Assembly (NCBI GenBank): GCA_963806185.1
Contig: CAWDXE010000003.1
Coordinates: forward strand, 276,619-340,618
Direction of reading: 5' to 3'
Length of the DNA stretch: 64,000 nucleotides
From: an uncultured candidate division Zixibacteria bacterium
GTDB taxonomy: Bacteria; Zixibacteria; MSB-5A5; GN15; FEB-12
Shown here: positions 1 to 64,000 of the stretch, piece by piece
Position numbering within the stretch: position 1 is the stretch's first letter
Layout of the letters: every line of letters starts with the position of its first letter
Program-made: the position numbers and the translations under genes
The notes under the pieces: model-generated
The model's database searches: none
Told to the model about the DNA's origin: nothing
Seen by the model: the letters and a program-made list of their open reading frames with translations, nothing else

Positions 1-542
1 CCCACGGAGGCCACCGATGCCGGATTGGTGCCATGTGCCGACTCGGGGATCAGGATCTTTGACCGATTTCGGCCCTTGTGCACATGATAGGCACGCATCA
101 CCAGAAGTCCGGCAAACTCGCCATGAGCGCCGGCTACCGGCTGAAGTGATATGTGCGGGAAGCCACTGACCTCGCTCAAGTACCGCTCCAGGTCCCACAT
201 TAACTGCAAACTTCCGGCCGAGGCCGAACAGGGGGTGAGCGGATGATGGTTGGCAAAGCCGCTATAGCTCGCCGCGACATCGTTGAGCTTCGGGTTATAC
301 TTCATCGTGCATGATCCGAGCGGATAGAAACCCTTGTCGATATGGTGATTCTTCACCGACATATTGACAAAATGGCGCATGACGGTCGGCTCGCTCACCT
401 CGGGGAGAGCCGCATCCTTGGCGCGACGGTATTTCTCCGGGATAGCGGAAAGAATATCCGCTTCGCCCTTCTTGGTCTCCGGCAAGGTGTACCCCTTCAA
501 TCCCGGGGCCGATTTTTCGTAAATCAAGATCTTTTCATTCAC
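1..542 (-). CDS. gcvPB: Glycine dehydrogenase (decarboxylating) subunit 2, N-terminal part; runs off the window
   Basis: Manual translation from GTG at 542 (GAGGA RBS): MNEKILIYEKS...GFYPLGSCTMKYNPK...SLQPVAGAHGE...PESAHGTNPAS, the standard GcvPB motifs. Confidence 0.95.
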   Translation of the reverse strand, partial: MNEKILIYEKSAPGLKGYTLPETKKGEADILSAIPEKYRRAKDAALPEVSEPTVMRHFVNMSVKNHHIDKGFYPLGSCTMKYNPKLNDVAASYSGFANHHPLTPCSASAGSLQLMWDLERYLSEVSGFPHISLQPVAGAHGEFAGLLVMRAYHVHKGRNRSKILIPESAHGTNPASVASV

Positions 543-581
543 TGCAACAAGTCCTCACACCGGCAAATTCCCGGTGATTCT

Positions 582-1446
582 CTATTTCTTCTCATCCGCC
601 TTAGGCGGGTTCTTCCATTTCTCTATCTGTTTGGCGACCCATTCGATCTCATCCTTCTCATTCGGATAGCGCTCGGCGAACCCCTCGAAATGAGAGATCG
701 CTTTCGCCGTGTCGCCCATACGCACATACACGAGGCCAACCCATTCATCGGCATTCACGGCAAATGACGAGTTGGGAAAGTCCTTCAAGACGCCCTGGAA
801 CAACTCCAGTGCTTTATCATAGTTCTTCGCCCGGCGCTGCATGTCGGCGATGGCCATCCGACTTTCGCCCGCCAGAGAGTCCTTCTCATTGACCGCCACT
901 ACTCTGCTATACCAGGTCATCGCGTCGTCCGGCATGCCGCGATATTTGTACTTGTCCGCAATCTTGAACGCGAGCTCCCGGCTGGAGTCAGCCTTTGCTT
1001 TGCCCAGCAGGTCGTCGAGCGTGCCAACGCCGTTGCGGTAGTCCTTAATCGTTTGCAAGAACTCCGGTGGAGGCAAGTACCCGACGATCCGATCGATTTC
1101 ATTACCCTTGTTATCCATCAGAACAATGGTGGGATACGCGCTCACCCGATATTTCTGGGCGATTAGAGTATCCTTCTCGGCGTTAATCTTGGTCAGCACC
1201 GCCTCGTTCGAAAAGTAGCTGATATTGCTGGAGTCTACGAACACGACCGTGTCCATCACCTTGCACCAGCTTCACCACTCGGTGAAAAACTTCAAGGCCA
1301 TCGGCTGGTTTGCCTGTGCCGCCGCCTTCAGTCCCTCTTCATATGAAGTATAGTATTGCGCTTTGCCGGCTGTGTTGACCAATTCGGCTGTCGCCGTTCC
1401 GGCGAGCAGAAGTGTCGCCAGAGTCACTAATCCCGGTCGTCCGCAT
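582..1446 (-). CDS. Exported thioredoxin-like (UxxC) + TPR protein; putative selenoprotein
   Basis: ORFs 1272..1511 and 582..1259 join in frame across TGA 1272-1274 (KFFTEW-TGA-SWCKVMDT). AGGAGG + ATG at 1446 gives MRTTG.. if one extra base near 1432-1434 is removed. Corrected length is 287 aa versus 288 aa for the adjacent paralog. Confidence 0.8.
1227..1270 (-). promoter_or_regulatory. Candidate bacterial SECIS stem-loop
   Basis: Starting 18 nt after the TGA: GGACAC-GGUC-GUGUUC hairpin (1254-1239), with a lower GCUGG/CCAGC stem (1270-1266 / 1231-1227). The Cys paralog has GGACACCGUGACAUUG here, which cannot form this stem. Confidence 0.7.
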
Positions 1447-1513
1447 GCTGCCTCCTGTAGCGAAACTCGCCATCTTTGCTCTATACCCGCGAGCGGCGCG
1501 GGTGCTTTCATCT

Positions 1514-2380
1514 TTACGACTTCTTGGCGTCCGCCGGTGCCGGCGGATTCTTCAGTTTGTCGATCTGTTTCTTGACGTACCCGATTTCTTCCGAATTCGG
1601 ATACTTGGTCAGGAACGACTCCATCTGCTGTACTGCCGCTGTCGTGTCGCCCTTTTTCACCAGAACGAGGCCGATCCAGATATCGGCGTTTTCGGCAAAC
1701 GGAGTACCAGCGAAATCGGTGGCCATGGCGCGGAAGGCGCTGAGGGCACCGTCATAGTCTCTCTTCTGGCGAAACATCTCGGCCAGCGCCATCCGGCTCT
1801 CCCCGGCCAGCGAATCCTTTTCGTTGCCGGTGATCACCGTCTGATACCATTTCTTCGCATCAGTTTCGGCGCCGCGGTATTTGTACTTTTCCGCGATCTG
1901 AAACGCCAGATTGCGGTCGGCATTCGTCTTGGTCTGATTCAACAGGTCATCGAGCGTTCCTTTGCCGGCCCGGTAATCCTTCACCGTCTGCAGAAAGTCG
2001 GTCGGCGGCAGGTAGCCGACGATGCGGTCGATCTCGTTTCCCTTGCCGTCGACCAGGACGACTGTCGGATAGACGTTGACCGCATACTTCCTGGAGATCA
2101 GAGTATCCTTCTCCGCATTGGTCTTAAACATGACCATGTCGTTTGTGAAGTAGGCGATGTTATTGGCCTCTACCAATGTCACGGTGTCCATGACCTTGCA
2201 CCAGCTGCACCAGTCCGTGTAGAACTTGATGGCGATAGGCTGATTCTTTTGGGCTGCGGCCGTCATGGCCTCATCGAGATTGGTGTAATAGGGTGCGTGT
2301 CCGGGTTCGGAAACAAGTTCGGCCGATGCCGCACAGCAGAAGGTGAGCATCACCAGCAGAACCAGTGTCAACGTACGCAT
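1514..2380 (-). CDS. Exported thioredoxin-like (WCSWC) + TPR protein
   Basis: Signal peptide, KFYTDWCSWCK thioredoxin motif, YPT cis-Pro loop, IVGYLPP, and helical TPR/YbgF-like C-terminus. Confidence 0.9.
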   Translation of the reverse strand: MRTLTLVLLVMLTFCCAASAELVSEPGHAPYYTNLDEAMTAAAQKNQPIAIKFYTDWCSWCKVMDTVTLVEANNIAYFTNDMVMFKTNAEKDTLISRKYAVNVYPTVVLVDGKGNEIDRIVGYLPPTDFLQTVKDYRAGKGTLDDLLNQTKTNADRNLAFQIAEKYKYRGAETDAKKWYQTVITGNEKDSLAGESRMALAEMFRQKRDYDGALSAFRAMATDFAGTPFAENADIWIGLVLVKKGDTTAAVQQMESFLTKYPNSEEIGYVKKQIDKLKNPPAPADAKKS

Positions 2381-2411
2381 ACCGCTTCTCCTTCGTATCG
2401 TGCAGACAGTC

Positions 2412-2787
2412 TCATTCTTCGTCTTCGTCCATCAGTCCTTCGCCCAGAACCGCATCAAGAATCGCCTCGGCGTCGTCACGGAACTCCCGGGGAACCAGAA
2501 CGGCCTGCCCGAACAGCGTTTGCTGGGGGAGCATCGGCGGCCGTGCTCTGTCCGCTATTGGCGAACTGGGCGGAGAGAATCATGCAAGGGATGTTGCTGG
2601 CGGTGAGGGCGTCGCGGGCTATGCCGGTTTGCACGTCATTGACCATGAACCCAACCTCGACCCAGGAGTCATCGGGAATGATCGCCGCCGTCTGGCGTGG
2701 TGACCGCTCCACCAACGGTCGATGGCACTCCGGACAGGTCATGAGACCGGCCTGATATTCATGGGAACATTGGGTGCAATATACCAT
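2412..2787 (-). CDS. Zinc-ribbon + DUF2007-like (PII-like fold) protein, frameshifted
   Basis: MVYCTQC...CPEC N-terminus. The C-terminus continues in another frame after the G-run near 2525-2529 (VLVPREFRDDAEAILD...EE*). Paralog of the next ORF. Confidence 0.65.
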
Positions 2788-2792
2788 CGACT

Positions 2793-3140
2793 TTACTCTT
2801 CCTTGGGCTGCCACTGCTCGCCGAGGGCCATGGCCAACAGCTCTTCAGCTTCCTCGGCTTGATCGGCCGGAACTGACACTTCAAACGCCGCCGATTCGCT
2901 GCGATAGATCGGGTTGAGCGGTAATCCGGCATTGCCGAAAAAGCCCGATCGCGACATCACAACGTTTGGTATCTCATACGAGGTCAGCACTTCACGGGCA
3001 AAATCGGCCGAGAATTTGTCCAATACGTATCCCAGCACAATCCACCCTTGTTCTTCACTATCGTCCATCGCCGTCCCGCAGACGTGACATGTGGTCGTCC
3101 CTTCTCGCCATTCGTTCTTACAGGCGGGACAAGACACCAT
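2793..3140 (-). CDS. Zinc-ribbon + DUF2007-like protein
   Basis: CPAC...CHVC, then A(D)FAREVLTSYEIP and EVSVPADQAEEAEELL, a typical DUF2007 pattern. Confidence 0.7.
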   Translation of the reverse strand: MVSCPACKNEWREGTTTCHVCGTAMDDSEEQGWIVLGYVLDKFSADFAREVLTSYEIPNVVMSRSGFFGNAGLPLNPIYRSESAAFEVSVPADQAEEAEELLAMALGEQWQPKEE

Positions 3141-4477
3141 TGTGCGCCAACTCCTTCAAGCCAACGACCAGGCGCGCCACATCGCCCGCAGTGCGCTTCT
3201 CGGTGGTCGCAACTATGAGACAATTCTCCAGACCAGGATACCAACGCCCGGCGTCGATTCCGGGCAGAATCTTCTTATCGCGAATCATTGCCAGGATAAC
3301 CTGCTCCGCGGGGACGGGGGTCCTCACCGCAAACTCCCTGACAAACGGCCCTTTGAAGTACAATTCGAAGCCATCCAGCTTGCCAATGTCCTTCGCTGCA
3401 TTCTGGGCGGCCTCGGCAGATAACAGGGCGACCTGCTTCAGCCCGGTCTTGCCCAGTAGGCTCATGTAGACGGACGCGGCGGTCGCACACAGAGCCTGAT
3501 TGGTGCAAATATTGGAGGTCGCCTTTTCGCGACGGATATGTTGTTCTCGAGTTTGCAGGGTCAGCACGAATCCGGTCTTGCCGTCTACGTCCTTGGTGCG
3601 TGCGGCCAGCCTTCCCGGCATCATGCGGACCAGCTCTTTCTTGATGGCAAAGAAACCAAGGAGGGGACCGCCGTACGATGGCGAAATGCCCAATGGCTGT
3701 CCTTCACCAAATGCGATGTCAGCACCGCAGTCAGCCGGCGTCTTGAGAATCGCCTGAGCGATCGGGTCAACGCTCATGATCAACTTGGCACCCACCTTGT
3801 GAGTGATGGTGGCGACTCGATCTATTTCCTCCAGCAGGCCAAAGAAGTTCGGCTGGCCGATCAGTACGCAGGCTGTGTTCTCATCCACCGCGTCTTCCAG
3901 TCGATTCAGATCAGTCAGACCGTCTTTCATCGGGACAGTCAGGATCTCAAACGGGCGGGCGGACAAATAGGTGTCAATGACCTGCCGATAGACCGGATTG
4001 ACGGTTGCCGATACGACAATTTTCTTGCGCCGCGTCACGGCATGGGCCAAAAGAACCGCCTCGGCCGAAGCCGTTGCCCCGTCGTAAAGCGAAGCATTGG
4101 CGATATCCATGCCGGTCAGCCGGCAAATATGAGTCTGGAATTCATAGATCGCCTGCAACGTGCCCTGCGCGACTTCAGGTTGGTAGGGCGTGTAGGCAGT
4201 CATGAACTCGGGGCGACCGATGATCGTGGCTAGCGCCGCAGGAATAAAATGATCATATACGCCGCCGCCGGCAAAACAGGTCAGCCCGCGTCTGGTTCTG
4301 CTCCGAAAGTTGCTTGATTTCATCGAGCAATTCCATTTCGGACAGAGCCGGTATGTTCAGGGAACGATCGAGACGCAGATTCCCGGGAATCGCCTCAAGC
4401 AAGTCCTCGAACTTCTTGACGCCGATCCGGCCGAGCATCTGCTGACGGTCCCGATCGGAACTCGAGATAAAGGCCAT
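3118..4477 (-). CDS. gcvPA: Glycine dehydrogenase subunit 1 (one frameshift near 4300)
   Basis: FAGGGVYDH, TAYTPYQPEVAQG, NASLYDGA, TLQTREQHIRREKATSNICTNQ. The N-terminus MAFISSSDRDRQQML is in ORF 4253..4477. Confidence 0.95.
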
Positions 4478-4539
4478 GGTGTCTTGTTTCTCTCTTTCGC
4501 TTCCGCAGCATTGCGCGGAAGATGTCCCAGTTCAGCGAA

Positions 4540-4925
4540 TTAGTGTTCTGCCACTAACTTCTTGTAACTGTCAGCCGTAAGCAATTGTTCTACTTCAGCG
4601 CGGTTGGCCACCTCGACTTTGATCATCCACCCGGAGCCATACGGATCCCGGTTGACGACCATTGGATCGCCGTCAAGTGCGGAGTTGATTTCGATCACGC
4701 GACCGGCCACCGGAGCATACATCTCCGATACCGCCTTGACCGCTTCAATGGTGCCGAAATCTCCCCATCTGTGCTCACCTGGTCGCCGATGCCCGGCAAT
4801 TCGATGAACACAATATCTCCCAGTTCTTTCTGGGCAAAATCGGTGATGCCGATGGTTGCGGTATTGCCAGTCACGCGCACCCATTCGTGCTCCTTGGTGT
4901 ACCTCAGCTCAGATGGAATATTCAC
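4540..4925 (-). CDS. gcvH: Glycine cleavage system H protein (one frameshift near 4765)
   Basis: [19 protein letters not shown], and lipoyl-lysine motif IEAVKAVSE, split over two ORFs. Confidence 0.95.
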
Positions 4926-4967
4926 GAAACGCCTCCTCGACTATCAGAATCGGTAATGGTCTGCATT

Positions 4968-6405
4968 TCAGCTTCCGGCCCTGTGGTCGCTGTCACTCCC
5001 GGGTGCTTGCTCCCCTTTTTTTTTAAGGGTGACGGCCGTTTTCGGGGCCGGCAGCACCACTTTCTGGAAATGTGTCTCAACAAAAGAGGTGTCATACTTG
5101 CCGGCAACGAAATCAGGGTCCTGGAGTATCTGCTTGTGGTATTCGATGGTCGTTGGCACGCCCTGGACTACAAATTCGTCGAGCGCATGCCGCATTTTCA
5201 TGATCGCTTCCGGCCGTGTCCGCGCCCGAACTATCAGCTTGGCGATCATCGAATCGTAGTACGGCGGAATCACATACCCGGCGTAGATGGCCTTGTCGAC
5301 CCGCACGCCCGGTCCGCCCGGAATGTGCATCGCCTCGATGCGGCCAGGGCCGGGACGGAAATCATGTTCCGGATCTTCGGCATTGATCCGACATTCGATG
5401 GCATGCCACTTGGGCTGTCAATTCGGCCTGGTTGAATTCGATCTTCTCGCCCAGCGCGACCCGGAACTGCTCGCGGACCAGGTCGACCTCGTACGCTTCT
5501 TCGGTAATCGGGTGCTCGACCTGGATACGCGTGTTCATCTCCATGAAGTAGAAACTGCCGCTCTCGTCGACCAGGCACTCGATCGTGCCGACGCCGAGAT
5601 AACCGATCGACCGGCAGGCCAATAGCGCTGCCTCACCCATCCGCTGACGCAGTTCCGTCGGTCATGAGCGGCGACGGCGTTTCCTCGATCAGCTTCTGGT
5701 GGCGACGCTGGATCGAGCAATCGCGCTCGCCGAAGTGATAGTAGTTGCCGTGCTTGTCGCCGATCACCTGGATTTCGATGTGATGCGGATTGACGATGAC
5801 CTTTTCGAGATACAGATCGGGATTGGAGAAGGCATTGGCTGCTTCGGTCGAGGCGATATGGAAAGCCGCGTTCGAGTTCGGACACATCGCGACAGACGCG
5901 CATCCCCTTGCCGCCGCCGCCGGCGACCGCTTTGAGAATCACGGGATATCCGACTTTCTCGGCGATCTCGGATGCTTCTTCAAAAGTGGCGACCTTGCCG
6001 TCGGATCCGGGTATCACCGGTACGCCCGCTTTGCGCATGGTCTCTTTGGCCGCGATCTTGTCCCCCATGGTGCGAATCTGCGTCGGGCGTCGGGCCGATA
6101 AAGGTAATGCCGCAAGATTCGCAGATTTCGGCAAAGTCGGCGTTTTCGGCCAGGAAACCATACCCGGGGTGAATTGCGCCGGCGTTGCAGACTTCGGCCG
6201 CCGAGATGATTCGCTTGAAATCCAGATATGACTGGGAGGAGGCGGGCGGACCGATGCAGACGTCTTCATCGGCAAATCGGACGTGCAGGGCATCGCGATC
6301 GGCTTCGGAATAGACGGCCACCGTCGCGAGGCCCAGTTCCCGGCAGGCGCGAATGATACGTAGGGCGATTTCGCCGCGATTGGCAATCAATACTTTGTTA
6401 AACAA
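4968..6405 (-). CDS. accC: Acetyl-CoA carboxylase biotin carboxylase subunit (several frameshifts)
   Basis: [57 protein letters not shown] and [10 protein letters not shown] in consecutive frame fragments. Confidence 0.95.
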
Positions 6406-6591
6406 AGAGTTTACCTTACTCCCTTCGGCTGATTTCTACCGCTGTATACGCAGCGTAAGCGGAAAGTATAACACATGCACCACATCATCACAAGCCCCAA
6501 TGGCAAAATTGGCCGCTTCGTCCGCGTCGCAGTCAACCATCTACCTGACAATGAATTGCACGAGAAATGAGGACTCGCAGAAGTCGAGCAT

Positions 6592-6624
6592 AAAAAAAGC
6601 CCGGCACACGTGGGCGGTCGGGCT
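6592..6624 (-). terminator. Intrinsic terminator after pilT
   Basis: AGCCCG...CGGGCT stem followed by a T-run on the minus strand. Confidence 0.6.
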
Positions 6625-6645
6625 GCATTGTCATGTCGGATCCAA

Positions 6646-7807
6646 TCAGAATTTGCCCAAGCGTGTTCGGCGAATCGCGATCGTTCTCGCTCGCCGGCCC
6701 CCTTTGTCGCCGCCGTTTCGTCCCAACGATCGGCCGCCCCGGTGATCCCGTTCAGCCGCAGATCGAAATCGTCGGGGTTGGTGGCGCTGTTGATCGCCTC
6801 TTCAAACGAGATCATACCCGGCTTGTGCAGCTTCATGATCGCCTGATCAAATGTCTGCATGCCGTACTGCGACTCCGCCCTGGGCCATCAGCTCCGGAAT
6901 ATCGGCTGTCTTGTCCGGCTCGATGATGCAGTCACGGACTGCGGCGGAGTTGATCATGACTTCCAGCGCCGGGACTCGACCGGGCATATCGGAGCGCGTC
7001 AACAGGCGCTGGCAGACGATCGCCTTGAGCGTACCGGCCAGCAGCAGACGAATCTGCTGATGCTGGTGCGGCGGGAAGAACGAAATGATACGGGTGATGG
7101 TCTCCACCACGTTCAGCGTGTGCAGCGTGGTCAGCACCAGGTGACCGGTGTCGGCCGCGGTCAGCGCGATCGACATCGTCTCCAGATCACGGACCTCACC
7201 GATGAGGATAACGTCGGGGTCCTGACGAAACGCGTGACGCAGCGCCGAGGCAAAAGTCTCGGTATCGCCGCCGACTTCGCGCTGGGAGATGATCGATTTC
7301 TTGTCGCGGTAGATATACTCGATCGGGTCTTCGACGGTCAGGATATTGCACGACCGGTTGGCGTTCATTTCTTCGATGATCGCCGCCAGCGTGGTCGATT
7401 TACCCGAACCGGTGGTTCCGGTGATGATGATCAGGCCGCGCTGTTCCGAGGCGAGTTTCTTGATGATCGGCGGCAGATTCAAGTTCTTCGAACGACGGCA
7501 CCAGCGTGTTGACCGCACGGATGGCGATACCGGTGGTACCGCGCTGGCGGAACAGGTTGATACGGAAACGGCCCAGTTTCGCCACCGAAAGGGCGAGGTC
7601 CATTTCGTTCTTGCGGTAGAATCGCTCGAGCTGCTTTTCGTTGAGGATCTGCTGTACGATCTGATCCATCGTGTCGATGGTGATCGGATCGGTAGCGATC
7701 TGCTCGAGCATACCGTTGACCCGCAGGTGCGGACGGACGCCGACGCGAATATGCAAGTCGGAGGCCTTGCGGTTGAGCATCTCAACCAGCATCTGCTTGA
7801 GATTCAT
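6646..7807 (-). CDS. pilT: Type IV pilus retraction ATPase, PilT/PilU family (frameshifts; 3' end approximate)
   Basis: ASDLHI, GRFRINLFRQRG, GTTGSGKSTT, TVEDPIEY, RQDPDVILIGEVRD, TGHLVLTTLH, MQTFDQ. Confidence 0.9.
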
Positions 7808-7849
7808 GGACGTCCCTTTCGCTTGCGACGAAGTCAGACGAGAGAGGGA

Positions 7850-8340
7850 TCAGCCGTTGGGATCAATCAAGAACAGGACTTGGCCGAATTCGACTGGTTT
7901 GCCGTTCTCAACGAGACATCTTGACGACGCGCCCGCTCACCTCTGATTCGATCTCGTTCATCAGCTTCATCGCTTCGACGATGCAGACCACCTGTCCGGC
8001 GGTAATGCGCTCGTTGAGCGAGACATACGACGGGGCGTCCGGCGCCGGCGCGGCGTAGAACGTTCCGACCATCGGTGACTTGATCTCCACATACCGGCTC
8101 GTGTCTTCACCCGAAACCGGGGCGGCAGGGGCATTGGGCGCAACCGGAGCAACAGCGACCGGAGCATGGCGCGTAGGCCGCCGGGGCCATGACCACAGGC
8201 GCGCTCATACCATGCCCATTAGAGTTCATCGGCGATTTCCGCATGATCTTGATTTTTCGACCCCAGCGGGAAACCTCGAGCGACTCTATCTCCGATTCTT
8301 CGACCAGTCGAATAAGCTTCTTGATATATTTGTCATTCAT
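7850..8340 (-). CDS. accB: Biotin carboxyl carrier protein (two frameshifts)
   Basis: MNDKYIKKLIRLV N-terminus, IKSPMVGTFY, biotinyl motif EAMKLMNEI, and C-terminus VENGKPVEFGQVLFLI in another frame. Confidence 0.93.
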
Positions 8341-8445
8341 ATTGACGCTCCTTACCTGCCGCAGCACCAACCAACCCTCCTGCCGGGGCAGGCAATTGCA
8401 ATCCAGAGAATGCCTTGCAGGGCATTTGAGTATACCCGCCGGGTC

Positions 8446-9519
8446 TTATAGCTCCAACAATTTTTTTTCGGCCCGGTTGAGCACCTGGCCGCCCGTCCGG
8501 GTCACCACGACATCGTCTTCAATCCGGACCCCACCCCATCCGTCGAGGTAGATTCCGGGTTCGATAGTTACTACATTGTTGACCTGCAGCGTGTCCTTGG
8601 AAAGCGACGAAACCCTCGGTCCCACATGGACATAGTAGCCAATACCGTGACCCGTGCCATGACCAAAATGCTTGCCAAAACCTGCCTTCGTAATAAGGGT
8701 ACGGCAGGCGGCATCAACATCCTTCCCCGGCACTCCGGCCTTGACCTTCTTTATACCTGCCAGCTGAGCCCTAAGTACGATATCGTAGATTTTCTTCTGT
8801 CGGGCGTTGGCCTTCCCTACCACCACCGTCCGGGTAATGTCCGAGACATATCCATTGAAAGTCGCCCCGAAATCAAACGTAATAAAGTCCCCGTTTTCGA
8901 CTTTTTTGGGCGAGGCGACCCCGTGAGGCATCGCCGAACGGTAGCCGGACGCGACAATCGTCTCAAAGGCCGGCTTCTGCGAACCGAGCATTAGCATCTG
9001 ATATTCCAGCTCTGCCGCCAGTTCGCTCTCCCTCACTCCGGGACGCACCAGATTCAAAATCCGTCCAAAAGCTGTGTCAGAGATTCCGCAAGCCTTCTTG
9101 ATATTGGCAAGTTCGACGCTGTCTTTCACCCATCCCATGTCAGCCAGCAGGGTGTCGGCGGAAAGGAGTATGGCGTCGGGAAGAGTCTTCTGCAGTCGTT
9201 CACGCGCAGACACGGTCAGGTAGTCACCCGCAAAGCCAAACTTGAGATTCTTGCCGTGGAGCGGCGCGACGTCCTTCAATCCACCCAGTGCTTCGCCGAC
9301 AGCCTGGCTAATCTTGGCCGCCTTGACCTGCTGTCGCGCCTGATACGTGAAGCGCGAGTCGGTGAGAAAGAAGGCTGCCGTGCGCGTGATCGCCAGCACG
9401 CCGGCGTCGCCGGTGAAACCACAGATGTACCGGATATGGTCGGGGTGCGTGATAATGAGGCCGTCGAGATTTTCCTGCTGCATTTTCTTCCGCAGCACGT
9501 TCATGCGTAGCTGTGACAT
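8446..9519 (-). CDS. Xaa-Pro peptidase, M24B family
   Basis: Creatinase-like N-terminus, DFGA...SDITRT, HGTGHGIG, TIEPGIY, GGVRIEDD. Confidence 0.93.
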   Translation of the reverse strand: MSQLRMNVLRKKMQQENLDGLIITHPDHIRYICGFTGDAGVLAITRTAAFFLTDSRFTYQARQQVKAAKISQAVGEALGGLKDVAPLHGKNLKFGFAGDYLTVSARERLQKTLPDAILLSADTLLADMGWVKDSVELANIKKACGISDTAFGRILNLVRPGVRESELAAELEYQMLMLGSQKPAFETIVASGYRSAMPHGVASPKKVENGDFITFDFGATFNGYVSDITRTVVVGKANARQKKIYDIVLRAQLAGIKKVKAGVPGKDVDAACRTLITKAGFGKHFGHGTGHGIGYYVHVGPRVSSLSKDTLQVNNVVTIEPGIYLDGWGGVRIEDDVVVTRTGGQVLNRAEKKLLEL

Positions 9520-9522
9520 ACT

Positions 9523-10170
9523 CTAGTTGTCCTTCTCTTTCAATTTCGCCTCGGCGGCGGCCAGTTTTTCGGCCAGGCGCGGGTTAGTCGATGTGGTGTG
9601 GAGACGGCGGTATACCTCAACCGCGTGGCGCGTGTGTCCCTGCGCCAGATAGAGGTCGGCCATCGTCTCGGTAAAAAACGGAATGTCGGTGTCGGCCAGA
9701 CCTCGCACCGATATCGTCGTTGTCTTCGGTGATACCGGCTCTTCCGCTCGGGTCAACACGATTGTACGCGTTTTTGATTCGCGGGGTTGCAGGTTGCAGT
9801 GAAGTCCGGCAGAATGCGGATCGATTTCGAAAATGCGCTCGTAGTTGGCGAGGGCCTGCCACTGGTCCCCCTGGGCGAACTGGATGTCAGCGAGCATCTT
9901 GATGGCGACCAGATTCTCCGGGTCGCGCGCGAGAATTTCGTAACACTGATCGGCGGCGAGTTCGAGCTGCCCGGCCCGGTGCAAGGCTTGCGCATATATA
10001 ATGTGGGCCGAGAGAGGGGCGGACGGTTCGTTCAGGTGCTCTTTGCACATTTCGACGACTGCCGAGATAGACCCGTCGCGCAGAAGGCGGGCCGCCTCGG
10101 CCGGCCAGTAGTTTGAGAGCGACGGCTCGTCGAAAGGTTGTTCGCGTTCTATATCCAAGTCGATGGGCAT
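9523..10170 (-). CDS. Tetratricopeptide repeat protein
   Basis: TPR-like helices and C-terminal TETMADLYLAQG motif. Start codon uncertain. Confidence 0.75.
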   Translation of the reverse strand: MPIDLDIEREQPFDEPSLSNYWPAEAARLLRDGSISAVVEMCKEHLNEPSAPLSAHIIYAQALHRAGQLELAADQCYEILARDPENLVAIKMLADIQFAQGDQWQALANYERIFEIDPHSAGLHCNLQPRESKTRTIVLTRAEEPVSPKTTTISVRGLADTDIPFFTETMADLYLAQGHTRHAVEVYRRLHTTSTNPRLAEKLAAAEAKLKEKDN

Positions 10171-10362
10171 TGGGGTAAAGAAATGGTAAGAGCGGAGAGA
10201 AAGCAAGATGGGGGGATCGAATCGACTCGTACCCCATCCAACGGATGGGTTCGATTTCTCTGGCTTTCACCTTACGATGCTCGACGGACAAATATCCACG
10301 CGATTCTGGTCGTCGGTGATTCCACTACAGAGGACTATACAATGGGAAAACCAGAGAAAGAA

Positions 10363-10386
10363 AAACCCACCTGATAGGTGGGCTAC
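10363..10386 (-). repeat. GTAG-type REP-like palindrome
   Basis: Minus strand reads GTAGCCCACCT-ATC-AGGTGGGTTT: a GTAG tetranucleotide followed by a palindrome. Single copy in this window. Confidence 0.45.
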
Positions 10387-10679
10387 AGGACTGGCTGGAG
10401 ACGTATGCTTTGTCGGGGTATGCCTTTCAAACGGAAGCCGACGGGACGTTTGAGTCGTACGGCGGACCGACGCTGATTTTGTGTGGCCGGCAGGACAATA
10501 TTGTCGGGTACGAGGATCAGTGGAGATTGATGGCGACGTATCCGCGAGCATCGTATGTCGTATTGGATCGGGCTGGGCACAATCTGCCGGTGGAGGCACC
10601 GGAGGCGTTTCAGACACTGGTGACGGGATGGTTGCGGGGGGATTGGATGGGACACGATGGGAATAGGAGCAATCAATGA
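10383..10679 (+). pseudogene. C-terminal remnant of an alpha/beta hydrolase
   Basis: PTLILCGRQD and LDRAGHNL (catalytic Asp/His region) are present; the N-terminal nucleophile region is missing. Confidence 0.7.
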
Positions 10680-12124
10680 GTAGTCAATCGCAACAGGACA
10701 TCGATTTCTTCTTCGATTTCTTTCAAGCCAGGCTTGAATTCGTGAGGTCGCATTGCATAGATCGTATCGAAGGTGTCATTCTTCTTTGTTCATATGTGGA
10801 TTCCTTAGCGGGATACAGATATGGAGGCACTACTGGCCCTGCTCGCTTCAAGAAATTCCTCATCGAGGATACCTTGTATTCGGAGACTTGGCGCAAGGTG
10901 AGCTTGATTCTTCTTCGGCAGTACTTGGAGAAGAAAGAACTCAAGTTATACGCGAAGGCAATAGAAGTGCTAAACCAGCTTGGTGCTAGGACCTCCAATT
11001 TCCGGGATTTGAATTATAACCCTGACATTCCTCTCGAATTGCTCCTGAACGAATTCAGTAAATCACTCTCTCGCAAGGAGATCACCTTTTTCCAGAAGGA
11101 CTTTGAACGATTTCAGTATTCGGCAATACTTTGGAATTGCTATCGAAACTCATCGGTGCACGAAAGCGCAGTAGGGCTGAAGAAGGCGATGAACTTAACA
11201 GATCAAAGCGAACCTTTCTATTCAAATGAACATTCGGGACACGACGGCAGTATCTTAGATCACACTCGGTTCGACATTCCAATGCAGTTCTTGGTCCGTT
11301 CCATCGAAAGTGGTCTGCAGAAACTCAGAGAATTGGCTAATGCGGGGCAATGGCACCCGGAGGTTTCGGTACCGTACGATGACCCCATATACGTGTCGCA
11401 GTCTAGCGCTGATGAAAGGGACAATGCAAAGATTGGCTATCCTCGAATGATTACTAAACCGTTTAGATCACTACTTGCAGATTTGGGAAACTTACTCGAA
11501 CAGGCCAAAACACATCACGGATTATTCGAGACTACGGGAGAAGGAATTCATAGATGGCGTGAAGGAGCAATGTCGAGAAGTGCAATAGTGACCTCGGTAT
11601 TCTTCTTGGAATCCATAGTGAATTCTATTGTAAAGGACTTTTCGATCCGAGAACCGTATCAACTGACCGAGACGCTTTTGAAGCGTTACAACCTATTGCA
11701 TCAACGATTTGATCGCCTTCCACTAATTGATCGCGTCTTCCTAGTACCATATATCTGTTCATCAAATGAAGGGAACTTGGTATCAGGATTCTTCGAGAAG
11801 AGATCAAAGGAGTTCCTGTCACTTCAGGAACTCATTGCAATTCGTGACGGGTTTGCCCACAGCCGACCTGTCAAGCGTCGGATGACCATTACGAAGTCTA
11901 GTGAAGGAGAATATATTGCGGACGATCAGTTCAAAGAGAATTTCTGGCCCCATACACAGATTCCGAAAGATATCTTCATTATAGAATGGAGCAATGCGAT
12001 AACTGCGAAGCAAATTGTCGACTGGGCTGTAGAGCAACTCGACCGATTTCTTGAGGGCCGCATCGCTCAAAGGAACTGGATGAACGATGAGTTGATTGAG
12101 TTTGATCCTAATGTGCGATCGTGA
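10676..12124 (+). CDS. Hypothetical 482-aa protein with two HEPN-like RxxxxH motifs
   Basis: Intact ORF opposite to the local gene direction, lower GC, with motifs RNSSVH (aa 157-162) and RDGFAH (aa 390-395). Confidence 0.7.
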   Translation: MSSQSQQDIDFFFDFFQARLEFVRSHCIDRIEGVILLCSYVDSLAGYRYGGTTGPARFKKFLIEDTLYSETWRKVSLILLRQYLEKKELKLYAKAIEVLNQLGARTSNFRDLNYNPDIPLELLLNEFSKSLSRKEITFFQKDFERFQYSAILWNCYRNSSVHESAVGLKKAMNLTDQSEPFYSNEHSGHDGSILDHTRFDIPMQFLVRSIESGLQKLRELANAGQWHPEVSVPYDDPIYVSQSSADERDNAKIGYPRMITKPFRSLLADLGNLLEQAKTHHGLFETTGEGIHRWREGAMSRSAIVTSVFFLESIVNSIVKDFSIREPYQLTETLLKRYNLLHQRFDRLPLIDRVFLVPYICSSNEGNLVSGFFEKRSKEFLSLQELIAIRDGFAHSRPVKRRMTITKSSEGEYIADDQFKENFWPHTQIPKDIFIIEWSNAITAKQIVDWAVEQLDRFLEGRIAQRNWMNDELIEFDPNVRS

Positions 12125-12201
12125 CTTGAAACGAGTGACGGAAGTTTCTTATTAGAGACCAAAACCGAATCATGATCCGCTCGCGGGAATCATGGATTCT
12201 G

Positions 12202-12235
12202 TGTGCGGCGGCCACGTAGAGCACGCCGCACATTT
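12202..12235 (+). terminator. Hairpin between convergent genes, possible terminator
   Basis: TGTGCGGCG...CGCCGCACA 9-bp stem followed by TTT. Confidence 0.45.
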
Positions 12236-12253
12236 GCAAAACTCAATCTTGAC

Positions 12254-14447
12254 TCACCTATGATGAAACGCCCGCCCCGTCGGCGTCACGTTCAACTCTT
12301 TCACCAGTTCGTCCAGATGATAGACCCGATCAATTACGAACATGATATACCGAGCGTCACAGACAATCGTCCGCGTAACCTCGGGATTAAACAAGTAATC
12401 CGACGCCACTCCCTCCCAGTTGCCGTCAAACGCCACACCGATCAGTTTCCCCTCGCCGTTGATCACTGGGCTACCTGAATTGCCGCCGGTAATATCGTTG
12501 GTGGTCAGGAAATTCACCGGAACGTCGCCGATATTGCCGTCGACCCACGGACCGAAATCTCTGTCGCGAAAAGCCGTGCGCAGCGAATCGGGAACGATAA
12601 ACGGATCCTTGCCGTTTTCCTTCTCCATGACCCCGTGCAAGCCGGTCAGATAGTGATAGGTGACGGCGTCGCGCGGGACATACCCTTTCACCTCACCGTA
12701 GCTGAGACGCATGGAGCCGTTGGCGTCGGGATACATCTTCGCCTGTTTCCAATCGGACATGGCTTGAATCAACATCGGCGCCAGGCGCGTTTCCGCCCCG
12801 GAGAACGCCTTGCCCTCCTCGCGCATTACGTCGGCTTCCGGCTTAAGTGCGCGTGCCAGCGCAATGAACGGATCATCGATCTTGTCCAGTTGCGCCTTGG
12901 TCATGGCAAACATTGCCAAGCGCTGATCGGTCTCGCCCATCTTGGTACGGACAAACCAGTCGTCGACCACCCGATCGATTTCGGCCCGCTTGTCACTCGC
13001 TTCGGCGAACAACTTCTTCACCGGGGCGATTTGCTGGTCGGACGGCAGATCGACCGCGCGCGCCAGGTAGTACCGGAATACTTCTTTGTCCGCCTCCGGC
13101 ACCAGATTGATCTGCGCGTTTTTGAGCCGCTCTTTTGCGGTCAACGTATCCCGCGCCTGGAAACCGCGATCGCGCTGCAGGTCGGGTTTCTCCCGTTCAC
13201 AGGCCCAGCGATAGATCGTACTGGCGAGACGGAGGTAATCGCATCCCCAGGTCATGCGGCCCGAGTAAGAAGTCGTGCTCTTGAGATTTTTGAGACGATG
13301 CATACAGGCTGTCGAGCGACTTGAGGACACGACCGTATTTTGCTTGCATCGTCTTGTCCTTACTCATGAATTCGGTAAGCTGGCGTTCCAGTTCGCGCTT
13401 CTGCGCCAGCGTATTCCCCTTCTTGAACCCCTCCATGACACCGTAGCTCTTCTTCAGGCCGTTGTTGAGTCCCGCGAGATCGGACGCCAGACGGAGCGCG
13501 ATGGCCGAATCTCGTTCACCGGCCCGGTTGAGAATGTTGATCTGATCCTCAGACGCCTGAATCGAATGCGGGTACGAGAATTCCATTCGCTCGGCCAGAT
13601 CGAATGAGCTGATGTGCCGCGAGGTGTTGCCGGGGAATCCGATCGTCATCGCCAGGTCACCTTCCTTGACGCCCGCAGTGGAGAACGGGAGAAACACTTT
13701 CGGGCAGTAAGGCACGTTGTTCGCCGAGTAGTCAGCCGGCTGGCCATCGGGCGCCACATATGCGCGCAGGAAAGAAAAATCGCCCACGTGGCGCGGCCAC
13801 ATCCAATTGTCGATGTCGCCGCCATAGTTGCCGATCGCTTCCGGCGGGACATAAACCATGCGGACATCGCGAATCTCCAGCGTCGTGTACAACATGTACT
13901 GCTTGCCGCCGAACATTGACGCCACACGCGCCTTGATCGCTTTGCCTTCTTCCGTCGCTTTGACCAGCTTCTTGATATTCAGATCGATTGTCTTGAAGCG
14001 ATCAATATCGGAAAGTCTGTCGGTAACACCCTTCTTGATCTCCTTAGTCACGTCCTGCACCGAGAGAGTGACATATACTTTATAGCCGATGGCTTCGACT
14101 TCTTTGTCCCGGGTTGGGGCGTAGAAGCCGTCCCGCAGATAATTGTGCTCGACCGTGCTCTGCTCCTGCACGGCGCCGAAAGCAACGTGATGATTGGTGA
14201 GAATGAGGCCGTCCGACGATACGAATGACCCGGTCGCTCCGCCGACCTGCACGACTGCGTCGGCGAGAGCGCTGCCGCCGGTGTTATAAATCTGCGAGGG
14301 CTCAAGCTTGAGACCCCGCATGCGGAGAAAATCAAGCGGGAGCTGGTCGACGCTGTAGAGGGGCCACATTCCTTCATCGGCCATGCTAGCTGATATCAGA
14401 CTCAGTGAGAGAGCAAGAGTGAGAACAACGCGAATCATGAGGCGCAT
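12254..14447 (-). CDS. S46 family dipeptidyl peptidase (DPP7/DPP11-like); one frameshift near 13260
   Basis: Signal peptide + ADEGMW, LTNHHV, DNWMWPRHVGDF, YPDANGSMRLSYG, DITGGNSGSP, AFDGNWE. Confidence 0.95.
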
Positions 14448-14598
14448 AATGGGGACTCCTTCCTGTTCGGGACAAAATAGGATTATCTTGTCCGGTTTAC
14501 AAGAAAAGAGTGTACCTGAAGGCCTACAATGATGGGTCGTGATAGCGAGCACGCCGCATGATCTGCGGATGCGTTGGGCCGTTGACGTGTTCCTGGGT

Positions 14599-14665
14599 AA
14601 AAAAAAGCGCCGTCAGGCACAAGCGTCCGACCGCACACAAGAATCGAACACAAGCGCCCGACGGC
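14599..14665 (-). terminator. Long-stem intrinsic terminator upstream of the S46 peptidase gene
   Basis: GCCGTCGGGC...GCCTGACGGC stem followed by GC and 8 T on the minus strand. Confidence 0.6.
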
Positions 14666-14854
14666 AAACTGAGCAACTCAAACTAAAGCGTTCGACGTCC
14701 CTGTCGCACCACTCTCGCATGTTAATCACAAAGCGCCGTGACTCGCTTGTGCCTAAACGTCCCCGACCTCGCCATATTACCGACGAAGTGTGGCTACAAC
14801 CAAATTCGACTGCAACCCCGCGGGCACGTGACAATCCGTGGATACGGTATTAAT

Positions 14855-14882
14855 AAGATAACATTGTGGCTGGTTACGTCAA
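14855..14882 (-). promoter_or_regulatory. Sigma70-like promoter
   Basis: TTGACG-16 nt-TATCTT with an extended -10 TG. The -35 lies in one arm of the inverted repeat CGTCAAC/GTTGACG (14877-14903). Confidence 0.55.
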
Positions 14883-14959
14883 CGTTTTTCCAACAGGTTG
14901 ACGATCAGAGTCGGCTGGATTTGAAAAAGAAGCTCGGCACAACACGTCAGCAAAGACAT

Positions 14960-15265
14960 GTTCCGGTCAACCCGTGAGGTCGGCCGGCCAATCGTCGCCG
15001 TCGACACTCATTCATATCCATTTGAATAGCAAGCTATTAGATGGCGGCGTTGAACTCCGCGAGGGCCGCCGTGAACCCTGCGCTGAAAATTGAAGCGCCG
15101 CCGGGGGGAGCTATCCCGGCGGCGTAAACCATCCCATGGCATCGGGGGTAATCTTGTGAACGGTCCCGAATGCGACGGGGCAGGCGCCGCGGACGGCCTC
15201 TTGCCGGCCCGCCTGACCCGTCAACCATTGTCGTGACGCGACACCCTTCGGGGCACGCCCCGTTG
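14960..15265 (+). ncRNA. Candidate structured RNA of unknown family
   Basis: Consecutive GC-rich hairpins with plus-strand GUGA, GCGA and UUCG tetraloops; no credible ORF. Confidence 0.35.
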
Positions 15266-15270
15266 GGAAA

Positions 15271-16035
15271 TCATCTCACCAATGACAACACCGTCTTGGC
15301 CGATATGAGGGAGTGCGACACCATAGCCATCGACGTGTACGTCTTAATCATGTTCGCTACATAACGCGAGTATTCGGTGGCATAGTCGGTGTCGCGAATT
15401 TGTGATTCGGCCGCCGTCAGGTTCTGTATCTCAATTTCATTGGCCGCACGTTGACTCTCAAGTTCGTTGCGCTGCTTGGCCCCCAGGTCGACCATCGCCA
15501 TGTCCAGTTCATGAGCCGCATCATCGATGAGCGTAAGAGAGGCGGTGGCGCCCTGGCCCGACGACAGGTCTATCCCAGACAATTTGCCGACGTCGGCTAC
15601 GGCGCCCTCGGAACCGTCGAGCGTATGCTTACCGTTGTACTGCGATGATTCGATGGTTCGATTGTAAGTTTCGACGATTGACTTTGCGGCCGTGGCGTAC
15701 GCCTGCTGCGATTCCGACGAATTAGTCGCGGCGTTCGCTGCACCTACCGCCAAGGAGCGAAGTTCGACCAATTGTTCACGCATGCCGAGCATGGCGGAAT
15801 CGACTGTTGCGTACTTGTTGACGACCTGTGTGATGTTGCTGCATTCCTGCCGCAGCGTCGCTATACGATCGCGCATTCTCTCGGAGATGACCAGTCCGGC
15901 CGGATCGTCGGCGGCCGAGTTGATGCGATTTCCGGACGACAGCTTCATGGCAGCCTTCATTGCGCCATCGATCGCCAGGCGCAAGCTATAGAGCGCGGTA
16001 TCGGACTTATCAGCACGAATGGAAAACGAGCCCAT
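15271..16035 (-). CDS. Minimal flagellin-family protein
   Basis: KLSSGNRINSAADDPAGLVISERM N-terminal motif and NLTAAESQIRDTDYATE C-terminal motif; 254 aa; AGGAG RBS. Confidence 0.9.
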   Translation of the reverse strand: MGSFSIRADKSDTALYSLRLAIDGAMKAAMKLSSGNRINSAADDPAGLVISERMRDRIATLRQECSNITQVVNKYATVDSAMLGMREQLVELRSLAVGAANAATNSSESQQAYATAAKSIVETYNRTIESSQYNGKHTLDGSEGAVADVGKLSGIDLSSGQGATASLTLIDDAAHELDMAMVDLGAKQRNELESQRAANEIEIQNLTAAESQIRDTDYATEYSRYVANMIKTYTSMAMVSHSLISAKTVLSLVR

Positions 16036-16086
16036 AACAACTCCTAGGCGTCTGCCGGTTTGACAGATTCCCCCGGGTTTGAGTTC

Positions 16087-16101
16087 GCAATTGAAATGCC
16101 C
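16087..16101 (-). promoter_or_regulatory. Sigma54 (-24/-12) promoter candidate for the flagellin gene
   Basis: GGGCAT-TTCAA-TTGC has exact GG-N10-GC spacing, about 50 nt upstream of the ATG. Confidence 0.55.
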
Positions 16102-16229
16102 GCCCGATCAGTTTTTAATGCCATAGGATGCAATGGATTACGAGGATACGGGCAATCACCTGACAGAATTTTATCAATTTCTGTGGGTTGGAAACCATAT
16201 TATGGGTGAGCTGAACGGTTGGTCTCCAT

Positions 16230-16267
16230 AAAAAAGTGCCGCCGGCAGGGTAGTTTGACCGGCGGCA
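16230..16267 (-). terminator. Intrinsic terminator of the dcw/ftsZ transcript
   Basis: TGCCGCCGG...CCGGCGGCA stem followed by CTTTTTT. Confidence 0.75.
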
Positions 16268-16364
16268 TGGTGGAGGAACCATAGAGCCCTTTTTGTGGGC
16301 GGCTCTATACTTTCCCTGTCAACGCCGTGGGAGGAAACGACCACGGCGTTGACCTTGAAAAGAT

Positions 16365-17738
16365 CTATCTATTCCCATCGAGGCGACGGATGTACGCCGG
16401 GATGGTGCGATCATCTTCCGAGAAAATCGGCACGCGGAATCGGCTTCGATGGCCATTGCCGTTCCCATTGCCGTTGCCGTGGCCGTCGTCGCTGACAATC
16501 TGCACGTCTTCTTCGAAGCTTGCCGCGGCCACCTCAACCAATTCAGGTTCTTCCGCGATTGTAGCGGCTTCCAGTTCGGGCTCCAGTTCGGGCTCCAGTT
16601 CCGGTTCGGGCAGGGCCTCCGGTTCGGGATTGGCGATGATCGGCACGACGACAGCTTCGACCGGAGTGCGGTTTTCTTCGGCAAAGAGCGAAATCACTTC
16701 GGCCGGCTTTTCCGGAATCACGTGCGGTTTCACTTCCGGCTTGACATAGACAGGACGCTGAGGCGCGCTGCCGAAACCAGTAGCAATCACGGTCACGCGC
16801 ATCTTGCCCTGCATCGACGGATCAATCACGGCGCCGAAAATGATGTTGGCCTCGGCCCCGGCCTCTTCGTACACGAGCGAGGTGGCGGTGTTGACATCGA
16901 ACAGCGTCATGTCCTCGCCGCCGGTGACGTTGATCAGCACCCCCTTGGCGCCGGCGATATGAATTTCCTGCAACAACGGCGAGGAGATCGCCTGCCGCGC
17001 CGCATCGATTGCCTTGTCGTCGCCCTCGCCGTATCCGGTGCCCATGAGGGCGTCACCCATTTCCAGCATGACTGTGCGAACATCGGCAAAATCACAGTTG
17101 ATCAAGCCCGGAACAGTGATGAGGTCGGAAATTCCCTTGGTGGCTTGATGGAGCACCTCGTCAGCCGTGGCAAAGGCGTCAGCCAGTTTGGTATTGCGAT
17201 CAACGATTTCGAGCAGGCGTTCATTGGGGATCGTGATGAGCGTGTCGACGCTGGCTTTTAGCTCCGCCAACCCTTGTTCGGCGCGTTCGAGCCGCTTCTT
17301 CCCTTCGAATTTGAACGGCAGGGTCACGATAGCAACGGTTAGCGCACCAGCTTCCTTCGCAATTTGCGCCACGATAGGTGCCGCCCCGGTGCCGGTGCCG
17401 CCGCCCATGCCGGCGGTAATGAATACCAGGTGTGGATGACCGATCGAATCGACCAGGTCACCGCGGCTTTCTTCGACGGCCCGCCTTCCGATTTCGGGAT
17501 TGGCTCCGGCCCCAAGTCCCTGAGTTGTGTTGGTGCCGATCTGCAGGCGCGTCTCGGCACGATTGGTGTCGAGTACCTGGGCGTCGGTGTTGACAGCGAT
17601 GAATTCGACTCCCTTCAGATCGGCTGCGATCATCCGGTTGATCGCATTGCCGCCGGCGCCCCCAACGCCGACCACCTTGATGCTCGCATAGCCGACGAAG
17701 TCGGCAGCGAAGTTGAATTGGTGTCTTTCTGCGCTCAT
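16365..17738 (-). CDS. ftsZ: Cell division protein FtsZ
   Basis: GVGGAGGNA, GMGGGTGTG, NCDFADV, C-terminal IPAYIRR. Confidence 0.98.
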   Translation of the reverse strand: MSAERHQFNFAADFVGYASIKVVGVGGAGGNAINRMIAADLKGVEFIAVNTDAQVLDTNRAETRLQIGTNTTQGLGAGANPEIGRRAVEESRGDLVDSIGHPHLVFITAGMGGGTGTGAAPIVAQIAKEAGALTVAIVTLPFKFEGKKRLERAEQGLAELKASVDTLITIPNERLLEIVDRNTKLADAFATADEVLHQATKGISDLITVPGLINCDFADVRTVMLEMGDALMGTGYGEGDDKAIDAARQAISSPLLQEIHIAGAKGVLINVTGGEDMTLFDVNTATSLVYEEAGAEANIIFGAVIDPSMQGKMRVTVIATGFGSAPQRPVYVKPEVKPHVIPEKPAEVISLFAEENRTPVEAVVVPIIANPEPEALPEPELEPELEPELEAATIAEEPELVEVAAASFEEDVQIVSDDGHGNGNGNGNGHRSRFRVPIFSEDDRTIPAYIRRLDGNR

Positions 17739-17772
17739 TCTCTTGTTTCCTCCTACCTGAGCAACTGACTAT

Positions 17773-18996
17773 CTAAAACTGTTTCATTATCCACTGTTCA
17801 AATTTCCGGAACATGCCGCGCATCGATCCGCCGCGGCTGCCCGACACCGGCTCATGCGCGAAGCCGTACAGCAAAAGGCCGTGAGCGGTCGCATAGCGAG
17901 CGTTGTTCAGTTCGTCCGGTGTGTTTTCGATGCCGTGTATCGTGCCGACGCGCACGGACATATCAAACATCTGCTCGGCCAGTTCCACGGTTCCCGGTAA
18001 CAGGGCGCCACCACCGGTGAGAATCACTCCCGCCGCATACATGTCGGCCTGTAGAATCTTCTTGAGTTCGCGTCCGACCAGTGCGAGGATCTCCTCCATG
18101 CGCGGTTCGATGATCGACGCCAGTACGTTGCGTGAGATCTCCTTGGTTGAGCGTCCCGCGGCGCCCGGCACCTCGATCATTTCCGTCGGATCGACCATCG
18201 CCGCCAGCGCCGCACCATAGGTCGATTTCAGCGTCTCCGCCTGATCGAGGGTTGTGCGCAAGCCGATGGCGATGTCACTGGTGACGTTCTTCCCTCCCAG
18301 TGGTATCACCGCCGTGTGACGAATCGCCCCTTCGCGGAAGACGGAAAGGTTGGTGATGTCACCGCCCAGGTCAATCAGGATGCAGCCCGCCTCGGCCGTC
18401 GTATGATCGAAAAGCGTATGTGAGAGGGCGAGTGATTCGAGCACCATGTGGTCAATGCCGAGGTGACAGCGCTCCAGAGCGCGATAGATGTTCTTCGCCG
18501 AAGTTACTGACGCCGTCACGATGTGCGCCTCAACTTCGAGCCGGACGCCCGTCATGCCGATGGGGTCCTTGATGTTCTGCTGATCGTCGACACTATACGT
18601 CTGCGGGATGACGTGAATGATTTCGCGGTCCACGGGAATGGCGATGGTGCTGGCGGCCTCGATCGCTTTTTTGGTGTCGGCGGCGGTGATTTCGTTATCA
18701 CTTCGGCTGACGCCGATTACGCCGTGACTATTGATCGAGTAAATATGTTCGCCCGCGATACCGACAGTAATGCGATCCACTTCCGTGCCGGAGACAAGCT
18801 GGGCATCATCAATTGCCTTCTTAATGGATCGTACCGTTTTATCCATGTCGACGACGACGCCACGGCGCAAGCCGTCAGCCGGCGACTGGCCATGACCTAT
18901 GATGTGCACGCCGCCGCGATCGTCCAACTCACCGATGAGACAGAAGATCTTGGTCGTACCAATGTCCAGGACCGCGACGATTTGTTCTTGTGCCAT
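17773..18996 (-). CDS. ftsA: Cell division protein FtsA
   Basis: LDIGTTKI, DPIGMTGVRLE, IDLGG, LTGGGALL; dcw position. Confidence 0.97.
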   Translation of the reverse strand: MAQEQIVAVLDIGTTKIFCLIGELDDRGGVHIIGHGQSPADGLRRGVVVDMDKTVRSIKKAIDDAQLVSGTEVDRITVGIAGEHIYSINSHGVIGVSRSDNEITAADTKKAIEAASTIAIPVDREIIHVIPQTYSVDDQQNIKDPIGMTGVRLEVEAHIVTASVTSAKNIYRALERCHLGIDHMVLESLALSHTLFDHTTAEAGCILIDLGGDITNLSVFREGAIRHTAVIPLGGKNVTSDIAIGLRTTLDQAETLKSTYGAALAAMVDPTEMIEVPGAAGRSTKEISRNVLASIIEPRMEEILALVGRELKKILQADMYAAGVILTGGGALLPGTVELAEQMFDMSVRVGTIHGIENTPDELNNARYATAHGLLLYGFAHEPVSGSRGGSMRGMFRKFEQWIMKQF

Positions 18997-18998
18997 GA

Positions 18999-19757
18999 CT
19001 ACCTGCGACCTCCCGCGCTATCGGCGTCCGTAGTGTCCGGCTGGCCTACCCGTACGATCATGGGAGCGAAGCGAAGATCGACGGTGGTGGCAGCCGACAT
19101 GTCCGGAGCAAAGGTCGTGAGGAAGGCAAAAAACTGGTGCATTTGCGTGGCAAAATTATCGGCCGCCGCGCGAATGGGATACGGTACGCCGGCCACTCTC
19201 ACCGTCAGATATGATTCGTTGCTAAAATCTATTTCCTCGATCATCTGATACTCATTGGGATTTTCCTCCCGCAGTTCGTGCAGTTGCGGAACCAGCAGTT
19301 GCGTACGGATATCGTCGCAGAAACTGTAGAGGCGGTACATGCGAACGCCGGTCATGAGCGGGAGATTCCAGATTTGCGAGGAATCCTTCAATGGAATGAT
19401 CCGGCCATCGCCGTCAAGGCCGTAGACGTACCCCGACGACTTGTCGAGCACCAGGCAATCGGGCGTGAAGTCGTTTGTCGATATGCGCAGCGAGCAGGGC
19501 AGTGCGTAACGGATATCGACTTTGACGATGCCGTGTTCATCAAGCAACTGCGAAGCAACGCGCTCGACCGGCTGATCGGCAATCGTCCGCGCCGGACTAA
19601 GCGGGTACCGCGACGGAAAATCCGACACCGGCCTCCCGTCGAGGGTCACCGCCTTCAGCCGGCAATAGTCGGTGAACTGAACCAGCACGACGACGCCGAG
19701 CACCACGCCCGCGACAGCCGACAGCACAATGCGAATGGTCCGACCAAACGAAGTCAT
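18999..19757 (-). CDS. ftsQ: FtsQ/DivIB-like protein
   Basis: N-terminal TM helix, C-terminal VDLRF motif, located between murC and ftsA. Confidence 0.75.
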   Translation of the reverse strand: MTSFGRTIRIVLSAVAGVVLGVVVLVQFTDYCRLKAVTLDGRPVSDFPSRYPLSPARTIADQPVERVASQLLDEHGIVKVDIRYALPCSLRISTNDFTPDCLVLDKSSGYVYGLDGDGRIIPLKDSSQIWNLPLMTGVRMYRLYSFCDDIRTQLLVPQLHELREENPNEYQMIEEIDFSNESYLTVRVAGVPYPIRAAADNFATQMHQFFAFLTTFAPDMSAATTVDLRFAPMIVRVGQPDTTDADSAGGRR

Positions 19758-21127
19758 TTTCCCTGCAGCCTCTCCAAGATTGACTTCTTGATATGGGTGA
19801 TCGACCCGGCGCCGATAGTGAAGATCATGTCACCAGGCCTGGCCAATCGAACGACTTCATCAATGGCGTTCTCTTTCACGCCGACATAACGGAACTGCGT
19901 GTACCCCGCCTTTTCGGCGTCTTCCTTGATTTTCGCCGACGAAACGCCCGGGATCGGTTGCTCGCGAGCGGGATAGATGTCCGTCAGCACTACCTCGTCG
20001 GCCAACGAAAGGGCCTCGGCAAAGTCATGGAGGAAATCCCGCGTGCGGGAGAACAGGTGCGGTTGAAACACGGCGATCACCCGGCGATGATATGTCTCTT
20101 TGGCCGTCCGCAAAGTCGCTTTGATTTCGGTCGGGTGGTGCGCATAGTCATCGATCACCGAGATACCGTTGACCTCGCCAATGAACTCAAATCGCCGCCC
20201 GACGCCGGTGAAACTGCGAAGCGCATCGTAGATTTTCGAAAAGGGTATATCCAGTTCCGACGCTGCCGCTGTCGCGGCCAGCGCGTTGGCCACATTGTGA
20301 CGGCCGGGTACTCTGAGCATAAGTTCGCCCAGCAGATCGCCCCGGCGATATACTGAGAACGTCGTCCGCCCCGGATCCATTTTGACATCCAGCGCCCGGT
20401 AATCGGATTCGGGTGCGAAGCCGAAGGTGGCGTAAGGGCGGTTGAAGCGCGGGCGAAGCTGCGCGATGTTGGGATCATCAGCGGACACGATGGCCGAGCC
20501 GTAGAACGGCACGCGGTTGATATAGGTCAAAAACGCACCGCGCAGATCATCCATATCGGCGTAGCAGTCGAGGTGATCCGGTTCAATATTGAGCACGACT
20601 GCCATGGTTGGAAACATAGCCAGGAACGACCGATCGTATTCGTCGGCCTCGGCGATGAGATAATCGCCGCCACCAAGCTGGGCGCCGGTGCCAAGTTCGG
20701 CCACGATGCCGCCGACGATCAGTGTTGGGTGCAGGTCGGCTTGACGGAAGATCTTGCCGATCATCGAAGTCGTGGTTGTCTTGCCGTGCGTGCCGGCGAC
20801 GCCAATGGAGAATTTCAACCGCATCAATTCCCCGAGCATCTCCGCCCGCTTGATGACGGGAATGCCCTGTCGACGTGCCTCGACCACTTCGGGGTTGGCC
20901 TCACCGACCGCGGACGAAATGACGACCACGTCGATATCGTGCACATTGGCCGCACGATGATCATTGTATACGTGCACACCGACACCGGACAGATAACTGG
21001 TTACCTCGCTGGGGGTCGAATCAGAACCACTGACCTGATACCCCAGATTGTGCAGGATTTCAGCGATGCCCGACATTCCCGCGCCGCCAATTCCCACGAA
21101 AAAGAGTCGTTTGAATCGTCCAAACAT
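19754..21127 (-). CDS. murC: UDP-N-acetylmuramate--L-alanine ligase
   Basis: FVGIGGAGMSGIA, GTHGKTTTT, EADEYD, DDYAHHPTE. Confidence 0.97.
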   Translation of the reverse strand: MFGRFKRLFFVGIGGAGMSGIAEILHNLGYQVSGSDSTPSEVTSYLSGVGVHVYNDHRAANVHDIDVVVISSAVGEANPEVVEARRQGIPVIKRAEMLGELMRLKFSIGVAGTHGKTTTTSMIGKIFRQADLHPTLIVGGIVAELGTGAQLGGGDYLIAEADEYDRSFLAMFPTMAVVLNIEPDHLDCYADMDDLRGAFLTYINRVPFYGSAIVSADDPNIAQLRPRFNRPYATFGFAPESDYRALDVKMDPGRTTFSVYRRGDLLGELMLRVPGRHNVANALAATAAASELDIPFSKIYDALRSFTGVGRRFEFIGEVNGISVIDDYAHHPTEIKATLRTAKETYHRRVIAVFQPHLFSRTRDFLHDFAEALSLADEVVLTDIYPAREQPIPGVSSAKIKEDAEKAGYTQFRYVGVKENAIDEVVRLARPGDMIFTIGAGSITHIKKSILERLQGK

Positions 21128-21173
21128 GATTTTATCGCTCACAAACTTTATTAAATCCTGCCTTACCTTTGTC

Positions 21174-22319
21174 TCAAGCACTGACCGTCTCCTTTGGCCT
21201 CGTTCCATAGACCAGTTGAATGATGTCCTCGGCGATCACGTCGACCGCCGGCTTCCGATTACGAGTAGAGGCTGCCAACCGTTCGTGCATTCTGCGAGAC
21301 TCGCCCGACTCACACAGCGCCACGGCTCGTGCCAGGATGTCAGTGCGGTCGAGGTCTGTTTCGATGATCATTTCGCCGAGGCCGCCCGCGACGAACTGCT
21401 CTGCGTTCTTTCGCTGATGGTCGCCGGCTGCAAATGGATACGGTACGAGCAGCGAGGGCACGGCGCACAATTCCAACTCGGCCAGCGTAAGAGCACCGGC
21501 GCGGCTGATAGCCAGGTCGGCGGCGGCGTACACAAGGTCCATGCGATGTTCGAAGGGAAAGAGGGCATGACGCTTCGTCAACTCACCCGCCTCGGCCACC
21601 ACATCCTTGTGGTCCCTCTTTCCCGTCAACCAGAGAAGCTGGTAGGCGTCCGGCATGGAGCCGGCGATTAAACTCTTCATTACCGACTTATTAATGGCGT
21701 GTGCACCCTGGCTGCCGCCCATGACCAGAATCGTCTTCTTGTGCGGGTCGAGACCGAAGGCTTTCACCGCCACCGCACGATCGCCTAGTGTCAGGCTGCG
21801 ACGCACCGGGTTGCCGGTAACCATCGTAGGTACGCCGGCCGGAAGGAAGTCGATCGCTTTGGCAAAGCCCAGGTAGATCCGCCGGGCTCTGCTCGCCAGT
21901 TTGCGCGTAGCAATCCCCGGAAATGAGTTTTGCTCCTGAAGCATCGTGGGAATGCCTTTCCCTGCAGCCGTTCGCAGCACGGGCCAGGACACGTAGCCAC
22001 CGGTTCCGACGACAGCATCGGGCCGAAACTGTGCCAGTAATCGTCGCACCTGGAAAATTGCCTGCACGACCGCGAAGGGGACGAGCAGATTCTTGAGGGT
22101 GAACGAACGGATCAACCCGCGCACGTTGATGAGGTGAAGCGGATAGCCCAGTTGTTCGCGAATCCGGTATTCGATACCACGCTCAGTGCCGACGAAGATG
22201 ATTTCCACCTGGCGATCGACGAGTAATTCTCGCACGCGATCGGCAATGGCAATCGCCGGATACAGATGACCACCGGTGCCCCCGCCGGCAAAAATGAGTT
22301 TGGCCGGTGCATTCGTCAT
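21174..22319 (-). CDS. murG: Lipid II GlcNAc transferase MurG
   Basis: GGGTGGHLYP, GTGGYVS, EQN, GNPVR, GGSQGA. Confidence 0.97.
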   Translation of the reverse strand: MTNAPAKLIFAGGGTGGHLYPAIAIADRVRELLVDRQVEIIFVGTERGIEYRIREQLGYPLHLINVRGLIRSFTLKNLLVPFAVVQAIFQVRRLLAQFRPDAVVGTGGYVSWPVLRTAAGKGIPTMLQEQNSFPGIATRKLASRARRIYLGFAKAIDFLPAGVPTMVTGNPVRRSLTLGDRAVAVKAFGLDPHKKTILVMGGSQGAHAINKSVMKSLIAGSMPDAYQLLWLTGKRDHKDVVAEAGELTKRHALFPFEHRMDLVYAAADLAISRAGALTLAELELCAVPSLLVPYPFAAGDHQRKNAEQFVAGGLGEMIIETDLDRTDILARAVALCESGESRRMHERLAASTRNRKPAVDVIAEDIIQLVYGTRPKETVSA

Positions 22320-23431
22320 GGACGCACCGTCCGGCGTGACAGGTTGAGCAGCATGCCCACCGCGCAACTGGAGACCAGCAGCGATGATCCACCATAGGAA
22401 ACGAACGGCAACGGCAATCCGGTCACCGGCAAAATGGCGGTGACCACGCCGATATTGATCGCAATGTTCACAAACAGCGACCAAGTGAGCCCCCCCGCCA
22501 GGAGAAAGCCAAAACGGTCCGGCTGCGCGGCGGTAATCTTGAATCCCCTGTAGAGAATGATGAAGAGGAACGTCATCAGGATGAGCAGGCCGATGAATCC
22601 TATTTCCTCGCCGGTCGCGGCAAAAATGAAATCGGTGTGCGGATAGGGTAGGAAGAACAGTTTTTGCGTCCCTTCGCCGAGACCGGTACCCCACAAGCCG
22701 CCCGAACCGAGCGTGAGGGCCGCCTGCTTGACCTGGTAACTTCCCAACAGCGGATCCTCAATCGCACGAATGTGATCGAGTACACGCTCTTCTTTGTAAC
22801 CGAGAACGAATACCGCCACTGCGGCCAGGATCATGAGCGGGACAAACCCGCTGAGAATATGCTTCAGCCTGGCACCGGCAAGAAAGAGCACTCCAAGTAC
22901 AGTTGCAAAAATGGCAATGCTCATTCCGAGATCGGGTTCGAGAACGATAAGTACCAGACCGATCCCGACAAGGCCGGCGTAAGGCCAGAGCAGCCCCTTA
23001 ATAGATCCGAGGTTTCGCCGTGGATTTGACAGGGAGAAGGCGAGGAAAATCAACACCACGTACTTGAATAATTCGGACGGCTGGATGGTCAATGGCCCGA
23101 GGAACAGCCAACGATGCGAGCCGTTGCGCGCCGGCATTATAAACACGATCGCCAACAGAATGAAGATCGCCCCGAGGACGGGCACAGACCAGAGCGCAAG
23201 CCGCTGCAGGTTGAGCTTCTGAATCAGCCAGATCGCCACCACGGAGAGCAGAGCCCAGATGATCTGCTGGCGCAGGAAATGCCACTGCGATCCGAACCGG
23301 CTGTCGGCCAGAACAGACGACGTCGAGTAAACCATCACGATTCCGGCTGCGACGGTCAGCAGATACACCAGCAGCAGACTTTCGTCGAACTGGCGCTTTC
23401 TAGGATACGGCCTGACTGTTTCGTTTACCAT
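22316..23431 (-). CDS. ftsW: SEDS peptidoglycan polymerase FtsW
   Basis: Multi-TM; IQPSEL, EPDLG, HTDFIF, GLPLPFVSYGGSS. Confidence 0.96.
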   Translation of the reverse strand: MVNETVRPYPRKRQFDESLLLVYLLTVAAGIVMVYSTSSVLADSRFGSQWHFLRQQIIWALLSVVAIWLIQKLNLQRLALWSVPVLGAIFILLAIVFIMPARNGSHRWLFLGPLTIQPSELFKYVVLIFLAFSLSNPRRNLGSIKGLLWPYAGLVGIGLVLIVLEPDLGMSIAIFATVLGVLFLAGARLKHILSGFVPLMILAAVAVFVLGYKEERVLDHIRAIEDPLLGSYQVKQAALTLGSGGLWGTGLGEGTQKLFFLPYPHTDFIFAATGEEIGFIGLLILMTFLFIILYRGFKITAAQPDRFGFLLAGGLTWSLFVNIAINIGVVTAILPVTGLPLPFVSYGGSSLLVSSCAVGMLLNLSRRTVRP

Positions 23432-24788
23432 TTTTCAGCGACTTTACCGCGGTCTTGAATACCCGGCCGCGGTGTTCGAAGTTGTCAAACATATCGAAGC
23501 TGGAACAGCCGGGCGACAGCAGCACTGTCTCGCCGGGCGACGCCATTTCAAAACACTTCTCCACGGCTTCTTCCATGGACATCACGAATTGAATCGGAAA
23601 CGCCTTGCCCAGGGTGTTGAATATCTTCTCGCGCGCTTCTCCGAGGGCCACCGCGCCTTTCACCTTACCCTGCGCCGCCTCAATTATCGGCAAATAGCTC
23701 CCCCCCTTGTCGCGTCCGCCAAGAATCAAAAAGATCGGCGTCGAGAGCGACTTGAGCGCGTAGCAGACGGAATCGACATTGGTCGCCTTGCTATCATTAA
23801 CGAAATTGACTCCGGCGACCTGACCGACAGGTTCCAAGCGATGTTCGACACCCGCGAAGGTGCGCAGGACGCGATTGATCACGTCCGGCTTGACATTCAT
23901 TATCATGGCCGCGATCGCCGCGGCGGAGGCATTCTGAAGATTATGCGGGCCGCGAATCCTGATCTCATCGGTGGGAATGATCTTGTGCTCCTTCCCGTCC
24001 CAGCGTACGCACAGCCAGCCGTTTTCCACAAAGGTGACGGCACCGTTCCTTGGACTGGTGGAGAAATAGAGCAGCTTCGCATTGGTGGCCGGAGCATGGC
24101 GCATGGTCTCCGGGTCCTCGCGATTGATAACCAGGTATTGTCGCTCGGACTGATTTTCCGACACCCGGTACTTGGCTTTGCGGTAGTTTTCCAGCGAGCC
24201 GTGACGATCAAGATGATCGGGCGTGATGTTAAGTATCATCGCGATGAACGGGCTGAAGGAATCGATCGTCTCCATTTGGTAGGAAGACACCTCGACAACC
24301 GCTACGGCGTTCACCCCAATCTTATCGGCAACTTCGGCCAACGGCAGTCCGATATTGCCGCATACAAACGTATCCAGGCCGGCCGCCGCCAGTATTTCCC
24401 CAACCAGCGTTGTGGTTGTGGTCTTGCCGTTTGAACCCGTGATGGCAACGATCTTCCCCTGGCATATCCATGAGGCAAATTCAATCTCGGAGAAGATTGG
24501 AATGCCCTTTCCCCGCGCTGCCTTCACTATGGGGATGGTGAGCGGGACGCCCGGCGACACAATCAGGTAGTCGCTGGCGAGTACGCGATCGGTGTGCCCA
24601 CCGACTTCGTAAGGAATCTCCTCCAGCACCAGGCGGGCCAGCTGGTCCTTCACTTTCTCTTGAGGAGCGGAGTCCGACACAAACGGCATGCCGCCGAATT
24701 TCTTGGCCAGAATCGCCGCCGACACGCCCGAGCGGGCCATGCCGAGGATGCCGATTCGTCGCCCTTGTATCAATTCTTCTCGTGTCAT
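23400..24788 (-). CDS. murD: MurD D-glutamate ligase
   Basis: GMARSG, ITGSNGKTTT, EVSSYQ, NDSKATN, LSPGCSSFD. Confidence 0.97.
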   Translation of the reverse strand: MTREELIQGRRIGILGMARSGVSAAILAKKFGGMPFVSDSAPQEKVKDQLARLVLEEIPYEVGGHTDRVLASDYLIVSPGVPLTIPIVKAARGKGIPIFSEIEFASWICQGKIVAITGSNGKTTTTTLVGEILAAAGLDTFVCGNIGLPLAEVADKIGVNAVAVVEVSSYQMETIDSFSPFIAMILNITPDHLDRHGSLENYRKAKYRVSENQSERQYLVINREDPETMRHAPATNAKLLYFSTSPRNGAVTFVENGWLCVRWDGKEHKIIPTDEIRIRGPHNLQNASAAAIAAMIMNVKPDVINRVLRTFAGVEHRLEPVGQVAGVNFVNDSKATNVDSVCYALKSLSTPIFLILGGRDKGGSYLPIIEAAQGKVKGAVALGEAREKIFNTLGKAFPIQFVMSMEEAVEKCFEMASPGETVLLSPGCSSFDMFDNFEHRGRVFKTAVKSLKNGKRNSQAVS

Positions 24789-25873
24789 CGTATTTTCAGC
24801 GTGGCTAATGTTAACAGAGAGCACAAGGCGCCGATAATCCAGAAGCGCACCACCACTTTTGACTCCGGCCACCCCGAGAGTTCAAAGTGATGATGCAGCG
24901 GTGCCATTTTGAAGACCCGTTTCCCACCGCGATACCGATAGGACAGTACTTGAATGATGACCGAGAGGGCCGTGGCCACAAAAACACCGCCCACGATCAC
25001 CAGCAACAATTCCTTTTTCATCACAATCGCCAGCGCACCCAATGCCCCACCCAACGCCAGTGACCCGGTATCCCCCATGAACACTTCAGCCGGATGCGAA
25101 TTAAACCAGAGGAATCCGGCCGCTGAACCGATCGCCGCGCCGCAGAACACTGCCAGTTCGCCCGTGCCGGGGATATATTCGATCTGCAGGTAGTTGCTGT
25201 AATCCAGTCGCCCGGTCACATACACGAGGGCGCCAAAAGTAACAAAGCAGATCAGACACAATCCGATCGCCAGACCATCAAGGCCGTCCGTCAGGTTCAC
25301 GGCGTTCGACGACGCCGTCACCACCATGATGATAAATGGGATGTACAGAATTCCCAGATTGAGCACATAGTTCTTGAAGAAGGGGATGCCGGTCGTTCCG
25401 TCGTACTGGTTCCCCGGCGACAAATAAACCAACAGCAGAGCGAAGACGGCGCCGCCGAGTAACTGACCGACAAACTTCTTGCGGGCCACCATTCCCTTGG
25501 ACTGCTTGGCGATCGCCTTCGAATAGTCGTCCAGATAACCCAACCCACCCAGCCAGACCGTAATGAGCAGCAGCAACAGGACATAGTAGTTGGTCAGATT
25601 AGCCCAGAGCAGAGTCGGGACTACGATGCCGAGCAGAATGATCAAGCCACCCATCGTGGGCGTGCCGGCTTTCTTTTTATGCGACGCCGGTCCGTCTTCG
25701 CGAATCTTCTCCGAAACCTGATATTTCTTCAACAGGTTGATGAAGAACGGCCCCATGATCAAACAGATGATAATCGCCGTGATCGTCGCGCCGGCCGTGC
25801 GAAACGTGATATAGCGAAAGAGATTGAAACCGGAGAAATAGTCCGTGAGTGGATACAGGAGATGATACAACAT
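24785..25873 (-). CDS. mraY: Phospho-N-acetylmuramoyl-pentapeptide transferase
   Basis: KAGTPTMGG, NAVNLTDGLDGLA, VFMGDTGS, MAPLHHHFE. Confidence 0.98.
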   Translation of the reverse strand: MLYHLLYPLTDYFSGFNLFRYITFRTAGATITAIIICLIMGPFFINLLKKYQVSEKIREDGPASHKKKAGTPTMGGLIILLGIVVPTLLWANLTNYYVLLLLLITVWLGGLGYLDDYSKAIAKQSKGMVARKKFVGQLLGGAVFALLLVYLSPGNQYDGTTGIPFFKNYVLNLGILYIPFIIMVVTASSNAVNLTDGLDGLAIGLCLICFVTFGALVYVTGRLDYSNYLQIEYIPGTGELAVFCGAAIGSAAGFLWFNSHPAEVFMGDTGSLALGGALGALAIVMKKELLLVIVGGVFVATALSVIIQVLSYRYRGGKRVFKMAPLHHHFELSGWPESKVVVRFWIIGALCSLLTLATLKIR

Positions 25874-27267
25874 CAGATCGTTCCCTCCGGCTTTTCCCAT
25901 GGTTTGAGGATCAGTTCGAGACCGACACCCCTCGAACCCTTGATGTAGACCAGATCGCCGGCTCGGAAATAGCCGGCGGTCTCGCGGGCACAGGCACGAG
26001 CATCGGCAAAGTGAACGAGTCGTGAGGCTGGCACTCCGAGTGCAAGCGCCTCGTCGAACGCCTGTTTCATCGACGGTCCGACAAGAAATGCGACGTCAAA
26101 CGACATTTTGGCCAGTTGCCGACCTATCTCGCGGTGGGCTTCCTCACCGGCATCACCAAGCTCGAGCATGTCACCAAGAACCAGGACGCGCCGTGTGCCA
26201 CCGGCATGGGTTGCCAGTGAATTGAGGCCGGAGCGCATCGAATCGGGATTGGCATTGTAACAGTCGGCGATGAAAGTCACGTCATGGCTGTGCATGACCT
26301 GTCCGCGCATGTTGGCTGACGAAAGCTCTATCGACCGCGTGTCAATGCCTGCAAACGTGTAGCCGAGTGTCTTGAACGCAGCGTAGGCCGCCAGCAAGTT
26401 ATAGACATGGTGACGACCGAAGAGCGGCAGACGGAAGGTATTCCCTTCGATGCGCACCAAGGTAACGCCGTCATCACCCACGGTCATCGACTCAGGCATG
26501 ACGTCCGCTCTGTTGTTCACACCAAACGTAACGAAGCTCTTTCCCTGGCGCTTGATCTCTTCCATCAGCACCGCGTCATCTCCGTTCACTACCGCTTTCG
26601 TGCCGGGCTCCGCAAACGAAACGAGCGAGATCTTTTCGCGGGCGACACCTTCGATAGTCTTCAGAAATTCCAGATGGGAGGCACCGACGTTCGTAATGAC
26701 GACCAAATGCGGCCTGGCGATTGGGGCAAGCCTGGCCATCTCGCCGGGCAGCGAGATCCCCAGTTCGAGCACTGCGACTTTGGTGTCATGGGGCATGGCC
26801 ATCAGCGCCAGCGGCAGCCCGAAAAGATTATTCAGGTTGCCGCTCGACCGATACACATGCGGCTGGACGACCTGAATCAATTCGTAGAGAAATTCCTTGG
26901 TCGTCGTCTTGCCGTTGGAACCGGTAATACCGACACGTTTTGCGGCGACCATGTCACGATAGGCGACGGCCAGTTTGATCATCGCTTCATGGGAATTGAC
27001 CACGGCGACAACAGGAATATCTCCGCCCATCGTCAGCAGTTCCGGATGGGCAAACTCGACCACGACCCCGGAAGCCCCGGCCGCGAGCGCCTGCGAAATA
27101 AAACTGTGTCCGTCGACCTTCTCACCTCGCAGGGCAACAAAGAGCTGCCCCGGTTTCAGAGTACGAGTGTCAATCGATACTCCGGCGAAGGTCCGCGCAG
27201 CCGCAGCGGCATTATGCAATTGCCCGCCGGAAATGGCCGCTAATTGATCAAAGCGCAAGCTAATCAA
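25873..27267 (-). CDS. murF: MurF D-Ala-D-Ala adding ligase
   Basis: ITGSNGKTTTKE, GNLNN, DCYNANPDS, GDMLELG, KGSRG. Confidence 0.96.
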   Translation of the reverse strand: MISLRFDQLAAISGGQLHNAAAAARTFAGVSIDTRTLKPGQLFVALRGEKVDGHSFISQALAAGASGVVVEFAHPELLTMGGDIPVVAVVNSHEAMIKLAVAYRDMVAAKRVGITGSNGKTTTKEFLYELIQVVQPHVYRSSGNLNNLFGLPLALMAMPHDTKVAVLELGISLPGEMARLAPIARPHLVVITNVGASHLEFLKTIEGVAREKISLVSFAEPGTKAVVNGDDAVLMEEIKRQGKSFVTFGVNNRADVMPESMTVGDDGVTLVRIEGNTFRLPLFGRHHVYNLLAAYAAFKTLGYTFAGIDTRSIELSSANMRGQVMHSHDVTFIADCYNANPDSMRSGLNSLATHAGGTRRVLVLGDMLELGDAGEEAHREIGRQLAKMSFDVAFLVGPSMKQAFDEALALGVPASRLVHFADARACARETAGYFRAGDLVYIKGSRGVGLELILKPWEKPEGTI

Positions 27268-28748
27268 TGCTCCTCGGTAACTGCCGTGGCATGATATCCC
27301 ATCTGGGCCAGTACTTCTCTGGCAACGTCTATTTCCACAAAGGGGTGTTTATGCCCGTTAATTTCCTGATATGGTTCCGAGCCCTTGCCGGCCAACAGCA
27401 CCACATCATCGGCCTTGGCAAGGCTGAGAATCTTCACAATGGCCGCGCGTCGGTCGGGCTCTATCTCGAACCGGTCGCCCTTCAGACCCGGCTTGATATC
27501 CGCGATGATCGCCAGCGGATCCTCGGTACGCGGATTATCCGAGGTGACCACCACGTAATCGGCGTGGGTCGTCGCCGCTTCGCCCATGAGCGGTCGCTTT
27601 CCTTTATCGCGATCGCCGCCACACCCGAACAGCATTAACACCCGCCCGTGATTGATCTCGCGAGCCGCATCGATCAATCGAGCAATGGCATCCGGCGTGT
27701 GAGCGTAGTCGACGTAGACGGCGAACGGCTGTCCCATAGCGATGTAGTTGAGTCGTCCAGGCACCGGGGCAGTTGTCTCCAGCCCGCGCACCACACTATC
27801 GAGATCGACACCGCACGCCAGTCCACCGGCCGCGGCGCCAATGGCGTTGATCAGATTGAATCGGCCGAGAAGTTGCAGTCTGACGGTCTGCCTTCCCATC
27901 GGCGTCACGAGATCGAAAAACGTGCCGTCATGGCGCAACTCGTATGCCTCGGCGTAGACGTCCGCTTTCGGATTCTCAAGCGAAAACGTCATGAACGGCG
28001 AATCGGTATCGGCGATAAGCTGCCGGAACTCCGATTGATCGAGATTGAACACGACATAGCTGAGCGGACCGTCTATCCGTTTCGCCAGCAACCGCTTGGC
28101 ATTGAAGTACTCGTCCATCGTCCCGTGAAAATCGAGATGGTCACGCGTCAGATTGGTGTAAACGGCCACGCGAAAATTGATATGATCCACGCGATGCAGC
28201 ATCAGCGCATGCGACGACACCTCGATCACGGCGTTGACGCAGAAGTTCTTCTTCATCAGGAAGAGCAGGCGCTGCATATCGAGCGATTCGGGTGTCGTCC
28301 GATCGGCGTCGAACTTGTCCTTGCCCGTGTCGTACACAACGGACGTCACCAGGCCGGTGGTCTTGCCTCGTTCTTCGAGCATTCGCTTGATCAGAAAACA
28401 GGTCGTGGTCTTGCCGTTGGTTCCCGTCACGCCGCACGCCTTGATTCGTTCGCCGGGGAACCCGTAGAACTTGGCGGACACGAATGCCATCGCTTCCCGC
28501 ATATCCGGCACCTGAACATGGGCACTTGCACCCGGGAATTCCGACCGTTCGCCCATCACCGCCACGGCGCCCTTATCGATCGCCTGCTGGGCATAGCCAT
28601 ACCCATCGACTTTGTATCCTTTGACGGCAAAGAAGAGCGCGGCTTCGCGAATAGCCCGCGAGTCGTACTCAATCTGGCCGATCTCGACCTCGCCGCTGCC
28701 GCTCAGCACTGCACCCTTGAGACCATCGATCAGCTCAACCAGCTTCAT
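27264..28748 (-). CDS. murE: MurE ligase (mDAP-type DNPR motif)
   Basis: TGTNGKTT, EVSSH, VDYAHTPD, FGCGGDRD, SDNPR. Confidence 0.97.
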   Translation of the reverse strand: MKLVELIDGLKGAVLSGSGEVEIGQIEYDSRAIREAALFFAVKGYKVDGYGYAQQAIDKGAVAVMGERSEFPGASAHVQVPDMREAMAFVSAKFYGFPGERIKACGVTGTNGKTTTCFLIKRMLEERGKTTGLVTSVVYDTGKDKFDADRTTPESLDMQRLLFLMKKNFCVNAVIEVSSHALMLHRVDHINFRVAVYTNLTRDHLDFHGTMDEYFNAKRLLAKRIDGPLSYVVFNLDQSEFRQLIADTDSPFMTFSLENPKADVYAEAYELRHDGTFFDLVTPMGRQTVRLQLLGRFNLINAIGAAAGGLACGVDLDSVVRGLETTAPVPGRLNYIAMGQPFAVYVDYAHTPDAIARLIDAAREINHGRVLMLFGCGGDRDKGKRPLMGEAATTHADYVVVTSDNPRTEDPLAIIADIKPGLKGDRFEIEPDRRAAIVKILSLAKADDVVLLAGKGSEPYQEINGHKHPFVEIDVAREVLAQMGYHATAVTEEH

Positions 28749-30852
28749 CTTTGGCCTCTTTCTCATCCGTAAGCGGTTCGGCCTGGCATTGCAGGACAAT
28801 TTCCATTGTCGAGTTGAGCATCTCCCCCGGAGGCAACGATTGCAGCCGCACCAGGCCGTTTCCCTGGAGGCTGAATTTCACTCCGGCATGACTGAGATAC
28901 GCGGCGGCGCGACGGGCAGGCAGGCCGACCAGGTCGGCCATCATCAGCGGTTCATTGCGGGAATTTGTAGCCACAACCAGTACCTCGTCGTTGGCGATTA
29001 CCTCACGAGAGGCCGGCGGGTACTGCCATACGATCTTCCCTCCCTCAGTTGTACACCTGAGACGAAGTCCGCGTTGCGAGAGAATTCGCAGCGCCTTGGC
29101 AACGGTCATTCCGGTCAGGTCCGGAACACTTCTCAGCCCCGAGGCCGAATCCGCCTTGGCCATAAGTGTCCGCTCGGGGGTCGGGAACATGTCAGGATTG
29201 ATTTGCACATACCGCTCGGCGATCGACTTGAAGACCGGGCCGGCGGTCCACCCGCCGTAGTGATTTGGCTCCGGTTCGCTGAAGACGACGACACCCGAGA
29301 CGACCGGCTTTGGGTAGGGAAAGAAACCGCCGAACGTGGCGGTGAATTTGTTCTTGAAGTACCGCTTGTTTTTCAGGTCGGGAATTTCCGCCGTGCCGGT
29401 CTTGCCGGCGATGGCAATGATGTCGCTTCGCACCTGGGTGGCCGTACCGGTATCAACCACGCCCTTCAAGATTGCCTGGAGCGTGTCAACGGACGAACGC
29501 TTGAGCGATTGAGCCAGTACTTCGCGCGGCGGCTTATTGATGACGAATCCATTGTCGTCAACCTCGCCAAGAATGAGATGCGGGCGGACAAGCTCGCCGC
29601 CATTGGCAATACAGCCAAACCCGTTGGCCAGCTGCAGGGCATTGACGGCCACCGAATGTCCCATCGCCAGGGCTGCGACATTGTAATCCGACCATTTGTG
29701 CGGCTTGGGCAGCGCACCGGCTGTCTCACCGGGCAAACCACACTTGAGCTTTTTGCCGAAGCCAAACGCTTTGTAGGTGTCAAAGAGGTCCTCACCTTCG
29801 ACCCGAAGCGCCCACTTGGCTGTACCGATGTTTGATGAGACTTCAATGATCTCACGAAACGTCATCAGTCCATGCTTTTTGTCGTCGTGCAGGGTACGGC
29901 GGCCCATCTTCCATTTGCCGTTCTCGCAATAGACCAGCTCATTGAAATTCACTACTCCGGCGTCAAGCACGGCAGCCGCGGTAAATGCCTTGAACACCGA
30001 TCCGGGCTCGAACTGATCGGAAATGGCGCGCAGCTTGGCCGGTTTGTCCGGATTCTCTTCGTTCGGATCGTAATGAGCCATAGCGAGGATATCACCGCTA
30101 CGGGCATCCTGAAAAACTGCCAGCCCCCACTTGGCGTGGTGTTTCTCCACCCCTTTGCGAAGCTCCTCTTCAACGATTTCCTGCAGCCGGAAGTCAATGG
30201 TCAGCACGATCGACTTACCGGTCTGCGGCTTCACCAGCGGTTGTTCTTTGGATTTGTACGTGTTGCGCAGACCGTCGCGAGAAACGTCGGCTATTCCCAT
30301 CGTGCCGGACAGCATCGAATCGTACATCAGCTCAAAGCCGGACTGACCGTTGTTGTCGATGTCCGTGAAGCCAATGACCTGTTTTCCGACCTGGCCGAAG
30401 GGGTATTCACGGTAGAAATCGTCGCGCAAAAATAGTCCGGCCGGGGATTCCGCGGCAATCTTGTCGGCCATCTGATCGTCGATATGGCGCTCGACCCAAC
30501 GAAACTTTTTCGGCTTAAGCTTAAAGCGCTGCTCGGCTGTGCCCTTCTTGAGGTGATACAGATTGTCGAGATAGCTGCCGGCGATTTTCACTTCCGACAC
30601 GTCATTGGGATAGGCATATAACGACGAGCGGAGAACGTTTTTGGCAATCACCCGTCCGTTACGATCATAGAGCAATCCGCGCTCGGCCGGGATCGTGACC
30701 TGTCCGCTCGACTGCTTCTGAACGATTTCCCGGTACCGATCGCCGCTACCGATCTGCAGTTGGGCCAAACGGGCTATGGCCAATCCGAAAAAGAGAACGA
30801 TCAGCACAAAGAGCGCCCCGAGCCGGAATCTCTCCTGACGGGTACGGATCAC
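28735..30852 (-). CDS. ftsI: Class B PBP (FtsI) with PASTA domains
   Basis: RGLLYDRNG, SxxK (GSVFK), SSN, KTG, and C-terminal PASTA-like repeats. Confidence 0.93.
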   Translation of the reverse strand: MIRTRQERFRLGALFVLIVLFFGLAIARLAQLQIGSGDRYREIVQKQSSGQVTIPAERGLLYDRNGRVIAKNVLRSSLYAYPNDVSEVKIAGSYLDNLYHLKKGTAEQRFKLKPKKFRWVERHIDDQMADKIAAESPAGLFLRDDFYREYPFGQVGKQVIGFTDIDNNGQSGFELMYDSMLSGTMGIADVSRDGLRNTYKSKEQPLVKPQTGKSIVLTIDFRLQEIVEEELRKGVEKHHAKWGLAVFQDARSGDILAMAHYDPNEENPDKPAKLRAISDQFEPGSVFKAFTAAAVLDAGVVNFNELVYCENGKWKMGRRTLHDDKKHGLMTFREIIEVSSNIGTAKWALRVEGEDLFDTYKAFGFGKKLKCGLPGETAGALPKPHKWSDYNVAALAMGHSVAVNALQLANGFGCIANGGELVRPHLILGEVDDNGFVINKPPREVLAQSLKRSSVDTLQAILKGVVDTGTATQVRSDIIAIAGKTGTAEIPDLKNKRYFKNKFTATFGGFFPYPKPVVSGVVVFSEPEPNHYGGWTAGPVFKSIAERYVQINPDMFPTPERTLMAKADSASGLRSVPDLTGMTVAKALRILSQRGLRLRCTTEGGKIVWQYPPASREVIANDEVLVVATNSRNEPLMMADLVGLPARRAAAYLSHAGVKFSLQGNGLVRLQSLPPGEMLNSTMEIVLQCQAEPLTDEKEAKDEAG

Positions 30853-31370
30853 TTGTCGGACTCCTTGACTGCCGTTGAGTCGAACTTGAGCGGTCGAATT
30901 GCCGGCGTGATTTCGCTCGCCTTGGCCTCGGTCTCCGAAATGGACGGCAGGTATTTCGCCACCCGTTTGATCGAGCTGATCATGGTAGTGAATTCGTCGC
31001 GCTGCTCAATCACCGTCGCGGGCTTTTTCTGCGGCGGAGGGACCAGCGTCAACAAGCGGTCGGTGTGAACGTGTTCAAGCCCCAGACTGTCAAGTGCGAT
31101 TGTTTCGATGCGAGCAGCCATGGAGAGTTGGTCGATTTCAGATCTGAGCTTGCGTGCATCGTCGATAAGGGTCCGCTGATCCGCCTCAAGGCGGGTAACA
31201 TCCTTAAGCAGATCGAGCACGATCACACGCTGCCAGATATGACCGCAGGCGACGGCGATGGCCAGAATGGTCACCACACCGATCGGGAAGTAACGGTGCG
31301 CGCCAAGCCGTTTTAGGAAACCGGAGCGAAGATCAGCGGACTCTTTGAACCGGCGCACCGAGGGAGCCAT
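30849..31370 (-). CDS. ftsL: FtsL-like cell division protein
   Basis: TM helix + coiled coil between rsmH and ftsI. Confidence 0.7.
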   Translation of the reverse strand: MAPSVRRFKESADLRSGFLKRLGAHRYFPIGVVTILAIAVACGHIWQRVIVLDLLKDVTRLEADQRTLIDDARKLRSEIDQLSMAARIETIALDSLGLEHVHTDRLLTLVPPPQKKPATVIEQRDEFTTMISSIKRVAKYLPSISETEAKASEITPAIRPLKFDSTAVKESDK

Positions 31371-31371
31371 G

Positions 31372-32316
31372 CTAGAGTACCTCCGCGACCCGAAGCTTGG
31401 CCGAACGAGAGCGCGGGTTGCGCCGTTCCTCGTCGGCCGACGGAGTCATGGCTTTTCTGGTGATCAGCCGCATGGTGGGTACGGCACCGCAGACGCAGAC
31501 CGGGAGATCAGCCGGACACGTACACCGCCCACGAGCTTCGGCCGCAAAGTACTGTTTCACCAGGCGATCTTCGAGTGAATGATAAGCAATCACCGCCAGC
31601 CTGCCTCCCTGTGAGAGCATGCCGGCGGCGGCCGGAAGGACGGTACGCAGCTGCTCGAGCTCTTCGTTGACGGCGATGCGCAGCGCCTGGAATACACGGG
31701 CCAGCGACTTGACCACGTGGTGAGCCGGTACGACGGCGCGTACGACGTCAGCGAGTTGCGCGGTGGTGAGGATCATAGTCTTCTGTCGTTCCCTGACAAT
31801 CGCCCTGGCAATCCGGGTTGCCAATCGTTCTTCGCCATAGCGCCAGATGATGTCGGCCAGCGCTCGCTCGTCCAAGCTTGCTATCAGATCCGCGGCTGAC
31901 TGGGCAGCCGACGGGTTCATTCGCATGTCCAAGGGTCCATCGAGGCGGAAGGAGAATCCGCGCGCCGGAGTATCGATTTGATATGAGGAGATTCCCAGGT
32001 CGAGCAGAATTCCGGAAAACCTGCTCTCACCAAACGAACTTGCCAACGTCGTCAGGTCTCCAAACGAAGCCTGGATGACCCGCCGAAATTGCGGAGCCTC
32101 CTCCAATTGACGCGACGCCCGCTCTACCGCCGCGGGATCGCGATCCACGCCGTACAACCGAGCCGTTGGCTCGAGTTGCCGCGCCAGCGCTTTGAGATGT
32201 CCTCCACCTCCTGCCGTCAGGTCCAGGTAAGCACCCGCCCGGTCGGTGATCAGCAGCTGCGTGATCGCCTCTGCCAGCACCGGCTCGTGCCAGGAGCTAT
32301 TCTCCTCGCGGGCCAT
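31372..32316 (-). CDS. rsmH: 16S rRNA m4C1402 methyltransferase
   Basis: HEPVL, DLGISSYQ, GPLDMRM, FQALRIAVN, YHSLEDR, NPRSRSAKLR. Confidence 0.97.
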   Translation of the reverse strand: MAREENSSWHEPVLAEAITQLLITDRAGAYLDLTAGGGGHLKALARQLEPTARLYGVDRDPAAVERASRQLEEAPQFRRVIQASFGDLTTLASSFGESRFSGILLDLGISSYQIDTPARGFSFRLDGPLDMRMNPSAAQSAADLIASLDERALADIIWRYGEERLATRIARAIVRERQKTMILTTAQLADVVRAVVPAHHVVKSLARVFQALRIAVNEELEQLRTVLPAAAGMLSQGGRLAVIAYHSLEDRLVKQYFAAEARGRCTCPADLPVCVCGAVPTMRLITRKAMTPSADEERRNPRSRSAKLRVAEVL

Positions 32317-32782
32317 CGCCAGCGAAGAGTCGATCGGCTACTTCTTCATAACTGCCGGCATACTGCTCCAGGTAATACGCATAGCGCTCCGGATTCCAGA
32401 CCTCTACCCAACGGTTCACGCCGATTATCAGGAGTTCCTTCTTGAGCGCTGCCTCCTGAATCAGGTGACTCGGGACCAGAATCCTACCGTTCTTATCCGG
32501 CGCGACCAGTCCGGCCGCAGAGTAAAACCGGCGACTGAAAAAGCGGAAATCTTTCTGGGTGAAGGGAAGAGTGGAAAAGCGGTTCTGTATTTCCTCCCAC
32601 TCCGGCTGCGGATACAAACTCAAACACCCCTCGAGTCCCTTCGTGAGAATCAGATCCCCATCGAGAAGAGGTTTGCCGGAGTTATCCAACACAGCGCGAA
32701 GCTTCGCCGGCAGAGAGAAACGACCCTTCTCATCCAGAGATGTTTGATACTGGCCGTAAAACCCTGACAGATAAACCTCCAC
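32297..32782 (-). CDS. mraZ: Transcriptional regulator MraZ (start either GTG 32782 or CTG 32770)
   Basis: Two DxKGR/DKNGR motifs; first gene of the dcw cluster. Confidence 0.95.
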   Translation of the reverse strand: MEVYLSGFYGQYQTSLDEKGRFSLPAKLRAVLDNSGKPLLDGDLILTKGLEGCLSLYPQPEWEEIQNRFSTLPFTQKDFRFFSRRFYSAAGLVAPDKNGRILVPSHLIQEAALKKELLIIGVNRWVEVWNPERYAYYLEQYAGSYEEVADRLFAGDGPRGE

Positions 32783-32842
32783 AAATTACCACTATTACCC
32801 AGAATTTGCCTAAATTATCACATTTCTCCCACCACAAGTCAA
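32779..32842 (-). promoter_or_regulatory. dcw promoter with MraZ-binding direct repeats
   Basis: TTGACT-17 nt-GATAAT overlapped by GTGG-like boxes at about 10-bp spacing (32829, 32818, 32809, 32799, 32789, 32779). Confidence 0.7.
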
Positions 32843-33186
32843 GATGTTTTTTGAACACCATTTGAATTTATCGACCACTACATCCTCAAATGATTCAATG
32901 GGTAATCAGAATTCAGAAATTCAGAAACGGCCAACCGATTGCCGTCAAACTGCTCGGACGGAATGATTTTTCTATTGACGAGTATGTTAAAAACGAGAAG
33001 AGCCCGATCTTCCAACCATTTCCAACGAATGTGGAAAACTCAATAGTGTCGGAAGATTTTTCCCCCGAAAGAATAGACAACTGCTAACCGTAGTCTCGAA
33101 AGCGTGTTACCAGGAACCGCCGTGCGGACCTGCACTGATGTACAGATACTTCACCCGACAACGGGTCGCCGAAAAGTGAGCTAATG

Positions 33187-34437
33187 TTATTGCTGTTTCT
33201 TGTTGACGATTGAATTGAGGATCATTTCAAAGCGTGCGGCAAGTCGTTCAGACGAGTATTCTCGGGCGAAATCCGGGTGAACGACATGCGCCGCTCTCTT
33301 TTCTGTCAAGTCGCCATGGATTCGGCAGAGATGCGCGACGGCGCTCGGGATGTCGTCGAACACCATATTACCTTCCCACCCTTTGACAATATCTGCCACT
33401 TCGCCCCGCGGGTTGCCGCGAATGAGCAGCGGGCGTCCGGAAGGCAGCAGGTCAAAAAGCTTGCCCGGAACAAAGTCGTGGCCGGCCGCTTCAGGAATGC
33501 CGAAAGTGATTACTGATGTCTCCGACAACCGGCGCACGAACTGCTCCCGCGGGATTCGGCCGGTAATCTCCACGGACAAAGTAGGCCCCACCGCACTCAG
33601 GACACGATCCAATTCTGTTCGGTCCGTTTGACCGACATGCAGGATTCTCAGAGTGGATGGCGTCAATCCGGCGACGCGTGCGTAGTCAATAATCATCCGG
33701 TACAGCGTCTCAAGCGAATCCGAATCGTGCTGATGTCCCACCACACCAATGGTGAACGGCGCGTCCGGATCCGGCGGCCGCCAGAGCTGCGCGAGTTCTT
33801 CCGCAAATGCGTTGTAGATCACCTCTCCCCCACCCCAGTACTCCGCCACGGAGCGATTGACCGCCGTGATCTGATCGCACTTTGCAGCCAGATCCGCCTT
33901 GAGCTCTTCCGCCCGCGCAATCATGCGTGGACTGTCGTACGACCGTTCGATGCGGTAGGCCGTCCAGTAGTCGCGGAAATCGGCAACCCAGGGCAGTTGG
34001 AAATCCTTCGCAAGTTGACTGCCGATCAGGTGGCAAGAGATCGGCGGCGCCGTCGAAATGATCGCATCATAACGGTAGTTCTCCACCAATTGACGGCCGA
34101 GGCGCACGGCCTTTTTCACCCAGCCGACTTTGGGATCGGGGAAAAACCGGGCGGAAGCACTTCTCGCGCGACTGATATTCGAGCCCCGGACTGTCCGCAA
34201 ACCGAACAAATACATCAGCCTCTGCGGATCCAGCGACCCGGCCCGGAAGATCTTCGATCCATCCAATCCGACCAACAGTTCCGGCTCATAGGCTCGGTAC
34301 GCCACCGATTTCACGGTTAGCACGTGGCAGTCCCAGCCAACTTCCGGAAGCCGCCGGAAGAGATTCAGCGGTCGTCCGACCCCGCCCAGGCCCAGCGGCG
34401 GGAAATAGTAGCATATCAGGAGTACTTTGCGATTCAC
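33187..34437 (-). CDS. Glycosyltransferase family 4
   Basis: ICYYFPP, PWVADFRD, PGKLFD. Confidence 0.85.
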   Translation of the reverse strand: MNRKVLLICYYFPPLGLGGVGRPLNLFRRLPEVGWDCHVLTVKSVAYRAYEPELLVGLDGSKIFRAGSLDPQRLMYLFGLRTVRGSNISRARSASARFFPDPKVGWVKKAVRLGRQLVENYRYDAIISTAPPISCHLIGSQLAKDFQLPWVADFRDYWTAYRIERSYDSPRMIARAEELKADLAAKCDQITAVNRSVAEYWGGGEVIYNAFAEELAQLWRPPDPDAPFTIGVVGHQHDSDSLETLYRMIIDYARVAGLTPSTLRILHVGQTDRTELDRVLSAVGPTLSVEITGRIPREQFVRRLSETSVITFGIPEAAGHDFVPGKLFDLLPSGRPLLIRGNPRGEVADIVKGWEGNMVFDDIPSAVAHLCRIHGDLTEKRAAHVVHPDFAREYSSERLAARFEMILNSIVNKKQQ

Positions 34438-35510
34438 GATTGCCGCGATTGCATTAGAGTCCGCATCAAGTCAATGACCTTGGCGATATTGTCCTCGAAG
34501 ATCGCGCGCTCCTTGACGATCGCGAGGTTATTCCGCCGCATTTCCGGCCGACCGTCGCCCTCGAGAATTGATTCAATTTGACGGCTAACCGCCGCCGGAT
34601 CATACAGTGGATAGAGAAACGCCGTTTCAGGTGTCGCCCACTCACGGACACCTGGGATATCGGCCACAACAGGAATCAAACCCAGAGCCATGGCTTCGAT
34701 AAGCGACACCGGCGATGAATCCGAGGTCGCACTCGACAAGTACACGTCATACGTCGACATCCGTTCGAGATACTGTTCGCGACTATCGGCCTCGTAGTAG
34801 CGAACGCGGTCGCCCACGAGCGACCGGGCCAGCAGTTTGAAGTCACCGAGCTGATTTCCCCAGGAGGGAAACGTGATCTCAATCAGCCCTGCCCTTATCA
34901 TCGGCGCCAGGGCACGCACGAGGAAGGGATTGTTATACACTTTTTCGTGTGGTCGAGGAACCAGGATGCGCAGTGGTTTGCTCAATCGGTAACTCGTCTT
35001 GTGAAATGCAAGGTACGCCCTCTCAATTCCCCACGGGACGATCAGGACCTTGCGCGGACTGGAAAATTCCCGCGCCATTTCAACGAGATACGCGGAGTCG
35101 GCCGTCAGGGCGTCAGCCGCGTTGATCGCATAAGCCGTTTTACGTCGGTGCAGCACCGACTTCTCCGGAACCACAAGAATGTCGGAGCCCCACGCTGAGA
35201 TCAGCAACGGGGCGGATCGCGCAGCGTTGGCCATGGCCGCTGTGAAGCCATAGCCGGAGGCGAAATGAGCATTTACGACATCCGGCTGATACCGACGGAT
35301 GATGGCCCGTATTTCAGTGGCCGCCATGACATAGTGGAATTGCAGAAAGAGTCCCCGGCGTTTGATCTGATGATACCCCAGGGTATCGCCGCGTTCCAGC
35401 GAGGCCAGAAGCACCTGGCATCCCTGTTTGCGAAGTTGCTGGACATACCGCTCGGTATGGAACGAACCGGCGTCGGATAACACCAGTACGCGCGGACGAT
35501 CAACACTCAC
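34434..35510 (-). CDS. Glycosyltransferase family 4
   Basis: VNAHF, AWGSDI, SLIEAMALG, DIPGVRE. Confidence 0.88.
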   Translation of the reverse strand: MSVDRPRVLVLSDAGSFHTERYVQQLRKQGCQVLLASLERGDTLGYHQIKRRGLFLQFHYVMAATEIRAIIRRYQPDVVNAHFASGYGFTAAMANAARSAPLLISAWGSDILVVPEKSVLHRRKTAYAINAADALTADSAYLVEMAREFSSPRKVLIVPWGIERAYLAFHKTSYRLSKPLRILVPRPHEKVYNNPFLVRALAPMIRAGLIEITFPSWGNQLGDFKLLARSLVGDRVRYYEADSREQYLERMSTYDVYLSSATSDSSPVSLIEAMALGLIPVVADIPGVREWATPETAFLYPLYDPAAVSRQIESILEGDGRPEMRRNNLAIVKERAIFEDNIAKVIDLMRTLMQSRQS

Positions 35511-36436
35511 AAGAGTCTTCCCAAACCGGCCAGATGCTGCCAGGTGGTGTACTGGTGCGGAACGCCGCCCCACTTCTCTTTGAATGTCACTAGCGATTCG
35601 GCCGCCCCGCCCGATGAGCCCAGGTTGAGGATTTTCACCCCTTCGGCCGCAAACCGTCGGGCCGCTGCATGGAGAAGAAACTGGTTTGGTTTCAGGGCCG
35701 AGTGCGCTTTGTCCAGATATGCTTGCCAGTGAAGCGCGAGTTCGCCATCGACAAGATATATGTGCGAGGCCGCAGCCTCCTTACCGCACATCACTTGTAG
35801 CCAGTGAACGCGCTTGTCTTCAGTGGCCAGCCTTGCCAATTCGGCAAAGAACTGGTCATTGTACTTCGGCTCGCGTCCGTGGCGCGTTTCGGTCGCATGC
35901 ATAAGCTGCAAGAACGCTTTCATATGAGCCGAGGCCTCAAACGACTCCGCTTCGGCACCGTCGCGCTGCGCCTTGCGAATCTCTGATTGCAGAGCCTTGT
36001 CCGGCGGCTGCCAATCGGGAGTCGAAATATCGACGAGCAGCGTCTCCTGTGGCTGAGGAGTGAAATGAGCCGCGGGGCTTAACTGACCGAAGTAGTCATT
36101 CAGATGGATCTTCACATAACCGTAGTGGTACAGACCGTCCAGCAGGGCCGCGCCCACTTTGGCCGAATCTACCGCATCGTCGGTGAGCGGACATAATGCA
36201 AAGTAACAGCCGTCCGGCATAGCCTGAAATCGTACCACGGGACCTCGTCCAAATTCGACACCGGACATGGCCGCGATGGGCCGGCGCTTGTCGCTTACCA
36301 CCCAGACCACTTCGCGTCCACCCATGGTGTGCCAGAGACGCGCAAATCCCAGCGAATGCCAGAATGAACCAGTATTGAGACGGGCAGCAATTTCCTGGGA
36401 GAGCTGCGATAGGACACAGCGAGTCGCGGTAATCAC
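35507..36436 (-). CDS. GNAT/FemAB-like acyltransferase
   Basis: EIRKAQR, LNLGSS, FKEKWGG, typical of polysaccharide-locus FemAB-like proteins. Confidence 0.75.
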   Translation of the reverse strand: MITATRCVLSQLSQEIAARLNTGSFWHSLGFARLWHTMGGREVVWVVSDKRRPIAAMSGVEFGRGPVVRFQAMPDGCYFALCPLTDDAVDSAKVGAALLDGLYHYGYVKIHLNDYFGQLSPAAHFTPQPQETLLVDISTPDWQPPDKALQSEIRKAQRDGAEAESFEASAHMKAFLQLMHATETRHGREPKYNDQFFAELARLATEDKRVHWLQVMCGKEAAASHIYLVDGELALHWQAYLDKAHSALKPNQFLLHAAARRFAAEGVKILNLGSSGGAAESLVTFKEKWGGVPHQYTTWQHLAGLGRLL

Positions 36437-38655
36437 TTGCGCACCAGCAGGAATTTGCCCCGACCGACCGAACCGTCAATGGCATTCAGGACGAACAGGT
36501 AGACACCGGAGGCAACCGCCGAACCGTCACTGTTTCGGCCGTCCCAGGGCAGGTTCACCGATTGTTCGATCACTTGCTCGCCAGCCAGCGTGAAAATGCG
36601 AATGGTACCCGAACCTGCAAAGTTGAAATTGAGTCGATCGGCTGATGATGAAATGACAAACGGATTGGGAAACGCCCAAATCGAATCGAGATTGCGAGTC
36701 GGGACGCCGATGGTCGTGCTCAATTTCGACAGTCCGCCGCCGGTGGCAATAAAGAGATCCGACGTCAGAGTATCATAGCAGATGCCGCGAACGACATCGT
36801 TCACCAAACCGCTATTCAGAGACGTAAACACTTCAATTTCGCCGGTCGTTCCGTCACGCCGGGCCAAGCCGTTGGAAGCACCCAGCCAGAGATTCCCGCG
36901 CGTGTCAAATTCCATCGCGGAGATGTCCGGACCGAATCCTGCCGGAAGCACCACCGTGCGAAACCGTTCTGTTCCCGGGTCCCAGCGGGAAACACCGAAA
37001 TTCGTCCCGGCCCACAGGGTGCTGTCGGGAGCGTACTTGACCACGCGGACAGTATTTGAAACGAGAAAGCCGGACTCTTCGCTGTACCGTCGGCAGATGG
37101 TTGAACCGGTAAACGGATCACCACCCAGATCACATTCAAATAGTCCGTCAGATTCAGTCGCGACGGCTACTTTGCCGGCAAAGTAGTCGAGCGGACCAAC
37201 GAAAGCGTTGGTGATTCCTTCGCTTAACCCAATCGACGTCCACTCCGTCAGCCAGGGAGATGACGGGCTCAACCGAGCTATGGCAATCGGCTCGTTCAGG
37301 TAGGCGCGATAGCAGGAGGCAAACAAGCACCCGTCACCAACGTCAAGTCCATACAGCACGATATAATTATTGCCTTCCGAGTTCCCTTGCATGGTTGTGC
37401 CAGTGGTGTCGTAGCGTGTCACGTCGCCGGGAGCCATGACGTGGTAAAGTCCCGCCCCAAAGCTTCCGGCCCAATAATCGTCAGCATACCCGGACACCAA
37501 CTGCGTGCCGCGACCACCTACGTCGATCGTGATCTTCTCCCAATCCGATTCTCCGGGGTGAAGGATCTGCACGGCGCCGGGATTGTACAGATGCACACCG
37601 ATTGACCGGTCGGACAATACGGCCACATCGGAAAGGTTGTTAGTCAGCAGTCCGATGTGCGTGTATTCGGTGAGGGCGGATTGATCGCCAGAGAACAGGC
37701 CCTTTGTACCACCGGCGATCCAGCGTGTGGAACCGAGATTGATTCCCGTAATCGCCGGCGCGGGAATGGCGCTGCCGGATGTCACCTGCGTAACGTTGCC
37801 ATTGGCAATCGCCACGATTCCCCCGGAGTAGTAGGCGAAAAGAGTATCGTTGTCTATTCGCTGGTCGTTGACGCGAGCCGTATCGATCAGAGCCGTCCGT
37901 ATCAACGTGTCGGTGGTCGATCGATCAAGCCGGAACAGGCCACGGACAGTTCCAAAATAGAGTTTGTTTTCAAAAGCCGATACGCGACGTACCGTATCGG
38001 TCCCCAACTCGGGATAGGTCGTCGAGCCGTAGACGCTCCAGTTCGCGGGTGCTTTCAGCAGAGTACGATTACTTCGGTCGCCTATCGCCACACCCGCTGA
38101 GGTGGCGATGACAATGGAATCACCGCGCAGCAATACGTCGTAGACAGCCGGGCTGGGATTGAGATTGCCGAATAGTTCGTAGCTGTCTTCAATCTGGCCG
38201 CCATCGATCAATTTGGAAAAGAGCACGAGGCCTTTGTCCGTTCCCAGCCAGAGGAAATCGCCATCGTCGGCGATGCAATGCAGTCGGAAGGGCTGGCCGT
38301 CATTGTCGAAAAACAAGTACGAGTGCGAGGCGGAGCCGTTGAACTTGATGAGCCGCCCCATAGCGGAAAGCCACGTCTGGTCTGAAGCGTCGCGAATCAT
38401 GTCGGTCAGGTCGACCGTGCCCAGTCCATCAAGATTGGTGTGAGTGACTGACGCCTGGGACGGATCGGCGATGGCCATGAGGCCGCCGGAAGTCACGAAG
38501 TACGTGGTGTCGGCGTATTGCCGGACGCGGCGGACATCGAGAAACGAGGTATAGGTCGACCACCGGGGTTCGAAGGCCATCACCTGAGTGGCGAGCAGGA
38601 GGAGGGCGAAGAAGCCAGTCAGGCGGCGAACGTGCGAAACTTGCGAACGAGCCAT
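36433..38655 (-). CDS. Exported beta-propeller protein with FlgD/T9SS-like C-terminal Ig domain (PorZ-like)
   Basis: Signal peptide, repeated LWxGTxxG propeller blades, C-terminal AFPNPF...WDGRN...SGVYLF. Confidence 0.75.
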   Translation of the reverse strand: MARSQVSHVRRLTGFFALLLLATQVMAFEPRWSTYTSFLDVRRVRQYADTTYFVTSGGLMAIADPSQASVTHTNLDGLGTVDLTDMIRDASDQTWLSAMGRLIKFNGSASHSYLFFDNDGQPFRLHCIADDGDFLWLGTDKGLVLFSKLIDGGQIEDSYELFGNLNPSPAVYDVLLRGDSIVIATSAGVAIGDRSNRTLLKAPANWSVYGSTTYPELGTDTVRRVSAFENKLYFGTVRGLFRLDRSTTDTLIRTALIDTARVNDQRIDNDTLFAYYSGGIVAIANGNVTQVTSGSAIPAPAITGINLGSTRWIAGGTKGLFSGDQSALTEYTHIGLLTNNLSDVAVLSDRSIGVHLYNPGAVQILHPGESDWEKITIDVGGRGTQLVSGYADDYWAGSFGAGLYHVMAPGDVTRYDTTGTTMQGNSEGNNYIVLYGLDVGDGCLFASCYRAYLNEPIAIARLSPSSPWLTEWTSIGLSEGITNAFVGPLDYFAGKVAVATESDGLFECDLGGDPFTGSTICRRYSEESGFLVSNTVRVVKYAPDSTLWAGTNFGVSRWDPGTERFRTVVLPAGFGPDISAMEFDTRGNLWLGASNGLARRDGTTGEIEVFTSLNSGLVNDVVRGICYDTLTSDLFIATGGGLSKLSTTIGVPTRNLDSIWAFPNPFVISSSADRLNFNFAGSGTIRIFTLAGEQVIEQSVNLPWDGRNSDGSAVASGVYLFVLNAIDGSVGRGKFLLVRK

Positions 38656-40208
38656 AGTATGAAAAGTATACCCATTATCAACGCACTTATCAATAACGAG
38701 ACTTTACCGACCAGATCCCCGATCCGGGTGAATACCGAAAATCCGTCGATCGGGTCAACCTTACCTGTGAGTACAGCCGCCGTAGACATCGGCAGCTCTT
38801 CGCGAATCCGACCGTAGGGGTCAACTATATAGGTTATCCCGGAATTGGCGGCTCGGGCCATCCAGCAGCGGTTTTCGACTGCTCTGGTCAGGAAAATCCG
38901 GGAGTGCATATGCGTGCCAACCGATGTACCAAACCAGGTATCGTTGGTTATACCGACCAGGAAGTCCGCCCCCTTCAGGATCATTTCACGCGAGAAGTCC
39001 GGAAAGGCCGATTCAAAACAGATGAGTACGCCGAAGTTGTGTTCTTTGAGCCGAAAGACAGCCGATGAATCACCCGGATAGAAATTGGACCACCAGTTAA
39101 CATTAAGGGTGCGGATGAAGGTCAGGTATTTCTGAATGACATCACCGCGCAAAAACGGCAGATAATCCTGATAAGGAGATTGTTCCGTAAACGGCACCAG
39201 CTTCACCTTGTCGTATCGCTCGCCGAAAGATCCGGCCGGGGAAACCTGATAAGCTGAATTGAAGTAGCGCGTCTCGCCGCGCTTAAAACCGGCCCCCATA
39301 CCGCCGACGAGATGGAAACAGTCGGAACGCCGCACGATGTCAGCCACTCGCTGGCGGGCCTCAGCATTGTGCGAGAGGTACGCGGGAGCCGCCGTCTCCG
39401 GCCACACAAACAGATCGATCGGCCGGTCGGTCACTGCTTGCGTCAGAGAGTCGTAGACCCGATAGCTGAAATCCTCGTTGTCGTCACCCCATTTGTCCTC
39501 CAGAGGAATATTCCCCTGAAGCAGGGCTACCGTAAGGTGTCCCTCCCGCGGGTACGGCGGCATTTCAATCCATCCGTAAGCGGTCAAGGCGACGACCATG
39601 GCCAGCGAAGCGAAGGCACAGGTCATGCGACGTTCCACGGAGAGCTCTTTTCGCAAAACCTGCCACAGCAGAATGTTGACCACGACGATGCACAGCGAGA
39701 GACCGTGAACCGATATAAGCGAGACAATCTGTAGAATGTACAGATAATACGACTGGGTGTAGCCAAGATCCGACCAGGGAAACGCAAATTCGGTTAGTGT
39801 GCGGGCGTACTCCATCCCCACCCACAGCAGCGGCAACGCGATCAGTCCGGCCCAATGTCGCCAATGATAAAGGAGGTGGAAGAAGTAGAGGACAAAGGCA
39901 TAGTAAAACGCCACGACCAGGATGGCGGCGAGACATCCTGGTGGCGTCACCGGTGCAATCCAATAAAGGCTGAACGCGTTGAAGAAGAAGCCAAAGAAAT
40001 AGGCGGAATTGAATGCGGCCCGGCGATCAAGCCGGGTCAGAATCATCAACGGTCGCACCAGTGCCAGCCAGGCAAGCCACCCGAACCAAACTGGATAGAA
40101 AGCGAGCGACAAGAGAAATGCCCAGACAATCAGTTCGAGCCGCCGTTGCCGAACAGCAATGTCCTCGGGAAGAATCGCACGAAAGATTCTGCGGAAGAAT
40201 GAGCCCAG
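38619..40208 (-). CDS. lnt: Apolipoprotein N-acyltransferase (start CTG 40208 or TTG 40112)
   Basis: FPW, LQGNI, WPE, KVKLVPF, ICFES, ITNDTWF, RAVEN, ANSG. Confidence 0.95.
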   Translation of the reverse strand: MGSFFRRIFRAILPEDIAVRQRRLELIVWAFLLSLAFYPVWFGWLAWLALVRPLMILTRLDRRAAFNSAYFFGFFFNAFSLYWIAPVTPPGCLAAILVVAFYYAFVLYFFHLLYHWRHWAGLIALPLLWVGMEYARTLTEFAFPWSDLGYTQSYYLYILQIVSLISVHGLSLCIVVVNILLWQVLRKELSVERRMTCAFASLAMVVALTAYGWIEMPPYPREGHLTVALLQGNIPLEDKWGDDNEDFSYRVYDSLTQAVTDRPIDLFVWPETAAPAYLSHNAEARQRVADIVRRSDCFHLVGGMGAGFKRGETRYFNSAYQVSPAGSFGERYDKVKLVPFTEQSPYQDYLPFLRGDVIQKYLTFIRTLNVNWWSNFYPGDSSAVFRLKEHNFGVLICFESAFPDFSREMILKGADFLVGITNDTWFGTSVGTHMHSRIFLTRAVENRCWMARAANSGITYIVDPYGRIREELPMSTAAVLTGKVDPIDGFSVFTRIGDLVGKVSLLISALIMGILFILWLVRKFRTFAA

Positions 40209-40212
40209 TGCG

Positions 40213-41754
40213 TTACCCTCGAATCAGGAGTGACTTCCCGGTCATCTCCCTGGGAATTTCGATGCCCAGAATATCCAGAATAGTCGGGGCGACATCGGCC
40301 AGAATACCACCCTCGCGAAGAAAGAACTTTCCCTCATTGATCTGGTGAGCCGGATCGTAGAGCACAAACGGTACCAGATTGGTAGTATGCGCCGTCCAGG
40401 GGCCGCCGGTGTGGGGGTCAACCATCATTTCCGCGTTGCCATGATCGGCCGTCACCAAAGCGATACCGTTGACGCCCTTCACCGCATCCAGCAACCTCCC
40501 CAGTCCCCTGTCGACAGCTTCCACGGCTCTTTTCGCTGCCTGGAAATTACCGGTATGGCCGACCATGTCGCAGTTGGCGTAGTTGATGAGAATGAAATCA
40601 TATTTGCCTGAGTAAATTCCGGCCACGACGACGTCAGTCACCTCTACCGATGACATTTCGGGCTGCAGATCGTAGGTCGCCACCTTGGGTGATGCGATCA
40701 TGATCCGGGTTTCACCCTTAAACGGCTTCTCGATCCCGCCGTTAAAGAAGAAGGTGACGTGAGCATACTTCTCGGTTTCGGCGGTGCAAAGTTGAGTCTT
40801 TTCGTTTCGCGCGAGCACGTCACTGAGAATGTGCCTCAGCCTTCGCTGATGGAACGCGACTTTGGCCTCATAAAACTTCTGGTCGAAGTTGGTCATAGTG
40901 ATGAGTTCGACCTGCGGCGCCTCCGGATGGGGGTAACCGGTGATTTCATGGCCGGCCAGCATATATGACAACTGTCGCGCGCGGTCGGAGCGGAAATTGA
41001 ACATGATGCAGACGTCGCGATCACGTGGGCGGCCGACGGTGCGGGGTTCGATGACGGACGGCTTGATGAACTCATCCGTAATGCCCTTGGCATATGAGGC
41101 CCGCACGGCGGAGACGGGATCGTCAAAGTACTCACACTTGCCGTACACGATCGCACGGTACGCTTTGTTGGTGCGTTCCCAGCGGCGATCACGATCCATA
41201 CCGTAATAGCGTCCCATGACTGTGGCAATCTTGCCGAGACCGGCCTCGCCCATTTTGCGAACAACGCTCTCAATATACCCGATTCCGGAAATCGGTGGCG
41301 TGTCCCGGCCGTCAGTGAACGCATGAAGGTACAGCTCTTCGACGCCCTTCGTCTTGGCCATATCGATGAGAGCAAAGAGGTGCCTCATTGAGGAGTGCAC
41401 GCCGCCATCGGAAACCAGGCCAAAGAGGTGCACGGCTTTGCTTTCCTCGACCGCCCGCTCCATGGCGGTGCTGAAGACCTCGTTCTCAAAGAAGGTGCCG
41501 TCGTCAATGGCCGCATCGATTCGGGTAATATCCTGATAGACAATCCGACCGGCGCCCAGATTCAGGTGACCGACCTCGCTGTTCCCCATCTGACCGACAG
41601 GCAGTCCGACGGCCGGACCCGAACCGTCAATCTTAGTGGTCGGGTTCTCGGCCGTGATCCGGTCATAGTTGGGCTTGTATGCCGCCGCAACCGCATTATC
41701 CGGGGTCGCCTCACGCAAGCCGAATCCGTCCAAAACGCACAATACAACCGTCAT
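40213..41754 (-). CDS. gpmI: 2,3-BPG-independent phosphoglycerate mutase
   Basis: LDGFG, GNSEVGH, TDGRD, AETEKYAHVTFF, TADHGN. Confidence 0.97.
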   Translation of the reverse strand: MTVVLCVLDGFGLREATPDNAVAAAYKPNYDRITAENPTTKIDGSGPAVGLPVGQMGNSEVGHLNLGAGRIVYQDITRIDAAIDDGTFFENEVFSTAMERAVEESKAVHLFGLVSDGGVHSSMRHLFALIDMAKTKGVEELYLHAFTDGRDTPPISGIGYIESVVRKMGEAGLGKIATVMGRYYGMDRDRRWERTNKAYRAIVYGKCEYFDDPVSAVRASYAKGITDEFIKPSVIEPRTVGRPRDRDVCIMFNFRSDRARQLSYMLAGHEITGYPHPEAPQVELITMTNFDQKFYEAKVAFHQRRLRHILSDVLARNEKTQLCTAETEKYAHVTFFFNGGIEKPFKGETRIMIASPKVATYDLQPEMSSVEVTDVVVAGIYSGKYDFILINYANCDMVGHTGNFQAAKRAVEAVDRGLGRLLDAVKGVNGIALVTADHGNAEMMVDPHTGGPWTAHTTNLVPFVLYDPAHQINEGKFFLREGGILADVAPTILDILGIEIPREMTGKSLLIRG

Positions 41755-42803
41755 GCGATCAACCGTACCTTTGTTTGCCCCCGAGTGATCTTGCCCAGAT
41801 GATATACCTTTTCGCCCTGCTTGGCCAAATTCGCCTCTAGTGAGGCCGCAGCCGATTCGGGCGCAACTACGATGTATCCGATGCCCATATTAAACGCCGA
41901 GTAGATGTCGTCGGGATCGATATCCCCCGCCTTACGGAGGAAATCGAAAATCGGTAACACCGGCCAACTGCCGAGTTTGATATCGGCTTGCAGACCATTG
42001 GGAATTATCCGCTTCAAATTGCCCGGTATGCCGCCACCGGTGATGTGCGCCATGCCATGAATCTCACATTGACCCAGCAGCGGCAATATGAGCGGCGCAT
42101 AACAGCGATGAACTTTCAGCAAGGCGTCGGCGATTGTCATATTTAGCTCTGAGACAACTGAATCCGGTTTCAATCCGGCCACTTCAAACGCCACCTTGCG
42201 GGCCAGCGTGTAGCCGTTCGTGTGCAGACCGTTGGAGGCCAGCCCCAGGCAAACATCGCCCTCACGAATCGTCGAGCCATTGATGATCATGTCCTGATCA
42301 ACGAGGCCCACAATGAACCCGGCCAGATCGTACTCGCCGGCCTGATAAAAATCAGGCATCTCAGCCGTCTCACCGCCCAAAAGAGCGACACCCGCATTCT
42401 GGCATCCGCGGCTCAACCCGGCCACAATGTCTGCTACCGTGTTGGTATTGAGCTTGCCGGTGGCGATATAATCCAGAAAAAACAGCGCTCGGGCACCGTG
42501 AACCAGGATATCGTTAATACAGTGATTGACGAGATCTTCACCCACGGTATCGTGGCGACCGGTCATGAAAGCGAGCTTGAGCTTCGTACCGACGCCGTCA
42601 GCCGATGAAATGAGAACGGGATTGCGCATCCCGGTAGTATCCGGTTTGAAAAAGCCGCCGAAAGAACCGATTTCCGAGAGCACACCCTTGGTGAACGTGC
42701 GGCGAGCCAAGGTCTTGATCTTCTCGACTGCCTCTTCCCCGGCGGCGACATCGACACCCGCCTGGGCGTAACTCAATTTTCCCTTGCTGCCGTCGGTGGA
42801 CAT
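41751..42803 (-). CDS. purM: AIR synthetase
   Basis: YAQAGVD, DGVGTK, FFLDY, GGETAEMP, SNGLHTNG, AHITGGG. Confidence 0.97.
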   Translation of the reverse strand: MSTDGSKGKLSYAQAGVDVAAGEEAVEKIKTLARRTFTKGVLSEIGSFGGFFKPDTTGMRNPVLISSADGVGTKLKLAFMTGRHDTVGEDLVNHCINDILVHGARALFFLDYIATGKLNTNTVADIVAGLSRGCQNAGVALLGGETAEMPDFYQAGEYDLAGFIVGLVDQDMIINGSTIREGDVCLGLASNGLHTNGYTLARKVAFEVAGLKPDSVVSELNMTIADALLKVHRCYAPLILPLLGQCEIHGMAHITGGGIPGNLKRIIPNGLQADIKLGSWPVLPIFDFLRKAGDIDPDDIYSAFNMGIGYIVVAPESAAASLEANLAKQGEKVYHLGKITRGQTKVRLIA

Positions 42804-42884
42804 AGGCCCAAAGGTAGGGAACGGCCTTGGCCAAGTCAACAAAGGTTGAGAATGGACTTGCTTCCTTCACACCCGGAATGGGGC

Positions 42885-43871
42885 TCAGTGACCGCGCTGA
42901 ATGAGTATGTCGAGGACGCTCCGGAAATCGCCCGGCGGCGGCACGGAGAAGGACATCGATTCGCCTGTCGCCGGATGCGAGAAGCGAATGGACTGCGAGT
43001 GGAGCGCCTGACGATGGAGAAGAGCCAGCAGTTGCTTGGCCAGAGGCCGTTCCGGAGCGAACAAGCCGCGAACCGACCTCTCCCGGCCGCCGTATTCGGA
43101 ATCCCCAAAAACCGGATGACCGATATGAGCAAAATGCACGCGTATTTGGTGGGTGCGGCCGGTCTGAAGTTCAACATCCAGCAAATCGTACGATCGGAAT
43201 CGGTCCTGCAATCGGAAGCGAGTCACCGCTTCGCGCCCGTCGGTGACAATTGCCATCTTCTTCCGGTCGTTGGGCGACCGTCCCATCGGTGCGTCAATCA
43301 CTCCTTCGTCCTCCACTACGTGCCCCCAAATCAACGCCAGATAGGATCGGCGAACCTGTCTTGCCGCTATCGCCGCCTGTAAGGCGCGATGCGTCTGGTC
43401 GTCCTTGGCGACCAACAGCAGGCCGGTCGTGTCCTTGTCCAGCCGGTGTACAATGCCGGGACGGTCTGTCCCCCCGCCCCCTGACGACAAGCTTCCAAGA
43501 TGATGGAGAAGCGCATTTACCAGCGTGCCGGACCTGCTCCCTGGCGCAGGGTGGGTTACCATGCCCGCCGGTTTGTTTATCACAGCCAGATGCTGATCCT
43601 GGTAAACGATCTCAAGCTGAAGATTCTCAGGGGATAGTGGCGAGGGCGGGGCCGCGACCAGAGTGATTGCGATTTCATCCCCCGGGCGTACCTGGTAGCG
43701 TGCCGGCACGACCTTGCCGTTCACCAGCACCGCTCCATCATCGATCAATTGCCTGACCTTGGTCCGGGATAATCCGAGATCAGATTGAGCCGCCAGATAT
43801 CTGTCAATACGCTCAGGTTCGGCGCTGGCGGGAACCGGATGCGTGAACTGCTTCGAGACTTGGTCTGGCAT
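42885..43871 (-). CDS. RluA/RluD family pseudouridine synthase
   Basis: S4 domain, NKPAG, HRLDKDTTG, TGRTHQIR. Confidence 0.95.
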   Translation of the reverse strand: MPDQVSKQFTHPVPASAEPERIDRYLAAQSDLGLSRTKVRQLIDDGAVLVNGKVVPARYQVRPGDEIAITLVAAPPSPLSPENLQLEIVYQDQHLAVINKPAGMVTHPAPGSRSGTLVNALLHHLGSLSSGGGGTDRPGIVHRLDKDTTGLLLVAKDDQTHRALQAAIAARQVRRSYLALIWGHVVEDEGVIDAPMGRSPNDRKKMAIVTDGREAVTRFRLQDRFRSYDLLDVELQTGRTHQIRVHFAHIGHPVFGDSEYGGRERSVRGLFAPERPLAKQLLALLHRQALHSQSIRFSHPATGESMSFSVPPPGDFRSVLDILIQRGH

Positions 43872-43878
43872 CGACCGC

Positions 43879-44604
43879 TTACCGTTTTGCCGGTGGCTGT
43901 TTGAGCAGTTCTTTCATTTCGGACACGGCTTGTCCGAGTCCGACCAGGAGACCACGTGCGAGTATCGAATGGCCAATGATGAATTCATCGATCCCCCCCA
44001 ACTCCACGAGTGGGGTGACGTTTCTATAGGTCACACCTCTTCCGACCACGGCCTGAACGTGCTGTTTCTGGGCAAATTGCACTGCATCGTCGATGCGATC
44101 AAGCTCGTGTTGTGCCTCGTCCAGCGATCTGGCCTCGGTGTAACCAGTAGCCTGAATCAATACCGACGAAGCCCCCGTCTTGGCCGCAGCTTTGATGACG
44201 TCATTGGCGGGCATGACCAAAAAGCCGACCTGAATACCCGCAGCGCCACATCGCTCGACAATTTTCGTGAATTCCGTGCGGGTGTCGGCAAGGGAGACCA
44301 TGCCCGACGTACCGTCGGGGTTTTCATTGGAGAAAATGATCATCCACGGACGAACTTCAAGCACCCTGTCCAAAAGCTCCTCGGCCGGAGGCATCTCGAC
44401 CACCAACTTGGTCTTGGCAACTTCACGCAATACGTACAGGTCGCGCTCGCGGGCATAGCGGCGATCTTTGCGCAGTTGAATCGCTACTCCGTCTACGCCG
44501 GCCAGCTCGGCGATAACCGCCGCCTGGGTCGGATCGGGATCCTTGAGCTTGCGACTTTCACGCAGGGCGGCAATCTGATCAAGTAGAAGAGTTAGTAGAG
44601 GCAT
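43879..44604 (-). CDS. PdxJ-like protein (pyridoxine 5'-phosphate synthase fold) with degenerate active site
   Basis: DQIAALR..PDP, AGVDG, LRKDRR, GRGV, IGHSI follow PdxJ spacing, but several conserved His residues are substituted. Confidence 0.8.
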   Translation of the reverse strand: MPLLTLLLDQIAALRESRKLKDPDPTQAAVIAELAGVDGVAIQLRKDRRYARERDLYVLREVAKTKLVVEMPPAEELLDRVLEVRPWMIIFSNENPDGTSGMVSLADTRTEFTKIVERCGAAGIQVGFLVMPANDVIKAAAKTGASSVLIQATGYTEARSLDEAQHELDRIDDAVQFAQKQHVQAVVGRGVTYRNVTPLVELGGIDEFIIGHSILARGLLVGLGQAVSEMKELLKQPPAKR

Positions 44605-44665
44605 GGTACAATCCTTGTCCAAAGCGCCAGGGTTTGAGCCCGGCCGGTGTGCGGCTTCGGTTTCG

Positions 44666-45463
44666 TTACAACAGTCTATTGGCGCGCAAGATACCCGTCA
44701 AGGTCAAAAACTGGTCGATCGACAGTTGTTCGGCCCGAATAGTCGGGGTCAGCGACATTTCCAGCAAGATTTTCCTGATTTGCTCGGCATCCGGCCCAAT
44801 ATCGGGCACCAGATTGTTGACCAGCGTCTTGCGTCGTTGCGCAAAGGCCGCGCGAACCAGCTTCTCAAATCCGTCAGGCACCTCGATCCGAGATTTCTTG
44901 GGGACCAATTCGAAGACGGTCGACCAGACCTCGGGCGGCGGAGTAAAGTGCTTTGGGGAAACGTCAAACAAAAGCCGGATATCAAACAGAAGCTGCATGA
45001 AGATCGCCAGCGGCGACCAGTCTTTGCCGCCGGGGGTCGAGGCAACCCGGTGCGCTACTTCGCGCTGCACCATAAACACAGCTCGATCGATTCGGTCGGT
45101 ATGGTGCGCACACCAGTCCAGCACCGGCGAGGAAATATTGTACGGCAAGTTACCGATCAGTTTGAACGATGGGAATCCGGCACGATTCGGCTCGTACATG
45201 AGAAAGTCTGCCTGAATGATGGTCACATTCGGTTGCTTCCCAACGGTATCATTGAGACGCTCAATCATGTCACGGTCGAACTCGACTGCCGTCACCTGCG
45301 CACCGCTCTCCGCCAGACCGACTGTCAGTGCTCCTCGGCCTGGCCCTACTTCAATAATCCGGTCACCTGCCTTCGGCGAAATCGAGTCAACGATCTGTCG
45401 GATGATATCATCCGACGTCAGAAAATGCTGACCGAGTCGCTTCTTTGCCCGATAGCCGCCCAT
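44666..45463 (-). CDS. rsmA: 16S rRNA dimethyltransferase
   Basis: KKRLGQHFL, EVGPGRG, GNLPYNI, MVQREVA, FAQRRK. Confidence 0.96.
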   Translation of the reverse strand: MGGYRAKKRLGQHFLTSDDIIRQIVDSISPKAGDRIIEVGPGRGALTVGLAESGAQVTAVEFDRDMIERLNDTVGKQPNVTIIQADFLMYEPNRAGFPSFKLIGNLPYNISSPVLDWCAHHTDRIDRAVFMVQREVAHRVASTPGGKDWSPLAIFMQLLFDIRLLFDVSPKHFTPPPEVWSTVFELVPKKSRIEVPDGFEKLVRAAFAQRRKTLVNNLVPDIGPDAEQIRKILLEMSLTPTIRAEQLSIDQFLTLTGILRANRLL

Positions 45464-45465
45464 GA

Positions 45466-46242
45466 TCACCCCGCGAACGTTTCAGCCAGACGGAAGAGCC
45501 TGCGGCTATTACTATCGGTGATGCGCTCCACCTCGCCGGCAGACAGTCTGTGCAGTTCGGCAACTTTCTGACACACATGAGTAACGTATGCCGGTCGATT
45601 CGTCTTCCCGCGAAACGGCACCGGTGTCAAATATGGGGCATCGGTTTCCAGCAACACCCGATCGAGCGGCACACCCGCTATCGTCTGCGACATGACCGAG
45701 TTCTTATACGTCACCTGGCCGCCTACTGAGATGACAAAACCAAGGCCAAAGACGATTTCGGCATCCCTGGCCGAGCCGGGGAAGCAGTGGAAAACGCCAC
45801 CGGGAAGGCGCGCGGAAAAATCGCGCACGATGGCGATCGTATCTTCGAATGCCTCCCGCGTGTGGATGACCACCGGCAGTTTCAGAGTGACCGCCAGTTC
45901 AAGCTGTTGAATGAACGCCTCCCGCTGTACGCTCCGAGGCGACAAGTCACGATAATAGTCCAGTCCGATCTCGCCGATGGCCACCACCTTCTTGCGGGTC
46001 GCCAGTTCCCGAAGGGTAGCCAGTGCGTGAGGTGTCAGCGTGGTTGCGTCGTGGGGGTGAATGCCGACTGTGGCATAAACTGACGGAAAGCGCGAGGCCA
46101 ACTCCACGGTCGCGTGCGATGACGGCAGGTCGGCGCCGATGGTCACCAGAGTGTGGACACCCGCTGCCGTTGCTTCGGCAACCAATTCTTCCTGTGATTC
46201 ACCATACTGATGGGAATCGAGATGACAATGCGAGTCGATCAT
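45466..46242 (-). CDS. tatD: TatD family hydrolase
   Basis: DSHCH, GIHPH, GEIGLD, IHTR, ETDAPY. Confidence 0.95.
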   Translation of the reverse strand: MIDSHCHLDSHQYGESQEELVAEATAAGVHTLVTIGADLPSSHATVELASRFPSVYATVGIHPHDATTLTPHALATLRELATRKKVVAIGEIGLDYYRDLSPRSVQREAFIQQLELAVTLKLPVVIHTREAFEDTIAIVRDFSARLPGGVFHCFPGSARDAEIVFGLGFVISVGGQVTYKNSVMSQTIAGVPLDRVLLETDAPYLTPVPFRGKTNRPAYVTHVCQKVAELHRLSAGEVERITDSNSRRLFRLAETFAG

Positions 46243-48188
46243 TAACTGATCTTCGCACCCGGCGGAAGGTCGCCGTCGGGTGTGATGAGGGCCAGCTTAT
46301 CACCGGCTTTGGCCGCCAACAGCATGCCGGCCGACTCAACACCGCGCAAGATCGTAGGTTTCAGATTGGCCACCACGACAACCCGCTTCCCGATCAGCGC
46401 CTCCGGCGAGTAAAACAAAGCGATCCCGGCGACAATCTGTCGTTTTTCCCGTCCCAGGTCGACCTGCAGTTTGAGCAGTTTGTCGGCTCCTTCGATGCGC
46501 TCCGCCTGCACTACCTGGGCAACGCGTAGTTCGACCTTGCCGAAGTCTGTTATGTCAAGCAATCCGTCGGCAGTCGCCGGCACGCCGGTTTTCGCGGGGG
46601 CAGCCTGCTGCAGCTTGTCGGCTTTGGGCTCTTTCGGCTCTTTCGATTCGATGCGCGGAAAGATCGCTTTCTCGAACCGCACCGTCGATCCGGGCACCAG
46701 ATCGAAAAACTCCTGCGCGTGCGAAAGCGTGAGGGTCGAATCATCCAGCCCGAACACCGCACGCACCTCTTTCATCTTGGCCGGCATGACCGGATAGAGC
46801 AGGATCGAAACGATGCGAATGACCTCACAACAGGCGTAGAGGACGCCGCCCAGTTCCGCCGTCTTTCCCTCGCGTGCCAGAATCCACGGAGCCGTGTCGT
46901 TGAAGAACTTGTTGGCCGTGCGGACAAGGGCTATGCTCTCGCCAATGGCGTTGGTCAATCGGAAAGCTTTGATATGTTCATACGCTGATCCCGGCAGGCG
47001 CTCGGCCTGGTCGATCAACGGCTCGAGCCCCGGCAGCGTGCGATGCGGCTGCGGCAGCTTGCCGCCAAAGTTGGTCTCAATCAGTTTGCATACGCGCGAC
47101 ACCAGGTTGCCCAAGTCGTTCGCCAGATCGGAATTGTACTGCAGGCTGAACCGCTTTGCCTGGATGTCACCATCGATACCGAACGGATACTGCGTCATCA
47201 AGAGATAGCGGGCACCGTCAGCTCCGTATTGACGAACCATGTCGTTGGGATCAATGACGTTGCCCAGCGATTTCGACATCTTGCTTCCGTCGACAGTGAA
47301 CCACCCGTGTAGAAACATCGTGTCCGGCGGTTTGACGCCTACGGACTCAAGCATCGCCGGCCAGTACAGACAATGAAATTTGAGAATCTCTTTGCCCATC
47401 AGGTGGACAACCTCGGCGTCGGTCCACCACTTCCTGAAGGTCACCGGATCGTCGCCATACCCAATGGCCGTGATATAGTTGGATAGCGCATCCACCCACA
47501 CGTACGCCACCTGGCTCTTGTCGAAGGGTAGCGGAATTCCCCACTTGACGCGCTCGCGCGAGGCGGAGAAATCCCCCAGCCCCTGGTCGATCAGGCCGAG
47601 TACTTCGTTTTTCTTCTCTTCAGGCAGAATGACGATCCGCCCCGTTTCAATGTCCTTGCGGACATTGCCCAGAAAGGCAGTCATCCGGAAGAAGTAATTC
47701 TTTTCCTTCAGTTTCTCCGGCGGGACGCGATGGTCGGGGCAAAGTCCATCGACCAGCTCTTTCTCGGTGAGAAATTTCTCACACCCGTTGCAGTACAACC
47801 CCTCGTAGTAGTCCTGATATATGACTTCCGCGCCGTCAGGGGTGCGGGCGGCACGCATGGCGTCGACAAACTTGATCACCCCGTTGACGTGCCTTTGCGA
47901 GGTGGTGCGAATGAAATAATTGTATTCGATATCGAGGTTCTTCCAGGCCTCCTGAAAGGTGGCCACGATTCGGTCACAGAACTCCTGCGGCGCAATCCCG
48001 GCTTTGGCGGCGGCCTCGGCTATCTTCGTGCCGTGCTCATCCGTGCCGGTCAGGAAAAACGCCTCGCGCCCGGCCAGTCGATGAAATCGGGCGATCAGAT
48101 CAGCCGCAATCGTCGTGTACGCGTGACCGATATGGGGACGATCATTGACGTAATATATGGGCGTGGTGATGTAAAATGGTCTCGACAC
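46242..48188 (-). CDS. metG: Methionyl-tRNA synthetase with C-terminal tRNA-binding domain
   Basis: ITTPIYY, HIGH, KMSKS, C-terminal OB-fold. Confidence 0.98.
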   Translation of the reverse strand: MSRPFYITTPIYYVNDRPHIGHAYTTIAADLIARFHRLAGREAFFLTGTDEHGTKIAEAAAKAGIAPQEFCDRIVATFQEAWKNLDIEYNYFIRTTSQRHVNGVIKFVDAMRAARTPDGAEVIYQDYYEGLYCNGCEKFLTEKELVDGLCPDHRVPPEKLKEKNYFFRMTAFLGNVRKDIETGRIVILPEEKKNEVLGLIDQGLGDFSASRERVKWGIPLPFDKSQVAYVWVDALSNYITAIGYGDDPVTFRKWWTDAEVVHLMGKEILKFHCLYWPAMLESVGVKPPDTMFLHGWFTVDGSKMSKSLGNVIDPNDMVRQYGADGARYLLMTQYPFGIDGDIQAKRFSLQYNSDLANDLGNLVSRVCKLIETNFGGKLPQPHRTLPGLEPLIDQAERLPGSAYEHIKAFRLTNAIGESIALVRTANKFFNDTAPWILAREGKTAELGGVLYACCEVIRIVSILLYPVMPAKMKEVRAVFGLDDSTLTLSHAQEFFDLVPGSTVRFEKAIFPRIESKEPKEPKADKLQQAAPAKTGVPATADGLLDITDFGKVELRVAQVVQAERIEGADKLLKLQVDLGREKRQIVAGIALFYSPEALIGKRVVVVANLKPTILRGVESAGMLLAAKAGDKLALITPDGDLPPGAKIS

Positions 48189-48210
48189 GAGTCCTCCCGG
48201 ATATTCTCGA

Positions 48211-49134
48211 TTAATTCAGCGCATCCGGCTCGTCCAGCCGCTTCAGCGTTTCCTCGTCAACCTCGACCGGCTCTTCGTCGTCCGGCACACTTGCGGCACG
48301 GTCGGCCGGACGGATTCTGGATCGCCCACCCGACTTCACTGAAGTGATATCTTCGACATTCGCACGAAAACTGGTGTTGTCCTCCGCCATTATCACCGCC
48401 TGCTCGTGGAAGTAATCGATCCGCTCGATGACGCCGTTTCCGTTCTTGGTCTCGACGAGGGAACCGACGCTGGGGAATAGTTTCCTCACACCGGTGTATT
48501 GCTCAACTTCGTAACGCAGACAGCACAGAAGCCGGCCGCAGTTTCCCGAGATTTTCGACGGGTTCAGAGACAGGTCCTGTTCGCGGGCATGGGCAGTCGA
48601 GATCGGGGCAAATTCCTTGATGAACGAATTGCAGCACTGCCGGCGACCGCAGATACCGTACCCGTCGATCCGACGGGCTTCGTCGCGGACGCCTATCTGG
48701 CGCAGCTCGATGCGGGTGCGGTACTTGCCGGCCAGCTCGCGGACCAGCGCGCGGAAGTCCACCCGGTGGTCGGCGGTGAAATAAAACGTGATCTTGGATC
48801 CGTCGAATTGTATTTCCACATCGACGATCTTCATGATCAGGCCGTGCCGCCGGACCATCGTCAAAACGTCCTTTTTGTACTGCGCTTCGTTTAACCGCTG
48901 CTGGTCGTACCTGGTCTTGTCTTCCTTGTTAGCGGGGCGGAGAATGGAGTGGGGGCGATTGGAATCGTTGAACTGGACGCGCGAGGCCTCGAGATGCCTG
49001 GCCAGGAGGCCGATTTCTTCACCCTGTTCAGCCTGGACGATCACCTGTTCGGTCAGTCGAAGGGTGTGATAATAAGTATTGTAGAAGTACCCCTTCCGGG
49101 AGCCTTTGAATTCGACGATATAGAGATCGGCCAC
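48211..49134 (-). CDS. ricT: PSP1/RicT (YaaT) family protein
   Basis: RVDFRALV, RIELRQIGVRDEA, CGRRQCC, GNCGRLLCCL. Confidence 0.9.
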   Translation of the reverse strand: MADLYIVEFKGSRKGYFYNTYYHTLRLTEQVIVQAEQGEEIGLLARHLEASRVQFNDSNRPHSILRPANKEDKTRYDQQRLNEAQYKKDVLTMVRRHGLIMKIVDVEIQFDGSKITFYFTADHRVDFRALVRELAGKYRTRIELRQIGVRDEARRIDGYGICGRRQCCNSFIKEFAPISTAHAREQDLSLNPSKISGNCGRLLCCLRYEVEQYTGVRKLFPSVGSLVETKNGNGVIERIDYFHEQAVIMAEDNTSFRANVEDITSVKSGGRSRIRPADRAASVPDDEEPVEVDEETLKRLDEPDALN

Positions 49135-49169
49135 GTTTGCCTCGTAAATTTACACTCCTGAAGAGGGCA

Positions 49170-50306
49170 TCACCCGGCCGCCCGCAGGCACGCTCTAAGC
49201 TTCAGCGCCAGAGCGACTAGCAAAAGGTGAATATGCACGTTGCGGCGAAGGTCGGCAAGAGCCTTTTTGAAATGGTCGGTCATGGCGGCCGCCACTCCCG
49301 GGTGAACAAATTGACCAGAAAACGTTGCGATCTCATTCGCGAAATCGACATTGATCATCTCGACCCGCTCGGGATTGCCTGCCTGTACATGACAATCGCG
49401 TATCAGTGATTCCCACAGTCGGATGAGCTCCTCCACCCCGGCGCGATCGCGGTCGTCGACCAGTTGCGCGATTTGCGAGACCACTACCGGCGTCGACTCC
49501 ACCAGCATTGCCTTGAAGATTTCGTACCCGACCTCGCGCGGCGACAGGCCATCTTCGGTCTCGGCCGTGGCCAGCGCGATGGCTCGACCCGGATTCCCCT
49601 GCGTCACCCGCGCAAACAGAGTAGCTCGATCGAGCGACTGATTATATCGCTCGGTCAGATAAACAGCGAGCGTCGATTCATTGACACGAGAAAGGCGGAC
49701 ACGCCTGGAGCGTGACTGAATTGTCGGCAGCAGCGATTCCGGATTGGCAGCAGTGAGAATCACGGTCGTGTTGGACGGCGGTTCTTCGATCAGTTTCAGC
49801 AACGCATCGGCCGAAGCGGGCAACATCTTGTCCATCTGATAGAAGAGAGCTACCCGGTGTACCCCGGGAGCAGCCTGAACCATCAGATGCTTCTTCACGC
49901 CTCGCGCCATATCGATCGGAATACTGGTCGGCGAGGCGTCTGAAAGCAGTGCCCACGGTTCCTGGCGCTTGATCGCGAGCGCCTCATTGGTGAGATCAAT
50001 GGCCTCGCCCAGGCTTCGGTGTGATCGAACCGGGACCACAACCTGCAGCGCTTCGGAATTTATCGACAGAATCGCATGACAACTGGGACATTGGCCGCAC
50101 GGAACCGAAACCGCCTGACCGTTGACCAATCGCTCAGTCGGCGACGGACAGTTGAGCAGCGCGGCATACCGCAGAGCCAGAGGGAAATGGCCCAACCCCT
50201 CTTCTCCCGTCAACAAATAGGTTGAAGCTCCTCGTCCGGCCGCTAACGGCCGCGCCAGGAGGGCCCAGGCTTTCGACTGAGCGGTGACAATGTCAATTTC
50301 GGTCAA
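49170..50306 (-). CDS. holB: DNA polymerase III delta' subunit
   Basis: CGQCPSC, ALLKLIEEPP, LLPTIQSR; adjacent to ricT. Confidence 0.88.
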   Translation of the reverse strand: MTEIDIVTAQSKAWALLARPLAAGRGASTYLLTGEEGLGHFPLALRYAALLNCPSPTERLVNGQAVSVPCGQCPSCHAILSINSEALQVVVPVRSHRSLGEAIDLTNEALAIKRQEPWALLSDASPTSIPIDMARGVKKHLMVQAAPGVHRVALFYQMDKMLPASADALLKLIEEPPSNTTVILTAANPESLLPTIQSRSRRVRLSRVNESTLAVYLTERYNQSLDRATLFARVTQGNPGRAIALATAETEDGLSPREVGYEIFKAMLVESTPVVVSQIAQLVDDRDRAGVEELIRLWESLIRDCHVQAGNPERVEMINVDFANEIATFSGQFVHPGVAAAMTDHFKKALADLRRNVHIHLLLVALALKLRACLRAAG

Positions 50307-51489
50307 GGTCGATCCAGACTAACGGGTCGAGCGGTTCGCGACCCCTGCGCAGTTCAAATTTTACGGTACCATCACTGCCGGCGACGCCGATCGCCGTGCG
50401 TTCGGCCAGATACTGCCCCTCGGACACGGCGATTCGATCCAGCCCGGCATACGTGCTGTAGTACTGATTGTCGTGGCTGATGATAACAAAATCGCCGTAA
50501 CCGCGCAAATACCCCGCATACGCGACCGTCCCGGCGGCGACCGAGCTTACCACGCCTCCGGCTTTGGCCTGTATGGTGATACCCGGAGAGAAAGACTTCA
50601 GGTGTGTCACCGGGTCAACCTTATTGCCGAACCCTCCTGCGATCTTCCCGCGTATGGGCATCTGCAGACGACCCCTGAGAGTTGCGAAAAATGACGGCCC
50701 TTCGACACGTGGCGCTTCTTGTTCCTTGCGGAGCCGCTCAGTTTCAAGGCGCGCCATAATCTTTTCCATGTCTCTGGCGGCTTGCTCAAGGGTGACCAGC
50801 TTGTCGGCTTCGTCGCTGGTCCTTCTGCGCAATCGATCGAGCGCCTTCTCCTGCTTCTGCTTCCGGCTCTTCTCGAGAGAAAAGGAACTCTCCTGCTTTT
50901 TCTTGAGTGCCGAAATCTCTCCCTGCCGGCTGGTCAACTCACTCAGAGCGGCTTGAGATTCGCCGAGAAGCTGAGAGGTGCTGGCAATACTCCCTGATTC
51001 AAACTGCGCCAAGGCACTGAGATATACCACTTGCCTGTAAACGGCCAACTCGGCGTTGGGGTTTATGGTAAATGCGGCCGGCTGCCGACGACTGGCCAGA
51101 TAGAACTGTCTCAAATTGCCGACATACCGTTTGCGTGACATCTCAAGTGACTGCTGATGAGTACTCAATTGCAGCTCCGCTGACTTGATGTCCTGCGTTA
51201 CCTGACCAAGAGCCTTGGAGAGGCGAGTAATGACTTTCTTCTGTGAGACAATCCGCTCATCGTACCCCGAAATTTCCTGCTGCATTTTCAGTTGCGATGC
51301 CTTCAGGGAATCCAGACGTTTCCTCCCCGACTCAACCTCCTTGCGGATGCGCTCCAATTCCTGCTTTTGAGAGACAATATTATCGGCTGCCTCTGCCGGC
51401 GCCGGTTTCTTGGATTTCGGCTTGGCAACCGGCGACGACGTGAAGGCTAGCGCAGAAACGACCAAGATGAGTATGAGACTTCGATTCAT
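50293..51489 (-). CDS. EnvC-like coiled-coil + degenerate M23/LytM activator
   Basis: Signal peptide, long coiled coil, M23-like C-terminus without canonical Zn ligands; follows ftsX. Confidence 0.85.
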   Translation of the reverse strand: MNRSLILILVVSALAFTSSPVAKPKSKKPAPAEAADNIVSQKQELERIRKEVESGRKRLDSLKASQLKMQQEISGYDERIVSQKKVITRLSKALGQVTQDIKSAELQLSTHQQSLEMSRKRYVGNLRQFYLASRRQPAAFTINPNAELAVYRQVVYLSALAQFESGSIASTSQLLGESQAALSELTSRQGEISALKKKQESSFSLEKSRKQKQEKALDRLRRRTSDEADKLVTLEQAARDMEKIMARLETERLRKEQEAPRVEGPSFFATLRGRLQMPIRGKIAGGFGNKVDPVTHLKSFSPGITIQAKAGGVVSSVAAGTVAYAGYLRGYGDFVIISHDNQYYSTYAGLDRIAVSEGQYLAERTAIGVAGSDGTVKFELRRGREPLDPLVWIDLDRN

Positions 51490-51495
51490 GGCTGC

Positions 51496-52356
51496 CTACT
51501 CACGCAATGTCCGGCGGACGCCCAGGTAGCCGCTAAATGCACCCATCAACGCAGCCGCAAGACAGAAGAGCGATATATCAGAAATCGGGGGCAGGACGAG
51601 CGAGAACTGCGTGAAGGTGACTTTCGATTGTCCCCAAAGTGTCAGCCCCCAGGCTACTACGGCCGACACGCCGGCGAGAATGAAACCTTCCAGCATATAT
51701 GGCCAGGCAATGAGCAGGGGATCGGCTCCAAGCAGCAGCATCTGGCGAAAGGCCACGCCGCGTACGCGTGACATCAGGCGAATGTTGTTCGCCGAGCTGA
51801 CGACCACGGCCAGAACAATCAAAATGCCCAAAACCAGGCCGATCTGACGGATGAGCTTCCGGATTCCTTCCGCGCTCTCCAGCCAATCCCGACTGTATTG
51901 CACAGTAACGCCGGCAGCGAGGCGTTTTACTTCGTTTTCCGTTGACGTCAATTGTGCCAGCGTGATTGCCTTCGGTTCAAACGTCATGACAAAGGAGCGC
52001 GGCAGCGGGTTGAGTGAATCGTATCCAACCAGCAGATCGACGCCAACAAGATTGGACAACTCCTGACGCGCCAAGTCCTTCGAGATATACGAAGCTGACA
52101 CGACGCCGGGCAGATTCTGAAGCGTGTCGGCCAACTGCACAACGGCTGAGTCAGAGACCTCCTCAGGAAGAAAAACCTCCATAGTAACATTGGAGACGAT
52201 GTCGACCAGGAGTTGATCCGAGGTTCTGGCCGCCACCCAAAAGATATTGAACAGCAGGAACAGCAGGGTCAGGGAAAGCAAAGCGCTCATCGACGTACCC
52301 GGGTTCCGGGTAATGCTGCGGCGCACTTCGCGCAATATGTAAAAGAGCCGGGTCAC
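51496..52356 (-). CDS. ftsX: Cell division permease FtsX
   Basis: Four-TM layout, NPLP motif, LLGA...PY.LEG. Confidence 0.88.
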   Translation of the reverse strand: MTRLFYILREVRRSITRNPGTSMSALLSLTLLFLLFNIFWVAARTSDQLLVDIVSNVTMEVFLPEEVSDSAVVQLADTLQNLPGVVSASYISKDLARQELSNLVGVDLLVGYDSLNPLPRSFVMTFEPKAITLAQLTSTENEVKRLAAGVTVQYSRDWLESAEGIRKLIRQIGLVLGILIVLAVVVSSANNIRLMSRVRGVAFRQMLLLGADPLLIAWPYMLEGFILAGVSAVVAWGLTLWGQSKVTFTQFSLVLPPISDISLFCLAAALMGAFSGYLGVRRTLRE

Positions 52357-53024
52357 TTGAGCTTCCCGCCCTCAAGCATGTAATAGTCGGTATTGGGAAT
52401 TTCGAGCGGCAGAGGGTCCGAGGTGAGGATGACCATCGATGTCCCGCCGATCGCCGCTTTCACCAGATACTCGATAACTCGCAGAAACGTTCTCGAATCG
52501 AGCCCGGCGGCCGGTTCATCAATGATAATGAGCGGCTGATTGGCCACCGATGCCCGCGCGTACATGACCAGCCAGCTCTCGACACGAGTGAGACTGGACG
52601 GGTAAACATCGGCCTTCTGGAGCAACGCCAAATTGGTAAGGGCCGCAAAAAGCCGTTCGTGCAAAACCCGCCGACGCTCGTTGCCGATCACCAGCGGCAA
52701 AGTGATATTCTCAGCCACAGTCAAGGATGGCACTAATCCAAACCGCCCCCCGACCCCGCCGATCTTGCGGCGAATTCGCCGAACCGCACGCCTGCGCCCT
52801 TTCCTTACACTCTCACCCAGGACCGTTACTGAGCCCCCTCCAGGGAACTTGAAACCGATAATCAGGTCAACCAGGCTGGTTTTCCCCGACCCGGCCGATC
52901 CAACCACTACGGCGGAACGACCATGAGGAATTCGCAGACTCAGGTCGTTGAAGACTTGTTCCCCGCGATCCGTATAATGGTAGACGTTGCTAAGTTCAAC
53001 TACTAATCGGCGGTCGGTATCCAT
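52353..53024 (-). CDS. ftsE: FtsE-like ABC ATPase, degenerate
   Basis: Walker A GSAGSGKT and Walker B IIIDEP directly upstream of ftsX; signature motif and H-loop altered. Confidence 0.75.
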   Translation of the reverse strand: MDTDRRLVVELSNVYHYTDRGEQVFNDLSLRIPHGRSAVVVGSAGSGKTSLVDLIIGFKFPGGGSVTVLGESVRKGRRRAVRRIRRKIGGVGGRFGLVPSLTVAENITLPLVIGNERRRVLHERLFAALTNLALLQKADVYPSSLTRVESWLVMYARASVANQPLIIIDEPAAGLDSRTFLRVIEYLVKAAIGGTSMVILTSDPLPLEIPNTDYYMLEGGKLK

Positions 53025-53129
53025 GGTCAGCGTCCGGACCTGCGATTGACATTGTTGGCGCGAGTGGCTATGTTCCCGCCTGCCCCGGATTGGGACCGGT
53101 GAGTCTTGGAATTGTACAAAAGAGTAACT

Positions 53130-54080
53130 ATGTCTGACAACAAAAACAGCTTCCTCATTCCTCTTCTCTGCGTGGTCTGGTTTTTCGCGGTTTCGTCCAC
53201 GGCTGCCGCAGCCGACTGGGAGGCGGTCTCTTTTCCCATCACTGACCAACCCATAACCGGAATCACCAGTCGAGGCGGCGATACAATTATGGTGGTCACC
53301 GGCAGCGGCGTCTTTGCGCGAACCAGCGATGCCGGCCGGACCTGGGAAACGCACCTGGTTACTTCGCATTCATTGGAGGACGTCAGCTTCGCCTCCCGCC
53401 TGGTTGGCATGGCGTGCGGGCGCAACTCCGGAATCTACACCACGACGGACGGCGGCAGGACGTGGGCCGACCGGTCGCTCAAGGACACTACACCGGCGCT
53501 CATTTCCATACAGATGTTCGACCCCTTCAAGGCTCTCGCCGTAGGGCTGTCGCGCGATACAGCGCGTCCGTTCGTGGGCGTTGCCTATCGCACTGACGAT
53601 GGCGGAAAAAGGTGGACTTCGCTGAGACCGCTCGGCCAGGGATACGGCGATATTGCCTTCGTCGGCGGACGAACGGCCTTTCTCTCCTGGGGATCCTTAA
53701 ATGTCAGCGCCGATTCCGGCGCCACCTGGATGAGCGTTCCGATGCCCAACGGCAAACCGCCGCGAGCGGTCGCTGTGCGCGGGAACAAGATCATCGCTGT
53801 GGGGAATCTGAGTGCAATCTATGTCTCGAATGACGGGAAGAACTGGCGCGAGGGCAAAGTCATCTTGTCCGGCCACTTCACCTCAGTCGTCATCGTCAAC
53901 GACACGTTGGCGTTCACCGGGGGGACGGCCGGCGCGTTATTCAAATCCGCCGACGGTGGACTTACCTGGCAACAGGTCGTGGAGTCCAAACCGTTTGATA
54001 TCCTGGATATGTGTCTGGCCGGAAATTACGTCTGGGCCGTCGGAAAAGACGGCAATATCATGCGCACAAAGGTGAAGTAA
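53130..54080 (+). CDS. Exported YCF48/BNR-repeat beta-propeller protein
   Basis: Signal peptide and repeated T/SxDGGxTW Asp-boxes. Confidence 0.85.
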   Translation: MSDNKNSFLIPLLCVVWFFAVSSTAAAADWEAVSFPITDQPITGITSRGGDTIMVVTGSGVFARTSDAGRTWETHLVTSHSLEDVSFASRLVGMACGRNSGIYTTTDGGRTWADRSLKDTTPALISIQMFDPFKALAVGLSRDTARPFVGVAYRTDDGGKRWTSLRPLGQGYGDIAFVGGRTAFLSWGSLNVSADSGATWMSVPMPNGKPPRAVAVRGNKIIAVGNLSAIYVSNDGKNWREGKVILSGHFTSVVIVNDTLAFTGGTAGALFKSADGGLTWQQVVESKPFDILDMCLAGNYVWAVGKDGNIMRTKVK

Positions 54081-54164
54081 CGCGGCGCCGGTTCGTCTGG
54101 CGGTCGCTTCTGTTTCATGAGCCGGTCGTCCGTGAATCCGCCCGGCTAACGTACCGCGAAGGAT

Positions 54165-55412
54165 CTAATCCTTCATCGATTGCAGAAACTTCTTATTGTT
54201 CTTGCTCTTCTTAATCCGATCGACAAGAAATTCCATCGCTTCCACCGGGTTCATTTCTGACAGGAATTTGCGCAGAATCCAGATCTTGTTGAGCGTCTCC
54301 TCATCCATCAGGAGTTCTTCCTTACGAGTCGACGATCGGTTGATATCCATGGCCGGGAAGATACGTCGATCGGAGAGCCGGCGATCCAGCACCAGTTCCA
54401 TGTTGCCGGTCCCCTTGAACTCTTCAAAAATCACCTCGTCCATGCGCGAGCCGGTTTCAATCAGAGCCGTGGCAATAATGCTGAGCGAGCCTCCCTCTTC
54501 AATATTGCGCGCAGCACCGAAGAACCGTTTCGGTTTGTGCAGGGCATTGGAGTCGACACCGCCGGAAAGAATCTTGCCGGAATGCGGCACCACCGCGTTG
54601 TGCGCCCGGGCCAGTCGCGTGATGGAATCGAGCAGGATGACGACGTCATTCTTGTGCTCGGTGAGCCGCTTGGCCTTTTCGAGCACCATCTTGGCAACCT
54701 GGACGTGACGTTCCGCGGGTTCGTCGAAGGTCGATGAGACGACTTCGCCCTTAACCGAACGGCGCATATCGGTTACTTCTTCCGGCCGCTCATCGATGAG
54801 CAGCACGATCAGCTTCACTTCGGGGTGGTTGGCCGTGATCGCCTGGGCGATCTTCTGCAGAATGATCGTCTTACCGGCCTTGGGCGGCGAGGTAATCAGA
54901 GCCCGCTGGCCTTTGCCGATCGGGCACATGAGGTCGATAATGCGGGTGGTCAGCTCATCGGGGTTGAGTTCGAGATGAAACGGAACATTTGGGTAAAGCG
55001 GCGTCAGATTGTCGAACAACGTCTTGTGTTTTGCCACTTCGGGATTATCGAAGTTCACCGCCTCGATTTTGAGCAGCGCGAAATACCGTTCGTTTTCCTT
55101 CGGCGGCCGCACCTGTCCGGAAATAGTGTCTCCGGTTCGAAGATCAAAGCGTTTGATCTGCGAGGGCGAGACATAGATGTCGTCCTGACCCGGTAGATAG
55201 TTGTAATCGGGTGATCGTAGAAAGCCATACCCCTCTTCCATGATTTCCAGCACGCCTTCGGCAAAGATGGCGCCGTTGGTGGAAGACTGAGATTCCATGA
55301 CCTTGTAGATCAACTCCGACTTGCGCAGCCCTGACACTCCGGGGATATCAAGATCCTCGGCGATTTTCAGAAGCTCGGCGATAGTCTTCTGCTTGAGTTC
55401 TGCAAGTTCCAT
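54165..55412 (-). CDS. rho: Transcription termination factor Rho
   Basis: [37 protein letters not shown]. Confidence 0.98.
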
Positions 55413-55474
55413 TGGTTCACCTTAACTATTGAATATCGGTATGGGCCGAATCGAGAATTCTCCGGCCACGCTTG

Positions 55475-55834
55475 TTATTTCTTGTCTTTGACCGTCTCAA
55501 CCGGAGCGTCACCCCACAGTTTCTCCAAACCGTAAAAGCGGCGTGTTGGTTCGTGGAAGACATGAACGACGACGTCGACATAGTCCAGCAGCACCCAGTT
55601 CCCTTCCTTGAGACCTTCGCGTGAAAGGGGCTTCAGTCCCGCCCGGGCCAGACCGTCATCGATGCCATCGGCTATGGCGCGCACATGAACGTCGGCATCC
55701 CCCGATGCGATTACAAAATAGTCACACACTGAAGAGAGCGATTTCAGCTTCAGGATTTTTACGTCGAATCCTTTTTTGTCGAGAGCCAGCCGACCGGCCA
55801 TGCGGGCGAGTGCGAGAGCGGAGAGTTTTTTCAA
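55475..55834 (-). CDS. rsfS: Ribosome silencing factor
   Basis: DYFVIASG, WVLLDYVDVVVHVF, FYGLEKLWGDA. Confidence 0.95.
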   Translation of the reverse strand: MKKLSALALARMAGRLALDKKGFDVKILKLKSLSSVCDYFVIASGDADVHVRAIADGIDDGLARAGLKPLSREGLKEGNWVLLDYVDVVVHVFHEPTRRFYGLEKLWGDAPVETVKDKK

Positions 55835-55855
55835 TCCGGGAACAGGTCTCCTTGG

Positions 55856-56371
55856 TTACGGTGCCAGCGCGGCAATGCGTGATGCATCCTGCCCCAAAAT
55901 CAGGGTTGCCGATACACACCGGGTATTATTGTCAAGCGGTCGATAAACAACCGCCGAGGGATCCAGGCCGAGCGTAATCGCCAGCAATCTGGCCGACGAC
56001 ACGTCCTCCTCGCGCGAGATAATAAACGATTCAGTAACGGGACGAACGGCGAACGTTTCGTCTGCGACCACGGCGATTTCAACTCGCCGATCGACATAGC
56101 CCGAAAGTTTGCGCGTCGCCGCGGCGCCCAATGCCCGCTCCCCGCTGGCATTGACAATTTCCAGCCGGATGATCGCTTCCGGAGCATCAAGGGTGCGAGT
56201 ATACCCGTCACTCACCCGGATGATCATGGGAATCAGGTAGACGCCCGCGCCTAGTAACGACAATACAATGAGCAGATCCCACGCACGCCTCCAGAGGCGA
56301 CTATGGGGTCGGGTCGGCTTACCCGAAACGGAGGCAGATGATTGGTCTGAAGCTGATTGTTCCGATTCCAT
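55856..56371 (-). CDS. LytR C-terminal domain membrane protein
   Basis: TM helix, EIVNASG..GAA, C-terminal TLILGQD. Confidence 0.7.
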   Translation of the reverse strand: MESEQSASDQSSASVSGKPTRPHSRLWRRAWDLLIVLSLLGAGVYLIPMIIRVSDGYTRTLDAPEAIIRLEIVNASGERALGAAATRKLSGYVDRRVEIAVVADETFAVRPVTESFIISREEDVSSARLLAITLGLDPSAVVYRPLDNNTRCVSATLILGQDASRIAALAP

Positions 56372-56424
56372 GGAAGAGGGCCAAACGGACCGGAGTCCTT
56401 GAACAGTGGATCAGTCGTGCTCCT

Positions 56425-56910
56425 TCACCGACTATACCCTGGAACATACCAGGGATCAAGCGACGGTCCGTACCAATAGGGCGATACGGCGCCGCTGAAC
56501 TTCTGGAACATGAACGTCATCTGCACTTTTTCCGAGGGGTGATAGTCCAGCCTGAAGCCGGGCAGAATCGACGCATTGCTGTTGTCCGACTTGTTACCGA
56601 TCAGGGCACCCGGGTTGTGAAGCAAACCCACATTGACCGCCAGCGATAACTTGGACGAAAATTCATAAAACATGCCGGTATTGAGCAGGCCTACCGACCC
56701 GGAGTTATTGCCACCGGAAAAGTACGAAATTGAGTAACTGTGTGACCACCGGATTCGCGACGGGTCGAGCAACGACCATTGGTTGCTGGTCGGCTTGATA
56801 TCAACCAGATTGTTGGCCGATGTTGACCCGAGGGGAGCAGATGGGATCTGCTGAGCCCATGCGGCCCCACAGAGCAACAGGGTTGCGACTAGTATGATTC
56901 CCTTTTTCAT
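56425..56910 (-). CDS. Exported hypothetical protein
   Basis: Signal peptide and beta-strand-rich mature part; TTGACG-17-TAAATT promoter-like element at 56962-56934. Confidence 0.65.
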   Translation of the reverse strand: MKKGIILVATLLLCGAAWAQQIPSAPLGSTSANNLVDIKPTSNQWSLLDPSRIRWSHSYSISYFSGGNNSGSVGLLNTGMFYEFSSKLSLAVNVGLLHNPGALIGNKSDNSNASILPGFRLDYHPSEKVQMTFMFQKFSGAVSPYWYGPSLDPWYVPGYSR

Positions 56911-57060
56911 GGTGATCCCTATCATCTCCGTTTAATTTACGGTGTCAGGTAAACGCCGTCAATCTAAAAACATACGCCTACCGGGACGCCCCGTATCCAC
57001 CGCTCTTATGTACCTCTTATACTTTAGTATCGACGGACTGGCAGGGTGTTTTTGTGCAAT

Positions 57061-57804
57061 TCACGAGTGCTTCACGAATTTTTGCGCCAGAGCGTCAAGC
57101 TGATCCACCGAATTGACTCCGCGCACCTCGTCGGGATTGTCGGCGACGGCGACAAGGACGGGCAAGCCCTTGTCGTAGAGTATCTTAACTGCATCAGTCA
57201 AATAGTACTCGCCTTGCGCGTTATCGCGACTAACCTGTGACAGCGCCGAGAACAACTGCTTGGCGTCAAAACAGAATGTACCCGAGTTGACCTCGCGTAT
57301 CCGGCGAATCTCCTCTGACGCATCCTTATGCTCAACAATCGCCTTCAATCGATCAGTGCCCGGTTCACGAAGAATCCTCCCGTAACCGGTCGGATCTTCA
57401 AATATGGCCGATAGACACGTCGCGGCCGCATTCGCCTTTTCATGAATTTCGAAGAGCCGTTTGATGGACGACTCCGTGAGGAGTGGAACATCACCAGCGG
57501 CCACCAGGACCGTCCCGTCGAAATCAGTCAGCAGGTCCTTGGCCATTCTTACCGCGTGTCCCGTGCCCAATTGCTCCCGTTGCCAGACGAATTCCACCGG
57601 GTAACCAGTCAACGCTTCTTCGACCATCTCACCCTTATGCCCGATTACGACGACTATCCGATCGAACTTCATCAGCGCCAACGTGTCGAGCAGAATACAC
57701 ACCATCGGACGGCCATGTATCTGGTGCAGTACTTTCGGCAAATCAGAGAGCATCCGCTTTCCTTTGCCGGCCGCCAGAATAATAGCAGCTCGCTTCCTGG
57801 TCAT
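57061..57804 (-). CDS. GlmU-like nucleotidyltransferase (N-terminal domain only)
   Basis: ILAAGKGKRM, LPKVLH, QLGTGHA, PTGYGRI, EYYLTD, GVNS; no hexapeptide acetyltransferase domain. Confidence 0.88.
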   Translation of the reverse strand: MTRKRAAIILAAGKGKRMLSDLPKVLHQIHGRPMVCILLDTLALMKFDRIVVVIGHKGEMVEEALTGYPVEFVWQREQLGTGHAVRMAKDLLTDFDGTVLVAAGDVPLLTESSIKRLFEIHEKANAAATCLSAIFEDPTGYGRILREPGTDRLKAIVEHKDASEEIRRIREVNSGTFCFDAKQLFSALSQVSRDNAQGEYYLTDAVKILYDKGLPVLVAVADNPDEVRGVNSVDQLDALAQKFVKHS

Positions 57805-57856
57805 GTGTCCTCCCAAAGAGGGTATATCCGTCATATTTGGAATTCGAACGGAGAGG

Positions 57857-58207
57857 TCAGTGAACGGGGTGATTGTGGCTGTCGACCTGAACTACCGCGG
57901 GGGTAAACCCTTTGGCTTTGTCCAAGTCCAGTAGCCCGTAGGCAATAATGATGATCAGGTCGCCCTTCTCACCTTTACGAGCAGCCGCGCCATTGAGCGC
58001 CACAACGCCGCTATTCGCCGGTCCTTCAATGACATACGTGTCAAAGCGCTCACCATTATTGATATTCGCTATTTGAACTCTCTCAAACGGCAGGATCCCC
58101 GACAGACGCAACAATTCCGCGTCTATCGTAATAGACCCCTTGTAGTTAAGGTTACAGTCCGTGAGCGTTGCTCGATGAATTTTCGCCCGACAAACACTTA
58201 TCAACAT
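57857..58207 (-). CDS. panD: Aspartate 1-decarboxylase
   Basis: KIHRA, YKGSITID cleavage site, NGERFDTY, LNGAAAR. Confidence 0.97.
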   Translation of the reverse strand: MLISVCRAKIHRATLTDCNLNYKGSITIDAELLRLSGILPFERVQIANINNGERFDTYVIEGPANSGVVALNGAAARKGEKGDLIIIIAYGLLDLDKAKGFTPAVVQVDSHNHPVH

Positions 58208-58354
58208 CGCTTCATCACCTACTTCATACTACCGGATGGATGGTGACAATATACACTTCCGCGCCCAAGGCGCAAGACCTTCCATCCCCGCCATATCTAG
58301 TTCATAAACTGAGATCGCGGGGTTCGGTTCCCACTTCGGAAGTAACAGTGACGA

Positions 58355-58831
58355 TCAGGCTTTGATCTGGACCCAGTTTCGCGCCGGGAAGATTTCCAGT
58401 TCGTCGCTGATATCATCGACGGCCTTCGTGAGATTCTTCCAGCTCACCAAGCGCCGGGCTTTCGCGGCACTGAGCCACCGGTACTCGCTGTTTTCCTCTG
58501 ATAGCCTCACCTGGGCCTTTGAATCGACGACAGCGACAATCAACGGAAGAATCCAGATCTTGTCGAAGACCGGTTCATAGAATTGCACCAGGTACTCGGT
58601 CGCCCACATACTCGTGGGGATGATCCCGGTCTCTTCCTTCAGCTCGCGGACCACCACCTGCGCGACTGTCTCGTCGGCCGTCTTACCGCCGGTCATGAAT
58701 CCCCAGTAACCGCCGTAGGATTCGGTTTCAGCGCGCTGCAAAATGAGAAACTTCCAGCCGTCGTCGTCCTTTTTCACGGCGGCCACATTCACTCCGGGAG
58801 ACTCGATGGCAATAATCGGATGATCAATCAT
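58355..58831 (-). CDS. NUDIX hydrolase (NudB-like)
   Basis: GG...ET...VVRELKEETG Nudix box. Confidence 0.88.
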   Translation of the reverse strand: MIDHPIIAIESPGVNVAAVKKDDDGWKFLILQRAETESYGGYWGFMTGGKTADETVAQVVVRELKEETGIIPTSMWATEYLVQFYEPVFDKIWILPLIVAVVDSKAQVRLSEENSEYRWLSAAKARRLVSWKNLTKAVDDISDELEIFPARNWVQIKA

Positions 58832-58919
58832 TTCTTTTTCCTGTAAGCATAAGCGTGTCGAAGGCCAAAGTGTAGACCATTCAACGGCAAGGTCAAGTAG
58901 AAATTGAAACCGAAGGAAG

Positions 58920-59282
58920 CTATTTCAGAACGATCATGCGGCGCGTCTCTGTCCGCTCAGCAGAAGCGAGTCGATAGAAATAAATACCAGAACTGACCGA
59001 TTTCCCCTCGCGATCGCGTCCATCCCACGTCACGCGATGATGGCCGGCCGAATATCGTTCGTCCACCAACCGCCGCACAAGCTGCCCGCGTACATTGTAA
59101 ACATCCAGAACAACGTTTGTTGCCGAGGGCAACGAGAAACTCAATTGTGTCTCGCCGTTAAATGGATTGGGGTAGTTCTGCTCCAGACTGATCTCGGTCA
59201 GCAAATCGGTCACGGCATTGTCCACGTCGGTCGTAGTCGTCACCGGATAAGCGCCAATATCATTCCGACTGCCATCGGGATC
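58920..59282 (-). CDS. C-terminal fragment of a secreted protein with FlgD/T9SS-like domain, truncated at the junction
   Basis: DPDGSRNDIGAY and LEQNYPNPFN...VYNVRGQLV...WDG...SGIYFYRL...MIVLK. The upstream part of the ORF is foreign GC-rich sequence. Confidence 0.85.
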   Translation of the reverse strand, partial: DPDGSRNDIGAYPVTTTTDVDNAVTDLLTEISLEQNYPNPFNGETQLSFSLPSATNVVLDVYNVRGQLVRRLVDERYSAGHHRVTWDGRDREGKSVSSGIYFYRLASAERTETRRMIVLK

Positions 59283-59283
59283 G

Positions 59284-59937
59284 CAGGACACGGTGGGCTT
59301 GAGGGTGCCGGGCCACGCGCTGGCGCTGGAGCTCTTGCTTGAGTTCCAGGGCGGGGTGGCGGCGCCGAGCGCGAACCGCTTCGGGCGGGTGAGCCCCACC
59401 ACCGCGGCCCACGTGCGCGAGGAGCTGGGCGACCTGGTGGACCTGGTGCTCGACGGCGGCCCCTGCCGGGTGGGGGTGGAGTCCTCCATCGTCGACTGCT
59501 CGGGCGGGACGCCGCGGCTGCTCCGCCCCGGCGGGGTGGCCAAAGAGCGGCTGGAGGCCGTGCTGGGCGGGCCGCTGGAGCACCTGCGCGAGGCGAGCGA
59601 CGTGCGCGCGCCCGGGCTCCTCGCCTCGCACTACGCGCCCAAGGCGGGGGTGCTGGTGGTGGAGGCGGCGGGCCTCGGGGCCGAGCTTCTGCGCACCGGC
59701 GGCGCGGGCCTGAAGCGGGCGGTGCTCGGCCCCGCGTCGCTCGTGGTGCCCGAGGGCGTGGAGCGCATCGTGGTGGAGGGCGACGCGGACGGCTTCGCGC
59801 GGGGGCTCTACGCGGCGCTGCGCGAGGCCGATGCCCGCGGCTTCGAGCTGGTGCTGGCCGTGCCGCCGCCGGGCGAGGGCCTGGGGCTCGCGGTGCGCGA
59901 CCGGCTGTCCCGCGCCGCCTCGCCGCGCGGGCGCTGA
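59284..59937 (+). CDS. sua5: Sua5/TsaC threonylcarbamoyl-AMP synthase, 5'-truncated
   Basis: DTVGLRVPGH, AAPSANRFG..SPTTA.HV, GVESSIVD, LLRPGG, APG..SHYAP, LYAALR. Confidence 0.92.
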   Translation, partial: QDTVGLRVPGHALALELLLEFQGGVAAPSANRFGRVSPTTAAHVREELGDLVDLVLDGGPCRVGVESSIVDCSGGTPRLLRPGGVAKERLEAVLGGPLEHLREASDVRAPGLLASHYAPKAGVLVVEAAGLGAELLRTGGAGLKRAVLGPASLVVPEGVERIVVEGDADGFARGLYAALREADARGFELVLAVPPPGEGLGLAVRDRLSRAASPRGR

Positions 59938-60055
59938 GGTCTTTCGCCGCTCGGTCCGAGGGTCGACGCCCAAAGAGGCGCGCGACGCCCGACAGACGAC
60001 GACCCGGCGCCCTCCCACGAGAGCACCGGGCCGGGTCACTGCCTCGCGAAAGCGG

Positions 60056-63000
60056 CTACAGAATCTGGCCGCACCGGTTGGCGATGTTTCCGCCGCCGCA
60101 GGTGTCATGGGGGGCGGTGCAGGTGCCGCAGTTGAGCGTGCCGCCGCAGCCGTCGCCGATGGTGCCGCAGTTGGCGCCAGCGCCGCGCAGGTCATCGGCG
60201 TGCACGCCGCCGCAGCTGGCCGGGCACGCCGCCGCCGCCGCAGGTCTGCGGCGCGGTGCAGGTGCCGCAGTTGGATGAGGCCGCCGCAGCCGTCGCCGCG
60301 CCGGGCCGCAGTTGATGCCTGGCGGCGCAGGTCATCGGCGTGCAGCGCCGGACGCCGCCGCACTGCCCGGGGTGCCGCCGCCGCCGCAGGTCGTCGGGCG
60401 GCAGGTGCCGCAGCCGCAGTCGATGACGCCGCCGCAGCCGTCGCCGGCCGGGCCGCAGTTGAAGCCGCTGCTGCGCGCAGGTCTTCGGCGTGCACGCGCC
60501 GGGCTGCCGCCGCACACGCCCGGGCGTGCCGCCGCCGCCGCAGGTCTGCGGGCGCGGTGCAGGTGCCGCAGTCGAGCGTGCCGCCGCAGCCGTCGCCGGC
60601 CGGGCCGCAGTTGACGCCGCTGCCGCGCAGGTCTTCGGCGCGCAGGCGTGCCGCCGCCGCACGACGCCGGCGACGCCGCCGCCGCCGCAGGTCTGCGGCG
60701 CGGTGCAGGTGCCGCAGCTCGAGCGGTGCCGCCGCAGCCGTCGGCCGGCGGGCCGCAGTTGACGCCGAGCTGCGCGCAGGTCTTCGGCGTGCAGCCGGTG
60801 CCGCCGCACGACGCCGGGCGCGCCGCCGCCGCCGCAGGTCTGCGGCGCGGTGCAGGCGCCGCAGTCGAGCGTGCCGCCGCAGCCGTCGCCCGCGGGCCGC
60901 AGTTGACGCCGTGCTGCGCGCAGGTCTTCGGCGTGCAGCCGCGCGCCGCACACGCCGGGCGTGCCGCCGCCGCCGCAGGTCTGCGGCGCGGTGCAGGTGC
61001 CGCAGTTCGAGCGGTGCCGCCGCAGCCGTCGCCCTGCAGGCCGCACTGGCGCCGAGCTGCGGCAGGTCTTGGGGTGCAGGTCGCGATGGGGCCGGCGTGA
61101 CGCACGAGCTCGAGGTCGAAGATCAGGTACTCGAAGACCTTCTCCTGCGGCGTCATCGGGCCGACCGTGCACTGGCCCGGCCAGGTCTGGCCTGCCGGCG
61201 CCGTTGGCGTTGATGACGTGGAAGTCGCTGAACAGCACCCGCCCGCACTGGTTGGCCGGCGCCGCCGAGTCGGCGTGTTGAAGGCGTACTGGAGCGGACG
61301 CGTGCCGGGATGCGCCGGGGGAGTTGCCGCGGTTGCTCAGCTGTTGGCCGTTGGGCGCCGTACACCCAGCGCTCGGCCGGCGGGATGACCGCGTCGAAGT
61401 CGTGGCGCACGGTGTTCGACGCGGATCCTCGGCACCGCCGGCGTGGAGCTCGCCGCCTGCGCGCCCACCGTGTAGACCCACTGCCCGAAGGTGAGCCCTT
61501 GCGGAAGGAGATGTCGATGTAGGCGTCCTGGTTGGGCGGCGTGCCCTGCCGGCCGGGTTCCAGGTCGCGGTGCCGGTGAAGGAGATGGTGAGTTGTTGCC
61601 GTTGGGTCGACGCGCGTCCCGTACAGCCAGACGTAGGCGAAGTGGCTGGCGAAGACGCGGCCGCCGGCGTTGGCGTACGCCTCGAGGTTGGCGCGCGGCG
61701 CTGCTCGTCTTCGGCACCTCGCCGCCCACGCAGTCCAGGACGATCATGTCGTACTTCTGCATCTCGGTGAGGCTGTCGAAGAGCGTCGTGGCGGCCGGCG
61801 TGCCGGCCCACCGATGAGTCGGCGCCGTTGTCCAGGTAGAAGCGCACCCGCCCGGTGCCGCGGGCAGGGCAGGCTGTACTGGTCATCGCGATGCCGATCT
61901 TCGGCAGCACGCACTCGATGGCGTCGGCGCTCGCCGGTCACCACCGCGATCAGCGGGATGTTGTCGTTGGGGTTGCCCTCGCCCTGCTCGCCGCGGCAGC
62001 CGCGTCTGGTCGGCGGTCACGGTGTTCGACGCGCAGCACGGCGAGGCTGGACACGGTCACCTGCCGCCGCCACCGGCCCAGCTGAATCACCACCGGCGGA
62101 CGTCGACGCCGCACGGCACGTTGGTCAGGGTGAAGGTGCCGTTCAGCGCCGAGGTGGTGGAGACCAGCGGGCTGCCGGTCACCGTGGCCGTGCACTGGTC
62201 GCAGCTCACGGCCGTGCCGCCGTCGGGGAAGGGCTGCACGGTGCCGTTGGGCACGTACACCAGCGCGCCGGGAATCGGGTCGGGGTAGCCGTAGCCCGCG
62301 TCGGCGTGGGTGGGCGCCAGCACCACGCCGGTGAGGGTGGTGGCGCCGGGCATGCCCGGGCGGTCCTGCTGGTGCAGGCAGAGGTTGGTGCAGCTGCCGG
62401 CGCCGCCGTCGGGGACGCACGCTGCCGCACACGCTGGGGATGCCGGAGCCGCCGCAGATGTCGGGCGCGGTGCAGGCGCCGCAGCCGGCGGTGAGCGCGC
62501 CGCAGCCGTCGCCCACCGGGCCGCAGTTGGCGTTCAGCTGCGACGCAGGTCGCGGGCACGCAGGCGGGCGGCGAGCCGCACACGCTGGCCACGCCGCCGC
62601 CGCCGCAGGCTGGCCGCCGGGGCAGGTCGCCGCAGTTGAGCAGCACGCCGCAGCCGTCGCTCACCGGGCCGCAGTCCACGTCGAGGTGCGCGCAGGTCTT
62701 CGGCACGCAGGCGACCGCCGCCGCACTGGTTGGGGACGCCGCCGCCGCCGCAGGCCTGCCGGAGGGCAGGTGCCGTGCCGCATGGAGGAGTGCCGCCGCA
62801 GCCGTCGCCGACCGGGCCGCAGTCGCGCTCGGCCTGCGCGCAGGTGCGGGGGACGCAGGGCACGCCGCCGCCGCACTGGTTCGGCACGCCGCCGCCGCCG
62901 CAGGCCTGGGCGCGGGTGCAGGCGCCGCAGTCGATGATGCCGCCGCAGCCGTCGCCCACCGGGCCGCAGCCGGCGTCGGCAGTGGCGCAGGTGCGCGCCA

Positions 63001-63716
63001 CGCAGCCGGTGCCGCCGCCGCAGTGGGAGGGGACGCCGCCGCCGCCGCAGAGGCCGCCAGCGCAGCTCCCGCAGGTGACGTTGCCGCCGAGCCGTCGCCG
63101 ATGGGGCCGCACTGGTCACCCGGTGGCGCAGGTGATGGCCCGGCGCCGCCGTCGGCAGGTTGGTGCCCAACAGGCCGCAGCGCCCGGCCTCGCCGCCACC
63201 GCCGCAGATCTCCGGCAGCGCGCAGGAACCGCAGTTGACCAGGTGACCGCAGCCGTCTCCGGCGGGGCCGCAGTAAGTTGAGCTGCGCGCAGGTCAGCGG
63301 AATGCAGCCCGCGTCGCCACCGCAGCGGTTGTACTCGCCGCCACCGCCGCACACCTCCGGCAGGGTGCAGGTGCCGCAGTTCAAGGGGCGGCTGCAGCCG
63401 TCGCCGATGAGGCCGCACTCCGCGCCGGCATCGGCGCAGGCGTTGAGGCCGCAGCCGCCGTCCTTAGCGAGGATGCCGCCGCCGGTGCCTCCGGTTCCTC
63501 CGTGCCGCCCATTCCGCCGGTTCCACCGCTGCCGCCGGTGCCGCCGCCGCCGCCCACGTCGCCGCCGGTGCCGCCGCCGACGTCACCGCCCGTGCCTCCG
63601 CCGACGTCGCCGCCGGTGCCGCCGCCACCGCCCCCGTTGACGTTCGGCTTGTCGCAGTTACATCCGTTCAAAACGACGAGCAGCGCCAGAGCAGCGCCAC
63701 GCATGACTGCGCGCAT
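60056..63716 (-). CDS. Large myxobacterial-type Cys/Gly-rich repeat lipoprotein (many frameshifts)
   Basis: MRAVMRGAALALLVVLNGCNC lipobox-like start, GGGTGGDV repeats, arrays of CxPKTCA..NCGPAGDGCGG.L.CGTC..PQTCGGGG..GVCG, central domain (YVPNG..CDQC..NGTFTL..QLGRWRRQ..CGRVLFSDFHV), stop after RCGQIL. Confidence 0.75.
60060..61080 (-). repeat. Tandem array of about 140-bp Cys-rich coding repeats
   Basis: Recurring gccgccgcaggtctgcggcgcggtgcaggtgccgcag and gccgcagccgtcgccg motifs. A second, more diverged array lies at about 62420-63460. Confidence 0.85.
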
Positions 63717-63870
63717 GTTCGACCTCGGAATTCGGTGACCAGAGGGCCCGGCTCGAGCCCCGTTGCAGGCGCCGAGTATAGGGACCATTCCCGCGAAGAT
63801 TGAACACCTGCGCGCTCGCACCCACCTTGGCGCACCAGGTGAGGAAGCGTGCGCGGCCTCGACGCTTTTT

Positions 63871-64000
63871 TCAGTTCAGCGCGTTCGGCTGGGTGAGCAC
63901 GAACTCGCCGATGAGCGCGTCGAAGGCTTCGCCGCCCTCGACGTCCATGCGGGTGCCGCGCATGGAGCCGAAGGGGGTCTTGAGCATCGCCCAGCTGGTG
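63871..64000 (-). CDS. C-terminal end of an unidentified high-GC gene
   Basis: Open frame ...TSWAMLKTPFGSMRGTRMDVEGGEAFDALIGEFVLTQPNALN* with high GC3. Confidence 0.5.
   Translation of the reverse strand, partial: TSWAMLKTPFGSMRGTRMDVEGGEAFDALIGEFVLTQPNALN

Follow-up and report, generated by a model that had tools for sequence, protein, structure and literature searches.

Two catalogued selenoproteins come closest to the gene pair described here, the "thiol:disulfide interchange protein" (domain PF13098 with UxxC, representative WP_011366075.1) and the selenocysteine (Sec) form of thioredoxin (PF00085, UxxC), both of which are given in Table 1 of PMC13188914. Our family resembles them in that both domains score above cut-off, the UxxC falls at the nucleophilic position, and an in-frame bacterial selenocysteine insertion element (SECIS) is present. 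Going by the descriptions in that table, however, it is set apart by the addition of a signal peptide and, at the C terminus, a tetratricopeptide repeat (TPR) domain. The table, which covers 119 families, has no TPR-containing entry, and the accessible portion of the paper's text gives no match for "TPR," "tetratricopeptide," or "Zixibacteria." No TPR match was found in the 2022 review PMC9312934, and a literature search that reached neither subscription journals nor supplements returned no paper describing a thioredoxin-TPR (Trx-TPR) selenoprotein family. What we report is a phylum-wide, mis-annotated Trx-TPR selenoprotein, predicted to be exported, with a chemistry and a mode of decoding that are of known UxxC thioredoxin-fold kinds. 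Its combination of export signal, UxxC thioredoxin, and TPR is an architecture absent from the parts available to us of the 2026 catalogue, which covers 119 families of prokaryotic selenoproteins.

Three further systems are relevant for comparison. CnoX (YbbN) also joins an N-terminal thioredoxin domain to a C-terminal TPR domain, is of about 285 aa, and has a variable catalytic motif (PMC6282202 and PMC8129009, in their accessible sections). According to those sections it works with cytoplasmic GroEL/DnaK and TrxR, unlike the Trx-TPR family, which carries signal peptides, is only 15-17% identical to CnoX with a TM-score of 0.28, and has a Sec form. In place of the cytoplasmic location that is characteristic of CnoX, we found a hydrophobic leader in 151 of 151 copies (simple hydropathy scan plus inspection), many of them of the lipoprotein type. 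For the thioredoxin domain taken separately, the best structural matches are DsbH (2JU5) and DsbD-gamma. DsbH is a periplasmic reducing dithiol oxidoreductase (PMC5193440, from the part of that paper available); it differs from the Trx-TPR family in having no TPR domain and is 20% identical, and the two copies score 38 and 35 bits against the DsbH model NF043050, for which the cut-off is 190. Lastly, Methanococcus has Sec enzymes with selenium-independent back-up isoforms that are repressed when selenium suffices (PMC13044853, as far as its accessible text goes). The likeness is that a Sec enzyme and a selenium-free homologue occur in one genome. The differences, measured against the same portion of that text, are that here the two lie in one apparent operon, that no regulator is evident, and that the pair is rare in the lineage.

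The window (the whole stretch of 64,000 nt that was analysed) contains this gene pair near its start (Table 1). An earlier note, made from the sequence letters, had described two adjacent paralogues with a TGA on the first Cys of a CxxC motif and an open frame beyond it, and this description was confirmed: the Cys copy reads KFYTDW-C-SWC, the Sec copy reads KFFTEW-TGA-SWC, and 229 open codons follow the TGA. The two copies are 60% identical over 271 aa.

Table 1. Features of the Trx-TPR gene pair and its neighbours, in coordinates of the window
Feature	Positions	Strand	Remark
gcvPB, 5' part; downstream neighbour, starting 39 nt past the stop of the Sec copy	3..542	-	
Sec copy: signal peptide, thioredoxin (U-S-W-C), and TPR domain	582..1446	-	likely start ATG 1444-1446
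SECIS-type hairpin with 8-bp stem and, 23 nt past the UGA, the start of its 4-nt loop GGUC; -7.5 kcal/mol	1237..1256	-	
Predicted Sec codon: in-frame TGA where CxxC has its nucleophile	1272..1274	-	
GGG run, with a likely extra base that would put the signal-peptide frame out of step	1432..1434	-	exact place not fixed
Shine-Dalgarno-like AGGAGG ahead of ATG 1446	1451..1456	-	
Alternative in-frame ATG, 2 nt past the stop of the Cys copy	1509..1511	-	
Cys paralogue, 288 aa: signal peptide, thioredoxin (C58-S-W-C61, cis-Pro-position P105), and TPR domain	1514..2380	-	
Site in the Cys copy matching the SECIS-type hairpin; hairpin lost, -2.3 kcal/mol	2172..2191	-	
TGC in the Cys paralogue, same column as the Sec codon	2207..2209	-	
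Two zinc-ribbon/DUF2007-like ORFs of small size, with gcvPA on one side and the gene pair on the other; the second frameshifted	2439..3140	-	
gcvPA; upstream neighbour, one frame change	3118..4477	-	

The reading frame of the Sec copy needs some care. Its likely start and last sense codon span 862 nt, or 287 codons plus one base, which bears out the single indel counted in the earlier note. The protein is likely 287 aa long if one base near the GGG run is an assembly error, and an assembly indel is the simplest reading of the extra base in the leader. Over about 4 kb of neighbouring genes, comparison with relatives reveals 7 frame changes (accC 4, gcvH 1, gcvPA 1, zinc-ribbon ORF 1), so a single extra base in the Sec copy is what the assembly error rate predicts. 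These frame changes in accC, gcvH, gcvPA, and the second zinc-ribbon ORF lie between 2439 and 6423 of the window; apparent breaks also affect a pilT-like ORF, accB, and further ORFs as far as 9 kb. The alternative ATG is in frame without any fix and gives a protein of 309 aa that retains the hydrophobic signal stretch, so the Sec gene does not depend on the indel. Among read-derived contigs from small shares of four runs, no near-identical contig covered either the TGA or the GGG run, and one 151-nt contig matched 2141-2291 exactly. One read-derived piece does span the TGA; with 7 differences in 60 nt it probably represents another organism, and it was left out of the evidence.

As the earlier note had suspected, the Sec gene is hidden from annotation. 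Plain ORF calling splits it into pieces of 79 aa and 225 aa, and the database entry from the contig is a 224-aa piece (P0009). The problem is a general one: among the matches listed, 58 of 119 homologues start just past the catalytic position, and none contains U. The named homologues are labelled Zixibacteria and entered as "TPR protein" or "BamD." Because about half of the listed entries lack both the signal peptide and the active site, an annotation fix is due.

The genome has what is needed to read UGA as Sec. Profile searches place selA (498 bits), selB (330), and selD (390) above cut-off, and a tRNA-Sec (selC) with anticodon TCA is present. TGA is also the commonest stop (282 of 636 long frames), so there is no reassigned code in this genome. 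Among the relatives searched, selA is above cut-off in 57 of 61 genomes and selB in 56 of 61. The Trx-TPR gene itself occurs in 61/61 genomes of that search and in 151/151 genomes of a phylum sample. At the catalytic column, 151 copies from 136 genomes have TGA (83), Cys (65), Ser (2), or Gly (1), and TGA appears there in 15 of 19 families. It should be noted that this count leaves out a divergent paralogue in genome G036, single-domain thioredoxin matches, one further TGA copy (G131), and three fragments without the motif (the G159 upstream copy, G113 C41, and G057 C141). Both copies in the window retain all 27 of the columns with at least 80% conservation across rows; a comparison of the two gives a dN/dS of 0.19, with dS about 1.8, and the Sec copy matches the family consensus at 56 of 67 columns, which is the family median. 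The selenoprotein reading of the earlier note is thereby strongly supported on each of the points where it could be checked in the sequences: the selenium machinery is present, homologues carry TGA in the same column, and the second copy shows no pseudogene-like decay.

Downstream from the TGA lies a hairpin that satisfies the bacterial SECIS model of PMC13188914 (loop of 3-9 nt with G in the first two places, stem of 4-16 bp, 16-37 nt from the UGA, and minimum free energy of -7.5 or lower), although its energy is exactly at the limit. A hairpin of this kind is not diagnostic by itself. The folding energy of the region does not differ significantly from that of shuffled sequences (z of 0.04 and -0.63), and a loose scan of the genome for a UGA with hairpin and Cys motif gave 122 sites. 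The Sec reading relies on conservation of the hairpin among related copies, which are not independent, and not on the hairpin alone. The SECIS core is found in 29 of 29 same-family TGA copies versus 5 of 23 Cys copies. In the former, of 54 four-fold-degenerate third positions, the three with the highest conservation are those of the SECIS codons (29/29, 29/29, and 28/29; median 43%). The stem is 91% paired versus 27-49% when it is slid, and 16 cells have two-sided changes, at 3 pairs (0/500 shuffles); the kin behind these figures are not independent. Taking these lines together, we consider that the TGA is almost certainly decoded as Sec.

Five Cys orthologues keep a full SECIS core (L040, L048, L039, L259, and L256, in G024, G003, G029, G134, and G096, respectively), and these are likely recent Sec-to-Cys changes. 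Leftover SECIS elements in Cys genes have been reported for Sec-to-Cys conversions in the accessible part of PMC1794560, and the leftovers seen here match those cases. Families f3, f5, f7, and f16 each seem, by inspection, to have their own conserved sequence past the UGA. In f3 (L065-L068, L072, and L074-L077) there is a 7-bp stem with a CGUGAC loop, which we read as SECIS turnover within one gene family.

Most genomes have one copy, either Sec or Cys, and many have a single Cys copy despite the presence of selA and selB. A quick tree of 64 rows implies a minimum of 5 and a maximum of 16 changes of Sec/Cys state, with direction and order not assigned. Cys homologues are usually far more abundant than Sec forms, according to the available part of PMC13188914; contrary to that pattern, the Sec form is the commoner one here (83/151 copies). 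The frequent exchange between Sec and Cys in genomes able to make Sec, the five leftover SECIS elements, and the side-by-side occurrence of both forms in one genome offer a clean natural comparison of what a periplasmic protein gains from Sec relative to Cys. The same architecture occurs beyond Zixibacteria, in Calditrichota. Loci outside Zixibacteria were picked by the pattern WCSWC, so their motif counts are biased, and they were excluded from the counts. Feature matches in the ESM Atlas include same-architecture clusters, most commonly from Acidobacteriota, and should be treated as leads only.

With regard to the protein, the signal peptide, thioredoxin, and TPR domains proposed in the earlier note for the second copy were supported by the hydrophobic leader and by the Pfam order (Thioredoxin/Thioredoxin_2, then TPR). 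PF13098 scores 48 bits against a cut-off of 27, and PF00085 is also above its cut-off. Neither copy reaches the cut-off of any NCBIfam family, and the best selenoprotein model, TsoB, gives 60 and 62 bits against 805. An AlphaFold model of the Cys copy (pLDDT 93, pTM 0.86) has a thioredoxin domain that best matches DsbH (Z 16.1, rmsd 2.1, 113 aligned), followed by DsbD-gamma (Z 14.9), and a helical domain resembling BamD (Z 15.9, rmsd 3.6, 131 aligned) and YbgF/CpoB (Z 15.1). The fold, along with the W-C-x-W-C-type motif, suggests a reducing rather than an oxidising activity. The genome has three DsbD_TM matches above cut-off, one of which is a stand-alone, CcdA-like ORF of 248 aa. By a rough sequence pattern, lipoprotein-type leaders seem less frequent among Sec copies (17 of 83) than among non-Sec ones (36 of 68), a difference that is confounded by kinship.

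In the model that we favour, the protein acts in the periplasm as a reductase or isomerase that CcdA/DsbD recharges; its location, activity, and partners are our inference. In the Sec copy, SelB with Sec-tRNA would bind the conserved hairpin past the UGA and insert Sec, using the machinery found in the genome. The observed hydrophobic leader would direct the protein to the periplasm, where the U-S-W-C site would reduce or reshuffle client disulfides, and a membrane carrier of the CcdA/DsbD type, such as those detected in the genome, might then recharge it. The helical domain may dock clients, as its fold likeness suggests. Both copies appear to lie in one operon; when selenium is lacking, translation of the Sec copy would stop at the UGA and the Cys copy would remain, providing a passive, regulator-free back-up. 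Overall, we think it reasonably probable that the Sec gene encodes an exported periplasmic disulfide reductase selenoprotein, with a TPR domain that likely holds clients, and that the Cys twin is an intact duplicate that would go on functioning when selenium is short.

The Cys twin is a real, intact, and rare local duplicate, and it is possible that, as the earlier note suggested, it is kept as a back-up allowing selenium-dependent switching. Between 400 and 3300 of the window we found no sigma-70-like promoter and no terminator-like site on the - strand. As there is no promoter-like site between the copies, any selenium switch would be passive and act at translation. A G+C-rich inverted repeat follows each paralogue (1484-1504 and 558-576); because the T-run is on the + strand side, the scan does not count these repeats as - strand terminators.

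The strongest alternative denies that the pair is a selenium back-up: after duplication one copy lost Sec, a frequent event in this family, and dosage or a difference in clients led to both being retained. We regard this explanation as evenly balanced between right and wrong. It is favoured by the repeated changes of state on the quick tree and by the frequency of single Cys copies in genomes that have selA and selB, as well as by the divergence of the two copies (their identity and dS are given above). The tandem arrangement, moreover, is found in only four of 151 genomes and in mixed form (Cys then Sec here, Sec then Cys in G016, Cys and Cys in G100, and a pair cut by the contig end in G159), so that Sec and Cys forms do not occur together lineage-wide. 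Dispersed Sec and non-Sec copies are present in all 11 sampled f7 genomes and in G086. On the other side of the argument, the 15 genomes with two resolved copies comprise 13 with Sec and Cys, one with Sec and Ser, one with Cys and Cys, and none with two Sec copies, but 11 of the 15 belong to one family and reflect one inherited event, which leaves about five events, too few to test. A more careful tree of 25 rows is compatible both with the copies here being sisters and with a duplication shared with G016. This alternative is compatible with the Sec insertion, export, disulfide reduction, and client docking steps of the model.

A second alternative accepts the selenoprotein and questions its job: the protein might serve chiefly as a chaperone or scaffold of the envelope (CnoX's counterpart in the periplasm, or an adaptor like BamD/CpoB), with U/CxxC as an accessory that protects bound clients. 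We think this unlikely, although it is not without support. The gene persists in every genome of the phylum sample, even where the site is SxxS, GxxC, or CxxS. In the wider set, 80 of 88 copies keep U/CxxC, and eight are without one or both redox residues (CxxS 5, SxxS 2, GxxC 1), which implies that catalysis is not always required. Whole-length Foldseek searches rank YbbN/CnoX in the top three places (E 3.7e-9), CnoX has the same two domain types with a motif that varies from SxxC to WCGPC (PMC6282202, accessible text), and some of the truncated database entries are those named BamD. However, superposition on YbbN gives a TM-score of 0.28 with an rmsd of 22.8 (Z 13.5 and rmsd 16.7 in a separate structural comparison), and the low TM-score and high rmsd indicate that the domains are arranged differently. 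The large majority of copies keeping U/CxxC, and the retention of a Sec codon with its SECIS, which points to selection on catalysis, also argue against this alternative. Copies with SxxS, GxxC, or CxxS in the operon position are L191 (G086), L192 (G125), L239 (G109), the f9 loci, L175, and L187; G086 has, besides its non-Sec operon copy, a separate Sec copy elsewhere. A bolder synthesis would make the protein a phylum-wide core component of the envelope, a periplasmic Sec "chaperedoxin" uniting a Sec reductase with a BamD/CpoB-like domain for binding clients, and the hidden majority form in Zixibacteria; lineages that duplicate it would preferentially keep a Sec copy together with one free of selenium, the two buffering selenium supply from one mRNA with no regulator. 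We consider it doubtful.

The genomic setting suggests a third possibility. Wherever the contig permits, the order-level set has the Trx-TPR gene between gcvPA (plus up to two zinc-ribbon ORFs) and gcvPB; in the wider set 66 of 88 copies are in this position, and 7 more have one of the two flanks. Ribosome stalling at the UGA under low selenium could therefore be polar on gcvPB and tune glycine decarboxylase, given also the short distance to gcvPB (Table 1) and the presence of Rho in the genome. We consider this very improbable. Glycine cleavage is cytoplasmic, whereas the protein is predicted to be exported. Cys copies occupy the same slot, and four genomes (G062, G079, G111, and G087) have no copy in the 1.5 kb before gcvPB, where long gcvPA-like frames fill the space. 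In addition, 15 Sec copies are situated away from gcv genes, without a conserved gene among their neighbours, and none of 80 distant loci from other phyla has a gcv neighbour. Since we see no obvious role for an exported protein in a cytoplasmic process such as glycine cleavage, we read the position as operon hitch-hiking. The two zinc-ribbon ORFs (2476-2814 and 2793-3140, - strand) are related to each other and have an N-terminal CxxC, a weak DUF2007 match (E 8.5e-4), and a weak score with the model for the zinc-ribbon (seleno)protein DG (24 bits versus 130). One or two such ORFs accompany the Trx-TPR gene in most of the order and are absent in some members.

Finally, that the TGA reflects faulty sequencing, or that it arose by nonsense mutation in a duplicate undergoing decay, is a most remote prospect in spite of the error-rich assembly, the apparent frameshift in the leader of the Sec copy, and the lack of read cover over the codon, since TGA recurs in the same column of 83/151 copies with a co-conserved SECIS absent from the Cys twin (which rules out error or decay at the family level), and the consensus match and dN/dS also speak against it.

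Two genome-wide selenoprotein scans were swamped by chance and antisense frames, and only selD and the Trx-TPR gene were recognisable in them. The selD gene (G000:C1:546386, - strand; L012) is itself a selenoprotein gene, with a TGA in C-A-G-U-A-S-K and a hairpin loop starting 19 nt past the UGA. The divergent G036 paralogue (G036:C54, L078) has the motif UGSC, and two Fimbriimonadales loci (L117 and L155) have short thioredoxin-like frames with W-U-x-x-C. Weak matches were also seen to open frames of about 385-420 aa with one internal TGA (G001:C190, G024:C138, G036:C255, G041:C31, G050:C65, and G060:C13), and these may possibly represent a second exported thioredoxin-like selenoprotein family in the order.

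Follow-up and report, generated by a model that had tools for sequence, protein, structure and literature searches.

A conserved SECIS-type hairpin follows an in-frame UGA in a predicted exported thioredoxin gene of Zixibacteria

Results

We conclude with high confidence that the hairpin located +17 to +34 after an in-frame TGA in a thioredoxin gene of an uncultured Zixibacteria bacterium is a canonical bacterial SECIS element, one that would make the ribosome read the UGA as selenocysteine (Sec). The window, the whole 64,000-nucleotide stretch of DNA that was analysed, contains this gene, a tandem paralog with cysteine at the same position and the neighbouring genes listed in Table 1. An earlier note on this DNA had placed a GGACAC(GGUC)GUGUUC hairpin 18 nt past the TGA, and it is indeed found at +18 to +33 (1254-1239, minus strand). 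The note regarded this hairpin as independent evidence for recoding. That conclusion holds, but one hairpin, one paralog and a lower stem were insufficient alone to carry it.

Table 1. Features of the window in and around the TGA-containing gene; plus-signed positions are counted from the TGA
Feature	Position	Strand	Description
Host gene	582..1446	minus	Predicted signal peptide, thioredoxin domain (UxxC) and TPR helices
In-frame TGA	1274-1272	minus	First Cys position of the thioredoxin CxxC (W-U-S-W-C); predicted selenocysteine codon
Conserved hairpin, predicted SECIS	1238..1255	minus	+17 to +34; 7-bp stem U-G-G-A-C-A-C / G-U-G-U-U-C-G
Apical loop GGUC	1245..1248	minus	+24 to +27; G25-U26 is the predicted SelB contact
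Lower-stem 5' arm GCUGG	1266..1270	minus	Not conserved, probably incidental
Lower-stem 3' arm CCAGC	1227..1231	minus	Not conserved
Tandem Cys paralog	1514..2380	minus	W-C-S-W-C, TGC at 2209-2207; 60% identical; hairpin lost (2189-2174)
gcvPB start	3..542	minus	Directly downstream; NF003346 match, E 1e-66 on the partial gene
Glycine cleavage P-protein gene, gcvPA by position and size	3118..4323	minus	Upstream; PF02347

Predicted protein and genomic context

The TGA closes a 79-codon frame, and the same frame then runs on to the end of the gene at 582; the gene body of 267 codons contains no other stop. Reading through the TGA yields the UxxC motif of Table 1, aligned with the CxxC of the tandem paralog. 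The protein has its best Pfam matches, above cut-off, to PF13098 and PF00085 and also matches PF13174, with the thioredoxin domains preceding the TPR repeats, and its AlphaFold model (pLDDT 96.5) consists of a thioredoxin fold plus a helical array. In this model the UxxC motif starts the helix that follows the strand at 29-34. Both positions of the CxxC motif are invariant in the alignment of Cys genes. By a crude test, a hydrophobic N-terminal stretch is present in 103 of the 105 genes with a recognisable start (122 examined), and for this reason export of the protein is predicted; a lipobox-like pattern occurs in 37 genes. The predicted product is an exported UxxC thioredoxin with TPR repeats; it likely works as a thiol-disulfide oxidoreductase in the envelope, with the TPR helices serving to hold client proteins.

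Among 40 loci from relatives, gcvPA is present in 39 and gcvPB in 38, and a functional link between an exported protein and glycine cleavage is unlikely. The thioredoxin genes are separated from gcvPA by two small ORFs with CxxC pairs (2476-3140, minus strand), one of which weakly matches DUF2007; matches to the two occur at 26 and 37 of the 40 relatives' loci.

Homologues were recovered from all 121 sampled genomes of the phylum, a count in which the weak matches may be other thioredoxins. Gene callers often shorten the gene to a "TPR protein": among the homologues listed from public gene calls, 57 of 120 are 235 aa or shorter and have no CxxC. The source organisms named for close homologues point to Zixibacteria. 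A search for related loci returned distant homologues only, with 23-39% identity and mostly from Bacteroidota.

Folding of the single sequence

The minimum free energy (MFE) fold of 1227-1274 has an energy of -16.3 kcal/mol and pairs GCUGG with CCAGC in the way that the earlier note had drawn. This energy lies within the range expected by chance (z -1.85, equalled by 11 of 200 shuffles), and the corresponding 48 nt of the paralog fold equally well (-16.8, z -2.23), but into other hairpins. Folding both paralogs, which the note had proposed as a check, does not separate them, and we rejected single-sequence folding as proof of a SECIS, given that the TGA and Cys copies score alike. Loose SECIS-like hairpins are frequent by chance in this genome, with 488 matches in a scan for GG loops and 332 candidates in a motif-plus-hairpin scan. 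Since such hairpins are common and shuffled sequences fold as well, one sequence cannot decide the question. The exact 12-nt hairpin core occurs once in the whole genome.

Taken by itself, the hairpin has an MFE of -7.5 kcal/mol for +16 to +35 and -8.6 for +12 to +39 (consensus -7.95), while the six-pair core alone has -5.2 kcal/mol. The pair probability of the hairpin in the mRNA of this genome is 0.99-1.0 in five of the eight folding windows tested. A competing fold wins in some windows, the hairpin probability being 0.01 (+13 to +72), 0.54 (+13 to +100) and 0.14 (+13 to +150).

Conservation and covariation among TGA genes

The gene was found in 106 of the 108 genomes of the family. The family search gave 111 matches; after removal of three that miss the site and two that were not retrieved, 106 rows were left, and one short row was excluded from the trees. 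The codon at the site is TGA in 66 of the 106 genes, TGC in 23 and TGT in 17, and nothing else occurs there. Failure of the hairpin to be conserved among TGA orthologs is what the earlier note had named as evidence against its own reading, and the opposite was found: the GGUC loop and all six stem pairs from 18:33 inward are present in 66 of 66 TGA genes. The pairs themselves vary. Pair 18:33 is G-C in 42 TGA genes, C-G in 22, U-A in one and U-G in one, and pair 21:30 is C-G in 61, U-A in three and U-G in two; pair 17:34 forms in 64. Over the 63 distinct rows, 99.5% of the 441 cells of the 7-bp stem are paired, and 26 changes are double-sided. The covariation check across orthologs that the note had called for gave a score of 0.248 versus 0.127 for shuffled alignments, with none of 500 shuffles as high and slid-partner controls at or below 0.077. 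RNAalifold predicts the same hairpin from the TGA genes and no other structure. The alignment is gap-free, the UGA-to-loop spacing is constant at 23 nt and the SECIS of this genome is identical to the consensus of the family. When the trait columns are left out of tree building, the state of pair 18:33 still switches 6-7 times, and it is therefore not a single inherited event.

Synonymous sites are frozen only inside the hairpin. Three of the 55 four-fold columns fall within it and are 95-100% fixed; the other 52 are fixed at 30-70%. Outside the hairpin, ACG and GTC account for 28% and 32% of usage in the same genes, whereas inside it each is found in 66 of 66. The 18:33 swap in addition ties the wobble base of one codon to a Phe/Leu change five codons off. 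This freezing of synonymous sites in the hairpin alone, together with the compensatory changes, bears out the note's proposal of selection for the structure. Its lower GCUGG/CCAGC stem fared differently: although present and paired in the MFE fold here, it has all five pairs in only 2 of the 66 TGA genes, with 44.1% of cells paired, and we rejected it as part of the element.

Cys genes and Sec/Cys changes

At the aligned site the paralog reads GACACCGTGACATTG, from which the hairpin cannot form (pair probability 0.0), as the earlier note had stated. The note's further view, that the contrast lies in codon choice over a shared MDTV, needs correction: besides synonymous codons, two amino acids differ between the paralogs inside the hairpin (DTVVF versus DTVTL). 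Its restriction of the hairpin to the TGA copy is true in this genome but not across the family, where 5 of 40 Cys genes keep it intact. Several other Cys genes have a GUU loop or a C-A mismatch, GTT and GTA arise by drift in those whose peptide is the same, and the two comparable four-fold sites drop to 55% and 43% fixed. A probability above 0.5 for the central pair is reached in 53 of 66 TGA genes versus 9 of 40 Cys genes.

The trees imply 24-25 changes of Sec/Cys state in the family. In them the TGA and Cys copies of this genome are sisters nested among TGA genes, with moderate support (SH-aLRT 81, not starred). Eight well-supported, phylogenetically independent pairs were available; five agree with the prediction, none goes against it and three are uninformative (p 0.0625). 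One origin of the hairpin followed by repeated loss is favoured, because the hairpin is identical across TGA genes and remnants persist at Cys tips, from which we infer the direction of change.

Further tandem duplicates consist of a TGA plus a TGT copy (genome G016), two Cys copies (G047) and a Cys copy plus a partial one (G066). Genome G003, which is 85% complete, has a Cys gene with an intact hairpin and a selD that keeps its TGA; selA, selB and tRNA-Sec were not found in this assembly, probably because of a gap.

TGA genes of other families

In family f3 the corresponding position is taken by another invariant hairpin, UCGAUAC(CGUGAC)GUAUCG, shared by all 12 of its TGA genes and kept by one of its two Cys genes; it retains G-U at +25/+26. 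G25-U26 is found in 0 of 4 TGA rows of family f2 and in 0 of 18 motif-matched rows from 10 more distant families (20 loci; 17 TGA, 1 TGC). The TGA is thus kept in distant families without G25-U26, and the exact element is therefore not universally needed. Five distant genomes were checked for the Sec machinery, with selD and tRNA-Sec present in all five and selB in four.

By eye, several of the genes in f2 and the distant families have stems with G-free loops such as CUCAAC. In the two f10 genes a loop that starts with G seems to lie at +37, with one U-G/C-G change, and the three f7 genes have a common hairpin with its loop at +12, again by eye. We regard the structures of f2 and the distant families as candidate non-consensus SECIS elements. 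The f2 SelB is 20-35 residues longer than that of other families, with insertions both before and within the winged helices and a longer tail.

Selenocysteine machinery

In the genome under study selA adjoins selB, selD contains one in-frame TGA and a single tRNA, with a UCA anticodon, scores above the tRNA-Sec cut-off. SelB has a SelB-wing_3 domain and matches solved SelB winged-helix chains. Searches of 41 genomes of the order recovered selA from 40, selB from 40 (38 of them above cut-off), selD from 39 and tRNA-Sec from 37. Inspected by eye, the base at +21 of selD in these genomes is G in all 27 TGA rows and C in the single Cys row; this G is the wobble base of five different codons and lies inside a hairpin loop in most folds.

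A G follows the acceptor stem of the tRNA-Sec of this genome, as it does in all 31 tRNA loci inspected by eye, and we take it to mark serine/Sec identity. In the same by-eye inspection the acceptor stem apparently has seven pairs and one bulged base in its 5' strand (31 of 31 loci); tRNA-Sec of a short-stem type exists. Molybdopterin enzymes, FlpD/MvhD and peroxiredoxins were searched for as families, and none of the matches contains a TGA; SelD is therefore the only other selenoprotein seen in the genome. A dicodon scan of the genome for further selenoproteins was swamped by antisense frames and gave nothing usable among the matches listed, and nor did the motif-plus-hairpin scan among the 226 listed of its 332 candidates.

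Discussion

Proposed mechanism and alternative explanations

On the model given in the accessible text of a 2006 survey (PMC1794560), SelB-GTP with Sec-tRNA would bind the hairpin loop while the ribosome holds the UGA. Judging from biochemical work on E. coli and Moorella, SelB would contact the G-U of the loop through its last winged helix and deliver Sec-tRNA to the paused ribosome. Sec would then become the attacking residue of an envelope oxidoreductase. After the local duplication one copy likely changed from UGA to UGC, whereupon selection on the RNA would have lapsed and the hairpin been lost from that copy.

An unlikely, though not negligible, alternative accepts the SECIS as real but inherited: the TGA copy in this genome would be a pseudogene decaying since the duplication, and the Cys copy the working gene. 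It draws on the complete Cys paralog next door and on the start of the gene, where ATG 1446, preceded by a strong AGGAGG ribosome site (1456-1451), stands one base off the frame of the gene body; the equivalent distance in the paralog is exactly 57 codons. Four runs from public read sets, which share at most 9% of words, gave short pieces, none of which spans the start region and none of which crosses the TGA at high identity. The frameshift is nevertheless likely an assembly error, because housekeeping genes in the same assembly are broken likewise: the biotin carboxylase gene (4540-6405) is split into four within the window, and the two EF-Tu-like loci are fragmented as well (G000:C4 310559-327578). 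A gcvH match is without its N-terminal part, and the assembly seems to contain many indel errors. The otherwise open body and a SECIS identical to the family consensus also speak against decay, as does the body frame, which is open upstream to an in-frame ATG at 1511. An error-prone assembly, and the splitting of the gene by public gene callers, could be held to mean that the TGA itself arose by sequencing error or is a real stop dividing the gene, an idea to which we attach practically no weight. A sequencing error is excluded by the occurrence of TGA in 66 genes of many genera, with the Sec machinery present. A true stop is at odds with a site that admits only TGA, TGC and TGT, and with an upstream piece that by itself would be a signal peptide and half a thioredoxin fold.

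The hairpin could also be incidental, its conservation reflecting protein constraint on DTVVF/L plus shared ancestry, with the real signal elsewhere. The peptide does fix the first and second codon positions, kin are not independent, the paired test falls short of significance and distant families retain the TGA without a GGUC-type loop. Protein constraint is however unable to fix wobble bases, as seen in the invariant ACG and GTC, or to couple a wobble base with the Phe/Leu change through the 18:33 swap, and Cys genes of the same peptide are free to drift; we consider this explanation very improbable. Much the same low probability attaches to a working SECIS at which SelB delivers a tRNA-ReC (SelC*) that decodes the UGA as cysteine, leaving no selenium in the protein. 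tRNAs of this type exist and use SECIS elements, according to the accessible text of PMC13582414, and cysteine is tolerated at the site in 40 of the 106 family genes. Against this stand the UCA anticodon and the G after the acceptor stem in the sole tRNA that passes the tRNA-Sec cut-off, as well as the presence of selA and of a selD that itself carries a TGA.

Implications

The element itself is textbook; it is the TPR-bearing, exported Zixibacteria form of the UxxC thioredoxin that was not found in the literature searched. The 66 natural variants define the SECIS positions that matter, namely the 7-bp stem, the GGUC loop and the fixed distance, with no lower stem, and reveal a constraint of such strength that a wobble base and a Phe/Leu change are coupled. 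The Cys genes display stages of hairpin decay, which makes the direction of Sec/Cys change readable. The hairpin also flags a predicted exported selenoprotein family that annotation often shortens, and so has value as an annotation fix, while the distant families with UGA but no G at +25 offer test cases for non-consensus SECIS elements.

More tentatively, and with slightly more doubt than conviction, we propose that these genes form a subfamily of exported thioredoxin-TPR selenoproteins that extends throughout the phylum Zixibacteria, is as yet uncatalogued and is fixed beside gcvPA/gcvPB. One family of it would have replaced Sec by Cys some twenty times while retaining the Sec machinery, against the reported trend for thioredoxin-fold proteins. 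Between families the SECIS would have kept its place but exchanged its sequence, and in some lineages the same UGA appears to be recoded without the consensus G-loop, which if true would be a distinct SECIS class.

Comparison with known systems

Selenoproteins with a UxxC motif, both the "thiol:disulfide interchange protein" (PF13098) and thioredoxin (PF00085), are already catalogued in the accessible text of a review (PMC13188914). The present protein has the same Pfam domains and motif but differs in having a TPR domain and a predicted signal peptide or lipobox. The main text of that review contains neither "TPR" nor "Zixi", and the exported TPR-bearing UxxC form in Zixibacteria was found neither in the review text nor in literature searches; the titles and abstracts found do not describe the family. 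The main text of the BSepDB paper (PMC13326102) likewise has no "Zixi" or "TPR", though its database or supplements may list the genes under generic thioredoxin. A search for "Zixibacteria" with "selenocysteine" led to PMC8318568, which in its accessible text names the phylum only as a bin.

The protein stays below the cut-off of every NCBIfam model, those of the named selenoprotein families (TsoB and others) included, its best score being 59.8 bits versus 805 for NF045694. YbbN is cytoplasmic and is not known to contain Sec. A thioredoxin domain followed by TPR helices is also the arrangement of YbbN/CnoX, which gave the top Foldseek matches (PDB 3qou, 3qdn), but only this domain order is common to the two: identity is 14-15%, TM about 0.3 and rmsd above 20 Å, there is no whole-chain match, and the protein here has a predicted signal peptide.

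Whole or decaying hairpins in Cys genes that sit among TGA genes resemble the remnant SECIS elements that follow a Sec-to-Cys change (PMC1794560, PMC13582414, accessible text of both). The 2006 survey (PMC1794560), as far as its accessible text goes, reported that no more than four families, mostly FdhA and SelD, had undergone Sec-to-Cys changes, compared with the 24-25 Sec/Cys changes seen here in one thioredoxin-fold family.

The consensus bacterial SECIS, as set out in the accessible text of the review (PMC13188914), has a loop of 3-9 nt with G in its first two positions, mostly G-G or G-U, an upper stem of 4-16 bp, 16-37 nt between UGA and loop and an MFE of -7.5 kcal/mol or lower. The hairpin here agrees with all four constraints, with the energy only just within its limit; its loop is 4 nt long and its stem has seven conserved pairs, eight in this genome. 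Within the coding region it follows directly, on the 3' side, an in-frame UGA whose position is equivalent to Cys. The distant families with the same TGA have no G at +25 and may fit the non-consensus class described in the accessible part of that review. The earlier note drew a parallel with E. coli fdhF, and it was right that the fdhF loop contains GGUC. That loop starts at +19, five bases nearer the UGA than the loop at +24 here, and unlike fdhF the conserved stem here has no bulged base and is closed by C-G rather than A-U. The two-stem architecture of the E. coli type is also absent, the lower stem not being conserved. What the two elements have in common is a place in the coding region just 3' of the Sec UGA, a short upper stem and the GGUC loop.

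Follow-up and report, generated by a model that had tools for sequence, protein, structure and literature searches.

The gene spanning positions 10676 to 12124 (plus strand) of the window, the 64,000-nt stretch of Zixibacteria DNA analysed here, encodes a protein of 482 aa in which two dissimilar domains, each carrying an RxxxxH motif, are fused. It is a solitary, low-GC, recently inserted gene. Each of the two halves is usually found without the other in the genomes that host it, and each is likely to be an RNA-cutting HEPN enzyme. With moderate confidence, the protein is proposed to be an abortive-infection toxin, an HEPN ribonuclease with two warheads in which N:N and C:C pairs would build two sites, rather than a guide-less Cas13.

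The ORF is intact and runs opposite to its minus-strand neighbours, with pepP and a TPR gene to its left and the gene of an S46 peptidase to its right. A terminator-like hairpin (12171-12194, minus strand), recognised by a consensus scan only, lies between the fusion gene and the convergent S46 peptidase gene. The GC content of the ORF is 0.451 vs a genome mean of 0.564 (sd 0.025), and only 0.3% of the genome windows of equal length (n=7273) have values as low. GC dips to 0.42-0.48 across the region, and GC3 is 0.50 in the ORF vs 0.67-0.70 in pepP and ftsZ. The original prediction, made from the sequence alone, had described an intact 482-aa ORF of lower GC placed against the local gene direction; all this was borne out, the GC counts of the two quoted lines (27/60 and 38/60) are exact, and the motifs R157-NSSV-H162 (11144-11161) and R390-DGFA-H395 (11843-11860) are found where they had been placed. 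The insertion had also been called stand-alone. This holds in that the gene is solitary and foreign; it does not hold for the DNA at its 5' side, as a hydrolase fragment overlaps the start of the gene and a REP-doublet-like repeat is found upstream of the fragment.

The fragment (about 10387-10679, plus strand) is the 5'-truncated, 3' portion of an alpha/beta-hydrolase gene. Pfam (PF00561, E 1.3e-5) and NCBIfam matches involve the C-terminal part of the profile only, and the fragment runs over the start codon of the fusion gene (ATGA). Other parts of the hydrolase gene were not found elsewhere in the genome by tblastn, and the fragment is likely either co-transferred donor DNA or a remnant. 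It starts at the edge of a repeat of about 160 bp (10229-10386), which marks the left junction and is organised as a REP doublet (REPIN-like), with GTAC/GTAG plus a hairpin at both ends, in inverted orientation. Three near-full copies of the repeat, 82-85% identical, and several partial ones are found elsewhere in the genome, and this hairpin also borders a Y1 transposase gene (PF01797, G000 C6:108075-108650). Repeat and Y1 transposase fit the definition of REPs, REPINs and RAYTs, as given in the available portion of PMC3686654. At the query locus the repeat is found on one side only. The TPR gene is present in 102 relatives, and neither the HEPN gene nor the hydrolase was found within 1.5 kb upstream of it in any of the 29 examined. 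Four copies of a 23-mer, spaced by about 85 nt, were noticed in the same genome outside the window (G000 C3:11541-11796).

GTAG hairpins were found in 12/28 intergenic gaps beside family genes, vs 12/100 other gaps at the same loci and 31/259 in three contigs of the genome hosting the query (Fisher p 0.0006). The enrichment is to be taken as a lead only, because the detector was built after the pattern had been seen and the loci lack independence. The movement of such genes may be aided by REP-like repeats. The literature search gave no description of cargo carried by REPs. Two free N genes (L042:56-1230 and L043:7034-7963) are bracketed by direct repeats, respectively of 171 nt (93% identity) and corresponding to a 58-nt REP doublet (95%), and resemble excisable single-gene cassettes. 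At two other loci (L051 and L047) inverted repeat copies are present on both sides of the family gene.

Other features of the window are worth recording. From 59300 to the contig end at 64000, GC jumps abruptly from about 0.53 to 0.66-0.83, and a partial Sua5 gene is found there along with tandem repeats rich in cysteine; a misassembly has probably attached DNA of a different, high-GC organism. A biotin-carboxylase-like gene is broken into four (4968-6405) and the S46 peptidase gene is split (12254-14552, profile positions 1-371 and 363-697); both are likely broken by indel errors of the assembly. A lone flagellin-like gene (15271-16035; PF00669, PF00700) sits beside ftsZ in a cell-division cluster.

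The protein is made of an N domain (aa 1-222, 10676-11341), a variable linker (aa 223-255, 11342-11440) and a C domain (aa 256-482, 11441-12121). RxxxxH occurs by chance in both halves in 11.6% of 20,000 shuffles, and the looser R-x4-6-H in 50%; conservation is consequently the real test of the motifs. In full-length fused proteins (n=15) R157, R390 and H395 are each found in 15/15 and H162 in 14/15, as are the acidic residues E32, D42 and E312 (15/15 each). The exception is P0007, in which the N-half histidine is lost and the C motif is kept. Mean identity is 45% in the N domain, 47% in the C domain and 15% in the linker, the length of which varies from 29 to 34 aa and most of which is modelled with a pLDDT of 30-36. 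Conservation extends to the wider families. In the N family, R157 is present in 51/51 and H162 in 50/51 sequences, and the helix at 31-49 carries D/E42 in 51/51 and E/D32 in 49/51; in the C family E312, located within the helix at 290-322, R390 and H395 are each present in 69/69. The prediction of two RxxxxH domains, each with an acidic helix upstream of the motif, is thus upheld in relatives. The residue following the arginine, usually polar in HEPN RNases, is N (26) or C (16) in most N-family motifs (n=51), and N, D or H in 69/69 C-family motifs. In two N-family proteins (P0122 and P0135) the hairpin following RxxxxH is enlarged by an insert of about 90 aa, which has no Pfam match.

On the evidence of predicted structure and of profile matches of its relatives, the C half has the four-helix HEPN fold, distantly RiboL-PSP-HEPN-like, in accordance with the fold originally suggested for it. 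When the C half of the full-length model was compared with 48,161 chains, the best four matches were all HEPN proteins (Z 8.6-7.7, rmsd 2.8-4.3): 2hsb ranks first (Z 8.6, rmsd 3.2, 120 aligned residues), followed by 1wol, 3o10 and 7ae2 (Z 7.8-7.7), and 120-133 residues are aligned with 2hsb and 7ae2. Such scores are middling for helical proteins, yet agree with independent matches to the RiboL-PSP-HEPN profile PF18735, which is recognised in 20/69 C relatives (E<=0.05, best 1.2e-6). The 482-aa query itself does not match PF18735 in a Pfam profile search. The PADLOC model of a DRT-associated HEPN is weakly matched by 17/69 C relatives (best E 0.001).

The N half is modelled with confidence (AF2 pLDDT 94.9), and consists of helix 1, helix 2 with E32 and D42, an insert, helix 3 ending with RxxxxH, a beta-hairpin and helix 4. 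The order of helices is alike in the predicted models of the two halves, and agrees with the description of HEPN domains in the accessible text of PMC3710099. Structural searches are less telling: the best match (Z 6.6) is a non-HEPN chain, and HEPN chains score weakly (Z 4.6-5.5), among them 4nqf (Z 5.5, 94 aligned residues), 7ae2 (Z 5.2, 111/141 aligned, rmsd 3.4) and the Csm6 protein 8jbc (Z 5.0, 108 aligned), though several of their alignments are among the longest. With Foldseek, neither the whole model nor the N model had a match at E<=0.001, and profile searches of Pfam and PADLOC gave no family for the N proteins. In Atlas, a free N relative falls in unnamed clusters (score 0.96, TM 0.77-0.81) in which 30/30 matches are without a Pfam family; as these clusters come from other phyla (Pseudomonadota, Bacillota), the N family looks widespread and unnamed. 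DinB/YfiT helical bundles hold a three-histidine metal site. Such a bundle was rejected for the N half, since only one histidine is conserved in the N family, despite DinB chains scoring Z 4.7-5.7. Two further Atlas leads, YopA_C (13% of a cluster, score 0.88) and Rv1289 (TM 0.46), are too weak to name the family, and a literature search on Rv1289 gave nothing relevant.

The query does not match any Pfam, PADLOC or NCBIfam family, in line with the earlier statement that it belongs to no recognised named system, and no solved structure related by sequence was found. A word-indexed search retrieved 13 near-full-length matches, query included, and an exhaustive one 106 matches, 6 of which extend across both halves and the others cover one half only. 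All named fused members are from Zixibacteria. Altogether 169 distinct proteins were collected, assigned to 17 rows with both domains, 60 with N only and 92 with C only; the 17 correspond to 16 distinct fused sequences, two are fragments, and some single-domain rows are cut fragments. In Zixibacteria the free-standing halves measure about 240 aa each. Among 285 genomes of the phylum, the N family was found in 11, the C family in 41 and the fusion in 2 (G000, which hosts the window, and G103), at E<=1e-5, some of the 41 C-positives being weak (E 1e-6 to 1e-13). An N gene is missing in 35/41 C-positive genomes. A complete free N gene is present in 7 genomes, two further matches at contig edges having been set aside: 3, with a completeness of 100% (G061), 96% (G130) and 87%, lack a C gene, and 4 have one elsewhere, two of them belonging to a family in which C is found in 9/14 genomes. 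In one contig (G199, L047) a free C-like gene (73-771) and a free N gene (6682-7404) are about 6 kb apart, with unrelated genes between them. The genome hosting the query also features a C-only paralogue (G000 C1:979311-979997, L034; GC 0.47).

The N and C profiles have no detectable similarity (HHalign probability 0.3%), so the protein results from a fusion and not from a recent duplication, and internal duplication of one half is ruled out. Nor is the fusion an assembly artefact, since 15 other distinct fused sequences are known, though the window has frameshifts elsewhere. The fusion arose once, as judged from the C side, and an N half with an unbroken motif afterwards became free again. 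In a FastTree tree of 107 C domains, 17/17 fused rows form one clade (support 87), in which 0/90 free C rows are nested. For the N domains, the 15 fused rows do not form a monophyletic group (p-AU 1e-58) in a tree of 27 sequences, chosen from 69 in a quick tree and from which the apparently cut fused proteins P0019 and P0021 were omitted. Monophyly is rejected because of the free protein P0014, nested among the fused N halves (99/97). Free P0058 is similarly nested (96/90), and P0025 and P0057 have N halves that are placed apart, though only tentatively; P0013 is a fragment, and its cluster includes a full-length member. P0014 has an intact RNASVH motif, and the 77 bases between the end of its gene and a convergent host gene leave no room for a C remnant; the C half has therefore been lost at least once.

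At 26 loci of relatives, family genes are inserted singly, with unrelated housekeeping genes around them, and their GC is below that of the locus in 25/27 cases. Pfam searches of 90 neighbouring ORFs of the 26 loci identified neither a recurring partner gene nor an antitoxin or sensor gene, and a nucleotidyltransferase (MNT) gene was found neither among these nor beside the query. All-against-all blastn of the 350-nt regions upstream of 29 family genes gave no conserved RNA antitoxin, the common sequences being REP-like repeats and shared icd coding DNA only, and the window has no Rfam match. CRISPR arrays were not found near the gene; a crude genome-wide array finder picked only two short clusters of repeats, both located on other stretches and one of them REP-like. 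The gene had been predicted to have neither an antitoxin nor a CRISPR array at its side, and these searches agree. The enrichment in defence islands that it had been suggested to look for was not seen. Mobile or defence neighbours are present at about 4/26 loci (an IS1595 with P63C, DUF5131, a PD-(D/E)XK nuclease and a methyltransferase-like gene, the last read from sequence), and relatives were not found in viral contigs, plasmids or phages. Three C-only genes are adjacent to the isocitrate dehydrogenase gene icd: two (L059, L060) are just downstream of it and have near-host GC, the third (L003) is just upstream. They are possibly a domesticated subfamily, or mark an insertion hotspot.

HEPN RNases need two motifs per site, usually brought together by trans-homodimers, and cis pairing is reported only for Cas13 in the part of 10.1101/760058 that is available. 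Each half persists alone, and the N half has re-separated with its motif; each therefore most likely still self-pairs. In the favoured reading N domains would pair with N and C domains with C, forming two separate active sites. The dissimilarity of the two profiles, the poorly conserved linker, the C motif kept in P0007 after loss of the N histidine, the low GC and scattered loci of family genes and the weak DRT-HEPN matches of C relatives also speak for this reading. As HEPN biology suggests, RNA would be cleaved in a metal-independent manner at the composite dimer sites, the target probably being tRNA or rRNA, and the activity would be held off until a phage cue is perceived, translation being then arrested. 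By fusion, a small mobile gene would come to combine two triggers or specificities; the protein might act as a self-restrained abortive-infection effector, like the single-gene system ApeA as portrayed in the available account. Against this explanation, members about 38% identical are still fused, both motifs being kept and the linker length narrow, free N and free C genes are found together in 4/7 N genomes, the fold match of the N half is weak and defence neighbours are rare. The absence of free C halves in the fused clade also means that the fused C half could depend on N.

Some of these data fit better the possibility that both domains pack together within a chain to form a single composite HEPN site, as in Cas13 though with no guide RNA. 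This had been the original suggestion, and is retained as a real, though doubtful, alternative, because the fusion is old, both motifs are kept (14-15/15 fused proteins), the linker is constrained (29-34 aa) and no free C half has been released from the clade issued from the one persisting fusion event. The equal conservation of the two domains (45% and 47%) and their same helix order fit as well. Yet the free halves live mostly apart in many genomes, the N half re-separated intact in P0014, which nests in the fused clade, and P0007 lacks the N histidine; moreover, the two families are dissimilar in sequence, and their homodimer surfaces need not match. Whether the motifs come together in a structural model had been proposed as a check. 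The full-length model (mean pLDDT 72.9, pTM 0.48) has low-confidence motif loops and lacks a confident inter-domain packing, which is weak evidence, as the alignment of 13 sequences is shallow. That two HEPN families have been fused into one asymmetric, Cas13-like site, to give a guide-less single-chain nuclease whose two free-standing ancestors are extant and whose genes spread singly in REP-bounded cassettes, is a doubtful possibility.

It is unlikely that the C half is the sole nuclease, the N half being a sensor, an RNA-binding module or an auto-inhibitor that, for example, keeps C paired and inactive until released by a phage cue. Such a role would account for the missing antitoxin, and suits an N half that is not clearly HEPN in fold, matches no Pfam or PADLOC family and has lost its histidine in P0007. 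It is at odds with the strict maintenance of R (51/51), H (50/51) and D/E42 (51/51) in the N family, and with the existence of N as a lone gene, as would suit a catalytic domain; free C genes have no partner, and therefore no need of N for control. Quite improbable is a role outside defence, the gene being carried in a cassette as a selfish or neutral passenger or encoding an enzyme of house-keeping RNA processing: the scarcity of defence neighbours, the lack of matches in viral contigs, phages and plasmids, and the C-only subfamily found with near-host GC just after icd in two genomes speak for it, but patchy presence (fusion in 2/285 genomes), low GC, unrelated insertion sites and rapid divergence around strict catalytic motifs all fit conflict genes, a pattern established in the accessible text of PMC3710099.

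The C half shares the HEPN fold with RiboL-PSP-HEPN (PF18735), with the HepT/SO_3166-type protein 7ae2 and with AF_0298 (2hsb), and shares with single-domain HEPN toxins the R-polar-xxx-H motif and the acidic residue of helix 2. Unlike these toxins, it has a second, dissimilar RxxxxH domain fused in front and no MNT antitoxin. ApeA, an abortive-infection tRNase, is similarly encoded by a single gene with no antitoxin and has a C-terminal HEPN domain with insertions. Its site is formed by homodimerisation through the HEPN domain, according to the available part of 10.64898/2026.01.26.701840. ApeA features, however, N-terminal and Mid domains and a dinucleotide pocket, whereas the N part of the fusion is a free-standing RxxxxH family, and the query matched no ApeA family profile in Pfam, PADLOC or NCBIfam. 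In the AbiD/F type III toxin-antitoxin system, AbiF is described as a small homodimeric HEPN toxin (10.1101/2025.04.15.648962, in the portion available) with a conserved upstream RNA antitoxin (PMC13064643, likewise in part). The fusion family has no conserved upstream RNA (29 genes), and the upstream DNA is here a hydrolase fragment.

Proteins or loci with two HEPN domains include Csx1 (MJ1666), Swt1, AbiTii homologues and an archaeal dual-HEPN ParA system, as described in the accessible sections of PMC3710099, PMC13064643 and 10.64898/2026.10.19.760177. Within those sections the HEPN dyads carry Rossmann/CARF, PIN, AbiTii or ParA partners, whereas the fusion consists of two domains only; Swt1 and the archaeal HEPN pair are described there as inactive, whereas both motifs of the fusion are intact. 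The literature searched (mostly non-subscription papers, and bioRxiv articles in their main text) contained no description of the fusion or of either family. Cas13 resembles the fusion in having two RxxxxH motifs in one chain. The fusion differs in measuring only 482 aa, in the absence of a CRISPR array nearby and in being made of dissimilar families that also live alone, in-chain pairing being hypothetical for it.

Two unnamed RxxxxH families, one apparently widespread beyond the phylum, are added to those above. N-only, C-only and fused forms make up a natural series of fusion and fission products that can be directly compared, by which it becomes testable whether two different HEPN domains build one cis site or the fusion stacks two toxins. 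If the former is true, the protein would be a compact monomeric RNase effector. The association with REPs, if real, would be a little-described route for moving single defence genes.
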